A DNA stretch of 64,000 nucleotides from Heterodontus francisci (Eukaryota): assembly GCF_036365525.1 (NCBI RefSeq), contig NC_090396.1:73712605-73776604 (forward strand), written 5' to 3'. Below, in pieces: positions 1 to 64,000 of this stretch (positions are counted from its first letter, which is position 1; every line of letters starts with the position of its first letter). Position numbers and translations under genes: made by a program. Under the pieces are notes generated by a model. That model was not told where the DNA came from and made no database searches. It saw only the letters and a list, made by a program, of their open reading frames with translations.

Positions 1-30
1 AAAAGAAATGGAGGAACAGAGAGACAGATC

Positions 31-850
31 AGGCTGAATTTTACAGCACCCCGACGTCGGGGTCATGGCAGGGGCAGTGGTGGGTGGGGGGGGGTGTGGA
101 AAATGCCTCTGGCAGAGGCCTGTTACAGGCCTTGGTGCCGGAAAGGCCCAGCCTGATATTGCCGGCGACGGCGAGACCTCGGGGCGTCCCCCCAGCTGCT
201 CGGCAACAGGATCAAAATTGACATATTTAAATAAATGTAAATAAAGGCATTAATTACCTTTCTACCTCCCGTCCCGCCGCAATATTGGCGGCGGTGGCCG
301 GCACTCCCGTGCCTCCGGGTCCCCGTCCTGGGATCTGAGGTGAAACACTGGTGGGGAGTGGGGAGCAGGTAAGTTTTTCAGTGCGGGAGTTGGGGGAGCA
401 GTGTCAGAGTCCTTTCATTGGTGTAGGGGTTGGTGAGAAGGGGTAAAGTTTAAAGTTTCTGAACTTTGAGGGGGAGAAGGTCAGGTGTACCAGGTAAGTG
501 TTTTGTGGGGGGAGAGGGCAGGTAATTATTTGCATGGTTATTGGATGGGCAGAGGTAGGACAGGGTCAGGATAAATTAATTTATATTTTTATTTCACTGC
601 AGCTTTAAAAATTTTAATTAAATGGAAGGGCTCGAAGTCCTTTAAAAAGGGCATCACCGCCTGTGCAAAGCTGCTAATGCCATTGCCGGGGACGGACCGC
701 CTACCCCCTCCATGTCATCGGGGTGGGCAGTCCGACCCAGCCATTTAAATGAGCCACCACGCTGAAAATCACGGCATTCCACAACGTGTGGTCTGCGCGC
801 GCGGACCACCCTGGTTTATGTATTGGTGGCGGCAATGTAAAATGCAGCCC
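31..850. mobile_element. Non-autonomous PIF/Harbinger-type element (MITE)
   Basis: Imperfect TIRs AGGCTGAATTTTAC (31-44) and GTAAAATGCAGCCC (837-850); 3-bp direct repeat ATC on both sides (28-30, 851-853); no transposase ORF; same TIR type as the element at 35554. Confidence 0.75.
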
Positions 851-976
851 ATCTCCAAAGGTAGCAGGAAAAGTCGAAAATGTTGGTAAAAAAGCATGTG
901 GGCTTTCTGATCTATCTCTGATAGAGTTGTTTGAGGGAGGGCTGTTGACCAAGAGCATTAGGAGAACTGTAAACTG

Positions 977-1058
977 AAATGCTGGAAATACTCAGCAGGT
1001 CAGGCAGCATCTGTGGAGAGAGAAGCAGGTAATGTTTCAGGCCTGTGACTTTTCATCC
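977..1058 (-). mobile_element. Penelope-like terminal fragment, degenerate hammerhead remnant
   Basis: Recurrent module AAATGCTGGAAATACTCAGCAGGTCAGGCAGCATCTGTGGAGAGAGAAGCAG, also seen near 16.8, 26.7, 38.1, 45.5, 53.5 and 56.0 kb. Confidence 0.5.
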
Positions 1059-1064
1059 TTTTGC

Positions 1065-1288
1065 TTTAGGAGGACTCTCTGGTCTTCTGTGAATAGCGCC
1101 ATGGGATATTTTACTTAACCAGACCCATGTTGGTTTAACATCTCAATCAAAAGACAGCAGCTCCAGCCTCTAATGAGGCATTGCCTCACAACTCTGCTGT
1201 GTCAGCCTACATTACTTTGTGAAGTCCTTGGAGTGAAGCTTCAACCCATAGCCGTCAGGCTCAGAGACAGGAGTGCTTATTGAGCTCA
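1065..1288 (-). mobile_element. Deu-domain SINE fragment, degenerate
   Basis: Reverse-complement similarity to the SINE copy at 1490-1938. Confidence 0.5.
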
Positions 1289-1489
1289 CAGTCTGTGTAT
1301 GAATGAACTTCTGACATGCTATCACTACAGGTTTAATGGTGCAGTGGAATTCCAGAGAAAGATGCTAGAGAAGACGATTGCTGTTCCTGTGGATAAACAC
1401 AACAGAGAAAAAACTTTTTGACCCCCTGATCCATTTACTTTTATTTTCTTATTCAAATCAATAAGCATTTTTCTTGTTCTTTCATGACA

Positions 1490-1938
1490 TCTGGTAGCAC
1501 TCTCATTTCTGAGTTAGAAGGTTTGGGTTTATGTCCCACTCCAGAGACTTGAGCACAAAAATCCAGGCTGGTACTCCAGTGCAGTACCGAGGGAGTACAG
1601 CACTGTCAGAAGTGCCTTTTTTCAGGTGGGATGTTAAACCAAGGCCCCATCTGGTCTCTCAGGTGGACGTAAAATATCCCATTACACTATTTGAAGAAGA
1701 GCAGAGGATTCTCCCTGGTGTCCTTGGTAATATTTATCCCTCAATCAACATCACAAAAACAGATGATCTGATCATTATAACATTGCTATTTGTGGGAGCT
1801 TGCTATGCACAAATTGGCTGCCGTGTTTCCTACATTGCAACAGTGACTACACTCCAAAAGTACTTCATTGGCTGTAAAGCTCTTTGAGATGTCCTTAGGT
1901 TGTGTAAGTTGCTATATAAATGCAAGTTCTTTCTTTCC
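1490..1938 (+). mobile_element. DeuSINE (SacSINE1/AmnSINE1-like)
   Basis: tRNA-like head; Deu-domain-like core (GATGTTAAACCAAGGCCCCATCTG...TATTTATCCCTCAATCAACATCAC); tail GCTATATAAATGCAAG; several copies in the window. Confidence 0.75.
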
Positions 1939-2280
1939 TTTTTATACTTTCAGGAGAAGCAATATTTTTATAACTTTAAGGATATTTTTTCCTGGTACTA
2001 TGGTGTTACCCCTATAATCAGTCAGTTGGGTTTTACTTTTCAGGATATGGCCATACTGCCCAATGTCTAGCTATATGATAACCTAACCCATGGATTTAAC
2101 AGCAGTGCACCCTTGTGATTTGAACTGGATATTTATGTCTTTTACACATGTCCCCCACGTGCACTTCAATCTTTCCAAAGGTTGACAAGGCCGGAAACAA
2201 ATTGTTAAGCTGCTTTGTTGCAAAGAGTCAGCACAGGCATGATGGGCTGAAAGGCCTCCTTCTGTGCTGTAAGATTCTAT

Positions 2281-2532
2281 AGGCTGGATTTTAACTTAAC
2301 TGAGCAGCCTGGAGCAAGTTGGGGGTCTTGGTAAGGCACAGGGAGCCCCAAGTCAGGCATTGAAAGTGACAACCCACATTCCTGAAGCAGGTCAGTCGCC
2401 TGCCCATCGTCTGTCTCTGTTAAAACTGGAAGTGGGCAGATTGCAAATGGGTTTGGATCGGGTTCAGGTTTTTAACACTTTAACCTTCTACTCAACCCAA
2501 ACCTGCCAATTTTTTGAGGTTAATATTCCCCC
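2281..2532. mobile_element. Short Harbinger-like MITE, degenerate
   Basis: AGGCTGGATTTTAAC ... GTTAATATTCCCCC weak inverted ends; TSD unclear. Confidence 0.4.
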
Positions 2533-2539
2533 TAAGATT

Positions 2540-2905
2540 CAATTATTTATCCAATTCGTTTGAGAAAGCAGCTGCCGAATTTGCTCCCACCGCCCTTTCA
2601 GGCAGTGCATTCCAAATCATAACAACTCACTGCGTACATAGAAATTCTCCTCATCTCCCCTCTGGATCTGTGCCTTCTGGTTACTGAGCCTCCTGCCTGT
2701 GGAGACAGTTTCTCCCTATCTGCTCCATATAAGAAAAATCTTCAGAATTTTGAGCATCTCGATTAAATCTACCGGCAGCATTCTCTGCTCCAAGGAGAAC
2801 AATGATAGCTTCTCTAGTCACTCTACATAACTGACGTCCCTCATCCTTGGAACTATTCTAGTAAATCTCCTCAGCACCCTCTCCAAGGCCATGACATCCT
2901 TCCTA
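2540..2905 (-). mobile_element. CR1 LINE 3' fragment
   Basis: Reverse complement resembles the CR1 ORF2 C-terminal region found in other copies. Confidence 0.65.
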
Positions 2906-3044
2906 GGAAGTGTTGGCGTGCATTGCGATGACTACAGGTGCAGACTGTATTTCTGTTTCATGTGACTCCATTATTTGAGAATAGAGTGCTTGTGGTGCAA
3001 GTTATTTCTTGAGCCTAATCTACATATTGAATTACAATGTACCA

Positions 3045-3612
3045 GATCAATCCGTGCCTGTATGCAGCAAGACCCGAACAATATTCAGGCTTGAGCTGAT
3101 AAGTGGCAATTAACATTCGCGCCATACAAGTGCTAGATAATGACCAACAAGAGAGAATCTAACCAACTCCCCTTCACATTGCAGCTCCAACAACACTTGA
3201 TGCCATCAAGGACAAAGCTGCCCACTTGATTGGCACCCCATCCACCACCTTCAACATTCACTCCCTCCACCACCAGTGCACAGTGGCAGCAGTGTGTACA
3301 TCTACAAGATGCACTGCAGCAACTCACCAAGGCTCCTTTGACAAACCCACGGCCTGTACCACCCTGAAGGACAAGGGCAGCAGATGCATTGGAACACCAC
3401 CACATACAAGTTCCCCTATAACTCATACACCATCCTAACTTGGAAATATATCACTGTTCCTTATTAACTGTTGCTGGGTCGAAATCTTGGAACTCCCTCT
3501 CGAACAGCACTATGGGTGTACCTCGGCCACGTGGACTGCTGTGGCTCAAGAAGGCGGCTCACCACCACCTTCTCAAGGACAATTAGGGATAGGTAATAAA
3601 TGCTGGCCTTGT
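3045..3612 (+). mobile_element. CR1-group LINE 3' fragment (second family)
   Basis: RT C-terminal remnant (AWADKWQ-like) and tail CACCACCTTCTCAAGG...AATAAATGCTGGCCT; related copies at 25800-26100 (-) and 33227-33525 (+). Confidence 0.6.
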
Positions 3613-4496
3613 GTGTTTGCTGGAAAGGGTTGAGTTGTTCAGCCACCGAATTCATAGAGAGTGCAGCCCAGAACATACACCACATCCACGGTATGCTCAG
3701 TATAGGTGACTAAACCTTCAGCACTCCTCATAGTTCAAACCCGAAATTTGCTTGACCCCGCCACGGCGAGCCAGGCGGTGAATTGCTGATTTGGTGATGC
3801 CCAGGATATCATCACAAAGTACTTTGCGGTGCCACTTTGCTCTGCCTTTGCCCAGTCCTTTGCCTCCTTTACCTCTGCCAGACATGATCATTTTTCACTC
3901 AGATCACTGCACACATCCCATGAACAAATAAATAAATCTTCCCTTTCACTCCATTTGGGTAGAATTCCAGTGAAACAAACCCCTTCTGAGTCATTCTGTT
4001 GTCACAGAATACTAATCAGCCAAATGCCTTCCTATATATGTCAACTACAAAGAATTACTGAGCTAAGCTTAAAATGCTGCTCAATTATTCAGTGTTTAAT
4101 GCTTAGCAATCATTTTACTGTAGAGGCTGAGAACAGTTTGGCAATATAATTGTTTTAATATAAAGGACACAGCTTCATCCAGTGATCTGTGCTGCTTTTG
4201 ATGGGATTGGATAATTATGTGGATTTTGGGATACAAATTTGCCACTGGTTCTTTTATCTGTAATTTGTTAACTTTCTGATCCAAACATTATATTTTTTTA
4301 ACAGATTGTTTATCAGGATTCCACTATTAAACCTAGAGAAAGTGTTGCTGAAAAAGATTCTATCCGTAGTTTGTGCCCCAAATTTAAAAACTATTTCTGT
4401 TGTCAAATTACTGAGGAGACTCTGGATTTTTCCTTTTGCTGCTGAGAGAACATGCTGAGCATAATCCTTTCAACATCTATGTTCTTATTTTTAGTG

Positions 4497-4958
4497 TGGG
4501 AACTTCAGTTATATGGAGAGACCGGAGAAGCTAGGATTGTTCTCCTCAGAGCAGAGAACGTTAAAACAGAGAACGTTAAAAGGAGATTTGATAGAGGTGT
4601 TCAAAATAATGAAGAGTTTTGATAGAGTGAGTCAGGAGAAACTGTTTCCAGAGTAACCAGAGTCAGTAACCAGAGGGCACAGATTTAAGGTAATTGACAA
4701 AAGAACCAGAGGGGATATGAGAAAGCATTTTTTCACACAGTGGGTTGTTGTGATCTGGAATGCGCTGCCTGAAAGGACAGTGAAAGCAGATTCAATAGTA
4801 ACTTTCAAAAGGGAATTAGATAAATACTTGAAAAAGAAAAAGATTACAGGTTTATGGGGAAAGAGCCAGGGAGTGGGACTAATCGTATAGCTCTTTCAAA
4901 GAGCCAGCACAGGCATGAGGGGCCGCAAGGCCTCTTTCTGTGCTGTAAGATCCTAAGA
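4497..4958 (+). mobile_element. CR1 LINE 3' fragment
   Basis: Encodes LGLFS..QR / RGH.FKV / FFTQ.V..IWNALP-like motifs, followed by a CR1 3' tail. Confidence 0.7.
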
Positions 4959-6317
4959 TAATATACTATCTAGGAAAGTCCTGTGTTTGAAATTATCAAT
5001 TGGTGTTGGATTAGTCAACCTCCGCCGGGCTAGTGGGAGCGTGACAATTACCCACAGTTCTCCTGGACAAGTGAAAGAGGTAAAATCAGCACTTCCACTT
5101 CCTGATTGCTGTCCAACGTCTCCTGATGGTTATGTGTGCACTTGGTGGGGATCGATTAAAATACAGCTCTGTGTTCTCCCCACCCTACCCCCCACAAACA
5201 GTCACCTCCTGACATTCTCACTACCTACACTTACCCATGAAGAACGAGCAATTGGGGAAAGGCAGTAGATTCCAACAGAACTGGACCGCCAGACAGGTCA
5301 GTGCCTCGGGAGAAGACACTTGGGGTGGGTGGGAGATACAGGAACAGTTTGGGAAGGAATGGCTAAACATTTTCAGCTCTCACCGCCCATCCTTCAACCC
5401 TAGTTTCCTGTTCCTGCAGTGTCTCAAAGAAAATGAAGCAGACCAAATGTTCTTATTTTCTCACAGGCAGCTGCTTTGACTTTCATATCTATTGCTAATC
5501 CTGTTTGTGTTTCTGTCTGTGTCGGCCTGAGCTGTGCGGGTGAGTCTGATGCATTTCATATCAGTGTTTTATTCAGTACAAGTCTCCATGGATTAGTTAC
5601 ATGCCCAGTACTCGCATCAGCTACAGGATATGGCAGACTGAAATGTTCTTGACCACGTTGATTCTGAAGCTGGAAGGAGAGCTATTGATGAGGAAAGAGT
5701 CTGTTTTAAATTCAAGTACGTGTCTCGTAGTTGCATAGAGTATTCTGTGAGGAATTGGAGGCAGGAAGCTAGACAAAAACCAGCCTGGCATAAGGTGAGG
5801 TAGAGATATGTGATCAAGAATATCACATGTTTATCAGCGTGACAGTAAAATTCTGCGAGAGAGTGAGACTGTGAGACAGGGATGGGGGGAGTATAATGCA
5901 GTGCTTAACAGCAGTTTAGAACTTCAGCCTAGTGGGTAGCTCAACATGCAGTAAACTTGCCACTTAACACAAGCAGTGAGCCAAGTTAATACTTGGCAAT
6001 AGCGAGGGCTGCATGATGTTAAGGCTGGTGTTTACACATGCTGTGCACGCACTGCCTGCTTTCTGAGAGCTGCCTGTCTGCTGGAACGATGGATAATGTG
6101 CTTAAGGAGCATGTTTAAAATATATTTATATCTTAACCTTGGGCTACTGGGCTTCTCTGAAAGGATTGCTGGATATATTGGTTGGTGTTCCCACAAGGAC
6201 CTGAATCTGCCATAACGTACAAAAGATCACCTTCTGGAACCTGATAGCCCGCCCTCCTGCAGTTGCACCACACATCAGTTATTCTGCTCCTTACCGTCCC
6301 CTTTGACTTATAAATAA

Positions 6318-6700
6318 AGAAAGACTTGCATTTATATAGCACCTTTCACAACCTCAGGATCTCCCAAAGCGCTTTACAACCAATGAAGTATTAGTCATTG
6401 TTGTAATGTAGGAAACGTGACAGCCAATTTATACCCAGCAAGTTCCCACAATCAGTAATGTGGTAATGTAATCTGTTTTAGTGATATCGGTTGAGGGATA
6501 AATATTGGCCAGGACTGTGGGGAGAATCCCCTGCTCTTCTTCGAATTAATGGCATGGAATCTTTAATGTCCACTGAGAGGGCAACAGGGCCTTGGTTGAA
6601 CATCGCATCTGAAGGACGGGTATCTCTGACAGTGCAGCACAGTGTGGAGGCGATCGTGGCAGTCATTTTGTGCATATTGCGATCCCACAAACAGCAATGA
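6318..6700 (-). mobile_element. DeuSINE copy
   Basis: Reverse complement of the 1490-1938 SINE, including the CTTGCATTTATATAGC tail. Confidence 0.7.
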
Positions 6701-7586
6701 TTTGAACAACTAAAGCTGCTAGAAAACCTGTTCTGCTGGAAGAACAGAGTTGACAGTATCCTAGATTGGATATTAACACTTTATGTAGTCACCCCGTGGC
6801 GACATACTATTTAATTAAATAAATTGGAGTCCCTCCTCTCTCCTTAACATATTTACATGCCCCAGTCTGGGAATATTATAGCAAAGTGGCTCATTATGTA
6901 CCCTGTTGGGTTAAACTAAATTCCCTACATTGCATTTATTTACGTAAACTGTGATTATCTTGCTGGCTTGCTTAATGCAATAAAACAATTGTGCTACTAT
7001 ATTCATGTGCTGAACACGTCTCACTCTGTTGCACTTTTTGAACGAACATCCTGCTTTCTGGTAGAGTAATTCCTTGTTTTGACATGTGCTTGATCTTTAT
7101 TGTTCCCACAGTGATAAACAGGAGAGAACTGTCATTTAAAGGTATGATGCGTGCAGGTTTCTTACTGAACAGAGGCAGCAATTGGTGTAATATGCAATGC
7201 AAGGGTAGGAGGAAAAAACAAAAGGTTGAACACTGTAAGGCTACTCCTGTTGAAAGTCATGGTCCTCTGATTGGAGCAGAAAGGTGCATTGCTTTTTATG
7301 CAGAATTGCATTCTTGGACAGACGCATCTGCTGACCACAGATCCACCGGCCCCTGGTATCACTGCCGAAACATTCTATGTCATACAATAACACAGAAGGT
7401 GAGTGGTGTCTCTGCATGAGTAACAATACAGTAACCTAGTTGAGGGATTCAGGAGAGGACTTCTGTGATTGATGGCTCAGGCACATTATACTGGCTGTCA
7501 AGGCTCATACTTGAATTATGGGCAAGAGAACAGATGGTGAATGAAACAACAGCAAGGAAGGAGGGGAAAAGATCCTGAATCGTCAG

Positions 7587-9315
7587 TTAGATTCCAGTCT
7601 GTAACTCACTCCCGGGTATCTGTTATTCTATATATAAACCCCCCCAGAACCCCTCAATTAGATTCCAGTCTGTAACTCACTCCTGGGTATCTGTTATTCC
7701 ATATATAAACCCCCCACCGAACCCCTCGATTAGATTCCAGTCTGTAACTCACTCCCGGGTATCTGTTATTCTATATATAAACCCCGCCCCGAACCCCTCG
7801 ATTAGATTCCAGTCTGTAACTCACTCCCGGGTATCTGTTATTCTATATATAAACCCCCCTGAACCCCTCGATTAGAGTCCAGCCTGTAACTCACACCCGA
7901 GTATCTGTTATTCTATATATAAACCCCCCTGAACCCCTCGATTAGATTCCAGTCTGTAACTCACTCCCAGGTATCTGTTATTCTATATATAAACCCCCCT
8001 GAACCCCTCGATTAGAGTCCAGCCTGTAACTCACACCCGAGTATCTGTTATTCTATATATAAACCCCCCTGAACCCCTCGATTAGATTCCAGCCTGTAAC
8101 TCACTCCTGGGTATCTGTTATTCTATATATAAACCCCCCACCGAACCCCTCGATTAGATTCCAGTCTGTAACTCACTCCCGGGTATCTGTTATTCTATAT
8201 ATAAACCCCGCCCCGAACCCCTCGATTAGATTCCAGTCTGTAACTCACTCCCGGGTATCTGTTATTCTATATATAAACCCCACTGAACCCCTCGATTAGA
8301 TTCCAGTCTGTAACTCACTCCCAGGTATCTGTTATTCTATATATAAACCCCCCTGAACCCCTCGATTAGAGTCCAGCCTGTAACTCACACCCGAGTATCT
8401 GTTATTCTATATATAAACCCCCCTGAACCCCTCGATTAGATTCCAGCCTGTAACTCACTCCTGGGTATCTGTTATTCTATATATAAACCCCCCGAACCCC
8501 TCGATTAGATTCCAGTCTGTAACTCACTCCCGAGTATCTGCTTTTCTATATATAAACCCCTCGATTACATTCCAGCCTGTAACTCACTCCTGGGTATCTG
8601 TTATTCTATATATAAACCCCCCGAACTCCTCGATTAGATTCCAGTCTGTAACTCACTCCTGGGTATCTGTTATTCTATATTTAAACCCCCCTGAACCCCT
8701 CAATTAGATTCCAGTTTGTAACTCACTCCTGGGTATCTGTTATTCTATATATAAACCCCCCAGAACCCCTCGATTAGATTCCAGTCTGTAACTCACTCCC
8801 AGGTATCTGTTATTCTATATATAAACCCCCCTGAACCCATCGATTAGATTCCAGCCTGTAACTCACTCCTAGGTATCTGTTATTCTATATATAAACCCCC
8901 CAGAACCCCTCGATTAGATTCCAGTCTGTAACTCACTCCTGGGTATCTGTTATTCTATATATAAACACCCCTGAACCCCTTGATTAGATTCCAGTCTGTA
9001 ACTCACTCCTGGGTATCTGTTATTCTATATATAAACCCCCCTGAACCCCTCGATTAGATTCCAGCCTGTAACTCACTCCCGGGTATCTGTTATTCTATAT
9101 ATAAACCCCCCAGAACCCCTCGATTAGATTCCAGACTGTAACTCACTCCTGGGTATCTGTTATTCTATATATAAACCCCCCAGAACCCCTCGATTAGATT
9201 CCAGCCTGTAACTCACTCCTGGGTATCTGTTATTCTATATATAAACCTCCCAGAACCCCTCGATTAGATTCCAGTCTGTAACTCACTCCCGGGTATCTGT
9301 TATTCTATGTTTATA
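7587..9315. repeat. 70-bp tandem satellite, about 25 copies
   Basis: Unit ATTAGATTCCAGTCTGTAACTCACTCCCGGGTATCTGTTATTCTATATATAAACCCCCCTGAACCCCTCG (e.g. 7801-7870) repeated head to tail. Confidence 0.97.
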
Positions 9316-9344
9316 AATCAAAGAAACAAGAGCTTTCAGGTACA

Positions 9345-12300
9345 GTCATAGAGTCATAGAGTTATACAGCACAGAAACAGGCCCTTTGGCCTAGTGTGTC
9401 TGTGTCAGCCATCAAGCACCTAACTATTCTAATCCCATTTTCCAGCACTTGGTCCGTAGCCTTGTATGCTATGGTGTTTGAAGTGCTCATCTAAATACTT
9501 CTTAAATGTTGTGAGGGTTCCTGCCTCTACCACCTCTTCAGGCAGTGCGTTCCTGATTCCAATCAACCTCTGGGTGAAAACATTTTTCCTCAAATCCCCT
9601 CTAAACCTCCTGCCCCTTACCTTAAATCTATGCCCCCTAGTTATTGAGCCCTCCGCTAAGGGAAAATGTTTCTTCCTATCTAACCTATCAATGCCCCTCA
9701 TAATTTTGTATACCTCAATCATGTCCTCCCTCAACCTTCTCTGCTCTAAGGAAAACAACCCTCGACTTTTCAGTCTCTCTTCATAGCTGAAATGCTCCAG
9801 CCCAGGCAACATCATGGTGAATCTCCTCTGCACCCTCTCCAGTGCAATCACATCCTTCCTATAGTGTGGTGCCCAGAACTGTACACAGCACTCTAGCTGT
9901 GGCCTAACTAGCGTTTTATACAGCTCCATCATAATCTTCTTCTTCTTCTTTGGCCTCCTTGTCTCGAGAGACAAGGGTAAGCGCCTAGAGATGGTCAGTG
10001 GTTTGTGAAGCAGCGCCTGGAGTGGCTATAAAGGCCAATTCTAGAGTGACCACAGGTCCACAGGTGCTACAGATCAAATTGGTTGTCGGGGCTGTTTCAC
10101 AGTTGGCTCTCTCCTTGCGCTTCTGTCTTTATTCCTGCTAACTGCTAAGTCTCTTTGACTCGCCACTCTTTAGCCCCGCCTTTATGGCTGCCCGCCAGCT
10201 CTGACGATCACTGGCAACTGACTCCCACGACTTGTGATCAATGTCACAGGACTTCATGTCACGTTTGCAGACATCTTTAAAGTGGAGACATGGACGGCCG
10301 GTGGGTCTGATACCAGTGACGAGCTCGCCGAACAATGTCTCCTTGGGGATCCTGCCATCTTCCATGCGGCTCACATGGCCAAGCCATCTCAAGTGCCACT
10401 GGCTCAGTAGGGTGTATATGCTGGGGATGTTGGCCGCCTCAAGGACTTCTGTGTTAGAGATAAGGTCCTGCCACCTGATGCCAAGGATTCTCTGGAGGCA
10501 GCGAAGATGGAATGAATTGAGACGTCGCTCTTGACTGACATACGTTGTCCAGGCCTCGCTGCTGTAGAGCAAGGTACTGAAGACACAGGCTTGATACACT
10601 CGGACTTTTGTGTTCCGTGTCAGTGCGCCATTTTTCCACACTCTCTTGGCCAGTCTGGACATAGCAGTGGAAGCCTTTCCCATGCGCTTGTTGATTTCTG
10701 CATCGAGAGACAGGTTCCTGGTGGTAGTTGAGCCTAGGTAGGTGAACTCTTGAACCACTTCCAGAGCGTATCCATATTGATGGATGGAGCATTTCTGATG
10801 TCCTGTCCCATGATGTTCATTTTCTTGAGGCTGATGGTTAGGCCAAATTCATTGCAGGCAGCCGCAATCCTGTTGATGAGTCTCTGCAGACACTCTTCAG
10901 TGTGAGATGTTAATGCAGCATCATCAGCAAAGAGGAGTTCCCTGATGAGGACCTTCCGTACTTTGGTCTTCGCTCTTAGACGGGCAAGGTTGAACAACCT
11001 GCCACCTGATCTTGTGTGGAGGAAAGTTCCTTCTTCTGAAGACTTGAACGCATGTGAGAGCAGCAGGGAGAAGAAGATCCCAAACAGTGTAGGTGCGAGA
11101 ACACAGCCCTGTTTCACGGCACTCAGGATAGGAAAGGGGTCTGATGAGGCGCCACTGTGCTGAATTGTGCCTTTCATATTGTCATGGAATGAGGTGATGA
11201 TACTTAGTAGCTTTGGTGGACATCCGATCTTTGCTAGTAGTCTGAAGAGACCACGTCTGCTGACGAGGTCAAAGGCTTTGGTGAGATCAATGAAAGTAAG
11301 GTAGAGGGGCATCTGTTGTTCGCGGCATTTCTCCTGTAGCTGGCGAAGGGAGAACAGCATGTCAATGGTGAATCTCTCTGCTCGAAAGCCACACTGTGCC
11401 TCAGTGTAGACATGCTCAGCCAGCTTCTGGAGCCTGTTTAAAGCGACTTGAGCGAAGAAGTGAAAAATCATAATCTACCTGTTCTTATATTCTGTGCCTC
11501 GGCTAATAAAGGCAAGTATCCCGTATGCCTTCCGAACCACCTTATCTACCTGTGCTACTGCCTTCAGTGATCTATGGACAAGTACACCAATGTCCCTCTG
11601 ACCTTCTGTACTTCCTAGGGTCCTGTCATCCATTGTATATTCCCTTGCCTTGTTAGTCCTCCCAAAATGCATCACCTCACACTCCTGAGGATTAAATTCC
11701 ATTTGCCGCTGCTCCGCCCATCTTACCAGCCTATCTATATCGTCCTTTAATCTAAGGTTTTCCTCCTCACTATTTACGACACCACCAATTTTCGTGTCAT
11801 CTGCGAACTTACTGCTCATACCTCCTATATTCACATCTAAATCATTAATGTACACTACAAACAGCAAGGGTCCCAGCATCGATCCCTGTGGTACACCACT
11901 GGTCACAGGCTTCCAATCGCAAAAACAGCCCTCGACCATTACCCTCTACCTCCTGCCACTAAGCCAATTTTGGATCCAATTTGCCAAATTGCCCTGGAAC
12001 CCATGAGCTCTTACCTTCTTAACCAATCTCCCATGCGGGACCTCATCAAAAGCCTTACTGAAGTCCATTTAGACTACATCAACTGCTTTACCCTCATCTA
12101 CACATCTAGTTACCGTCTTAAAAAGTTCAATAAAGTTAGTTAGACACGATCTCCCCCTGACAAAGCCATGCTGACTATCCCTGATTAATCCCTGCCTCTC
12201 CAAGTGGAGATTAATCCTGTCCCTCAGAACCTTTTCCAATAGTTTCCCAACCATTGACGTTCGACTCACTGGCCTGTAATTACCTGGTTTATCCCTGCTA

Positions 12301-13062
12301 CCCTTCTTGAATAATGGTACCACATCCTCTGTCCTCCAAACCTCTGGTACCTCTCCTGTGGCCAGAGAGGATTTGAAAATTTTTTTCAGAGCCCACTCTA
12401 TCTCCTCCCTTGCCTCACATAACAGCCTGGGATACATCTCAACTGGGCCTGGGGTTTTATCCACTTTCAAGCCCGCTAAAACAGCTAATACTTCCACCCT
12501 TTCAATGCTAGTGTATTCAAGTATATTACAATCCCCCTCCCTGATCTCTACACCTACATCGTCCTTCTCCATAGTGAACACAGATTAAAAGTAATCATTT
12601 AAAACCTCACCTACGTCCTCCAGCTCCACACACAGATTGCCACTTTGGTCCTTAATGGGCCCTACTCTTTCCCTGGTTATCCTCTTGCCCTTAATATACT
12701 TATAAAACGCCTTGGGATTTTTCTTTATCTTGCCCGCCAGTGTTTTTTCATGCCCCCCTTCGCTCTCCTAATTACTTTTTTAAGTACCCCCCTACACTTT
12801 CTGTACTCCTCTAGTGCCTTCACTGTTTTCAGTGCTCTGAATCTGCCATAAGCCTCCTTTTGTTTCCTAATCCTATCCTCTATATCCCTTGACATCCAGT
12901 GTTCCCTGGACTTGTTGGTCCTACCCTTCACCTTAACAGGTAAATGTTGGCTCTGAACTCTTACTATTTCCTCTTTGAATGACTCCCACTGGTCTGATGT
13001 CGACTTTCCTACAGGTAGCTGCTCCCAGTCCACTGTGGCCAGATCCTGTTTTATCATATTGA
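9345..13062 (-). mobile_element. CR1 LINE, 5'-truncated, interrupted by an RTE insertion
   Basis: ORF fragments 12725-13057, 12069-12581 (PLFKKG..NYRPVS, QHGF), 11475-11939 (GVPQGS, FADD) and 9429-9936 (LVRP.LE.C.QFW); 3' tail with CTATGACT-type repeats near 9345. Confidence 0.92.
9937..11466 (-). mobile_element. RTE-clade LINE, 5'-truncated, frameshifted
   Basis: ORFs 10734-11471 (FIDLTKAFD, LLFADD) and 10138-10758; (GAA)n tail; 9-bp TSD ATCATAATC at 9928-9936 and 11467-11475. Confidence 0.95.
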
Positions 13063-15065
13063 CAGTAAGCCTGTCCTGTATAACTCAGGTATCCATTGCT
13101 CTCTAGCTGATGTATACAGTTTTATTTTCCTGAGATGCTTTGTTGAGTTCTAGGATCATTTCGTTTCCATAGCAGTTGATAGTGTGGATGCTGATTGCTG
13201 GACCCACTTCTGTTGTTGATGCAGGAATATGTCCACATTGAAGAGTAAATGTCCTTGTTAGTTAATTAGGATATAACTTACACTAGTTTACTCAGTAATC
13301 CTGGTGTGTGCGTATCTTACGGAGCAATGTTAATAGGCGTTCAGTTAATTAGGACATGTTCTCAAACACTGATTTATTCCACATGGGGTCTGGAGCAATT
13401 GGCTTCCAATCATTGTGAAGAAATAGGGGAGGGTTGGGGGGAAATGGGCGAGATAGGATTGATTGAATAGAATATTTAGAAAGGGTGGGAACTGTTTTAA
13501 AATAAAATGAGACAATGTCTTTTGCATTTAGAAGCCTAGGTCAAGGATTTACAGCCCATAGTACAAGACATCGGCACCAGAGGTGAAGAAGCAATCGGAA
13601 AAGGAAAGAAATGGTTGGGTTGGATTGAGGTGTTTTGACCACCACTTTAATGGGGTGAATTTGGATCCATTGCCTTATCGAATTGAAAGGGATGTTGCAG
13701 TAACTGCTGATATTGTTCGCCTTTCGCAGTTGTCCAAGGCTGATGTGTAGTGTGAGTGACGTTACTATGTGATCTGTGGTGCCCTCGTAAGGTGTAATGA
13801 GGAATTGCAACACAGTGATCACTCAGGAATCGATACGGAAAGGATACATTGCACTTTTTAATATCTCTACACTGTAGAATACTGTCAGAATAAACAATAT
13901 TGCACATTTAAGTGTTGATGCAATTTAATCCCACATAACAGGGGATCAGAATAAATTGTGATCATGATCTGTAAGCATCCATTGTACCTATGATATCAAT
14001 CACTTACTATCCTTTATTAATGATGGACTTCTTAGCTTTGCAATTCACTCACCCTCAGGTGGCAGATGCTAATGAGGTGAGGGAGGGGTATTGGGGCGAA
14101 GTGAAGAGACACCTTGCAGAGAATAACAGGCTGCCTCCAATGAAATGGTGAAAAGACTTTGATGCCTTTTCATTAAAGCAGGGGAAAATGCAAATTGACT
14201 TTTTACCTTGAATTAAGGTGTTGGTTTGCAGTGAAATTCAAATAATACAGCTCAGGCCATGTGAGCAGACTGAAGGTATAAAGTAATGACATGAGAATGG
14301 AGCAAGCAACACTTAGCAGTCACTGGGGACTATTTCAAATACAGAGCAGAAGAGTGTTGGATTATATTTATGATATATTTAATCCGGCTTTATCTGTGGC
14401 CACTACATTTTTGCTCAAAATATTATTTGAAAACTGGGGATGGACAATCCTCAAATTCTCTTAATGAACACCAGCCGATGGACGACAGCCCTAAATTCTG
14501 TATGAATAGGAGAAAATAAATTGCTGGCTCAGGTTGTGCTCCAAGGGCAGGTGTCTCTCTGAAGGGGAGAGATACCTTATTTATTTTTGAGTTCCGTTGT
14601 CTTGCACTTCCCCAGCACAGTAAATGCCTGCGTCACCTCAGCAGATCAGACGCACTGACAGCTGCAGTAACGACACCTACTGTGTCACTATCAGTCTGCT
14701 TTCTCAGGGATAGCTGGTAAACATGAGCACATAAGTGTAGCCAGCTTATGGTGTCTTGGCCGCCTTTTAAAATGGCAGCATAGTGGGACTAGTACTCAGT
14801 TTAGGGTGAATACTGTACTGATGAGTATATAGGCTACACCTCAAACTTACCTCACCCCTCCCATCCCCCCACACTAATATAGGTGTACCTGTATCACAAA
14901 GATAAGTGCAGATGGGAGAGTCTATCTAGTTGGTATTTCAGTTGCAACCTACAATTCCCACATTGGCGCATCTAACTTATTCTTGAATGATTTCCAACCA
15001 TTATGAATTATGATGTTTATCCATATATTATTATTTTTCCCTTCCCTACCATTATCTAAGTTAAA

Positions 15066-15815
15066 GTCAGAATTTGCTGGAAAAAAAAGCATGTGAGTGA
15101 TGTAAGGTGTCATCAATGTGGAAATTGTCCAGCAACTTGTGGTGAGGAAACGATAGGCCGGGAATTGCAAATCACCACAAGTTGCTGGACAATTTGTACA
15201 TTAATTTGGACTTTCCGCCATTAGCCTTGCGAAAACGGCATCTCCGCTTAATCTCCTCGTGAGTTTCATGAAGTTGCTGGATTAGCGGATTAGTTGCCTT
15301 TTAATTCACTACAGAAAGTAAACGCTGGTAATTAATAACGTAAGTACACTTTTAATAATGTGATAATTGTTAATGCAATGCCAATCGATGTCTCTGGACC
15401 AGAAAGGGAACAGTTTAAACCATGGCGTCTCATTCTTTTACCATGTGAATTGTTGAAGATTCTAAAAAGGTCAAATTTTTAATTTGACTTATTTCTTCTT
15501 TCTTTTCCTTTCCTTTTTTCTCTCTCTCTTAATTCAATCTTTCTTTCTATCGCTTCATTTCTCTTTCTGTACCTGATTTGACTCTAATTCATCCCATTTC
15601 CTTCGTTGTTCCTCTGTTTCTTTCTCAGTCCTCAAATCTCATTGGTTAAGGAGATACACTGTCGGTCCCCGATGTCCCATTGCCTTCCCCATGCTGTTAT
15701 CAGCGAGCACTCCCAGCAAATTACTGCACAAAAAACATTTCGAGCTGGAGAATGCAAGAAAGTATCTGTCTAACAGTGCACACCATGAGATCCTGCACCA
15801 CGCAAATTCTGGGCC
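15066..15815. mobile_element. MITE-like element
   Basis: Inverted ends GTCAGAATTTGC ... GCAAATTCTGGGCC, non-coding interior. Confidence 0.45.
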
Positions 15816-16489
15816 AAAATGTGTGTCCATTTAATCTGCCAGGCCAGGTAGTTGAAGCGAGAAGATTGAGCTGTTCAAAATCCAGTAGGAAGCAAGAATG
15901 AGAGAGAGTTAAGGTTCTAGAGTGCTAAGTGTCAGTAACTTGAATGGTCTTTTCACATCCATGACATTCCCTATGTTCTTAATGTGTAGAGGTGTATAAT
16001 TTTCAGCTTGGTGCTGCATTCACATTGATTCTAGCAGCAAGAACTTCAATTAAGGCAAATGGCCCTTTAAGATGGCCTTAATATCTTAGTAGCTCTGTAT
16101 ATTCAGTTGTCATTCATAATCTTTTAACATTTTATGGAATCTGTTGATAATTTGTAATAATAGGCTGTATTCCCCCTCACAAGATGTTTATAGTTAAAAA
16201 TTGCAGAAGCTAAGTTTACCACGTGTATGTATGCGTGACGCAGTAACGGTGCAAATCATCATGTGGGTGTGCAATTTATCCAGTTTTTGATCTGTGATGA
16301 GAGTGTGGCTTCTGTACTTAAAAAGAATTACAGGTCTAGTAGAGCATTCAAAGACCATTCTGAGTATCTGGCCATTGAGCCACAAGGAGAGGGTAACAGT
16401 CACTTAAAACAGTGAAGTGGGACATGATCCATGGTTTTAAAATGAGGGTGAATAAAGAGGTATTTTATGTCATGGATATGATAGTGTCT

Positions 16490-16960
16490 TGGTTAAGTTA
16501 TCAGTCTAGTAAAGCATAAGCCTGGATTCAGACAACGTGAGTTCAAATTCCACCATGTGTAGTTTGAGAATTTGAATTCAGTTTTTAAAAAATCCTGAAA
16601 TAAAAAGTGGCTAACAGTAAAAGTGACTGTGAAGCTGTCAGATTGTTGTAAAAATCCAATTGATTCACAAATGTCCTTTAGGGAGAAACCTGCCATCGTT
16701 TCCCATTCTGGGCCTATATCTGACTCCAGTCCTGTACCAACCTCTGAAGAGACATAGCAAGCCACTCGACTGTATCCAGTACAAAAAGGGATAACTTGTG
16801 AATAGTTCTGAAGAAGTTATATCCAACTCGAAACGTCAATTCTGTTTCTCTCCCCACAGATGTTGCCAGACCTGCTGAGTATTTCCAGCAGTTTCTGTTT
16901 TTATATATGGGATAACTTGCGCTCCTTGCCAATGATGCCCACATCCCCAGAATGAATAGT
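16490..16960 (+). mobile_element. tRNA-derived SINE with CR1-type tail, carrying an inserted Penelope-like fragment (about 16800-16905)
   Basis: B-box-like GAGTTCAAATTCC; body shared with minus copies at 19950, 41700 and 47400; tail GCCAATGATGCCCACATCCC. Confidence 0.6.
16804..16842 (+). ncRNA. Minimal type I hammerhead-like motif (Penelope-associated)
   Basis: AGTT-CTGAAGA-AGTT(ATATCC)AACT-C-GAAA-CG-TC-AATT; CUGANGA and GAAA boxes intact, stem II junction imperfect. Confidence 0.45.
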
Positions 16961-17098
16961 AAAACACCAATAGTAGCAGCAAAGGATGTGGTAATAAACT
17001 AGAGAAACCATAGGCTGAAGCCAGTGAACTCTTGCATCCTTAGACATTGATATCAATCAGGTGTCACCAAATGAAACAGAAACTGATTCAATAAGTTA

Positions 17099-19315
17099 TT
17101 GGATCAATTTCTGATTAACCAGGGAGTGGAAGGATATTGGGTTGGGTATAAGTTTCAATCTCATAATGAAGAGCTGGAACCTGTCATAGCCGCTAAGCGC
17201 ATTGCACTTTTGAACTACAAGAAAGCCCCCAGCGATTTAACATCCGCAGCACTTAAAGCAGCCAGAAGTACTGCACAAAGAACAGCTAGGCGTTGCGCAA
17301 ACGACTACTGGCAACACCTATGCAGTCATATTCAGCTGGCCTCAGACACCGGAAACATCAGAGGAATGTATGATGGCATGAAGAGAGCTCTTGGGCCAAC
17401 CATCAAGAAGATCGCCCTCCTCAAATCTAAATCGGGGGACATAATCACTGACCAACGCAAACAGATGGACCGCTGGGTTGAGCACTACCTAGAACTGTAC
17501 TCCAGGGAGAATGCTGTCACTGAGACTGCCCTCAATGCAGCCCAGCCTCTACCAGTCATGGATGAGCTGGACATACAGCCAACCAAATCGGAACTCAGTG
17601 ATGCCATTGATTCCCTAGCCAGCGGAAAAGCCCCTGGGAAGGACAGCATTACCCCTGAAATAATCAAGAGTGCCAAGCCTGCTATACTCTCAGCACTACA
17701 TGAACTGCTATGCCTGTGCTGGGACGAGGGAGCAGTACCCCAGGACATGCGCGATGCCAACATCATCACCCTCTATAAAAACAAAGGTGACCGCGGTGAC
17801 TGCAACAACTACCGTGGAATCTCCCTGCTCAGCATAGTGGGGAAAGTCTTTGCTCGAGTCGCTCTGAACAGGCTCCAGAAGCTGGCCGAGCGCGTCTACC
17901 CTGAGGCACAGTGTGGCTTTCGTGCAGAGAGATCGACTATTGACATGCTGTTCTCCCTCCGTCAGATACAGGAGAAATGCCGTGAACAACAGATGCCCCT
18001 CTACATTGCTTTCATTGATCTCACCAAAGCCTTTGACCTCGTCAGCAGACGTGGTCTCTTCAGACTACTAGAAAAGATCGGATGTCCACCAAAGCTACTA
18101 AGTATCATCACCTCATTCCATGACAATATGAAAGGCACAATTCAACATGGTGGCTCCTCATCAGAGCCCTTTCCTATCCTGAGTGGTGTGAAACAGGGCT
18201 GTGTTCTCGCACCCACACTTTTTGGGATTTTCTTCTCCCTGCTGCTTTCACATGCGTTCAAATCCTCTGAAGAAGGAATTTTCCTCCACACAAGATCAGG
18301 GGGCAGGTTGTTCAACCTTGCCCGTCTAAGAGCGAAGTCCAAAGTACGGAAAGTCCTCATCAGAGAACTTCTCTTTGCTGACGATGCTGCTTTAACATCT
18401 CACACTGAAGAATGCCTGCAGAGTCTCATCGACAGGTTTGCGTCTGCCTGCAATGAATTTGGCCTAACCATCAGCCTCAAGAAAACGAACATCATGGGGC
18501 AGGATGTCAGAAATGCTCCATCCATCAATATTGGCGACCACGCTCTGGAAGTGGTTCAAGAGTTCACCTACCTAGGCTCAACTATCACCAGTAACCTGTC
18601 TCTAGATGCAGAAATCAACAAGCGCATGGGTAAGGCTTCCACTGCTATGTCCAGACTGGCCAAGAGAGTGTGGGAAAATGGCGCACTGACACGGAACACA
18701 AAAGTCCGAGTGTATCAGGCCTGTGTCCTCAGTACCTTGCTCTACGGCAGCGAGGCCTGGACAACGTATGCCAGCCAAGAGCGACGTCTCAATTCATTCC
18801 ATCTTCGCTGCCTTCGGAGAATACTTGGCATCAGGTGGCAGGACTATATCTCCAACACAGAAGTCCTTGAAGCGGCCAACACCCCCAGCTTATACACACT
18901 ACTGAGTCAGCGGCGCTTGAGATGGCTTGGCCATGTGAGCCGCATGGAAGATGGCAGGATCCCCAAAGACACATTGTACAGCGAGCTCGCCACTGGTATC
19001 AGACCCACCGGCCGTCCATGTCTCCGTTATAAAGACGTCTGCAAACGCGACATGAAATCGTGTGACATTGATCACAAGTCGTGGGAGTCAGTTGCCAGCA
19101 TTCGCCAGAGCTGGCGGGCAGCCATAAAGACAGGGCTAAATTGTGGCGAGTCGAAGAGACTTAGTAGTTGGCAGGAAAAAAGACAGAGGCGCAAGGGGAG
19201 AGCCAACTGTGCAACAGCCCCAACAAACAAATTTCTCTGCAGCACCTGTGGAAGAGCCTGTCACTCCAGAATTGGCCTTTATAGCCACTCCAGGCGCTGC
19301 TTCACAAACCACTGA
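17099..19315 (+). CDS. RTE reverse transcriptase ORF (RT plus C-terminal C2H2-like finger; APE endonuclease lost by truncation)
   Basis: KAPGKD, NYRGISLL, QCGFR, FIDLTKAFD, GVKQGCVLAP, LLFADD, FTYLGS, CSTCGRACHSRIGLYSH; the first ~18 codons are flanking DNA with a TTG start. Confidence 0.9.
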   Translation: MDQFLINQGVEGYWVGYKFQSHNEELEPVIAAKRIALLNYKKAPSDLTSAALKAARSTAQRTARRCANDYWQHLCSHIQLASDTGNIRGMYDGMKRALGPTIKKIALLKSKSGDIITDQRKQMDRWVEHYLELYSRENAVTETALNAAQPLPVMDELDIQPTKSELSDAIDSLASGKAPGKDSITPEIIKSAKPAILSALHELLCLCWDEGAVPQDMRDANIITLYKNKGDRGDCNNYRGISLLSIVGKVFARVALNRLQKLAERVYPEAQCGFRAERSTIDMLFSLRQIQEKCREQQMPLYIAFIDLTKAFDLVSRRGLFRLLEKIGCPPKLLSIITSFHDNMKGTIQHGGSSSEPFPILSGVKQGCVLAPTLFGIFFSLLLSHAFKSSEEGIFLHTRSGGRLFNLARLRAKSKVRKVLIRELLFADDAALTSHTEECLQSLIDRFASACNEFGLTISLKKTNIMGQDVRNAPSINIGDHALEVVQEFTYLGSTITSNLSLDAEINKRMGKASTAMSRLAKRVWENGALTRNTKVRVYQACVLSTLLYGSEAWTTYASQERRLNSFHLRCLRRILGIRWQDYISNTEVLEAANTPSLYTLLSQRRLRWLGHVSRMEDGRIPKDTLYSELATGIRPTGRPCLRYKDVCKRDMKSCDIDHKSWESVASIRQSWRAAIKTGLNCGESKRLSSWQEKRQRRKGRANCATAPTNKFLCSTCGRACHSRIGLYSHSRRCFTNH

Positions 19316-19375
19316 CCACCTCCAGGCGCGTATCCATTGTCTCTCGAGATAAGGAGGCCCAAAAGAAAAGAATAA
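17154..19375 (+). mobile_element. Young RTE-clade LINE, 5'-truncated
   Basis: Long open ORF, 3' UTR ending GGAGGCCCAAAAGAAAAG, possible ATAAG TSD. Confidence 0.95.
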
Positions 19376-19949
19376 GAACAAGGAAAGATTTGGTCAGTTT
19401 GATCATGTTCATGGACCAATTGGACTTTGCTCTTAAATTATTATCTTGCTTGCTAGTTTGCTTGCTCATGCTTTCTCAGGTGCTGGTACCGTACAGGTAC
19501 GTTGTGTCTGGTAGGTTATACACTACTTGCACATACACACTGAAGTTTTTCACACTGGGCCAAATGGGGTTACTGTTTTGCTGATGGTTTGTTACTTCTC
19601 TCTATTTTTTCTTACCCCAACCTCCCACACAAGCAATCCACCCTGCAGATAATTTCAAGGAGATCATTGGTACATCTTCTTGGTCAGTGGTACAGGAAGG
19701 AATACCTCTGAGTAGTTTTCCCTCTAGTCAAACCTGGCAGAAACTATCAGAGATTTGCACTACAGTGCACATATCATTTGACTCTGGGACTCTCTATTGA
19801 AAGAGAATGTTAGACTCTAACATACATGCGTACAACATCTCTCCACTTGAGTATAATTTGTCTAGTTAGCAGTGGACTATTCACAGAGTGGGAACAAGAC
19901 TAGGTCTGTGAACGAATGATTGAAATGCCTGTTGATGGTTACTTTTTTT

Positions 19950-20305
19950 TATTTGTTTGTGGGATGTGGGCGTCGCTGGCTAGGCCAGGATTTATTGCCC
20001 ACTTATTGCCAGGCCATTTCAGAGGCATTTAAGAGTCAACCACATTGCTGTGGGCCTGGAGTCACATGTAGGCCAGACCAGGTAAGGGCAGCAGATTTCC
20101 TTCCCTGAAGGACATTAGTGAACCAGATGGGTTTTTACAACAATCGACAAAGGTTTCATGGTCACTATTAGACTAGCTTTTAATTCCAGATTTACTAATT
20201 CAATTCAAATTTCACCATCTACCATGGTGAGATTCGAACCCATGTCCGCAGAGCATTAGCCTGGGCTCTGGATTACTAATCCAGCAACATTACCACTATC
20301 CACAG
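19950..20305 (-). mobile_element. tRNA-derived SINE with CR1-type tail
   Basis: Minus strand begins AGTGGTAATGTTGCTGG...GGTTCGAATCTC (A/B boxes); matches other copies. Confidence 0.7.
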
Positions 20306-20364
20306 ACTATCCACAGCCTCCCCACTGTAATATAATGGACCATATGTCAGCCCTGGAACAAGGG

Positions 20365-23300
20365 TAGTGCTCAGGCTTCTGTGTCAGTACGTTTGAGTGC
20401 CACTCCAGAGACTTGAGCAGAAAATCCAGGCTGATACTCCCAATGCAATCGGCGGTGCCATCTTTCCAATGAGATGGGTACTGATGCTTCCGGCGTGACA
20501 GAGATGGAGGTAAGAGAGGAGGGAGTGTTGCACTATTGATTAGGGAGGACATCATGGCAGTTCTTAGAGAGGAGATGCCGGGGGGAATGTCCAGCGAGGC
20601 CATAAGGGGAGAACTTAGAAATAAGAAAGGGGTGATCACTTTGATGGGCTTATACTCTAGGCCCCCCAATAGTCAGAGGGAATTGGAGGAGCATATATGT
20701 AGGGAAATCACAGATAGGTGTAGGAATTATAGGGTTGTAATAGTAGGTGATTTTAACTTCCCTAATATTGACTGGGACTGCCTTAATGCTAAGGGATCAG
20801 ATGGGGAAGAATTTGTTAAGTGTGTCCAGGATAAGTTTCTGAAGCAGTATGTGGATGGCCCTACTAGAGAAGGGGCTACACTCGACCTCCTCTAGGAAAT
20901 GAGGATGGGCAGGTGGTTGCTGTGTCAGTGGGGGAGCACTTTGGGACCAGTGACCATAACTCTTATTAGCTTCAAGATAGTTATGGAAAAGGATAGGACT
21001 GGTCCTTAGGTTGAAGTCCTAAATTGGGGGAAGGCTAATTTCGATGGCATCAGACAGGAACTCTCAAAAGTTGAATGGGAGAGGCTGTTTACAGGTAAAG
21101 GGACGTCTGGCAAGTGGGAGGCTTTTAAAAGTGAGATAGGAAGAGTTCAGGGCCGCATGTTCCTGTTAGATGGAAGGGCAAGGCTGACAAGTTTAGGGAA
21201 CCTTGGTTGATGAGGGTTATTGAGGGTCTGGTCAGGACAAAGAAGGAGGCATATGTCAGGTATAGGCAGCTGGGATCAAGCGAGTCCCTCGAGGAGTATA
21301 GGGGATGTAGAAGTACACTTAAGAAGGAAATTAGGAGGGCGAAAAGGGGCCATGAGATTTTCCTGGCAGATAAGATAAAGGAGAATCCTAAAAGATTCTA
21401 TAAGTATATTAAGAGTAAAAGGGTAGCTAGGGAGAGAGTAGGTCCCCTTAAGGATCAGTGTGGCAATCTATGTGTGGAGCCACGGGAAATGGGTGCGGTC
21501 TTAAATGAATACTTCTCGTCTGTATTTACCGTGGAGAAGGTCATGGAAGCTAATGAGTTCAAGGGAGGGAACAGCGATATCCTGGAGCATGTCAGCATTA
21601 CAAAGGAGGAGGTGTTGGAGGTTTTGAAGTGCATTAAGGTGGATAAATTCCCAGGGCCTGACCAGGTGTATCCTAGGATGCTATGGGAAGCAAGGGAGGA
21701 GATTGCTGGGGCCCTGGCAGAGATTTTTGTATCATCATTAGCCACGGGTGAGGTACCGGCAGACTGGAGGATAGCTGATGTTGTGCCTTTATTTAAGAAG
21801 GGCAGCAGGGATAAGCCAGGGGACTACATGGCGATGAGTTTTACGTCAGTGGAAGGGATTCTGAGAGACAGGATTTATATGCATTTGGAAAGGCATGGTC
21901 TGATTAAGAATAGTCAGCATGGCTTTGTGCGTGGTAAATCATGTCTCACAAATTTGATTGAGTTTTTCGAGGAGGTGACCAAGAGGTTTGATGAGGGCAG
22001 GGCGATGGATGTTGTCTACATGGACTTTAGCAAGGCCTTTGACAAGGTCCCGCATGGTAGGCTGGTCCAGAAGGTTCGAACACATGGGATCCAGGGTGAG
22101 CTAGCAAATTGGATACAAAATTGGCTTGGTGATAGGAGGCAGAGGGTGGTAGTGGAGGGTTGTTTTTCAGATTGGAGGCCGGTGACCAGTGGTGTGCCGC
22201 AGGGATCGGTGCTGGGCCCTCTGTTGTTTGTCATATATATTAATGACTTGGATGTGAATGTAAAGGGCATGATTAGTAAGTTTGCAGATTACACCAAAAT
22301 TGGCGGTATAGTGGACAGTGAAGAAGGTTGTCTAAGGTTACAACAGGATATCGATCAACTGGGAAAGTTGGCAAATGGAATTTAACGCAGACAAGTGTGA
22401 AGTGATGCATTTTGGGAAGTTAAACCAGGGCAGGTCATATACAGTGAATGGCAGGGCCCTGGGGAGTGTTCTTGAGGAGAGAGACCTTGGTAAGTACATA
22501 GTTCCCTGAAAGTAGCAACACAGGTAGACAGGGTGGTGAGGAAGGCGTATGGCATGCTTGCCTTCATCGGCCGAGGCATTGAGTACAAGAGTTGGGACGT
22601 CATGTTACAGTTGTACATAACGTTGGTTAGGCCGCATTTGGAGTACTGTGTGCAGTTCTGGTCGCCGCACTACAGGAAAGATGTGATTAAGCTAGAGAGG
22701 GTGCAGAAAAGATTCACCAGGATGTTGCCTGGTTTGGAGGGCTTGAGTTATAAAGAGAGATTGGATAGGCTGGGTCTGTTTTCCCTGAAGCGAAGGAGGC
22801 TGAGGGGACATGATAGAGGTATATAAAATTATGAGAGGCATAGATAGGGTAGATAGCCAGAGTCTGTTTCCCATGTAAGGGGTGACTAAAACTAGAGGGC
22901 ATAGATTTAAGATGAGAGGGAGGAGGTTTAAAGGGGATCAAAGGGGTAAATTTTTCACACAAAGAATAGTGGGTATCTGGAATGAGCTGCCTGAAGAGGT
23001 GGTGGAGGCAGGAACAGTAGCAACATTTAAGAGGCATCTGGACAGGTACTTGAATGAGCAAGGCATAGAGGGATATGGAATTAATGCAGGCAGGTGGGTT
23101 TAGTATAGATAGGCATTATGGTCGGCATGGACGCGGTGGGCCGAAGGGCCTGTTTCTTTGCTGTCCGACTCTATGACTGTATGGTCCACCAAGGCTCCAT
23201 CTGCCTCCTGAGGGGAATGTAAAATATCCCATGTCTTTATTTCGAAGAACAGCAGGGGAGTTCTTCCCAGTGCCCTGCCCAATATTTATCCCTCAACCAA

Positions 23301-23375
23301 TATTATTGAAAAAAAAATGTATCTGGTTATAATCTCATGGTTGTTCATTGGGATCTTGCTGTGTGCAAATTATCC
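20365..23375 (+). mobile_element. DeuSINE split by the CR1 insertion (pieces about 20365-20478 and 23183-23375)
   Basis: The two pieces join into a continuous Deu-domain sequence like 1490-1938. Confidence 0.6.
20484..23182 (+). mobile_element. CR1 LINE ORF2 (partial APE endonuclease plus RT), disrupted
   Basis: GLYSRPP, VGDFNFPNIDW, PTREGATLDL, QHGF, YMDFSKAFDKV, GVPQGSVLGP, FADY; stops and frameshifts; CTATGACT tail. Confidence 0.93.
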
Positions 23376-23407
23376 CACTGCCTCCAGCCAGCATTTGTGT
23401 GTGGAGT

Positions 23408-23657
23408 CGGGTTGCCAACTCTCCAGGATTGTCCTGAAGTCTCGAGGAATTAAAAAAAAATTGAATCTCCAGGACTCTGCTGTGAGACAAAAAATCATAG
23501 GGGCATTAAACAAAACGGTGTATTTTGTGCTTCATTTTCTTTTAAAAACGTCTGTGCATAAAATCATTGGAGATCGGAAAACAAGCTGTTTGCGTGGTTA
23601 TTTTGGAGGCATGTGATGAAATCTCCAGGAATAGGTCCAAGCAGGGTTGACAACCCT
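23408..23657. mobile_element. MITE with GGGTTGCCAAC-type TIRs
   Basis: GGGTTGCCAAC at 23409 and GTTGACAACCC near 23646-23656, with internal CTCCAGGA repeats. Confidence 0.55.
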
Positions 23658-24483
23658 TGTCTGCGAAGCATGTAAAGTAAGGAGAACACCTCCTTAGTCT
23701 CCATTATTTCTGGAGCCCACCGCTGGCTTCTGTCAGCCACTAGCGTCAGTGCCCAGGATTTTACAGCCCTGACTTTGCACCATGCACATTCTCTCGCACC
23801 CTGACAAGTTAGGTGAGCAGATCGTGAAAGGCACTCAATCAAACATTCTTTCAGAGATACCATCATCATGGGAAAAAAATATCAAAAATGTCTCTGTCTA
23901 TAGAACTCCAAATAAAAAAAGCCTTTGAATTCTCAGTTTCAGTATCCTTAACGTTCTAAGCTTATTGTGTTTTATTGGATTTGATCTGATTCTGCTTTCA
24001 CTGTGTTCAGCTCTATACAGAACTGCTCGACTGCCTTATAAAATATTCAGAGGCTGTCAGAATATATTTTTTTTAGCTGACAGGATATGCCACTCTGTTG
24101 CAAGATAGTGATAGGCTTCCCTGCAATTCCCAGTGAGGACAGCCTGATTTCTGCTGTCATTCTGTAATCTGGTGCTTGCAACTGCACCGGGGGAAAGACC
24201 GAATCCTATCTGCCCTGACTTGAAATGATGTATTATTAATTTTTTTTAGCTGATTTCCAGTTTCCCCTCCCGTTCCTTGGTCCTCTCCGAAGCTGCTGCT
24301 TTATTCCAGTGTACAGTTCCCCACACACTAACAGCCTCACAGTACAACACCCAAGTGCTCACATTTCAAGTCTAAGCCGAGGCACTGGGTTAGCCAGATA
24401 TTGAGCTGTGAGGGCATCACAACCAATCTGGACCCTGTCCTCACTTGATGTTGAAACATACTGGATATCCAGGACCTGGATAG

Positions 24484-24493
24484 CTCTCTCTCC

Positions 24494-24526
<33 letters not shown>

Positions 24527-24655
24527 ATCTCTGTGTCTTTGTATGTCTCTCTCTCTCTGTCTGTCTGTCAATCTCTCTGTCTTTCTCTTTCAACTCCCCA
24601 TCTCTCCATCTCTCTGTCTTGGTCTGTCTCTGTCTCTGTCACTCTCTCTCTCTCT
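24484..24655. repeat. (TC)n / pyrimidine-rich microsatellite
   Basis: Direct inspection. Confidence 0.9.
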
Positions 24656-24929
24656 GTGGTGATGAGACTAACCAAAGCCCCGACTGATGAGTTGAGGGCT
24701 TGAAGCACCATTCAGGGATTGAACTCGAGACCAGCCTGGTTTATGTGGCTGTCTTCCACACAAGGTAGTAAATTGAACCACCATTGTAAATGAAAGAATA
24801 AGTTTTTAAAAAAGTAATACATTCCTGAAATTGACTTCAAATTTCCATTCCTGGCCAAGGGCACCATGTTGGACCATCTCTCCAACTCCTCTGGTAACAT
24901 CTCTGTTGGGGAACAGCTCCCTGTATCCC

Positions 24930-25220
24930 TCAGTGCCCCCTCCAGCCCTGATTACACTGCCTCTCTCCCACCATCGTCCATGGGTACAGTGCCATGCCTC
25001 CACAGCCCCCAGATATACACCCCCCCCCCACCCCTAGGTACACTGCCCTCCCCCCTAGGCCCCCAGATACACTGCACCACCCCAGCCCCCAGGTATGCTG
25101 GCCCCCAGCCCCTGGGTACTCTGCCCGCCAGCTCCCCCCACCACCCTCCCCTCACCCATCGTCCATGGGTACACTACCTCCTCTAGCTCCCAGGTACATT
25201 GCTTCACTCCAGCCCCCGGG
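24930..25220. repeat. Degenerate C-rich minisatellite
   Basis: Recurring CCCCC..GGTACAC(T)GCC motif; CCATCGTCCATGGGTACA occurs twice (about 24971 and 25156). Confidence 0.55.
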
Positions 25221-25799
25221 CATAATCTGTGTGTGCCATCTTAACTCAGGCCACAAGCTAAGGTCAAAGGAAAAGTGCACAGGGCACAAGGTGAAGATGT
25301 TTTGTGCAGGAAGAAGATGAGTCCGTGTCCCAGCCAGTGCCAAGTGATAAAAATCTCTAGAGATAAGGAGTTCCTGATAAATTACCTGTGACAGCCATGA
25401 GTGGGTTCTAGACAGTTACAGTACTGAAGGTTGTTCATTAAATCATACTGCTGTTTTAACAACCCATTCATAACACTCTGAGCTTTTCAATAAGGGGATC
25501 ACTTTCACATTATAAAAGAGCTTCAATCCTTTTTAAAAGGAGATAATTGCTCTTTCCCTTTTCGAGTTGCTCTTTAGCACACATCCTGACCCAGCTCATC
25601 CTATCTCTGCCTGGGTGAAGTAGAGTGACGCACATGGTTGATTGCCTGTATCAGATGTGTAACTGTGTTATGAGCAGCCCTAGTGTTGGGATCAGGCTGG
25701 GAGCATGGGAGAGAGGAAGGATGGAAACCCTGCCCAGCACCCACAGAGACAGCAGTTGAAATCTATTGTAGCTTTTAAAATGATGACATACATTCTGAG

Positions 25800-26100
25800 G
25801 TTGTGGACATCACTGGAAAAGCCAGCATTCATTGTCCATCACTAATTGCTTCTGAGAAGGTGGTGGTGAGCTGCCTTCTTGAACCGCGGCAGTCCTTGTG
25901 GTGTACATACACTCACTGTGCTGTAAAGGAGGGAGTTCCAGGATTTTGACCCAGCAACAACAAACGCCAATATATTACCAAGTCAGGATGGCGTGTGACA
26001 TTGCGGGAAGTTTTCCAGATGGTGGTGTTCCCATAGACCTGCTGCCTTTTTTCTTCTAGGCAGTAAAGGTCACAGGTTTGGAAGATGCTGTCGAAGACCA
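25800..26100 (-). mobile_element. CR1-group LINE 3' fragment
   Basis: Reverse complement of the 3045-3612 family tail. Confidence 0.6.
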
Positions 26101-26124
26101 GTGTTCAGCCCTCTGTCAGGGAAT

Positions 26125-27050
26125 CACAGAAATTAACAGCACAGAAGGAGGCCATTCAGCCAGTCATGTCTCTGCAAGCCAAGTAAAGCCATCCAGTGTA
26201 ATCCCACTTTCCAGCTCTTGTTCAATAGCCTTGTAGGTTACAGCACTTCAACTGTATAACCAAGTACTTTAAATGTGATGAGGGTTTCTGCCTCCACCAT
26301 GCTTTCAGACCCTCGCCACCCTCTGGGGGGAAAAATTTCTCTTCAAATCCCCTCTAATCCTTCTATCAATTACTTTAAATGTATGCCCTCTGGTTATTGA
26401 CCCCTCTGCTAAGGGAAATAGATCTTCCTATCCACTCTATCTAGGCCGCTCATAATTTAAAATGCCTCAATTAAATTACCCCACGTCTCCTCTGTTCCAA
26501 AGAATCTCAATCTCAGCCTATCCAATCTTTCCTGATAGCTAAAATTCTCCATTACTGGCAACATCCTTGTAAATCTCCTCTGTACCTTCTCTAATGTGAT
26601 CACATCCTTCCTGTAATTAGTTGACCAGAACTGTGTGCAGTCCACTAGCTGTGGCCAATCTAGTGTTTTGTACAGAGCTAAATACTGTGGATGCTGGAAG
26701 CCTAAAATAAAAACAGAAAATGCTAGAAATACTCAGCAGGTCAGGACCCAACTGTGGAGGGAAGAACAGAGTTAACATTTCAAGCAGATAACCCTTCATC
26801 AGAACTTTCAGAATAGAGTTCTGGTTTAAACGCCCTGCTCTTATATTCTGTGCCTCGGCTAATAAAAGAAAGTATCCCGGATGCCTTCTTGACCACTTTA
26901 TCTACCTGTCCAGCCACCTTCAGAATCTGTGGACATGTTCTCCAAGGTCCCTCTGCTTTTCTACGCTTCTCAGTATCCTACCATTTATTGTGTATGTCTT
27001 TGCCTTGTTTGCCCTCCTCAAATGCATCATCTCATACTTCTCTGGATTTG
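26125..27050 (-). mobile_element. CR1 LINE 3' portion with an inserted Penelope-like fragment (26680-26812)
   Basis: QFWS.NYRKDV..LEKVQRRFTRMLP on the minus strand; interrupted by the ATGCTGG...CAGCAGGTCAG module. Confidence 0.8.
26770..26806 (-). ncRNA. Minimal type I hammerhead-like motif (Penelope-associated)
   Basis: Minus strand AGTT-CTGATGA-A-GGGT(TATCT)GCTT-GAAA-TG-TT-AACT; core intact, stem I 4 bp, stem II rich in G-U pairs. Confidence 0.5.
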
Positions 27051-27161
27051 TCTTTTCAGCTGGGTTTGTAGGCAGTCTGGGTTAACAGAATGAGAGGCTC
27101 CTCTGGCTGTATGAAATGTGTCCAGGGCAGCCTCAAGCAGTTTATAATGGATGTAGTGTCT

Positions 27162-27231
27162 ACATTGTCCATTGTCCATTGTATCCATTGTCTCTCGAGA
27201 TAAGGAGGCCCAAAAGAAAAGAAAGAAAGAA
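27162..27231 (+). mobile_element. Ultra-short RTE 3' end insertion
   Basis: GTATCCATTGTCTCTCGAGATAAGGAGGCCCAAAAGAAAAG identical to the 3' end at 19330-19370; candidate TSD AGTGTCT at 27155-27161 and 27232-27238. Confidence 0.8.
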
Positions 27232-27239
27232 AGTGTCTG

Positions 27240-27880
27240 CAGCATGAGTGCTGCTCTGGGAAGTACTGAGACCTTGAAAGACATTACAGAAAGGCATGTT
27301 CTTCCTTCCTGAAACCCCTTCCCTCCTTCTCTCACTTCAGCACACTATTGGCCTCTGTCGGTGGCCAGGGTTCCCAGGAATCAACAACTATGTTACTCTG
27401 CTTCAAGTAATTCATCAATGTGTCTTGATAGCCTTTGTTGACTACCCTGCTTTCTTGGATCATCCACCAGTTCTCCACAAAGTATGTCCTTTGGAAACGA
27501 TACGTCATCCATCCTAGCAACGTGTCCAGCCTATCAGAGCTGAGCATTGATTACTGTAGCATCAATGCTGGTGCTCTCAGCGAGCTCCAGTGATTTATTG
27601 TCAGTGATCTTCTCCAGTCACCCGATACACATAAGTGTGGGCTTATCTTTGGTGAATCCTTTCCAGCTGTTGATTGTCCTGTACAGAGTGTCCATGCTTC
27701 ACAGGAGTTAGTATTAATGTCTGCTTTACAAACCTTTAGTTTAGAGGCAGCTTTGATAGCACTTTGATTCAAAGACCATACTCGCTATGTGTGTGTGAGC
27801 CAGCATTTCCTCATCAAATCTTGCATCGGGGTAATACACTTCCAAGATAGGTGATCTCCATGTACACATTCAGTTTAGTT
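27240..27880 (-). mobile_element. Old degenerate RTE-like LINE remnant
   Basis: Fragments TYLGS.L and SCEAWT on the minus strand. Confidence 0.4.
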
Positions 27881-27914
27881 TTGCCAATAATTGATGGTCT
27901 ATTGCATGGTGCAT

Positions 27915-28178
27915 GAGATTTAGAGGGGATTTGAGGAACAGTTTTTTTCACCCAGAGGGTGGTTGGAATCTGGAACGCACTGCCTGAAGAGCTGGTAGAG
28001 GCAGGAACCCTCACAACATTTAAGAAGTATTTATATGAGAACTTGAAACGCCATAGCATACAAGGCTACGGGCCAAGTGCTGGAAAATGGGATTAGAATA
28101 GTTAGGTGCTTGATGGCTGGCACAGACACGATGGGCCGAAGGGCCTGTTTCTGTGCTGTATAACTCTATGACTCTATG
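27915..28178 (+). mobile_element. CR1 3' end
   Basis: Close to the reverse complement of 9345-9610. Confidence 0.85.
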
Positions 28179-28334
28179 GCTTTCCAGGTGCTGGTTGATG
28201 GTCCTAGTCAGACTCATAGTTCGGTATATTGCAGATTTAGCTCAGGATATTACTAATGCTGAGATCACTGGGTTCCTACTATTTCTTTAAAGTTTCAACT
28301 ACCAAGCCGTTCTAATTGCCAGTGCACAATAAGA

Positions 28335-28880
28335 ATGTAAGAACATAAGAAATAGGAGCAGGAGTAGGCCATTTGGCCCTTCGAACCCGTTCCACCATTC
28401 TTTCCACACTGTTCCCATATCCCTTAATTCCCATGGTTCTCAAAGATCTATTGACCTCTAAATTGAATATACTTAACAACTGAGCATCCACAGCTCTCTG
28501 GGGTAGAGAATTCCAAAGATTCACAACCCTTTGCATAAAGAAATTTCTCCTCATCTCAGACCTAAATAGACGACCCCTTATTCTGAAACTATGACCCCAT
28601 GTTCTAGATTCCCCAGCTAGGAGACATTTTCTCAGCATCTACCCTGTCAAGCCCCTAAGAAATTTATATGTTTCAATTTGATCACCTCTCATTCTTGTAA
28701 ACACCAGAGAATATAGGCCTAGTTGACTCAATCTCTCCTCATAGGACAATCCCCTCATCCCAGGAACCTTCACTGCACTTCCTCTAGGGCATATATGTCC
28801 TCCCTTAAGTACAGAAACTAAAAGGACACACAGTACTCCAGGTGTGGCCTCACCAATATCCTGTATAATTGTATAAAACT
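28335..28880 (-). mobile_element. CR1 LINE 3' fragment
   Basis: LVRPHLEYCV, LSYEERL..LGLYSL, RNFF.QRVVNLWNSLP. Confidence 0.85.
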
Positions 28881-30104
28881 GTATAATACAATGCTGCAGG
28901 CTGGGGTGTCTTTCCTCCATACTAAGCCTTTAGATCGTTTTTGGTGTAGTCTTGGAGAGGTCCGTAACTTAAGCTTATGAATTCCCAAAGCTACACATTC
29001 TGGGAGTTTTAGCAAGCCTTTAACACTCTCTCTGAGTCCAGCATTCTTGTCGAGGCCACCAGTCCAAGTGTTTCCCGCTCTGTCCTCTTTATTTACCAGT
29101 TGCACTGAGCTCTGTCACTATATAGAGCACAAACTGAGAGGACTAGTTCCCTGGATTCACTGTAAGAAATGGCAACCCCAAGCATTTGGGAGAGCCACAG
29201 ACACAAATTTTCATGGGTCTGTGCCGCGGTTGATTCTGGGTGCGTTGGGTTGTTTATACAAAGAAATGCAGCTGTTAGGCTGAGAACTAAGCATCTGCCA
29301 TGGATCACTCTTTTCATGCAAAAGCGACTCTATCGGGTTAAACTGCCTCAGTAGGGAAAGTACTTCTTAAAAATTCAATGGTACTTTATACCTGTGTTCA
29401 CATTTTCAGAGATAATTACACTGGGATTGTTTTAATTGAAGATTGTCGATTGAATCAGTTGGGTCTTGTGTGTTGAGACAGTTACAAGCCTAAACACTCT
29501 TCAATTTGAGTGGCCAAAAGAATTCTCTGCCGTGTATAGAGGTCTCGAGTTCACCGTCCTTTGCATCTGTAGTTCTATTAAATCTGCGAGTAATTTGCAT
29601 TCATACTACACTCCTATGGTTAAAGAAATCTGTGAGCACATCTCAAGAGGAAGAGGTGGACACTGATGAACTGTGATTGCTGGGGGGCATGGGGGGTGGG
29701 GGGGGATCTAATCTGAAATTATTTTGCAAGAGAAGCCTTCCAAGGAGGAGGAGGTGGAGGACAGAGGGTGCAACATGAAGTAAGCTTTGGGACAGAGCTG
29801 CAGTGGACAGGAGTTTAGTAATGGAGAGATTTTACAGTGGAGTGAGAAAACATCAATAATCTATAGTCCGAGAGATGGGGGAACTTGATATAGTTAAACA
29901 TCCCAAGGTGCTTCACAGGAGCTCTATTGGACAAAATTTGACACCAAGCCACATAAAGAGATTGTCGGACCGGCCCCAAAAGCTTGTTCAGAGAGGTGGA
30001 CAGGTTTAGGGATGGAATTCCGGACCTTAGGGCCGAGGCAGCTAAAGGCACGGCCACCAATGGTGGAGCGATTAAAATTGGGGATGCCAGAATTGGAGGA
30101 GTGC

Positions 30105-32090
30105 AGGGATATTGGAGGGTTGTAGGGGCTGGAGGAGGATACAGAGATAGGGAGGGTTGTAGGGGCTGGAGGTGGTTACAGAAATAGGGAGGGTTGTAGG
30201 GTCTGGAGGAGGTTACAAAGATAGGGAGGGTTGTAGGGGCTGGAGGAGGTTACAAAGATAAGGAGGATTGTAGGGGCTGGAGGAGGTTACAGAGATAGGG
30301 AGGGTTGTAAACCTGGAGGAGGTTACAGAGATAGGGAAGGTTGTAGGACTGGAGGAGGTTACAGAGTTAGGGAGGGTTGTAGGGGCTGGAGGAGGTTACA
30401 GAAATAGGGAGGGTTGTAGGGTCTGGAGGAGGTTACAAAGATAGGGAGGATTGTAGGGGCTGGAGGAGGTTACAGAGATAGGGAGGGTTGTAGGACTAGA
30501 GGAGGTTACAGAGATAGGGAGGGTTGTAGGGGCTGGAGGAGGTTACAGAGATAGGGAAGGTTGTAGGGGCTGGAGGAGGTTACAGAGATACGGAGGGTTG
30601 TAGGGGCTGGAGGAGGTTACAGAGATAGGGAAGGTTGTAGGGGCTGGAGGAGGTTACAGAGATAGGGAAGGTTGTAGGGGCTGGAGGAGGTTACAGAGAT
30701 AGGGAGGGTTGTAGGGGCTGGAGGAGGTTACAGAGATAGGGAGGGTTGTAGGGGCTGGAGGAGGTTACAGAGATAGGGAGTGTTGTAGGGGCTGGAGGAG
30801 GTTACAGAGATAGGGAAGGTTGTAGGACTGGAGGAGGTTACAGAGATAGGGAGGGTTGTAGGACTAGAGGAGGTTACAGAGTTAGGGAGGGTTGTAGGGG
30901 CTGGAGGAGGTTACAGAGATAGGGAGGGTTGTAGGGGCTGGAGGAGGTTACAGAGATAGGGAGGTTTGTGGGACTGGAGGAGGTTACAGAGATAGGGAAG
31001 GTTGTAGGGGCTGGAGGAGGTTACAGAGATAGGGAAGGTTGTAGGGGCTGGAGGAGGTTACAGAGATAGGGAGGGTTGTAGGGGCTGGAGGAGGTTACAG
31101 AGATAGGGAGGGTTGTAGGGGCTGGAGGAGGTTACAGAGATAGGGAGGGTTGTAGGGGCTGGAGGAGGTTACAGAGATAGGGAGGGTTGTAAGACTGGAG
31201 GAGGTTACAGAGATAGGGAAGGTTGTGGGACTGGAGGAGGTTACAGAGATAGGGAGGGTTGTAGGACTAGAGGAGGTTACAGAGATAGGGAGGATTGTAG
31301 GGGCTGGAGGAGGTTACAGAAATAGGGAGGGTTGTAGGCGCTGGAGGAGGTTACAGAGATAGGGAGGATTGTAGGGGCTGGAGGAGGTTCTAGAGATAGG
31401 GAGCGTTGTAGGACTGGAGGAGGTTACAGAGATATGGAGGGTTGTAGGCCTGGAGGAGGTTACAGAGTAAGGGAGGGTTGTAGGGGTTGGAGGAGGTTAC
31501 AGAGATAGGGAGGGTTGTAGGACTGGAGGAGGTTACAGAGATTTGATTAGAATAGAGATACAGCACTGAAACAGGCCCTTCAGCCCACCGAGTCTGTGCC
31601 GAACATCAACCACCCATTTATACTAATCCTACACTAATCCCATATTCCCAACAAACATTCCCACCTGTCCCTATATTTCCCTACCACCTACCTACCTATA
31701 CTGGTGACAATTTATAATGGCCAATTTACCTGTCAACCTGCAAGTCTTTTGGCTTGTGGGAGGAAACCGGAGCACCCGGAGAAAACCCACGCAGACACAG
31801 GGAGAACTTGCAAACTCCACACAGGCAGTACCCAGAATCGAACCCGGGTCCCTGGAGCTGTGAGGCTGCGGTGCTAACCACTGCGCCACCGTGCCGCCCC
31901 GAGATAGGGAGGGTTGTAGGACTGGAGGAGGTTACAGAGATAGGGAGGGTTGTAGGACTGGAGGAGGTTACAGAGATAGGGAGGGTTGCAGGACTGGAGG
32001 AGGTTACAGAGATAGGGAGGGTTGTAGAACTGGAGGAGGTTACAGAGATAGGGAGGGTTGTGGGACTGGAGGTGGTTACAGAGGTAGGGA
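30105..32090. repeat. 36/37-bp G-rich minisatellite (about 44 units), interrupted by a SINE
   Basis: Unit GGAGGGTTGTAGG(GG/A)CTGGAGGAGGTTACAGAGATAG. Confidence 0.97.
31542..31900 (-). mobile_element. V-SINE (HE1-like), tRNA-derived
   Basis: Minus strand GGGCGGCACGGTGGCGCAGTGGTTAGC...GGTTCGATTC, V-domain-like GGGTGCTCCGGTTTCCTCCCAC, CR1-like tail; GAGATA flanks both sides. Confidence 0.85.
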
Positions 32091-33226
32091 AGGGCGATGC
32101 CATGGATAACTCCATTAAAATAGCAAACAAAATAATCTTATACTAATCTGTTAAGTGTTCATTTGCTAATATCACAGTATTATATCTTTATGGTGTTTTT
32201 ATTTTAAGATGTCTTCTTAAACCTCTGTCCCCTGTCCCCTCCACTCACACTTCCAACAAGTGTGAGGAGCTCATGGATTTCTTTGTCACTAAAATCAAGA
32301 CCATCCAATCAGCTGTCTCTCCTCCATCCCTCACTTCCACTAGTCCACCTGGCCTAACTTCCTCTAATGCATCCCCCGTGTCCTAGCCCAAAACTTGCAT
32401 CTTTCTCTAGTTTCTCTCCGATCTTCCCTCATGCCCTTGCTCAGCTCATTTTGTCCATGAGACTCAACTCCTGTTCCCTCGATCCTATTCTCACTAAACT
32501 GCTGATCACCCAACTTCTCCTCCTGGTTCCATGTTAGCCGATATTTTCTCTTTAGGTGTAGTGCCTCTCTCCTGTAAATCTACTATCATCACCCCTCTCC
32601 TCAAAAAAACAACCCTTGACCCCGCTGTCCTTGCAAACTACCATCCCATCTCCAACCTTCCTTTCCTCTCCAAAGTCCTTGACTGTGTTGTCACCTCCCA
32701 AATCCATTCCCGTCTTTCCTGGAACTCCGTGTTTGAATCCCTTCAGTCAGGTTTCTACCCTTGCCACAGTACCAAAACGGCTTTTATCAAATTCACAAAT
32801 GACATCCCATGTGACTTTGACAAAGGTAAACTTTCGGTCCTCGTGCTTCTCGATCTCTCTGCAGCCTTTGACACGGTTGATCACATCATCCTCCTCCAAT
32901 GCCTCTCCACTGTCGTCCAGCTGGGTGGGACTGCTCTCACCTGGTTCCATTCTTATCTGTCTAATTGTAACCAGAGAATCGCTTGCATTGGTTTCTCTTC
33001 CTGCTCCCACCCCATTACTTCTGGTGTCCCCCAAGGATCTATCCTTCACCTCCTCCAATTTCTCATCTACACGCCGCCCCTTGCCAACATCATCTGAAAG
33101 CACAGCATTAATTTTCACATGGACGCTGTTGACACCCAGTTCTACCTCACTACCGCCTCTCTTGAGTCCTCTACTGTTGCTAAATTATCAGACTGCTTCT
33201 CCGACATCCAGTACTGGATGAGCAGA

Positions 33227-33525
33227 TCCTTCAGCACCTTCCAAACCCATGACTTCTACCACCTAGAAGGACAAGGGCGGCAGACACATGGGAACACCGC
33301 CACCTGCAAGTTCCCCTCCAAGCTACATACTATCCTGACTTGGAACTATATCACCGTGCCTTCACTGTCACTGGAAAATCATGGAATTCCCTTCCTAACA
33401 GCACTGTGGGTGTACCTACCCCACATGGACTGCAGCGGTTCAAGCAGGTGGCTCACCACCACCTTCTCAAGGGCAATTAAGGATGGGCAATAAATGCTGG
33501 CCTTACCAGCAATGCCACATCCCAT
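33227..33525 (+). mobile_element. CR1-group 3' fragment nested in L2
   Basis: Matches 3330-3612. Confidence 0.7.
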
Positions 33526-33527
33526 AA

Positions 33528-34550
33528 AACAGTAACTAGTGGAGTGCCGCAGGGATAAGTGCTGGGGCCTCAACTATTTACAATCCATATTAATGACATG
33601 GGTGAAGGGACCGACTGTATTGTAGTCAAATTTGTGGTTGATACAAAGATAGGTAGAAAAGCAAGTTGTGAGGAGGACACAAAGTGTCTGCAAAGAGATA
33701 TAGATGGGTTAAGTGAGTGAGCAAAAATTTGGCAGTTGGAGTATAATGTGAGAAAATGTGAGGTTGTCCACTTTGGCAGGAAAAATAGAAAAAACGAGTA
33801 TTAATTACATGGAGAGAGACTGCAGCATGCTGCGGTACAGAGGGCTCTGGGTGTCCTTGTACATGAATCACAAAAAGTTAGTATACAGGTACAGCAAGTA
33901 ATTAGGAAGACAAATGGAATGTGGGCATTTATTGCAAGGGGAATGGAGTATAAAAGTAGGGAAGTCTTGCGACAACTGTGCAGGGCATTGGTGAGACCAC
34001 ACCTTAGAGTACTGTGTACAGTTTTGGTCTCCTTACTTAAGGAGGGATATAATTGCAAGGGAAGCAGTTTAGAGAAGGTTCACTAGGCTGATTCCTGGGA
34101 TGAAGAGGTTGTCTTATGAAGAAAGGTTGAACAGGTTGGGCCTATACACACTGGAGTTTAGAAGAATGAGAGGTGATCTTATTGAAACATATAAGATTCT
34201 GAGGGGGCTTGACAGAGTATATGCTGAGAGAATGTTTCCCCTCATGGGGGAATCTAGAACTAGTGGGCACAGTTTCAAAATAAGGGGTCTCCCTTTTATG
34301 ATGGAGATGAGGAGGAATTTCTTCTCTGAGCAGGTCACTAATCTTTGGAATTCTCTACCCTAGAGAGCAGTGGAGGCTGGCTCATTAAATATATTCAAGG
34401 CTGAGTTAGCCAGATTTTTGATCTACAAGGCAGTCAAGGGTTATGGGGGGCAGATAGGAAAGTGGAGTTGAGGCTATGATCTTAGTGAATGGTGAGCCGC
34501 CTCAAGGGGCCGAATGGCCTACTCCTGCTCCTATTTTTTATGTTTTTATG
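33528..34550 (+). mobile_element. CR1 LINE 3' fragment nested in L2
   Basis: SGVPQG, LSYEERLNRLGLYTLEFRRMRGDLIE, NLWNSLP. Confidence 0.85.
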
Positions 34551-35787
34551 AAAGAATAAAAATGAATTTCCTCCAAATAAATATTGAAAAGACTGAAGCC
34601 ATTGCTTTCGGTCCCCACTCCAAACTCTGTTCCCTAGCTAGCAACTCCATCCCGCTCCCTATCAACAGTCTGCAGATAAACCAGTCTGTTCGCAACCTTG
34701 GTTTCACATTTGATCCCACAATGAGCTTCCGACCCCACAGTCACACCATCCCTAAGACCGCTTATTTCCACCAACATAACATGGCCTGACTTTGCCCCGG
34801 TCTCAGCTCATCTATTGTTGAAACCCTCATTCATGCCTTCGTTGTCTCTAGACTTGACTATTCCAGTGCAGTCCTGGCTGGTCTCCCACATTTTACTCTC
34901 TATAAACATGAGGTAATCTGCTGTCCGTGCCTTAACTCACACCAAGTCCTGTTCACCTATCACCCCTGTGCTTGCTCACCTACACTAGCTCCCAGTTGAG
35001 CAACGTCTTGATTTTAAAATTCTCATCCTTGTTTTCAAATCCCTTCATGGCCTCAGCCCTTCCTATCCCTGTAATCTCCTCCAGCATCCAAACCATCCGA
35101 GATCTCTGCGCTCCTCTAATTCTGGCCTCATGAGCATCCCCGATTTTAATCACTCTGACATTGGTGGCTGCACCTTCAGTTGCCTAGGCCCCAAGCTGTG
35201 GAATACCCTCCCTACACCTCTCCATCTCTTTCCTTGCTTTTCTCCTTTAAGACACTCCTTAATACCTTAAGCTTTTGGTCATCTGGCCTATTATCTCCTT
35301 ATGTGGCTCAGCGCCTTGTTTTATAATGCTCCTGTGAAGCGTCTTGTAACATTTTATTATGTTAAGGTGTTATATAAACGTAAGTAGTTTTTATTGAAGT
35401 CGTTCAGTGTCCTATTTTAAACTCAGATGGGCATTACACCTTTATTCTTTAAGGCTGAATCTCCATACCTCCCTTCTGTTCATGACTGTGCTCACATTAA
35501 CTTCATTCAGATTATACTGAGGCTCTGACATGGCCTCCAGCTCCCGACACACTGGGCTGAATTTTATTGGCCCGCTGCATTTTACTAGCGACGGCGTGAC
35601 CTCGGTGCAGCCCCTCCCCATCGCATGGCGGCGGCGGCGCCACAATTAGCATATGGTAATGATTACTCACCTTTGCTGATTATGCAGCCCACCACCTCTC
35701 CACCGACACTGCCGGATTTTTTGTTGAACTGACGGCCATCACGTGCCATCCCGTTCACGATCTGAAAAGCCGGCGAGTCCTCAGTGT

Positions 35788-36035
35788 GCATTATGGAAGG
35801 AGTGGGGGGGATACACAGGGGTCTCACTCTGCATTATGAAAGGGAGGAGGGAGGGGAGATACACAGGGGTCTAACTCTGCATTATGAAAGGGAGGAGGGA
35901 GGGGAGCTACACAGGGGTCTAACTCTGCATTATGAAAGGGAGGAGGGAGGGGGGATACACAGGGGTCTCACTCTGCATTATGAAAGGGAGGAGGGAGGGG
36001 GGATACACAGGGGTCTAACTCGGCATTATGAAAAG
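35788..36035. repeat. 48-bp tandem repeat (about 5 copies) inside Harbinger A
   Basis: GCATTATGAAAGGGAGGAGGGAGGGGGGATACACAGGGGTCTCACTCT. Confidence 0.92.
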
Positions 36036-36559
36036 GAGGGCGTCTGGGATTACTGGAGGGAAAGCTGTGCTGGCATGAAGGGAGGTACCATGTACCATCC
36101 CTCCGTTAACAGTGTACTCTCTGTGTTTGTGAGGGGGCAATGGCACACTAGGCACCCTGTGTGTGGGGAGGGTGCCAGAAAGGGCAGGAGCATTAAGGTT
36201 TTATGGATGGTGGGGGCAATTGATTCAGCTGGTAGGATCCTGGTGTGGTCATGCTGTGCCACTCTGAGTGTTGGCCAAGATGGGCAATGCCATGGCACAC
36301 CACATAGTTGATCCAGGAAAATAGCTGATGTACCCGTCAACACCAATCCCTGCCCTGTTAGGAACCTTCGAATACATGCAGGGTTCAACTTTATTTATCA
36401 CATGGAAATAGGTGTGGTTCATCTTACATTGTGTGATCCTCTGCATGTGAGGATCCCTATGCACACGAGGCAATACCAACAGGTAAGTGCGATCCACGTA
36501 GAGACCCCCGGTTGTGAGCAGCAGCCCCCAAGGGGAGCCCGCCATTATGGTTGCCGTAC

Positions 36560-37340
36560 ATCTACAGGCCCCACATGATATGCCATCAGATGTCAGAGCA
36601 CTAGTGTCACAGGAGATTGTGCATATAGAGAGGGTGGTGACACGTCTCTGTGCCCTGCTCAAGGATGACCTGCAGCCCGTGTGCTCCGGTGGACATCCCA
36701 TGCCTTTGTTCCTCATAGTGGCAGCGGTTCGCAAGCCTGACAACTCTGCAGCCTTTTAGGGGCCCACAGAGACCTTTGTGGGGTCACATAGTCAGCAGTG
36801 CACTGCTGCATCAGGGACGTCACCAATGCCCTGCACCGGAGGGTCTGTGAGGATGTCCGCTTCAGGACAGTCTCTCACAGCCAGGCCCACAGGGCCATTG
36901 GTTCTGGCACCATTGCCGGAGAACCATAGGTTATAATGTTCATAGACTGCACTCATGTGGCCATCAGGTCTACTGCCAGGCTATCACCATTAAAGAAGCC
37001 CTCTCAATCAAGGTGAAGCTGGTATGTGAACACCACAGATGGTTGCAGCGAATGTATGACCGCTTCTCAGGCAGCTGCCATGACACCTGGGTCTTGCACC
37101 AGTCCCAGCTGCCACCGCTGTTCACTGAACTGGCTCAGATGGAGGGGTGGCTTCTTGGAGTTAAGGGCTTTCCTTTGCAGACATGGCTCCCGACACCAGT
37201 GAGAGACTCCACCACAGCTGCAGAGGAGAGATACAATGTCAGCCACTGAGCTACATGAGCCATCATTGAACAGGAGATCGGCCTGCTGAAAGAGCACCTC
37301 CAATGCCTGTATGGATAGGGTGATGCCCTGTACTAGGGGC
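36560..37340 (+). pseudogene. Harbinger DDE transposase pseudogene
   Basis: Motifs above, broken by stops and frameshifts; the GDxGY catalytic Asp is replaced by Val. Confidence 0.8.
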
Positions 37341-38092
37341 TGAAAAGACCAGCTCCTTTCTTTGCTGCTCTGCACATCTACGCACCCAATAGGCCTGGCA
37401 TAATGAGGAGAGACGTCAACAGGATTCCTCCTTGGACTATGAGGATGCTGAGGACCTATAATATGAAAGACGCATGGGAGGGCAGATGGCACCCAGGCTC
37501 TGCACGCAGGGGTAGCAGTGAACTAGGGATGTACAGCAGTGGCTTATCAGCTGTCTGCTCCATAGGAACTGACATGAGCTCTGCAAGCCACACATCACCC
37601 TCGCTCACCTGCTGTGCACCTGTCCACATCTGCAGCATCCCTGTGTAAACCATTAGAGGCAGCAGCTGACTGAGCCAATGTCCCTGTCACTGCATCCATA
37701 GAGACGCTCAGAGTAATGGTGACATGGAAATGATGTTATTGCATATGTTGGCTCTTCTGAAGGGCCAACGGTGCAAAGGGATGTGACATTGGTGCTACAT
37801 GCTGGCACACATCATTCACACAGAGAAAAGGACACACATGTTGGTGAGGAACATTTAGTGAAAGACTTATTTACATTGCTGTGACACCCGTGCATTCCCA
37901 TTTGTGTCAGTGTGTTCTCTGTAAACCTCTGTAATATCTTTTATGGTCTATTTAAGTCACACGTCCTGGAATGTGCAAAATTAAGATTATTCACCCAGGT
38001 GCGGCACGCCTACAGGAAGGAATGTTACATCTGAGTGGGAGAAGAAGATCGCAGCTTCACAGGACACTGGGACACAGCGGGGTAAGTATGTG

Positions 38093-38260
38093 GCAGCAAA
38101 GCGGAAAATGCTGGGGTCACTCAGCAGGCCAGGCAGCATTTGTGGAGAGAGAAGCAGAGTTAACTTTCAGGTCTGTGAACTTGGACAAGTTAACTCTGCT
38201 TCTCTCTCCACAGACGCTGCCTGACCTGCTAGATTTCTGCAGCACTTTCTGCTTTGCTGC
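38093..38260. repeat. About 70-bp inverted repeat built from two Penelope-like terminal modules
   Basis: GCAGCAAA...GAGAGAGAAGCAGAGTTAACT pairs with AGTTAACTCTGCTTCTCTCTC...TTTGCTGC across a loop of about 22 nt. Confidence 0.8.
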
Positions 38261-38567
38261 CAGATTGACAGCAGCCCCACTCTTCAGCAGTCAGGTAAGT
38301 ATTCTTTGACAACTGTCAGGAAGCAGTTGCTGGGGCGTTTAAAATAGGGCCCCAGTACCTGCTGCACAGCTGTCAAAGACTCTCTCACTGCGCCGAACGT
38401 CCTGCCTCTCCCCACCTAATATGGGGAGGGCGGCTCAGCGCCATGATTCTAAGGAGCCCCTGCGATTAATATCGCGGGGTCTCGACGGCGGCCGGCGAAT
38501 GCGGGTGCACCACCGAGTTCATAGGGTGCCGCCGCAGATGGCAGCGCCCCAATAAAATTCAGCCCTA

Positions 38568-40915
38568 TGCGTGGCTTGCAGAGCTCATGTTGGTTCCTAT
38601 GGAGCAAAGAACCTTTGTCTGATAAGCCACTGCCGTACATCCCTAGCTCACTGCTAGCCCTGCGTGCAGAGCCTGGGTGCCATCTGCCCTCCCATGCGTC
38701 TTTCATATTATAGGTCCTCAGCTTCCTCATAGTCTGAGGAGGAATCCTGTTGACATCTCTCATCATCATACCAGGCCTGGCCCCTATTGGATGCATCGTT
38801 GTGCAGAGCAGCAAAAAAAGGAGCTGGTCTTTTCAGCCCCTAGTACAGGGCATCACCCTATCCATACAGGCATTGGAGGTGCTCTTTCAGCAGGCCGATC
38901 TCCTGTTCAATGATGGCTTATGTAGCTCAGTGGCTGACATTGTATCTCTCCTCTGCAGCTGTGGTGGAGTCTCTCACTGGTGTCGAGAGCCATGTCTGCA
39001 AAGGAAAGCCCTTAACTCCAAGAAGCCACCCCTCCATCTGAGCCAGTTCAGTGAACAGCGGTGGCAGCTGGGACTGGTGCAAGACCCAGGTGTCATGGCA
39101 GCTGCCTGAGAAGCGGTTACACATTCGCTGCAACCATCTGTGGTGTTCACATACCAGCTTCACCTTGGTTGAGAGGGCTCCTTTAATGGTGGTAGCCTGG
39201 CAGTAGACCTGATGGCCACATGAGTGCAGTCTATGAACATTATAACCTATGGTTCTCTGGCAATGGTGCCAGAACCAATGGCCCTGGGGGTCTGGCTGTG
39301 AGAGTCCGTCCTGAAGCGGACATCCTCACAGACCCTCCGGTGCAGGGCATTGGTGACGTCCCTGATGCAGCAGTGCACTGCTGACTATGTGACCCCACAA
39401 AGGTCTCTGTGGGCCCCAAAAAGGCTGCAGAGTTGTCAGGCTTGCGAACCGCTGCCACTATGAGGAACAAAGGCATGAGATGTCCACCGGATCCATGGGC
39501 TGCAGGTCATCCTTAAGCAGGGCACAGAGACGTGTCACCACCCTCTCTATATGCGCAATCTCCTCTGACACTAGTGCTCCAACATCTGATGGCATATCAT
39601 GTGGGGCCTGTAGATGCACGGCAACCATAATGGCGGGCTCCCCTTGGGGGCTACTGCTCACAACCGGGGGTCTCTACGTGGATCGCACCTACCTGTTGGT
39701 ATTGGCTCGTGTGCATAGGGATCCTCACATGCAGAGGATCACACAATGTAAGATGAACCACACCTATTTCCATGTGATAAATAAAGTTGAACCCTGCATG
39801 TATTCGAAGGTTCCTAACAGGGCAGGGATTGGTGTTGACGGGTACAACAGCTGCTTCCTGCATCAACTATGTGGCGTGCATTGGCATTGCCCATCTTGGC
39901 CAACACTCAGAGTGGCACAGCATGACCACGTCAAGATCCTAACAGCTGAATCGATTACCCCCACCATCCATAAAACCTTAATGCTCCTGCCCTTTCTGGC
40001 ACCCTCCCCACACACAGGGTGCCTAGTGTGCCATTGCCCCCTCACAAACACAGAGCGTACACTGTTAACAGAGGGATGGTACACGGTACCTCCCTTCATG
40101 CCAGCACAGCTTTCCCTCCAGTAATCCCTGACCCCCTCCCTTTAAGAATGCAGAGTTAGACCCCTGTGTATACCCCCCTCCTCCCTTCCATATTTCGGAG
40201 AGAGGACCCGCCGGCTTTTCAGATCGTGAACGGGACGGCACGTGATGGCCACCCGTTAAACAAAAAATGCGGCAGTGTCAGTGGAGAGGTGGCAGGCTGC
40301 ATAATCAGCAAAGGTAAGTAATCATTCTTCTTTTTCTTTTCTTCTTTTGGGCCTCCTTATCTCGAGAGACAATGGATACGCGCCTGGAGGTGGTCAGTGG
40401 TTTGTGAAGCAGCGCCTGGAGTGGCTATAAAGGCCAATTCTGGAGTGACAGGCTCTTCCACAGGTGCTGCAGAGAAATTTGTTTGTTGGGGCTGTTGCAC
40501 AGTTGGCTCTCCCCTTGCGCCTCTGTCTTTTTTCCTGCCAACTACTAAGTCTCTTCGACTCGCCACAATTTAGCCCTGTCTTTATGGCTGCCCGCCAGCT
40601 CTGGCGAATGCTGGCAACTGACTCCCACAACTTGTGATCAATGTCACACGATTTCATGTCGCGTTTGCAGACGTCTTTATAACGGAGACATGGACGGCCG
40701 GTGGGTCTGATACCAGTGGCGAGCTCGTTACCATATGCTAATTGTGGTGCCACTGCATGTGGTGGGGGATGGGGCCACACCGAGGTCCTGCCGCCATCGG
40801 TAATATGTGGCGGGCCCTTCTTGACCCCGGGGGTCAAGGCGGGCCACTCTCCGCAGCATTTTACCGGCCCCCGCGCCACGACCCATGGCATTGAGGGGCC
40901 GCTAAAATTCAGCCC
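38568..40915 (-). mobile_element. PIF/Harbinger copy B, inverted and truncated at the right TIR of copy A
   Basis: Reverse-complement copy of about 35570-37595 (paired ORFs 37013-37249 + and 38927-39163 - differ at 3 of 78 aa); outer TIR CTAAAATTCAGCCC ends at 40915. Confidence 0.9.
40326..40727 (-). mobile_element. RTE 3' fragment inserted in Harbinger B
   Basis: Nearly identical to 18982-19370; the 69-aa alternative-frame ORF is identical in both copies. Confidence 0.95.
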
Positions 40916-41152
40916 ACTGACTGTGCAGCCAGGGACATCACCTCACAATCGTGCCAAATCCATGCACATGCAATTAGCATACTTTATTCATGCCGGAGCC
41001 TCTGTGAAGAGCTACCCTGAACAAGGTGCCAATCATTGTTAAAAACAGCTGGCCAGGCTTCACATTGCTGTAAAAATATTCCATTCATGTTTCAGTTATA
41101 CCTCATTAAGGACTTTCCTTCTTCCCCTCAACCCCCCGCTTTTCTTTTTCAG

Positions 41153-41287
41153 ATTTTATCCAAAGCCTTAAAAGAGTGTCATGAGAAATCAAGTGCTGAG
41201 GGACAACCGTTGGCTCTGAAAGTTTTTGTGGCAGGCAGAAATCGTCTGGAGAATGATGGTGCTGTTGTATTAGCCGAGACCTTCAGG
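41153..41287 (+). CDS. RANGAP1: Ran GTPase-activating protein 1-like coding exon (135 nt, LRR region)
   Basis: Polypyrimidine tract + AG; [45 protein letters not shown]; GTACGT donor; contains the RanGAP GRNRLE motif. Confidence 0.95.
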
Positions 41288-41699
41288 GTACGTAAGCTTT
41301 CAAATCCCTTATGAGAAAGAGGGTGAAAGATAGTTCGGAATTAAATAATCTCTCCATGACATTCTCTGATTTGTTTTATATATATTATATATGAATGAGA
41401 TGCTGTTGAATGTAATTTTCCAGATTACGATGAAACTGCAGAAACGTCTGGCCTATATTTGTCACCTTCAATGAAAAATCTCCCTGTTCCCTTTTTAGTC
41501 GGTGTGTGAATTTTTTGCTCTTCCTTCCCCTTTTCTTGGGTTCTGTGCACTATTGCTGGGCAAGAGGCCTTGTTCTCAGGCTTCTGTTAATGATGATCAG
41601 ATCAATTAGAGCGGAGCTGCGGTTTGTCTTCTCATGATGCAGCAATGTGCCATGTGCCTAAGTGAGACCAGCAATTCACTACAGGGATGATTTTAAAAA

Positions 41700-42048
41700 T
41701 TCATTCACAGGATGTGGACTTTTATTGCCCTTGCGAAGATGGTGGTGATCCGCCTTCTTGAATATGGCCATGCTGCTTGGCTCGGCCATTTCAGACATGT
41801 AGGGCAGGAATGGTTAGGACAGCAGATTTCCTTCCCTAAAGGATATTAATGAACCAGATGGATTTTTATAACAATCTATAGTAATGGTCACCATTACTGA
41901 GACCAGCTTTTTAATTACAAATTTATTTAATTAATTGAATTTAAATTCCTCAGCTGCCATATAGTTGCATTTTAACTCATGACTCTGGATCATTCATCCA
42001 GGCCTTTGGTGCACTAGTCCAGTAATGACCACTATACTATTACACCTC
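41700..42048 (-). mobile_element. tRNA-derived SINE, degenerate
   Basis: Similar to 19950-20305. Confidence 0.6.
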
Positions 42049-42891
42049 ATATGCATTGTGAGTATTTGGAACACACAACACCTAAAACAGGAGCTTGCAC
42101 TTTCAACATTGTTAAGATCTCCCAAAGTATTTCACAGAGACAAAAGTAATACTGGAGCAGAGCAATGTGAATGGTGCTAATGAAAGAAGTGATTGAAGAG
42201 TTACAATTTAAGAAGGCCTTTGGAGGTGGACAGAGGACATTTTAACAAGAGTTTGATCATAGGGCCTGAGACAGCTGAATGCTGTTCTACCAGAGGCATA
42301 GCCACAATCAGATAAGCTATAGCTACACATACCTAGATTCAAAATGCCCATCCTGGAAAATAACCAGCCATGATACTTAGCAGGAAGTTTTATAAAGTCC
42401 TGCCCACATAGAGTGGGAGGAAGCTGGCAGCAGATAGGCTAGGTCACAAGCTAAATACAAACAAAGAAGATCATACAACTCATCCTTCCATATCTACAAC
42501 TCATCTGCTCCATATAACCCCGCCAGCCCCCTCCCCACCCAACACAGCTTCCAATTGTTCCCTAAATTATTTTGGGGGCTCTGTCCTGAAGTTGGAGCCA
42601 AATATATCCAAAAGGGGGATTTTTCCTCATTTGTTCAACCTCCACACACAGAATAGGCATTTCCTCCATCCCTCAGATGGAATCTCTCCCAGGGACACTG
42701 TCTCTTTAAACCTTCAGGTCAGATGACCTTGCCTCAGCTCTGCTGACCCACATCCTGAGCTAGATCCTCCATTTTCTGCTGCAGAAACAAAAATAAGACC
42801 GGCCCTCGGTCTAGCAAAAGCTTGGAATAATTTTGTCTAAATTCAGTGTAAACTAAATTAACCAGCTAGTGATAAAATCACTAACAGCAAG

Positions 42892-43142
42892 TTAGAATAT
42901 TACAGCGCAGTATAGGCCCTTCAGCCCTCGATGTTGCGCCGACCTGTGAAACCATCTGACCTACACTATTCCATTTTCATCCATATGTCTATCCAATGAC
43001 CACTTAAATGCCCTTAAAGTTGGCGAGTCTACTACTGTTGCAGGCAGGGCGTTCCACGCCCCTACTACTCTCTGAGTAAAGAAACTACCTCTAACATCTG
43101 TCCTATATCTATCACCCCTCAACTTAAAGCTATGTCCCCTCA
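42892..43142 (-). mobile_element. Young CR1 3' end
   Basis: Near-identical reverse complement of about 50975-51220. Confidence 0.9.
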
Positions 43143-43860
43143 GTTGTTAGGCCAGCATGAAGTATATGAACTGCCTGCCTGTTTCACATGTGGGATTTGA
43201 AATTCTTCTAAAGGAAGAAAAGACTCTACCTAAAGTAAGAGACCTGTCAAATTTCCTAAGTATGTATTGTATTCAAAGACTCTCCATTCTGCACTTGGAA
43301 TATCAACCCATCAAAGCAAAGTCTGGGATCTTAGCCAGGAAGGCTGTGGTCTTGTGAAACTGAGCTGGCTCCCACTGACTAAGTTGTTTTCATCTAAGTC
43401 CTCCTCAGCTCTGTTGGCAATGATCTGTTCCTTTATAAATGACTAAGACAAATGAGTGTTATTACCTCAATTCATTTTATCGCCTTCCTTGAAAATAGGT
43501 AGCATGTTGACTTGTTTCCAAATCAACGGAACCTTTCCTTTATTTAACTAGGACAACAAGTTAAATTGATAGCAGCTTTAACGTAGAAAAATGTCCCAAA
43601 AGCACTTCATGGAGCATAATCAAAAAAAAAGGATGGCAAGCTAAATAAGGAGGTATTAAGAGGGGTGATCTCAAGCTTGGTCAAAGAGGCAGATTTTGAG
43701 GATGGTGATAGAGAGGCAGAGGGGTTCAGGGAGCAAATCAGAGTGCGGGCATGAAACTTCCTCATGACTGTCAGCATTTTGTAGACTTTTTCCCTACTTA
43801 TGTTTGGCACCCTCAATTGTATAGTCCACCCATAGGGATTTATTGCTTTTGACTCCTTTA

Positions 43861-44212
43861 GATTAGATTAGAGATACAGCACTGAAACAGGCCCTTCGGC
43901 CCACCGAGTCTGTACCGAACATCAACCACCCATTTATACCAATCCTATACTAATCCCATATTCCTACCAAGCATCCCCACCCGTCCCTATATTTCCCTAC
44001 CACCTACCTATACTAGTGACAATTTATAATGGCCAATTTACCTATCAACCTGCAAGTCTTTTGGCTTGTGGGAGGAAACCGGAGCACCCGGAGAAAACCC
44101 ATGCAGACACAGGGAGAACTTGCAAACTCCACACAGGCAGTACCCGGAATCGAACCCAGGTCCCTGGAGCTGTGAGGCTGCAGTGCTAACCACTGCGCCA
44201 CTGCACCGCCCT
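43861..44212 (-). mobile_element. V-SINE (HE1-like)
   Basis: Highly similar to 31542-31900; (TAATC)n tail. Confidence 0.88.
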
Positions 44213-45514
44213 GTCACTATTTCCACTTTAAGCCTATCACTATTTCCAAATCAGTGATGGGAAAGCATTTGAGTTTTGTTGTCGAACCAATGATGGGTCC
44301 CATACTACTGATGTCTTCTCTAGTGAATACTTCCAGGAAGTAATCATTCGATATGTTAACAATTTTTAATTCATCTTCAGTTTTAACCCCATTTTCAACC
44401 TTAAGAGATTGCAATTTTCCACTCTCCTGTTATAACTTAAAAAAGAATTTCTGGCTCGATTTGGTTTCGAAAGCAACGTTCATTTCTAATTCCTTCTTTG
44501 CCCCTCTGACTGTCTTTTAGAAAATATATTTTGAAAATTCCTGAATCAATACCAGTGGTTCCCTTGCTTCCTCCCTGCAGGCTTACTTAGTGCTTTTCAC
44601 ATAGTTTTAGAGCTACATTTCTTCAAGCTGCCTTTAATCCAGCCCTTATTATATATTTATCTTGCGTGCTCAGTAATATGATCGTAAAGGTTATCCATTC
44701 ATTCTCAGCTGAAGTTTTCTTAAGTACATTGGACACAAAAACAGGAGGAGGCCATTTGGTCAATTGAACCTGCTCCATATTTCCATTAGCCATGGTAGAT
44801 CTAGTTTTTAATTCTCAATTCCCTACACTTTCTGCATATCCCTTAATACCTGTAGTTCCATAGAATTTATCTCCTTTTTAAACATCTCAATTAACTTTTT
44901 GCATCACTGCCCTTCTGGAACAGTACATTGAACTTCCTCACACCCTGGAATTTCTTTTAATCTAAATAAATTACACCATTCCTTTTGGATCACCCTTTTA
45001 ATCTGTGACTTAGTTTTTAATGGCTTATGTACCTATGACCAAAGCTTATTAACAAAAATCCTTCTGTATATCTAACTCCCTCCCACCCCTTCAGTGTTTC
45101 CCTGTTTAGATTATTCTCCCATCAGCAATTGTTACACTCAAAATTAATACCTCACACTTTGTTGCACTAAACTGTATCTGCCATCAGGCAACCCAATCAT
45201 GCATTCTGTCTATTTGCAATTTTCTTTTCCACTCCGTCACTTGTTCATACGTTTTTTCTCTTTTAAATTTGTACACGTGACTGCTGATTTGCAGTTAAAC
45301 TGGAACTGCTAACCAATATTTATGTATTCTCCTACAATAATATTTCTGTAGAAATGCTGACTGTAATTCAAAGTAATTAATTGTATGTGAAAAGCTTTGG
45401 ATGTTTTCTGGTGATATAACAAGGTGCTATATAAATGTGCTATATATATATTTATATATATAAAAGTCAATTTTGCTTTCCGGTACAGAAAATTGCATAA
45501 TACTTAGGAACAAG

Positions 45515-45635
45515 ATGAAAGCAAAAAATGCTGGCAATCTGATAAAAGGTCACAGACCTGAAACATTAAATCTGTTTCTCTCTCTTCAAATGCTGCCAGA
45601 CCTGCTGAGTATTTCCAGCACTTTCTGTTTTTACT
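45515..45635. mobile_element. Penelope-like terminal fragment with a short inverted arm and mutated hammerhead
   Basis: AAAATGCTGG ... CTGATAA-AAGGTC(ACA)GACCT-GAAAC ... CCAGCACTTTCTG. Confidence 0.5.
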
Positions 45636-45924
45636 TAGGAACAAGAACCTGGCTGATTATTTGTTCATAGTAGCGCAGGACATGGACAGCAATATTTGCA
45701 CTCTGACTACTGTTTTGACTGAGATTAGCTAACTCAGCACAGACCTTGGATCAAACCTGGGCAGGTCCTGGAGTATATATACTTCAGTACAATACTCCAT
45801 CAGGGAAAGGAAGTCTCCTATTTTCATGCCAAATGCCAATTTTCATCTCCCGTTATAGATTGCCAAATTTCTGATGGGAGAATTACACAATTGAGAATTC
45901 TGCCCTAAAACTACTCTATGGTGT

Positions 45925-46365
45925 CAGCCTTGGCTTGTTGAGTAGCACTGTCACCTCTGAGTCAGAAAGTCATGAGTTCCAGTCCCACTCCAGAGACCCC
46001 CTGAGCTCATAATCTACTACTGAGGGAGTGCTGCACTGTCGAAAGTGCTGCCTTTTGGTTGAGATTTAAACCGAGGCCCTGTCTGCCCTGTCAGGTAGGT
46101 GTAAAAGATCCCACAGCACTATTTAAAAGATGAGCAGGAGAATTCTCCCAGTTTTCCCACAGCCAATATTTATCCCTCAACCAACATCATTAAAATGTAT
46201 GATCTGGGCATTTATCCCATTGGTGTTTGTGGGATTTTGCTGTGTGCAGATTGGCTGTCACGTTTCCTGCATTACAACAGCAACTACACTTAAAAGTACT
46301 TCAGTCTTTGTAAAGTGCTTTGGGATGTCTTGAGGTCACAAAGGGTGCTGTATAAATGCAAATTT
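45925..46365 (+). mobile_element. DeuSINE copy
   Basis: Full-length similarity to 1490-1938. Confidence 0.8.
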
Positions 46366-46707
46366 TCCCTTAACAGTGGAACTCGATTAAAAGTTGTTTC
46401 TTGCAGATTTCTCTTGTGGAATTTAATCAATGGCGCTTCATCTGATGAGACTGGTTAAACATCATGTCTCATTTATATTGACTCTGGGAGAGTTGCCCTT
46501 TCAAACTGGGTTCTAGCAGATCACCAGTGATTGATTGTATGTCTGTTGGAAACCACTTTGCAATAAGATCAACACATATGTTCTGTCATTCACAAATCAG
46601 GCAAAGCCACAACTGCTGGCTCCCTGGCTTGTGTATAACACTAAAAATGGTACATGATTTAATGTCTCTGTGCTGCAGGGGACTTTGAAATGCTTCTTTT
46701 TTTTTAG

Positions 46708-46866
46708 CTGATTGGAACTTTGGAGGAAGTGCAGATGCCACAGAATGGAATTACCCACGAAGGTATCAGTGCTCTGGCCAGGGCTTTCACAAAGAACACC
46801 AACCTCCGGATCCTCAATCTCAACGACAACACCTTCACTGAAATTGGGGCGATCTCCATGGCAGAG
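46708..46866 (+). CDS. RANGAP1: Ran GTPase-activating protein 1-like coding exon (159 nt, LRR region)
   Basis: T-tract + TAG; [53 protein letters not shown]; GTATGT donor; in frame with the previous exon. Confidence 0.95.
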
Positions 46867-47399
46867 GTATGTGTGCATCTGTGGGAGAGCTGTTCCTTCA
46901 CCACTCCATCTCAGATGTTGCTGCGGACAGGCACTAAGTGGAGAAAGGAGCAGAGGGTGAAAACCAGGAATGGCGTAATCAGTGGTCTTACATAGTATTT
47001 ACAGCACAAAAACAGGCCATTTGGCCCAATTGGTCCATCTCAGTGTTTATCCTCCACACAAGCCTCTTCCCACCCTATCTTAACCCCATCAACATATCCT
47101 TCTATTCCTTTCTCCCTCATATAGCTTCCTCTTTTTTCACCTCAACCATTCCTGTACTAGCATGTTCCACACTCTCAGCACTCTGAGTAAAGACGTTTCT
47201 TCTGAATTCCCTACTGGATTTGGTGGAAATCTGGGAGCAGAACAAACTCATCGCAGGATGGGAAAGAGTGAAAATATTTACCTATTAGTTTCTATCTTCC
47301 AGTTGGGATTGCAATGACTAATAAACCATTTACTTGTAAAATCCCCCTCCCTTCTAATCCAATTGAAGAGGCCTGGATAACACGGATTCTGGAGTTTTT

Positions 47400-47742
47400 T
47401 TTATTCCTTCCTGGGATGTGGGCGTTACTGGCAAAGCCAGCATTTGTTGTGCTTACTGGGCCATTTCAGAGAGCAGTTAAGGGTCAACCACATTGCTGTG
47501 GGTCTGGAGTCACATGTAGGGCAGGCCAGGTAACGATGGCAGATTTCCTTCCCTGAAGGACATTAGTGAACTAGATGGGTTTTTACAACAATCAATGTTA
47601 GCTTCATGGCACCATTACTGAGACTCGCTTTCAATTGCAGATTTTTATTAATTAATTGAATTTATTAATTAAATTTAAATTCCACCAGCTGCCATGGCAG
47701 GATTTGAACCCACAAACCCATAACATTATAGCCTCTGGATTA
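47400..47742 (-). mobile_element. tRNA-derived SINE
   Basis: Similar to 19950-20305. Confidence 0.7.
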
Positions 47743-47994
47743 CAGATCCCACTCTCTGGGACAGGCCCAGTGGCATTTTCAATATGCCACCATCTCCCCT
47801 GTGAATGCTTTAGTGCATGTCTGCAGGGGATTGTAAATGAGAGTGGTGAGGTGATTGAATGGTGGAAAGCAGGCAGATTTATCTGCAGCAGGATCTGCTC
47901 CTTACTTAAAGGTTTTCATAAGAAATTACAACGTATTTGTTTCTGAATAATGATGCGTGTAAATGGATTGTTTGTCATCTCTCGGGAGGTTAGC

Positions 47995-48830
47995 AATAAC
48001 AGCTTGTATTTATTCAGTGCCTTCAATGTAAAAATCATCCCAAGTTGCTTCACAGAGCTATGAGGATGTAATGGACATTAAACCAAAGGAGGAGACATCA
48101 GGAGGACCAAAGAGGTGGGTTTCAAGGAACGGCTTTAAGGAGGAGAGGGAAATGCAGAAGCAGAGAGAGCTGTGGAGGGAGTTCCAGAGAGTGGGGCTGA
48201 GACAGCTGAAGCAATGGCTGTGAATAGTGAGGCAAAGATAGAGGAATATATTGAAGTATGAGCCAGAGTAATGAAGGGCTCTACGGGGCTTGTAAGCCTG
48301 GAGAAGTTACAGAGATGGGGAGAAGCAAGGCCACTAAGTGATTTAAGCACTAAAATTTTAAATTTGAGCAGCTGAGGGACCAGGAGCCAATCTAGGTCAG
48401 AAGAGAAGTTTAGTAGACAAGCAAGATTTGGTGCAGGGTAAGATATGGGCAGCAGAGTTCTAAAAGAGCTCGTTTATGGATGGTGATTGATGGGAGGCCA
48501 ACCAGGAGAGCATTGGAATAGTTGTGCCTGGAGGTGACGACAGCACGGATGAGGGTTTTAATGGCAGTAGTGGTGGTAACAGGTGATGACACATACATGG
48601 AAGTAGACGGTCTTTGTGATGTAGAGGATACAGGGGCGAGTAGTTCAGCTCGGGTTTAAACATGATTCAGCCTTGATCTGTTTGAATGATGGAGGAGACT
48701 CTACGGGCTGAACAGCATCCTATTTCCTATGTTCCTATGTGTTCCTAAGATGCTGAAGTTGCAAACAGATTGGTTCAGCCTACAGAAGCTGTGGAGGAGG
48801 ATAGAGTTGATGACAAGGGTACAGAGTTTG
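47995..48830 (-). mobile_element. Old L2 LINE 3' fragment
   Basis: TLIRAVVTSR.NYSNALLVGLP on the minus strand. Confidence 0.7.
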
Positions 48831-49764
48831 TGACAAAGTAGTTATACACTAAGCACTGGTTTGGGAATGGCACCTTTTAGAATGGTACAGGACTGATGAA
48901 CTAAAAACAATTGTTTGTGAAGACTGGTGCGTATTTAGAAAGAACAAACTTGCATTTATATATCTCTTTTCACATCCCTAAACGATACACAAGCAATGAA
49001 ATGGAGCTGTGAGAACTGAGTTATACTACCAGCTCTGTGCCACACTCCACCCACCAAGCGTCACACCACCTGCATTCACTGGAATCTGAATGAAAGCAAG
49101 TACGTGATGGCACAGTTGGACTGCTTGCGAATGTTTTAGGTTTTTCTTGTCAGTGGTTGCAGTCATAACTGCAGCCGTGTCAAACCAGCGCTGTATGCAA
49201 CAATGTACAACTGTAGAATTGTAGAATGGTACAGCACAAATAGGCTGCTTTCTTTCACCAAATGTACCACCTAGCCTAATCCCATTCTCCTGCTTGCTGC
49301 CCTATACTCTTCAATATTCTTGTTCAAGGTGGTCTTTTCATCAGTGCAAACTGCCTTATAACTTCTACAAGAAGGTGCATCATTCCTATGGATGAAAGGC
49401 AGTAAGAAAGAGTTTGCATTTATGCAGCACCTTATCATGTTTTCAGTGCTTCATGTCCAGTGAACTACTTTTGAAATTCAGTCATTATGTAGTCAATGAA
49501 ACTGAGTGACCCCAGACACCTTGAATATTTTTTGCTGGAAGTTAATGTGCCAGGTGTCAGTTGGGGTGTGGAAAAAAAGGAGGATGCAGTAATTATCACT
49601 ACAGTAAAACATGCTAGTATACTAGAAAATCAATGTGTTCACACACAGAAAATACAAAGCATTTAAAATGTGTATGCTTTTTAATGCAAAGATTAACATT
49701 TGCTCTCACACATGTAAGAGTCCACTGGATGCACTTAACATTCACAGCTGAGATATAAATAATT

Positions 49765-51240
49765 CAATGATCTTTATGTCGTCATTGTCGACAGGATTAG
49801 TGCCGGAAGACTGGAGGATAGCAAATGTTGTCCCCTTGTTCAAGAAGGGGAGTAGAGACAGCCCTGGTAATTATAGACCTGTGAGCCTTACTTCGGTTGT
49901 GGGTAAAATGTTGGAAAAGGTTATAAGAGACAGGATTTATAATCATCTTGAAAATAATAAGTTCATTAGCGATAGTCAACACGGTTTTGTGACGGGTAGG
50001 TCGTGCCTCACAAACCTTATTGAGTTTTTCGAGAAGGTGACCAAACAGGTGGATGAGGATAAAGCAGTGGATGTGGTGTATATGGATTTCAGTAAGGCGT
50101 TTGATAAGGTTCCCCACGGTAGGCTATTGCAGAAAATACGGAAGATTGGGGTTGAAGGTGATTTAGAGCTTTGGATCAGAAATTGGCTAGCTGAAAGAAG
50201 ACAGAGGGTGGTGGTTGATGGCAAATGTTCATCCTGGAGTTTAGTTACTAGTGGTGTACCGCAAGGATCTATTTTGGGGCCACTGCTGTTTGTCATTTTT
50301 ATAAATGACCTGGAAGAGGGTGTAGAAGGGTGGGTTAGTAAATTTGCGGATGACACTAAGGTCGGTGGAGTTGTGGATAGTGCCAAAGGATGTTGTAGGG
50401 TACAGAGGGACATAGATAGGCTGCAGAGCTGGGCTGAGAGATGGCAAATGGAGTTTAATGCGGAAAAGTGCGAGGTGATTCACTTTGGAAGGAATAACAG
50501 GAATGCAGAGTACTGGGCTAATGGGAAGATTCTTGGTAGTGTAGATGAACAGAGAGATCTTGGTGTCCAGGTGCATAAATCCCTGAAGGTTGCTACCCAG
50601 GTTATTAGGGCTGTTAAGAAGGCATATGGTGTGTTAGCTTTTATTAGTAGGGGGATCGAGTTTCGGAGCCACGAGGTCATGCTGCAGCTGTACAAAACTC
50701 TGGTGAGACCGCACCTGGAGTATTGCGTGCAGTTCTGGTCACCGCATTATAGGAAGGATGTGGAAGCTATGGAAAGGGTGCAGAGGAGATTTACTAGGAT
50801 GTTGCCTGGTATGGAGGGAAGGTCTTACGAGGAAAGGCTGAGGGACTTGAGGTTGTTTTCGTTGGAGAGAAGGAGGAGGAGAGGTGACTTAATAGAGACA
50901 TATAAGATAATCAGAGGGTTAGATAGGGTGGATAGTGAGAGTCTTTTTCCTCGGATGGTGATGGCAAACACGAGGGGACATAGCTTTAAGTTGAGGGGTG
51001 ATAGATATAGGACAGTTGTCAGAGGTAGTTTCTTTACTCAGAGAGTAGTAGGGGCGTGGAACGCCCTGCCTGCAACAGTAGTAGACTCGCCAACTTTAAG
51101 GGCATTTAAGTGGTCATTGGATAGACATATGGATGAAAATGGAATAGTGTAGGTCAGATGGTTTCACAGGTCGGCGCAACATCGAGGGCCGAAAGGCCTG
51201 TACTGCGCTGTAATGTTCTAATTCTAATTCTAATTCTAAT
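49765..51240 (+). mobile_element. Young CR1 LINE, 5'-truncated
   Basis: Uninterrupted ORF and (TAATTC)n tail at about 51219-51240. Confidence 0.95.
49767..51152 (+). CDS. CR1 ORF2 reverse transcriptase C-terminal part (461 aa open)
   Basis: PLFKKG, NYRPVSLTS, QHGF, YMDFSKAFDKVPH, GVPQGSILGP, FADDTK, LVRPHLEYC, WNALP. Confidence 0.9.
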   Translation: MIFMSSLSTGLVPEDWRIANVVPLFKKGSRDSPGNYRPVSLTSVVGKMLEKVIRDRIYNHLENNKFISDSQHGFVTGRSCLTNLIEFFEKVTKQVDEDKAVDVVYMDFSKAFDKVPHGRLLQKIRKIGVEGDLELWIRNWLAERRQRVVVDGKCSSWSLVTSGVPQGSILGPLLFVIFINDLEEGVEGWVSKFADDTKVGGVVDSAKGCCRVQRDIDRLQSWAERWQMEFNAEKCEVIHFGRNNRNAEYWANGKILGSVDEQRDLGVQVHKSLKVATQVIRAVKKAYGVLAFISRGIEFRSHEVMLQLYKTLVRPHLEYCVQFWSPHYRKDVEAMERVQRRFTRMLPGMEGRSYEERLRDLRLFSLERRRRRGDLIETYKIIRGLDRVDSESLFPRMVMANTRGHSFKLRGDRYRTVVRGSFFTQRVVGAWNALPATVVDSPTLRAFKWSLDRHMDENGIV

Positions 51241-51404
51241 TTTTTTTGCTAAGAAAATCTGAAATGAATAATAATTTGAACTTGGTGGCATAAAATGGAA
51301 ATTTAGTACTTTAAAAAACTTTGGATTAATCACAAAATTTGATTAATCGACTGAATTAAGAGTAGTCTGTACACTTAACACACCTGCACTGGTTCCAATG
51401 TGCA

Positions 51405-51745
51405 CATATTATGAGGGGTTTTGATAGAGTAGATAGGGAGAAACTGTTTTCAGTGCCAGGAGGTTCAGTAACCAGAAAACACAAATTTAAGGTAATTGTC
51501 ACAAAAGCCAGGAGGGAGATGATGAAAAAATCTTTTATGCAGCACTTTATGATCTGGAATGCGCTGCCTGAAAGGGCAGTAGAAGTAGGTTCAATAGTAA
51601 CTGTCAAAAGAAGCTTAGATTGATACTTAAAAAGGGGAAATTTGCAGAGCAGATGAGTTGGACTAACTGGTTAAGGCTTTCAAAGAGTCTGCACAGACAC
51701 AATGGTCTAAATGGCCTCCTTTTGTGCTGTATGATTCTATGATAC
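51405..51745 (+). mobile_element. CR1 3' fragment
   Basis: MRGFDRVDREKLF...IWNALPE plus tail. Confidence 0.75.
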
Positions 51746-51844
51746 CTGCGCGTTCTCATATATATTTATCTACATGGCTGCATGGAACAGGTTAAGGAAA
51801 AAAGAAATTCACAAATGTTGAAAATCTGAACTAAAATAAGAATG

Positions 51845-52258
51845 TATTTATCTAATGCCTTTCACACCCTCAGGACACTCCAAGTGCCTGATAGCCACTG
51901 GTTTACTTTGGAACAGCAAACACTGTTCCTTTTTAGGCAAACGCAGCAGCCAATTTTAACATGACAAGATCCAACGCAAAGCAGTGAGATAAAGAACCGG
52001 TTAATCTGTCCTGGTAGTGTTGCTCGAAGGATAAATGTTGATCAGGGCACCAGGAAAACTCCATTCTCCCCTTTAATTAGGCAGACATGGCCTCGGTTTA
52101 ACGTTTCATCTGAAGGGCAGCACCTCTGACCATGCAGCACTCTCTCTGTTCTACGCTCAAATGTCAGTGTAGATTAGCTGCCCATGTTTTTGAAGTGGGC
52201 CTTGAACCCTCCAACTTCTGGCCCAGAAGCGAGAGCGCAGAGGCCTCTGAGCCAAGGC
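51845..52258 (-). mobile_element. DeuSINE copy, degenerate
   Basis: Reverse-complement similarity to 45925-46365. Confidence 0.6.
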
Positions 52259-53487
52259 TAATATTTATCTACGAAAAGCCTTACACTGAGAGCGGGGAGA
52301 AGAAAGACTGAAGAAATCCAGAAAGGTTATGGATTGGTCCTTCCTACATATGCATCTTTTCATCATATATATGAAACACTGCTCCAGTCCTATGGGGGCC
52401 CATTCCCCCAGCCCTTGCTCAGTTTCATTGGTGAGTGTGTTGGTACTGCTTGCTCAGATCCAGAGAAGTTCATTGACCATACTCGCATTTTCCACCTCAT
52501 AATTTTTGAACACCTCTTTAAATGTCCCCTTAACCTTCTTTCCCCAAGGGAGGACAATCCCAGTTTCTCCAGTCTCTCCACATAACTGAAGTTTATCATT
52601 CTGTTAGCATTCTAGTAAAAACTTCATCTAATGCCTAACCAGTGATTTATCATTAGTCCCTTACTTTTGTACTCTGCCTCTATTTATAAAACCCAAGATT
52701 CATATGCTTTTTTTAACAGGCTTCTCATCGTGTCCTGCCATCTTCCAAGATTTGAGTCTGTGGACCCCCAGATATCTCTGTTTCTGAACCCCCTTTTAAA
52801 ATCGTGTAGTTTAATTTTTATTGCCAACTACCTGTCCCTCAACTTCACACAGTTTGCTGGATTCTTCCTGGTTTTTGCTTTGCTGAAGGTGGCTCTTTTC
52901 CTCTTGCTGCATGTGAGAGAGGCTGCAGGAGATGGGGAAGAGGTGCTGTATCCCCGGGGAAGGAGGGCAGCTTGCCACAGGAACAGCATGAAAGAGAAAT
53001 GGGCACAAACGAGACATGTCCGAGCTTTGGTACTAGCAGCCCGAGGAGAAGAATGGAACAATTTATAATTAGCAGAGGACCCCGATTGCTGCAATCAGCC
53101 TTTCATTATACCTATAATTATGTAAGGTGGGATAGACACATTCCAACATGGACAGAATATTTCCCAAACACATGAATTTAGTTGACAGTGAGGTTTAACA
53201 AATCGTAGGTCATGGGTGTGCACACGGTGTCACCACGGCTTAAAAGTGTTAGCAAGTAAATCAGTGCCTTTTTCAGAGTAAAAGGCCCAACAATCTATTG
53301 TTCTCCCCACCCACCAAAAATGAACTTGAGGAGCTCAGTAACTTCATAATTATTCATCTAAATTCTCTTTTATAATTTTTGCTATAGGACAGCTTCAAGG
53401 CTAGCATGGCAACATATTAAAGTAAAAATAATAAACTGGACTGAATAAATGAAATTAATTCAATCAATTTGAACTTAAGAAGAATAT

Positions 53488-53905
53488 CAGAAAATACTGG
53501 AAACACTCAGCAGGTCAAACATCATCTGTGGAGAGACAAATGTGTGAGGTTGATGACTTTTCATCAGAACTGGAAAATACTGAGAGTTAACAGTTTATAA
53601 GCAAGTACAGATCCAGGGATAAAGTGGGAGAGGAAAGGACACAGGGAGAAGTCTGTGATAGGGTGCAGGTGTGCTATCATCCCTTCTTTATTGACTCACC
53701 CCTGCCCTCCACTTCATCACGAACATTCCCCTTTTTCCTCGCCTTGTATATGCTTATAATCGATTTAATTTCCAACATCTTCCAGTTGGAACAAAAGGTC
53801 ATCAACCTGAAACATTAACTCTGTCTCTCTCCATAGATACTGCCAGACTTGCTGAGTGTTTCCAGCATTTTCTGCTTTTATTTTAGTCATTTCCAGCATC
53901 CACAG
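53488..53905. mobile_element. Inverted pair of Penelope-like terminal fragments
   Basis: CAGAAAATACTGGAAACACTCAGCAGGTC (53488) versus GACTTGCTGAGTGTTTCCAGCATTTTCTG (about 53846); degenerate hammerhead boxes in both arms. Confidence 0.6.
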
Positions 53906-53954
53906 TATTTTTTTTAAAGAAGAATATCTACTGGGTTATATAAGTAAATAGGAA

Positions 53955-54290
53955 TGACAGGATCACAATTGGGTGTGGTGTATGCAACATGCACATGAGA
54001 TAGACCCGCGTACCATCCATAGTGAACACATATGCGGGAAGTGTGCAAAGCTTGCACTGCTGGAACAGAAAGTTGCACCGCTTGGAAGTCAGCTTGGACA
54101 CACTCTGCAACATTCGAGAACCCCCCCGCAACACATGTTGCGGGGAGTGGAGGGGTGAAACTGGGTGATCATTAGCAGGCATGGTAGCAAACAACAGTCG
54201 AGGGTAGAAAGGGCCTGGCATGTGGTGCTGGATTTTTCTAATAGGTGCCAATGATGTGGTCAAGAAGGGTGACACAGAGGAGGGTAACCA
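53955..54290 (+). pseudogene. CR1 ORF1 remnant (zinc finger / leucine zipper plus esterase-like motif)
   Basis: C..C.M...HICGKCAKLALLEQKV and a later IGAND (GTND-like) motif. Confidence 0.5.
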
Positions 54291-54337
54291 TGAGTAACTA
54301 CAGGGCACTGAGGAGCAAGTATGCACGGGGAAACAGT

Positions 54338-55900
54338 AGAGTCATAGAGTCGTACAGCATAAAAACAGGCCCTTCGGCCCACCACGTCCATGCCGACCAT
54401 AATGCCTATCTATACTAATCCCACCTGCCTGCATTAATTCCATATCCCTCTATGCCTTGCTCATTCAAGTACCTGCCCAGATGCCTGTTAAAAGTTGCTA
54501 CTGTTCCTGCCTCCACTACCTCCTCAGGCAGCTCATTCTAGATACCCACTATTCTTTGTGTGAAAAATCTACCCCTTTGATCCCCTTTAAACCTCCTCCC
54601 TCTCACCTTAAATCTATGCCCTCTAGTTTTAGTCACCCCTGTCATGGGAAACAGACTCTGGCTATCTACCCTATCTATGCCTCTCATACTTTTATATACC
54701 TCTATCATGTTCCCTCTCAGCCTCCTTCGCTCCACGGAAAACAGACCCAGCCTATCCAATCTCTCTTTATAACTCAAGCCCTCCAAACCAGGCAACATCC
54801 TGGTGAATCCTTTCTGCACCCTCTCTAGCTTAATCACATCTTTCCTGCAGTGCGGCGACCAGAACTGCACACAGTACTCCAAATGCGGCCTAACCAACGT
54901 TATGTACAACTGTAACATGACGTCCCAACTCTTGTACTCAATGCCTCGGCCAATGAAGGCAAGCATGCCATACGCCTTCTTCACCACCCTGTCTACCTGT
55001 GTTGCCACTTTCAGGGAGCTATGTACTTGCACCCCAAGGTCTCACTGCTCAAGAACACTTCCCAGGGCCCTGCCATTCACTGTATATGTCCTGCCCTGGT
55101 TTAACTTCCCAAAATGCATCACTTCACACTTGTCTGCGTTAAATTCCATTTGCCACCCCCTTGCCCACTTTCCCAGTTGATCTATATCCTGTTGTAACCT
55201 TAGACAACCTTCTTCACTGTCCACTATACCGCCAATTTTGGTGTCATCTGCAAACTTACTAATCATGCCCTTTACATTTACATCCAAGTCATTAATATAT
55301 ATGATGAACAACAGAGGGCCCAGCACAACAACAACACAACACAACACTCCCAACAGTAGCACACCACTGGTCACTGGCCTCCAATCTGAAAAACAACCCT
55401 CCACTACCACCCTCTGCCTCCTATCACCAAGCCAATTTTGTATCCAATTTGCTAGCTCACCCTGGATCCCATGTGTTCAAACCTTCTGGACCAGCCTACC
55501 TTGCGGGACCTTGTTAAAGGCCTTGCTAAAGTCCATGTAGACAACGTCCATCACCCTGCCCTCGTCAATCCTCTTGGTCACCTCCTCGAAAAACTCAATC
55601 AAATTCATGAGACATGATTTCCCACGCACAAAGCCATGCTGACTATCCCTCATTAGACCATGCCTTTCCTGATGCATATAAATCCTGTCTCTCAGAATCC
55701 CTTCCAATAACTTTCCCACCACTGATGTAAGGCTCACCGCCCTGTAGTTCCCTGGCTTATTCCCTGCTGCCCTTCTTAAATAAAGGCACAACATTAGCTA
55801 TCCTCCAGTTTTCCGGTACCTCACCCATGGCTAACGATGATACAAAAATCTCTGCCAGGGCCCCAGCAATTTCCTCCCTTGCTTCCCATAGCATCCTAGG
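54338..55900 (-). mobile_element. CR1 LINE, same family as 20484-23182
   Basis: Near-identical peptides (e.g. INDLDVNVKGMISKFAD, YKSWDVMLQLYITLVRPHLEYC). Confidence 0.93.
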
Positions 55901-55967
55901 TAGTAAGACTTGATAAATAGCCATTGTGAGGATTCTGTAGTCAGGCAGCTAGATAGCTTCTTTCTTA

Positions 55968-56070
55968 AATAAAAACAAGAAATGCTGGAATCACTTAGCA
56001 GGTCTGGCAGCATCTGTGGAAAGAGAAGCAGAGTTAACGTTTCGGGTCAGCGACCCTTCATCGGAACTCA
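55968..56070 (-). mobile_element. Penelope-like terminal fragment
   Basis: Best preserved copy of the recurrent module. Confidence 0.6.
56031..56069 (-). ncRNA. Minimal type I hammerhead motif (U4 to C variant)
   Basis: Minus strand GAGTT-CCGATGA-A-GGGTC(GCT)GACCC-GAAA-CG-TT-AACTC: 5-bp stem I, perfect 5-bp stem II, palindromic AACGTT at stem III. Confidence 0.6.
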
Positions 56071-56129
56071 ACTCTTTCATAGATGTGATTCAGACTCCCA
56101 AATGGTATGTTGGTTCAGGACATCACTGA

Positions 56130-56785
56130 GCACAGGTACAAAAAGCAATTAAAAAAGATCATGGAAAAGTTGGCCTTTATCTCAATGGGGTTGGAATACA
56201 AAAGTGAGGGAGTGATGTTACAATTGTACAAAGCTCTGGTTAGACCCCATCTGGGAATTGCATTCAGTTCTGAGCATTCTACCTCAGGAAGGATATATTG
56301 GCCTTGGAGAATTGCAGCATAGATACAGCAGAATTGTACTGTGCCTTAAAGGGTTAAATTATGAGGATAGGTTGCATCAACTTGGTTTGTGTTCCTGTAA
56401 GTTTAGACGGTTGAGGGTTGATCTGATTAAAGTGTTTATAATGATAAAGGATTTTGATAGGGTGAATAGAGAGAAACAATTTCCACTGTTGGCAGAGTCC
56501 AGAACAAGAGGGCACAGCCTTAAAATTAGAGCTAGACCATTCAGGGCTGATGTCAGGAAGCACCTCTTCACACAAAGGGTAGTGAAACCTGGAATTCTCT
56601 TCCCCCAAAAAGGCTGTGGATGCTGAGGGCCAGTTGCAGCTTTCAAAACTGAGATTGACAGATTTTTGTTAGGCAAACATATCTAGGGATGTAGAGCAAA
56701 GGTGGGTAAATGTGGTTGAGGTACAGTTTAGCCATGATTTACTCAAAGGCTCGAGGAGCTGAATGGGCCTCCTCCTGTTCCTGTG
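56130..56785 (+). mobile_element. CR1 3' fragment
   Basis: GLEYKS..VMLQLYKALVRPHL, RTRGHSLKI, FTQRVV. Confidence 0.8.
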
Positions 56786-57349
56786 ATCTTGAAATCCGGT
56801 CAATGTCAGTGTTGTTCATGTTACTCAGCTCCATCACACATTTACATTTTAAACTATTGTTTATATTTAACAATCATTCACTGTAAAATATTGCAACAAA
56901 CCTACAGCATAGCATTAGCATGTACAGACTCACTATTGTACAGAATTAACGCTGAGTACTCCTAACTTTGTATAATTATTGCAGAGCAAACACAAGTGGG
57001 TTCGATTAACTTGTTTTTTTTCTCCCTTCCATGTTTTGTTTGGTTTGGTTAAATTATGCAGAGTTTATTGTAGAATACTTACTCCATTAGGGAAATAAAT
57101 CTTCCATACAAAAATATTTAGATTTGATGCAGTTAGCATTTTATAATTCACATTTCATGCCTCATCGAATATTTTAATGAAATGAGGACACATTGTTAAA
57201 TAAATGCCTTAATGACTGGGTAGTTGCATGTTTCCCTGCCATACACAATCGCTATATAGAGACTGTATGAAAAATTGAGTGAGACATTTCATTATATTCC
57301 GCTATGAATGAGAATTCTTCAAGTTACATTGGAGATGAGAGGTTTTATA

Positions 57350-57660
57350 ACAACAACTTGCATTTATATAACACCTTTAATATGGTAAAATGTCCGAAGG
57401 CGCTTCGCAAACAAATTTGATATCAAGGAGATATGAGAACAGGTGACCAAAAACTTGGTCAAAGAATTAGGTTTTAAAGAGTACCTTAATCAGGTAGAGA
57501 GAGGTAGAGAGATGGAGAAGTTTAGGGAGAGAATTCCAGAGCTTAGGGCCTTGGCAGCTGAAGGCACACCAATGATGAAGCGATGGATTCGGGTATGTGT
57601 AAGAGGCCAGAATTGGGAGAGTGCGGAGATCCTGGAGGGTTATAGGGCTGGAGGAGGTTT
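57350..57660 (-). mobile_element. L2 3' end
   Basis: AFSCQGPKLWNSLP on the minus strand, L2-type tail. Confidence 0.7.
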
Positions 57661-57799
57661 GCATAAATTTAATAGTTACATTACTATTTAGAGTTTAAGT
57701 TTCTTCCTTTCTCAAAAATCAGAAAAAACTATACTTGGGAGCAGAAAATTTGAATAAATTGCATCCTACTATCAGTCTCCTTTTAAACGACAAGCACAT

Positions 57800-58270
57800 G
57801 TAGGAACTGCTGACATCTCAGGTGACAATGCCATCTTCAGTGTCCATAATGCTGCTGTGTATCTGGTGCCTCCCCACTGCCCCCCACCCCGCCGTCCCCA
57901 TTGCTACTCTGTCCAGGAGCAGAGTGGGCTACCACTCCATGAATGTGCAGCTGGACTATGACCACAGGAACAGAACTGAACATATGAATGCCCTGTTATC
58001 CTGCCAGCTTCCACGATTGCTTCAGCCAAGCACAGTCAGAAGTGCCAGTGTTATTTACCAAACATGCTGCATTCATTTGGCAGCGTTACACAGTGCTGGT
58101 ACCTGCCACATTGAATGGGCTGCTGGTTGGGTGAATACATTGATATATGAGAATTGCCTGCCTGTGACTGGAAAGCTGCACAATGGATAAAGTGCAGTGC
58201 TGCCTCCCTCTCTGACATTGCCCAAGTTTAGAATTAAGTACATTGTATGCAACATGGTAAAATGGGCTGT
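57800..58270 (+). pseudogene. Highly degenerate Harbinger transposase fragment
   Basis: RVGYHSMNVQLDYDH resembles the NRKG.HS.NVQ.VCD motif; a P.S.HD-like stretch follows. Confidence 0.45.
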
Positions 58271-59821
58271 CTCCAGTAATTTCTCCTGCTCCATTTCAGG
58301 ATGACGTCAAAGATGACCAGCAACTGGATATTCATCCCTTGTACCCCCTTCCCTCTCCACCCTACCCCACCGTAGCACTCCTAGTCTGTCGTGTTGATAG
58401 TAGTGAGTATTGATTATAATGAGTTGCCCTTGTATTATTGTGCAAGGTGAGTACAGAATGTAATCAGTGCAAAAAAAAGGAGTCCTAGCACCACTGGACT
58501 AGAAGCTATTGTCTTCTCCATAATGTACCTATTGATGCTAAAGTCCCAAGCTCTTTGATCAGCTACTAAACAGAGGATTCACTTATGACTGAAATGATTG
58601 TTACAATGGTTTTTGAGCTTTATCCAGTCCTGAATTGGGATGAATTCAAGTCCAGGTGTGTTTTTCTGAATTTGCTAAGTTCCAGTTTAGGAACACATAC
58701 TGGCTAGTAAAAGTGAGCAAAGCTTTAAGTTTTTGAACACCAATGTGTGGCATGTCAAAAACTCTGAAGTTGTGGGTCCAATTAATGTGAGCATATTATG
58801 ACTATTAGAATGAAGGGTAGGTAGTTAGTTTGATCTTAGAGTAGGTTAAAGGTTCGGCACAACATCGTGGGCCGAAGGGCCTGTACTGTGCTGTACTGTT
58901 CTATGTTCTATGTCTATGTATATTTCCAGTAATCATAAGGACTAGCACGTGTGTCCCCTGTAAGTCCGACTCTAAATCACTACTAAACACATGAACCCAC
59001 CACTAGACACAGCAGCAGGACAACTCTTAATGTAGCTGCCAAGATCCTTTCAGGTGATGAATGGAAGGTCAGTGCACATGGGCAGGACTATCAGGCAAAG
59101 ATTCCCTCTAAGGGAGTGACAACAGGGCCAGAACATTGTGCTTGGCACTAGGAGAGGAAGATGTTGAGGATTTAAAGTTGTATCACTGAGATCTCATTAT
59201 CACCATCTTCTTATAGCTGCCAAAGGGAACACCATGTACCTCTCAGCCAACCATTGGTCTTGCACATTATGTATATCAGAGGTAGAGATGCCCATCTTTG
59301 TGCTAGTTCATCATCATAGTGTACATAGTGCTATGAGCCTCGGAGTATGCAGTCAACCAGGCACATGGAGAACCGTTAGTACATACACATGAACAGTATT
59401 TTAGATTGTGTCATTTCGCTTCTGCAATATTGTATGCTGCACTTCTTTCTCTCCACGAAACAACCCAGACCACCTGGAATCTGGAGCATCCCTGAATCAC
59501 AAGCCACCCAGGTTGTTCATATCATGGTATAACTCAAACATCTTCACATTATAACAATTGCCTCCTCCCTCTGACTTTATTTAAACTCCCAAGGATTGGA
59601 ATTTGGGTCTAGGACCTTTCAGTCCACTTCAAACCACCCTCAAGCAACAGAGGTGTGACACCCCTATTTTTGGCTAATGCTTCTATTCTGGTATTTCACT
59701 GAATTACAGAGCTGTAGAGCCGTTGTTGACTTATACTGCAGTGTTGCCAGGTACAGCAGTAGTATTTATATGTTTTGCTTGTGTTGCAATGTACGATTCA
59801 AGGCAGCTCTGGATTCCAGGG

Positions 59822-60682
59822 TTTTACGACTGGGTGAGAAAGAGGTCTGGGGGTTCCCTTTCAGCCTTCACCTGGTCTTGCTGTAAAAGGGTTTTAATTT
59901 AAAATTTTGAGCTCCCCCTTGGTGAATCCTTGTTCCAATACCGCTTTCCAATTATAAGGCAAAGAAATGAGCACAAACAGGCGTTCTTAGATTTAAAGAA
60001 GAAAAAATGAAATTTATTAGAACTTAAGCTCTAATTCAGTTAACGCCTATGGATACACGCTGGAACCCACGCGAGCATGCATACGTGATGTGCACATGCA
60101 AATAGAGACTAAATAGAGCAGAAGAAAAATAAAGTGGAGAGGTTTGAGGCAATATCTGAAGAGTTTCTTGTTACTGGGCTTCGAGCTCACTGTAGAGTCC
60201 TTTTGTAGGTAGTTCTTGCTTGTAGGTAATTCTTGCTTTTCGTTGGGGCCCAATATTTTTCTTAAACCTTGTTCACTGAAGGAGACTTTTCTCTCTAGGG
60301 ATTCCTGTGTCTTCAATGGATTCCAAAGCTGGTGAGAACGAGATGAGAGCAAACAGGAGACAGATATTCTCAATCCAGGAGCCAAGAGCTTTCTGGGTTC
60401 AAATTCTCTGTGGCCAATTTAAAACTCTCAGTTCAAGACTCTGCAATAGCCAGTTAGTGTTTTGACTAAACTGGTCTGACCACATCTTCTGTGTATTGGG
60501 AGCAGGGACTGTTTCCTTTGTTCTAACATTGTCTGCTAGTATGCAAAAAATGTCTTTCCGGCTAGGGGCCTGGCAATTCCATGTGATAGGCCCTTTTTTC
60601 TTCCCAGCAACAATTTGAAGTTTAATGTCCATGTGGCGAAATTAATGTGCCTCATTCTTGGCAGGTGGGGACCTGCATGACA
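59822..60682 (-). repeat. 3' LTR of the Gypsy element
   Basis: Minus strand starts TGTCATGCAGG right after a purine-rich GGGTGTGGAGG tract; the far boundary near 59822 is approximate. Confidence 0.55.
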
Positions 60683-63600
60683 CCTCCACACCCAGGGGAA
60701 TGATTTGAAAACAAAAAGTGCATTTCATTAACAGGTTTGATATAAGATGCATTTCTCTCATTCATTTCCATTCATTCATGAATCCTAAAGCTTAGTAAAA
60801 TTGTCTTTTCTGGGTGCCACTGCTGCTTTAATTTCCCCCTTTTGGCATCCCAGTAACCATGTGGTTCTTTGGGGAAGCAGTTTTTCCGTTTGCCCATTGC
60901 CATGACTGCCAAGGGTCTTGGTTGCTGCTGAGGTAATTTTTTTTTCAGCAGAGTTAGTAGAGGTCGGGTCTATCCTGAACTCTGTGCTTTGCTGAGTCAT
61001 GCAAAGGCTTTTGACTTCAGAGGATGGGTGGTTCCCTTTTTCTGTGACTGTGGGGGAGGATTCTTTGTTCACCTCCCCTTTGTTCTCTGGGACACCCCTG
61101 CCTTTAGGTGTTTGTGCAGACATGACTGCACCCTCCTGTGGAACTTCGATGAGGTGAGGCATCACCCTCACGGTTTCTGTGCCCCCGGTGGTCTTTCTTT
61201 GTCTCTGCAGGTTCCTGTAAATGCTGATAGCAACTCTGCTTCTAATGTTGACATTTACATAGGAGGATGTGCGGTCTAACTTTTCACATTTTTCAGGGTT
61301 GGCTGACCGGACAGTAGGAGTTTTCATCCGGGATTCCTCCCGGACTTCCTTTAATCTACCCTCTTGGTCATTTTTTCCCCTTCTCTTTCTAAACTTTTGC
61401 CAGCTGTGTGCCTGCCTGTCCCCTTTTGTTCTCGGTGGGGGTCCCTTACAGTTCACCCGCCTTCTGCTGGAGGGTCCTCCTAAAACCGGTACAGGACTTA
61501 AGGGTGCAGGTTTCACGGTAGGTTGGGGTTTCTCCTCATGCTGGCACATGTGGCAACTTCTGCAGTACTGCATCACATCTTTGTGGAGTTTTGGCCAGTC
61601 AAATTGCTGTCTTATATGGGCTTTGGTCTTTCGTATACCAGCATGTACAGCCACTGTAGTCTCATGGGCCCTTCTTAATATTTCTCCCCAGTACCTCTGT
61701 GGCACCACTAACTGGTGAACTACTGTCCACTCCTTTCTCTCAGGTCTGTGATGAGAACTCCATTTCCTCATCAGTACCTCATTCTTTAAATAGTAGCAAT
61801 CAGGGACTCCCTCTGCTTCACTTTCAGATTGGCAGCCTGTGCTAACTCTCGCAATACTAGGTCGGCTCGCTGAGCCTCAGCTAGGGAAAATCCATTTAAT
61901 TCATTCCCAGGGTCTCTATAACTTTCCAAAGAAAGTCTCAGACAGGCAGACCTCATGGTCATCTGCCTGCAGTGCCAATGCAGCCTCCTCTGGGGGAGCT
62001 GGTTTGATCATGGCCTGATCCACTACACATTCAAGGACTCTGCAGGGGTCTGTGTCCTGCCACTGCCCTGTCTCTCTGACCTCCTGCGGTCTTTCTTTCA
62101 CTACTGGGGGGGCTACCACCTTCACCCCCGCCAGATCATTACCTAGGAGCAGGTCAACCCCGTCCACAGGCAAACTAAGGACGATTCCTATGGTCACCGG
62201 TCCAGAAATTAGGTCGCACTCCAGGTGCATCTGGTGTACAGGTACATGCATATACTGCCCTCCAATGCCATTCGCCACCATTTTGGTGTTCACTGCACTC
62301 TCTGGGGGAAAGGTCAGGCCTTTTGCCAGTAAAAGGGATCTAGTGGCCCCTGTGTCCCTGAGAATTACAGGAGGGATAGTGGGAACTCCCTTGCTATCCC
62401 CACTCGAGGGGTACTTTCCCTTCAAACACAAAACCCTGATAGCCTTCAGGAATCCTATTAGCTTTTCCTGCACTAGCCATAGTAAGCTTCCTGGGTTGCT
62501 CTCTTACTGCAGTTAAAGCCACAGATTGTTCTGCTGTGCTTTCCATCAGTGTCCTGTCTTCACTGAGCAGGTGTGCCCTGATTAACCCAACTGGTTTTCC
62601 CTTTAGTTTCCAGCAGTCAGCTTTTAAATTCCCTGCTTTTTTACAATGGAAGCACACAGGTCTCCGGGTCTCACTGTTGCTCACAGCACCTTCCTTTTTG
62701 GCTGGAGGAGGGCCTCCTGTGTCTCCTGCTCTCCTTTCTCTCCCAGGACTGCCTGCGTGGAGATCACCTTCCCACCCTTTGTCCTTTTCAGATTTGTGGG
62801 GGTGATTAGGAAAGATTCTCCCCTGGGAAACGGACTTATAAATTAAAGCAAACTCATCGGCCAGAACGGCCGCTTGCTGGGCTCTCTGAACCTGCTGCTC
62901 CTCCACATGGGTCTTTATTGAGAGTGGGAGAGAGTTTTTAAATTCCTCTAATAGAACTACATCCCTGAGATTCTCATAGATGAGCTGTATTTTAAGAGCC
63001 CTCAGACACTGGTCAAAAGACAGCTGCTTACTTCTTTCAAACTCCAGATAAGTTTGGCTAGCTTGCTTTTTGAGGGTTCTAAACTTCTGGCGATAGGCTT
63101 CATATGCCCTGAGGATAGCATTTTTGGTCAGTTCATAATTTGATGAACCCTCATCTGGCAGCAAGGACTAAACCTCATGAGCTTTTGCAGTTAGCTTGCT
63201 TTGTAGTAAAAGAGATCAGTTCTCAGCTGGCCATTTTAGCTGCCTCACCAGTTTCTCAAACAATGCAAAAAATGCTTCCACATTTTCCTCATTGAATTTT
63301 GGAATTAGTTGAGCGAGTTTTAGCAGTTTTGTACCCAACCCTGAATTATACTCCTCCGTATTGGCCATGCTTTCACTGGGGTTCCTCTGTCACCCCCTCG
63401 TTAACTCAAGCCGCTTCAGCTCTCTTTCTTTGGATTCTTTCTGGAATATTCTTTCTCTCGCTCTCTCCTCTCTCTCTCATTCCTTCTCCTGTCTATCTCT
63501 CATTCTCTCCTGCCCTACACTTTCTTCACGTTCCTTCTGGAAGACTCTCTTCACATTCCTTTTGGAAGGCTCTCTCTCCCTCTCTCTTTCCTCAAATTCA

Positions 63601-63973
63601 AGTTTCCTCTGTTCCAATTGTATCTTTGCTAGCAGTACCCTGTCGGACTCTGCTTCTAACACTGCTTCTGCTTCTTCAGATTCAAGAGAAAAATGGTTGA
63701 CCACTGGTCTTAGGAGTTCAGACTTCCTAGCCTTGCCACGATACAGTGATCCCACACTGCTTGGCCATTTTCCCAACTCCTCCATCGACAGTGCTTTTAA
63801 CTTATCTCAAGTTACTTCACCCTTGTTTGGAGAGCTACTAGCTTCAGTTGTAGACATGTTAGTATTCAATTACATGCAACTACAAGAAAACCTGTATTAA
63901 AATCTTGCTCCTTTTTTGATTAGGAACAATTTGGCTTCCCACTTCGAATTTCTCTCGTTTGTCTATGGGTAAA

Positions 63974-63993
63974 ATTCCGGACGCTAGCACCCA
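63974..63993 (-). other. Degenerate tRNA-Pro primer-binding site
   Basis: Minus strand TGGGTGCTAGCGTCCGGAAT versus canonical TGGGGGCTCGTCCGGGAT, located just upstream of gag; the 5' LTR is expected immediately beyond the window. Confidence 0.55.
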
Positions 63994-64000
63994 AATTTCT

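What the first reader, a model, noticed from the sequence alone, without database searches (positions are those of the whole stretch)
35551..40918. 5.4-kb palindromic Harbinger composite: two opposed copies, three TIRs, one shared ACT duplication
Seen: copy A (35554-38565) has perfect 17-bp TIRs but no TSD of its own (ACT on the left, TAT on the right). An inverted, truncated copy B starts 2-3 nt after the right TIR of A and ends in a TIR at 40915. ACT flanks the whole unit (35551-35553 and 40916-40918). Both arms share the same transposase-killing lesions (GVKGF in place of GDxGY, same stop after YNVSH) yet differ at scattered sites. Established: PIF/Harbinger elements make 3-bp TSDs. Inference: either the composite moved as a single foldback-like unit using two left ends, or A inserted into B and a deletion removed the 3' half of B. 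A mobile palindromic Harbinger would be an unusual element type. A 3-bp match can also arise by chance.
Basis: partly seen in the sequence, partly recalled or inferred. Interest (0 to 1): 0.7.

Follow-up and report, generated by a model that had tools for sequence, protein, structure and literature searches.

The report
Nested shark transposons, megabase gene conversion
This is not a jumping palindrome: it is two dead copies of a common shark DNA transposon at one spot, likely one landed inside the other and a deletion then trimmed the pair, and these two and a third copy 636 kb away share private mutations, likely copied between them by gene conversion, as copies of this family lying within about 4 Mb of each other do across the genome.

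Summary
The anatomy is real, but a mobile palindrome is unsupported. In this ~3-kb non-autonomous Harbinger family TIR bases 14-15 are TT in 97 of 101 right ends but 2 of 133 left ends. The outer terminus at 35554 has TT and jumps into A's left subterminal, so it is likely B's own right TIR fused to A by a ~1-kb deletion. ACT/ACT is then B's TSD, and A is nested in B. Both junctions are single-copy. The arms are too alike for independent copies (96% vs at most 92.7%), but only in a ~1-kb tract. A third copy, 636 kb away and inverted to A, shares A's private alleles through the body, not the ends; the GVKGF lesion occurs in these three only. Genome-wide, copies under 4.5 Mb apart share 3.7-fold excess rare alleles (149 vs 40, 56 pairs; 27 vs 11 in newly fetched pairs), body-restricted and transversion-rich. 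Likely ectopic gene conversion reaching megabases, against ~10 kb reported for Alu. The unit lies in an intron of a RanGAP1-like gene in an F8/int22h-like layout. No earlier scan note covered this DNA.

The parts
35551..35553 (+). ACT, one copy of B's 3-bp target-site duplication
   Evidence: the rejoined site CCGACAC-ACT-GACTGTG scores above every sampled background position under the family's target matrix
35554..35570 (-). Right-type TIR (TT at bases 14-15), likely the remnant of B's right end, fused to A's left subterminal
   Evidence: TT in 97 of 101 right ends, 2 of 133 left ends; 84 bp of the normal left end missing; pattern unique to this locus among family copies
35571..38565 (+). Copy A, non-autonomous Harbinger, consensus positions ~103-3034
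35787..36039 (+). 48-bp tandem array inside A, variable in length across the family
36851..37249 (+). Broken transposase remnant of A (DDE_Tnp_4, PF13359), GVKGF in place of the family's GDKGY
   Evidence: E 3.4e-6, over cut-off
36414..37462 (+). Tract of A that shares private alleles with B (likely conversion tract)
   Evidence: 22 shared rare alleles inside, 0 outside
38088..38265 (.). Internal palindromic element, present in the family consensus and also free elsewhere in the window
38549..38565 (+). Right TIR of A, precise end
38566..38568 (+). TAT, B-internal sequence at A's insertion point (one mismatch to the consensus triplet); likely the surviving copy of A's TSD
   Evidence: half-site ranks 88 of 2341 positions in B under the target matrix
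38566..40915 (-). Copy B, 5' two thirds of the element (consensus 1-~2067)
38707..39761 (-). B side of the likely conversion tract
   Evidence: mapped through the alignment
40322..40727 (-). 406-bp insertion in B, 98% identical to window 18982-19384; LINE 3' fragment, RTE-like by recall (no Pfam hit)
40899..40915 (-). Left TIR of B, followed by a complete left subterminal
40916..40918 (+). ACT, second copy of B's TSD
41153..41290 (+). Exon of the RanGAP1-like host gene, 234 bp downstream of the unit; next exon 46702-46869

Best explanation
The unit is a single-copy pair of dead Harbinger elements that likely arose when copy A inserted into the older, opposite-strand copy B and a deletion then likely fused B's right TIR to A's left subterminal, and the private mutations shared by A, B and a third copy C 636 kb away were likely spread by ectopic gene conversion. 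Steps: (1) B inserts at ACT (TSD and target fit shown; order inferred). (2) A inserts into B near consensus 2067 (precise TIR end shown; transposase origin inferred). (3) About 1 kb between B's right end and A's left end, which point the same way, is lost, taking B's 3' third, A's left TSD and A's first ~100 bp; either one join at 2-10 bp of homeology or a TIR-to-TIR join followed by an 84-bp GGCCC deletion gives the observed letters (inferred). (4) Breaks inside one copy are repaired from a neighbouring copy without crossover, homogenising A with C over ~2.3 kb and B with A/C over ~1 kb (allele sharing shown; mechanism inferred). The same signature is seen among other family copies up to ~4.5 Mb apart.
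For: TIR type: TT in 97 of 101 right and 2 of 133 left ends (60 of 65 and 1 of 81). Junction and fused end single-copy; both flanks unique. A-B 96.0% over 36050-37595 vs at most 92.7% in 560 control pairs. Rare alleles A-B: 22 shared inside the tract, 0 outside (p 2e-5); A-C 41 shared vs at most 11 in 1,176 control pairs. A-C CpG-site differences 12 of 134 in the body but 30 of 76 at the ends, equal to background (p 2e-7). Mosaic AB-only (4) and BC-only (2) alleles. Genome-wide, 169 copies: 149 shared rare alleles vs 40.0 expected in 56 pairs under 4.5 Mb, about 1-fold beyond 6 Mb; ends 10 vs 7.7; transversions 80 of 149 vs 31%; position-shuffle p 0.0005, also without the pairs noticed first; alleles clustered, 30 vs 17.7; excess dome-shaped along the element. 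Host-gene exons collinear across the A-C interval, so no crossover is fixed.
Against: A left end can read TT (2 of 133) and left-end deletions occur in several copies, so the fused-end reading is a ~64:1 likelihood argument, not proof. The junction triplet has one mismatch to consensus and the full two-sided site is only rank 174 of 3012. The empty site was not read (laid nothing on it). The central A/B junction was not shown bridged in run data. One rare allele is shared by A and C at consensus 259, near the left end, and their non-CpG end divergence is below average. The excess is still 3.2-fold at consensus 2701-3000, and the ends test has few counts (hop-only p 0.007), so some local hopping may contribute. 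Copies were top BLAST hits to parts of A or B, not a random sample; in newly fetched pairs the excess was smaller (27 vs 11.3 at 2-4.5 Mb).
Confidence: 0.73

Rival explanations
1. The 5.4-kb unit transposed as one foldback-like element.
For: ACT flanks the whole unit and both outer ends carry a TIR; a single cut-and-paste move would leave no second copy.
Against: No second copy of the junction or of the fused end. The outer ends are B's own left and right types, so ACT/ACT needs no extra move. Only 17 nt of the right end survive and one of three left-end subterminal motif copies is lost at 35554; Harbinger3_DR's Myb-like protein binds subterminal motifs (PMC9710019 passage).
Confidence: 0.05
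2. A inserted first at ACT; B then inserted head-to-head into A's right TSD; an adjacent deletion from A's right TIR removed B's 3' part; A's left end separately lost 84 bp and changed CC to TT.
For: Explains ACT/ACT and the precise TIR junction; GGCCC lies at both ends of the 84-bp gap; TT left ends exist (2 of 133).
Against: Needs four events, an insertion exactly on a TSD and a 1-2% double change; no family left end with this deletion was found genome-wide.
Confidence: 0.07
3. The similarity is by descent: A is a late, local-hop daughter of C, and linked copies genome-wide are parent and daughter.
For: Local hopping is typical of cut-and-paste elements (established knowledge). A and C share alleles and private indels over 2.3 kb; C's flanks show no TSD match; some linked pairs share scattered alleles.
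Against: A hop copies the ends too, yet A-C ends are at background CpG divergence (30 of 76 vs 12 of 134 in the body); the same holds for L174-L204 and L121-L170. It cannot explain the A-B tract bounded on both sides. Ends of linked pairs show 10 vs 7.7 expected.
Confidence: 0.11
4. Assembly or polishing artefact created the inversion or moved alleles between nearby copies.
For: The central junction was not shown bridged, and the runs that hold the locus may be the assembly's own sample.
Against: Run contigs bridge both outer junctions with 0 and 2 differences (records 2 and 8). The arms differ at 4% of sites plus indels. Collapse would not give mosaic tracts that decay over megabases.
Confidence: 0.04

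Closest known systems
Non-autonomous PIF/Harbinger elements; Harbinger3_DR (PMC9179366, PMC9710019, PMC3016246: passages seen)
   Same: DDE_Tnp_4 transposase remnant, short TIRs, 3-bp TSD, extended target preference (here ACAC-NNN-like; Harbinger3_DR AAACACCWGGTCTTT).
   Different: Transposase dead in the family consensus; the Myb-like ORF region is absent from the 3-kb family but present as a remnant in a longer relative (L101).
Non-allelic gene conversion among Alu and LTR copies (PMC6598467 section 4 read; PMC8230782 passages)
   Same: Mosaic shared mutations, tracts, rate falling with distance.
   Different: Reported Alu range is about 10 kb; here the excess runs to ~4.5 Mb, among 3-kb DNA-transposon copies now ~90% identical.
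F8 int22h-1/-2/-3 (PMC7725122 passages; primary paper not held)
   Same: An intronic repeat and an extragenic copy ~0.5 Mb away kept alike by conversion; a crossover would invert and break the gene.
   Different: int22h is a ~10-kb, nearly identical gene-bearing duplicon; here the repeats are 3-kb dead transposons ~97% alike, and no inversion is seen.
Interlocus gene conversion in human segmental duplications (PMC10172114 passages)
   Same: Intrachromosomal conversion over long distances (mean 1.66 Mb, median 216 kb for gene-copying events).
   Different: Those are >90% identical duplications that exclude pure common repeats; here the substrate is a dispersed TE family.
Foldback/long-TIR elements such as Galileo and Tm1 (search listings and abstract starts only)
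   Same: Long inverted arms around a spacer.
   Different: Those are multi-copy families; this unit is single-copy and its arms are two separate insertions.

Membership tests
PIF/Harbinger (copies A, B and their family) | DDE_Tnp_4-type transposase | tested here: met
   PF13359 E 3.4e-6, over cut-off; broken by stops and frameshifts
PIF/Harbinger (copies A, B and their family) | Short TIRs | tested here: met
   13-nt core shared by left and right ends
PIF/Harbinger (copies A, B and their family) | 3-bp TSD | tested here: met
   56 of 78 copies with both ends have an exact 3-bp TSD, 20 more differ by one base
PIF/Harbinger (copies A, B and their family) | Second ORF with Myb/SANT-like domain (autonomous elements) | tested here: inconclusive
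   Remnant in a longer relative: PF13873 E 4.8e-4, just under cut-off, in an ~800-bp stretch that A and the 3-kb family lack; fits a non-autonomous deletion derivative
Mobile foldback/composite element | Multiple copies of the whole unit at different flanks | tested here: not met
Mobile foldback/composite element | TSD made by the two outer ends acting as a new pair | tested here: inconclusive
   ACT/ACT present but equally explained as B's original TSD
Mobile foldback/composite element | Excision or insertion in the presence of transposase | not testable with these tools
   needs a cell assay
Non-allelic gene conversion | Shared derived alleles in bounded tracts | tested here: met
   22 inside vs 0 outside; runs test 53 vs 80 expected
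Non-allelic gene conversion | Flanks not exchanged or duplicated | tested here: met
   flanks unique; host exons collinear
Non-allelic gene conversion | Non-reciprocal transfer with known donor | not testable with these tools
   needs orthologous copies from a sister species or population haplotypes

The most novel reading that the evidence does not exclude
In this shark genome thousands of dispersed, ~90%-identical DNA-transposon copies evolve in concert with their neighbours over a range of several megabases, hundreds of times the range reported for Alu, so the family is a genome-wide ruler for how far germ-line homology search reaches in cis; the A-B-C triad is its strongest case and a latent, haemophilia-like 636-kb inversion of a RanGAP1-like gene.
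Probability: 0.55. Interest if true: 0.62.

Novelty: new variant of a known kind. Interest (0 to 1): 0.43.

Why it matters
The flagged structure is an ordinary nested insertion. The by-product matters more: if conversion between transposon copies reaches ~4 Mb, then (a) TE ages and trees from copy divergence are biased by neighbourhood, (b) repeat families with thousands of evenly spread copies can map the range of ectopic homology search in vertebrate germ lines from one assembly, and (c) inverted pairs like A and C mark sites where a crossover would break genes. It also warns that shared lesions between the arms of an inverted repeat do not show that it moved as a unit.

Tried and rejected
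Subfamily explanation of A-B similarity: rejected; best other copies are 94% where A, B, C are 97-100%, the two-base GVKGF motif is in these three only, and A, B, C each share at most 5 rare alleles with any of 169 copies. Segmental duplication: rejected, flanks unique. A fixed inversion between A and C: rejected, TSD swap does not fit and exons are collinear. Parallel mutation as the source of linked sharing: disfavoured by transversion excess and per-copy normalisation. Two other hits to the fused-end pattern and nine of eleven junction look-alikes were examined and are other elements or ordinary flanks; two look-alikes were not fetched. Empty site in relatives: inconclusive; a depth-42 contig of organism C covers about 35481-35556 and a 1,635-nt depth-42 contig covers 41142-41470, which would fit an empty site if they are one record, but one search did not lay it. 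A helper element was not identified: five of six best PF13359 loci are distant families, one (L246) is a longer 73% relative. Five paper look-ups were not held. Scan look-ups by place and by sequence gave nothing.
Full report
Observation. The coordinates hold: ACT at 35551-35553 and 40916-40918, identical 17-nt termini at 35554 and 38565, and an inverted partial copy B from 38566/7 to 40915. It is an inverted repeat with a 970-bp unpaired spacer, a 406-bp insertion in B and an 84-bp gap at A's left end. The window is G000:C26:73712605-73776604 of a 6.0-Gb genome. The neighbouring exon is RanGAP1-like; the best named match is a Heterodontus francisci protein (97%), so this is likely horn shark DNA.

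The family. Own-genome searches gave 2,472-4,945 first-look candidates, of which 40 were scored each time. Fetched copies are mostly about 3 kb with 3-bp TSDs: 56 of 78 exact, 20 with one mismatch. There is an extended ACAC-NNN target preference, like Harbinger3_DR's AAACACCWGGTCTTT (PMC3016246, passage seen; the lead to this paper came from scan note e1-8656963). The transposase matches PF13359 and is broken in the consensus. A longer, ~72% identical relative keeps a Myb/SANT remnant. So A and B are non-autonomous Harbinger copies.

What the outer left end is. TIR bases 14-15 are TT in 97 of 101 right ends and 2 of 133 left ends. The terminus at 35554 has TT, matches the right end for 17 nt, then continues at about position 103 of the left end. 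All scored family hits to this region begin at query position 67-75, after the TIR. A genome-wide pattern for this fused end found this locus and two unrelated elements. The simplest reading (inference) is that these 17 nt are B's own right end. Then ACT/ACT is B's TSD, A sits inside B, and a deletion of about 1 kb removed B's 3' third, A's left TSD and A's first 100 bp. This also explains why A seems to have perfect TIRs (both are right ends) and no TSD. The rejoined outer site scores above all sampled background positions; A's right junction ranks 88 of 2341 half-sites in B but only 174 of 3012 as a full site. The ACT match alone is weak: 6% for two independent ends.

Mobility. The A/B junction matched end to end only here; a pattern with two mismatches gave 11 other places, of which 9 were examined and none continues as B. 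Both flanks are single-copy. A one-off move cannot be excluded but nothing requires it.

Why the arms are alike. A and B are 96.0% identical over 36050-37595 while 560 control pairs reach at most 92.7% (this set includes three diverged relatives, dropped from later sets). Shared rare non-CpG alleles number 22 inside 36414-37462 and 0 outside. A search with the tract found a third copy C at G000:C26:~73,109,700-73,112,530, 97% identical, 636 kb away and inverted to A; the next best is 94%. GVKGF is present in A, B and C only; the stop after YNVSH is in the family consensus. A and C share 41 rare alleles and several indels from consensus ~680 to ~2800, but their ends differ like unrelated copies: CpG sites differ at 12 of 134 in the body and 30 of 76 at the ends. 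A transposed daughter would carry the ends too, so conversion is the better reading (inference). Four AB-only and two BC-only alleles point to repeated exchange. One shared allele at consensus 259 and below-average non-CpG end divergence cut the other way.

Host gene. The RanGAP1-like exons run collinearly on the plus strand from 73.18 to 73.86 Mb. The unit lies in the ~115-kb intron before the exon at 41153; C lies ~67 kb upstream of the first exon. An A-C crossover would invert four exons and the promoter; none is fixed. The layout recalls F8 int22h, where copies 495 and 571 kb apart are kept alike by conversion and recombine to cause haemophilia A (PMC7725122, passages seen; the primary paper was not held).

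Genome-wide signal. Among control pairs the top sharers were often on one contig. I then fetched copies chosen by position. With 94 copies, pairs under 2.7 Mb shared 1.80 rare alleles per kb vs 0.45 in shuffles (p 0.0005; 1.45 without the pairs noticed first and the top pair). With 169 copies (5 of 80 new ones dropped for short or divergent matches; L098, L101, L110, L128, L179 left out earlier) observed/expected was 4.2, 3.5, 3.6 and 3.8 for 0-1, 1-2, 2-3 and 3-4.5 Mb (149 vs 40.0, 56 pairs), 1.3 at 4.5-6 Mb and 0.9-1.2 beyond. Pairs involving a newly fetched copy gave 27 vs 11.3 at 2-4.5 Mb and 1.4 at 4.5-6 Mb, so the effect replicates but is smaller and probably decays gradually. The shared alleles are transversion-rich (80 of 149 vs 31%), clustered (30 vs 17.7), peak mid-element and are near background at the ends (10 vs 7.7). 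Both orientations show it. Limits: copies were top hits to parts of A or B, bins were first drawn after seeing data, pairs share copies, and some local hopping may contribute.

Run data. Contigs of run X1, possibly the assembly's own sample, bridge both outer junctions with 0 and 2 differences. The central junction was not among the pieces shown. The empty site in a relative was hinted at but not read.

Comparison with the literature. Conversion among TE copies is known; for Alu the stated range is about 10 kb (PMC6598467 section 4 read; PMC8230782 passages). Megabase-range conversion is known for segmental duplications (PMC10172114 passages). Six searches (listings and abstract starts only) showed no report of megabase-range conversion among DNA-transposon copies or of this shark family; the library lacks most subscription papers and I read no supplements, so this is weak. 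A long-range cis preference in P-element gap repair in Drosophila is recalled, not checked. The RTE label for B's insertion is recalled.

Verdict. Observation confirmed; mobile palindrome about 5%; nested insertion plus deletion plus conversion about 73%. The locus is ordinary; the distance-dependent homogenisation is a new variant of a known process. Interest 0.43.

Noticed in passing
L174 and L204 (G000:C12, 1.5 Mb apart); L121 and L170 (G000:C36, 3.9 Mb apart): Two more inverted pairs with low divergence mid-element and background divergence at the ends.
   Followed up: yes
G000:C26:73,179,694-73,858,416: The RanGAP1-like gene spans ~680 kb with introns over 100 kb, while a paralogue on C41 has matches within ~11 kb.
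   Followed up: no
L161 (copy C), left end: C has no matching TSD (CAC vs AGG); the left copy seems lost by a 3-bp deletion, as the site then fits the target consensus.
   Followed up: partly
window 38088-38265: A palindromic element captured in the family consensus also occurs free at several places in the window and is abundant in other sharks' runs.
   Followed up: no
window 35787-36039; L119, L179: The internal 48-bp tandem array has expanded to kilobases in some copies, a possible minisatellite seed.
   Followed up: no
window 40322-40727: Young, very abundant LINE-like 3' fragment inside B, 98% identical to 18982-19384.
   Followed up: no
window 36000-38140, runs X6 and X8: Organisms C and D hold pieces 93-97% identical to A at low depth (2-10, against 42 for a single-copy contig in X6): contamination, few copies or horizontal transfer.
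   Followed up: no
window 35990-37595 with 38567-40184: The host pre-mRNA would carry a ~1.6-kb, ~95% complementary stem 234 bp before a splice acceptor, a possible RNA-editing substrate (inference).
   Followed up: no
G000, genome-wide: 57,863 first-look candidates for PF13359, many of the 150 scored without stops in the domain, although one survey detected no Harbinger in elephant shark (PMC9179366 passage).
   Followed up: no
L159, L160: Other small elements share the same 13-nt TIR core with different interiors.
   Followed up: no
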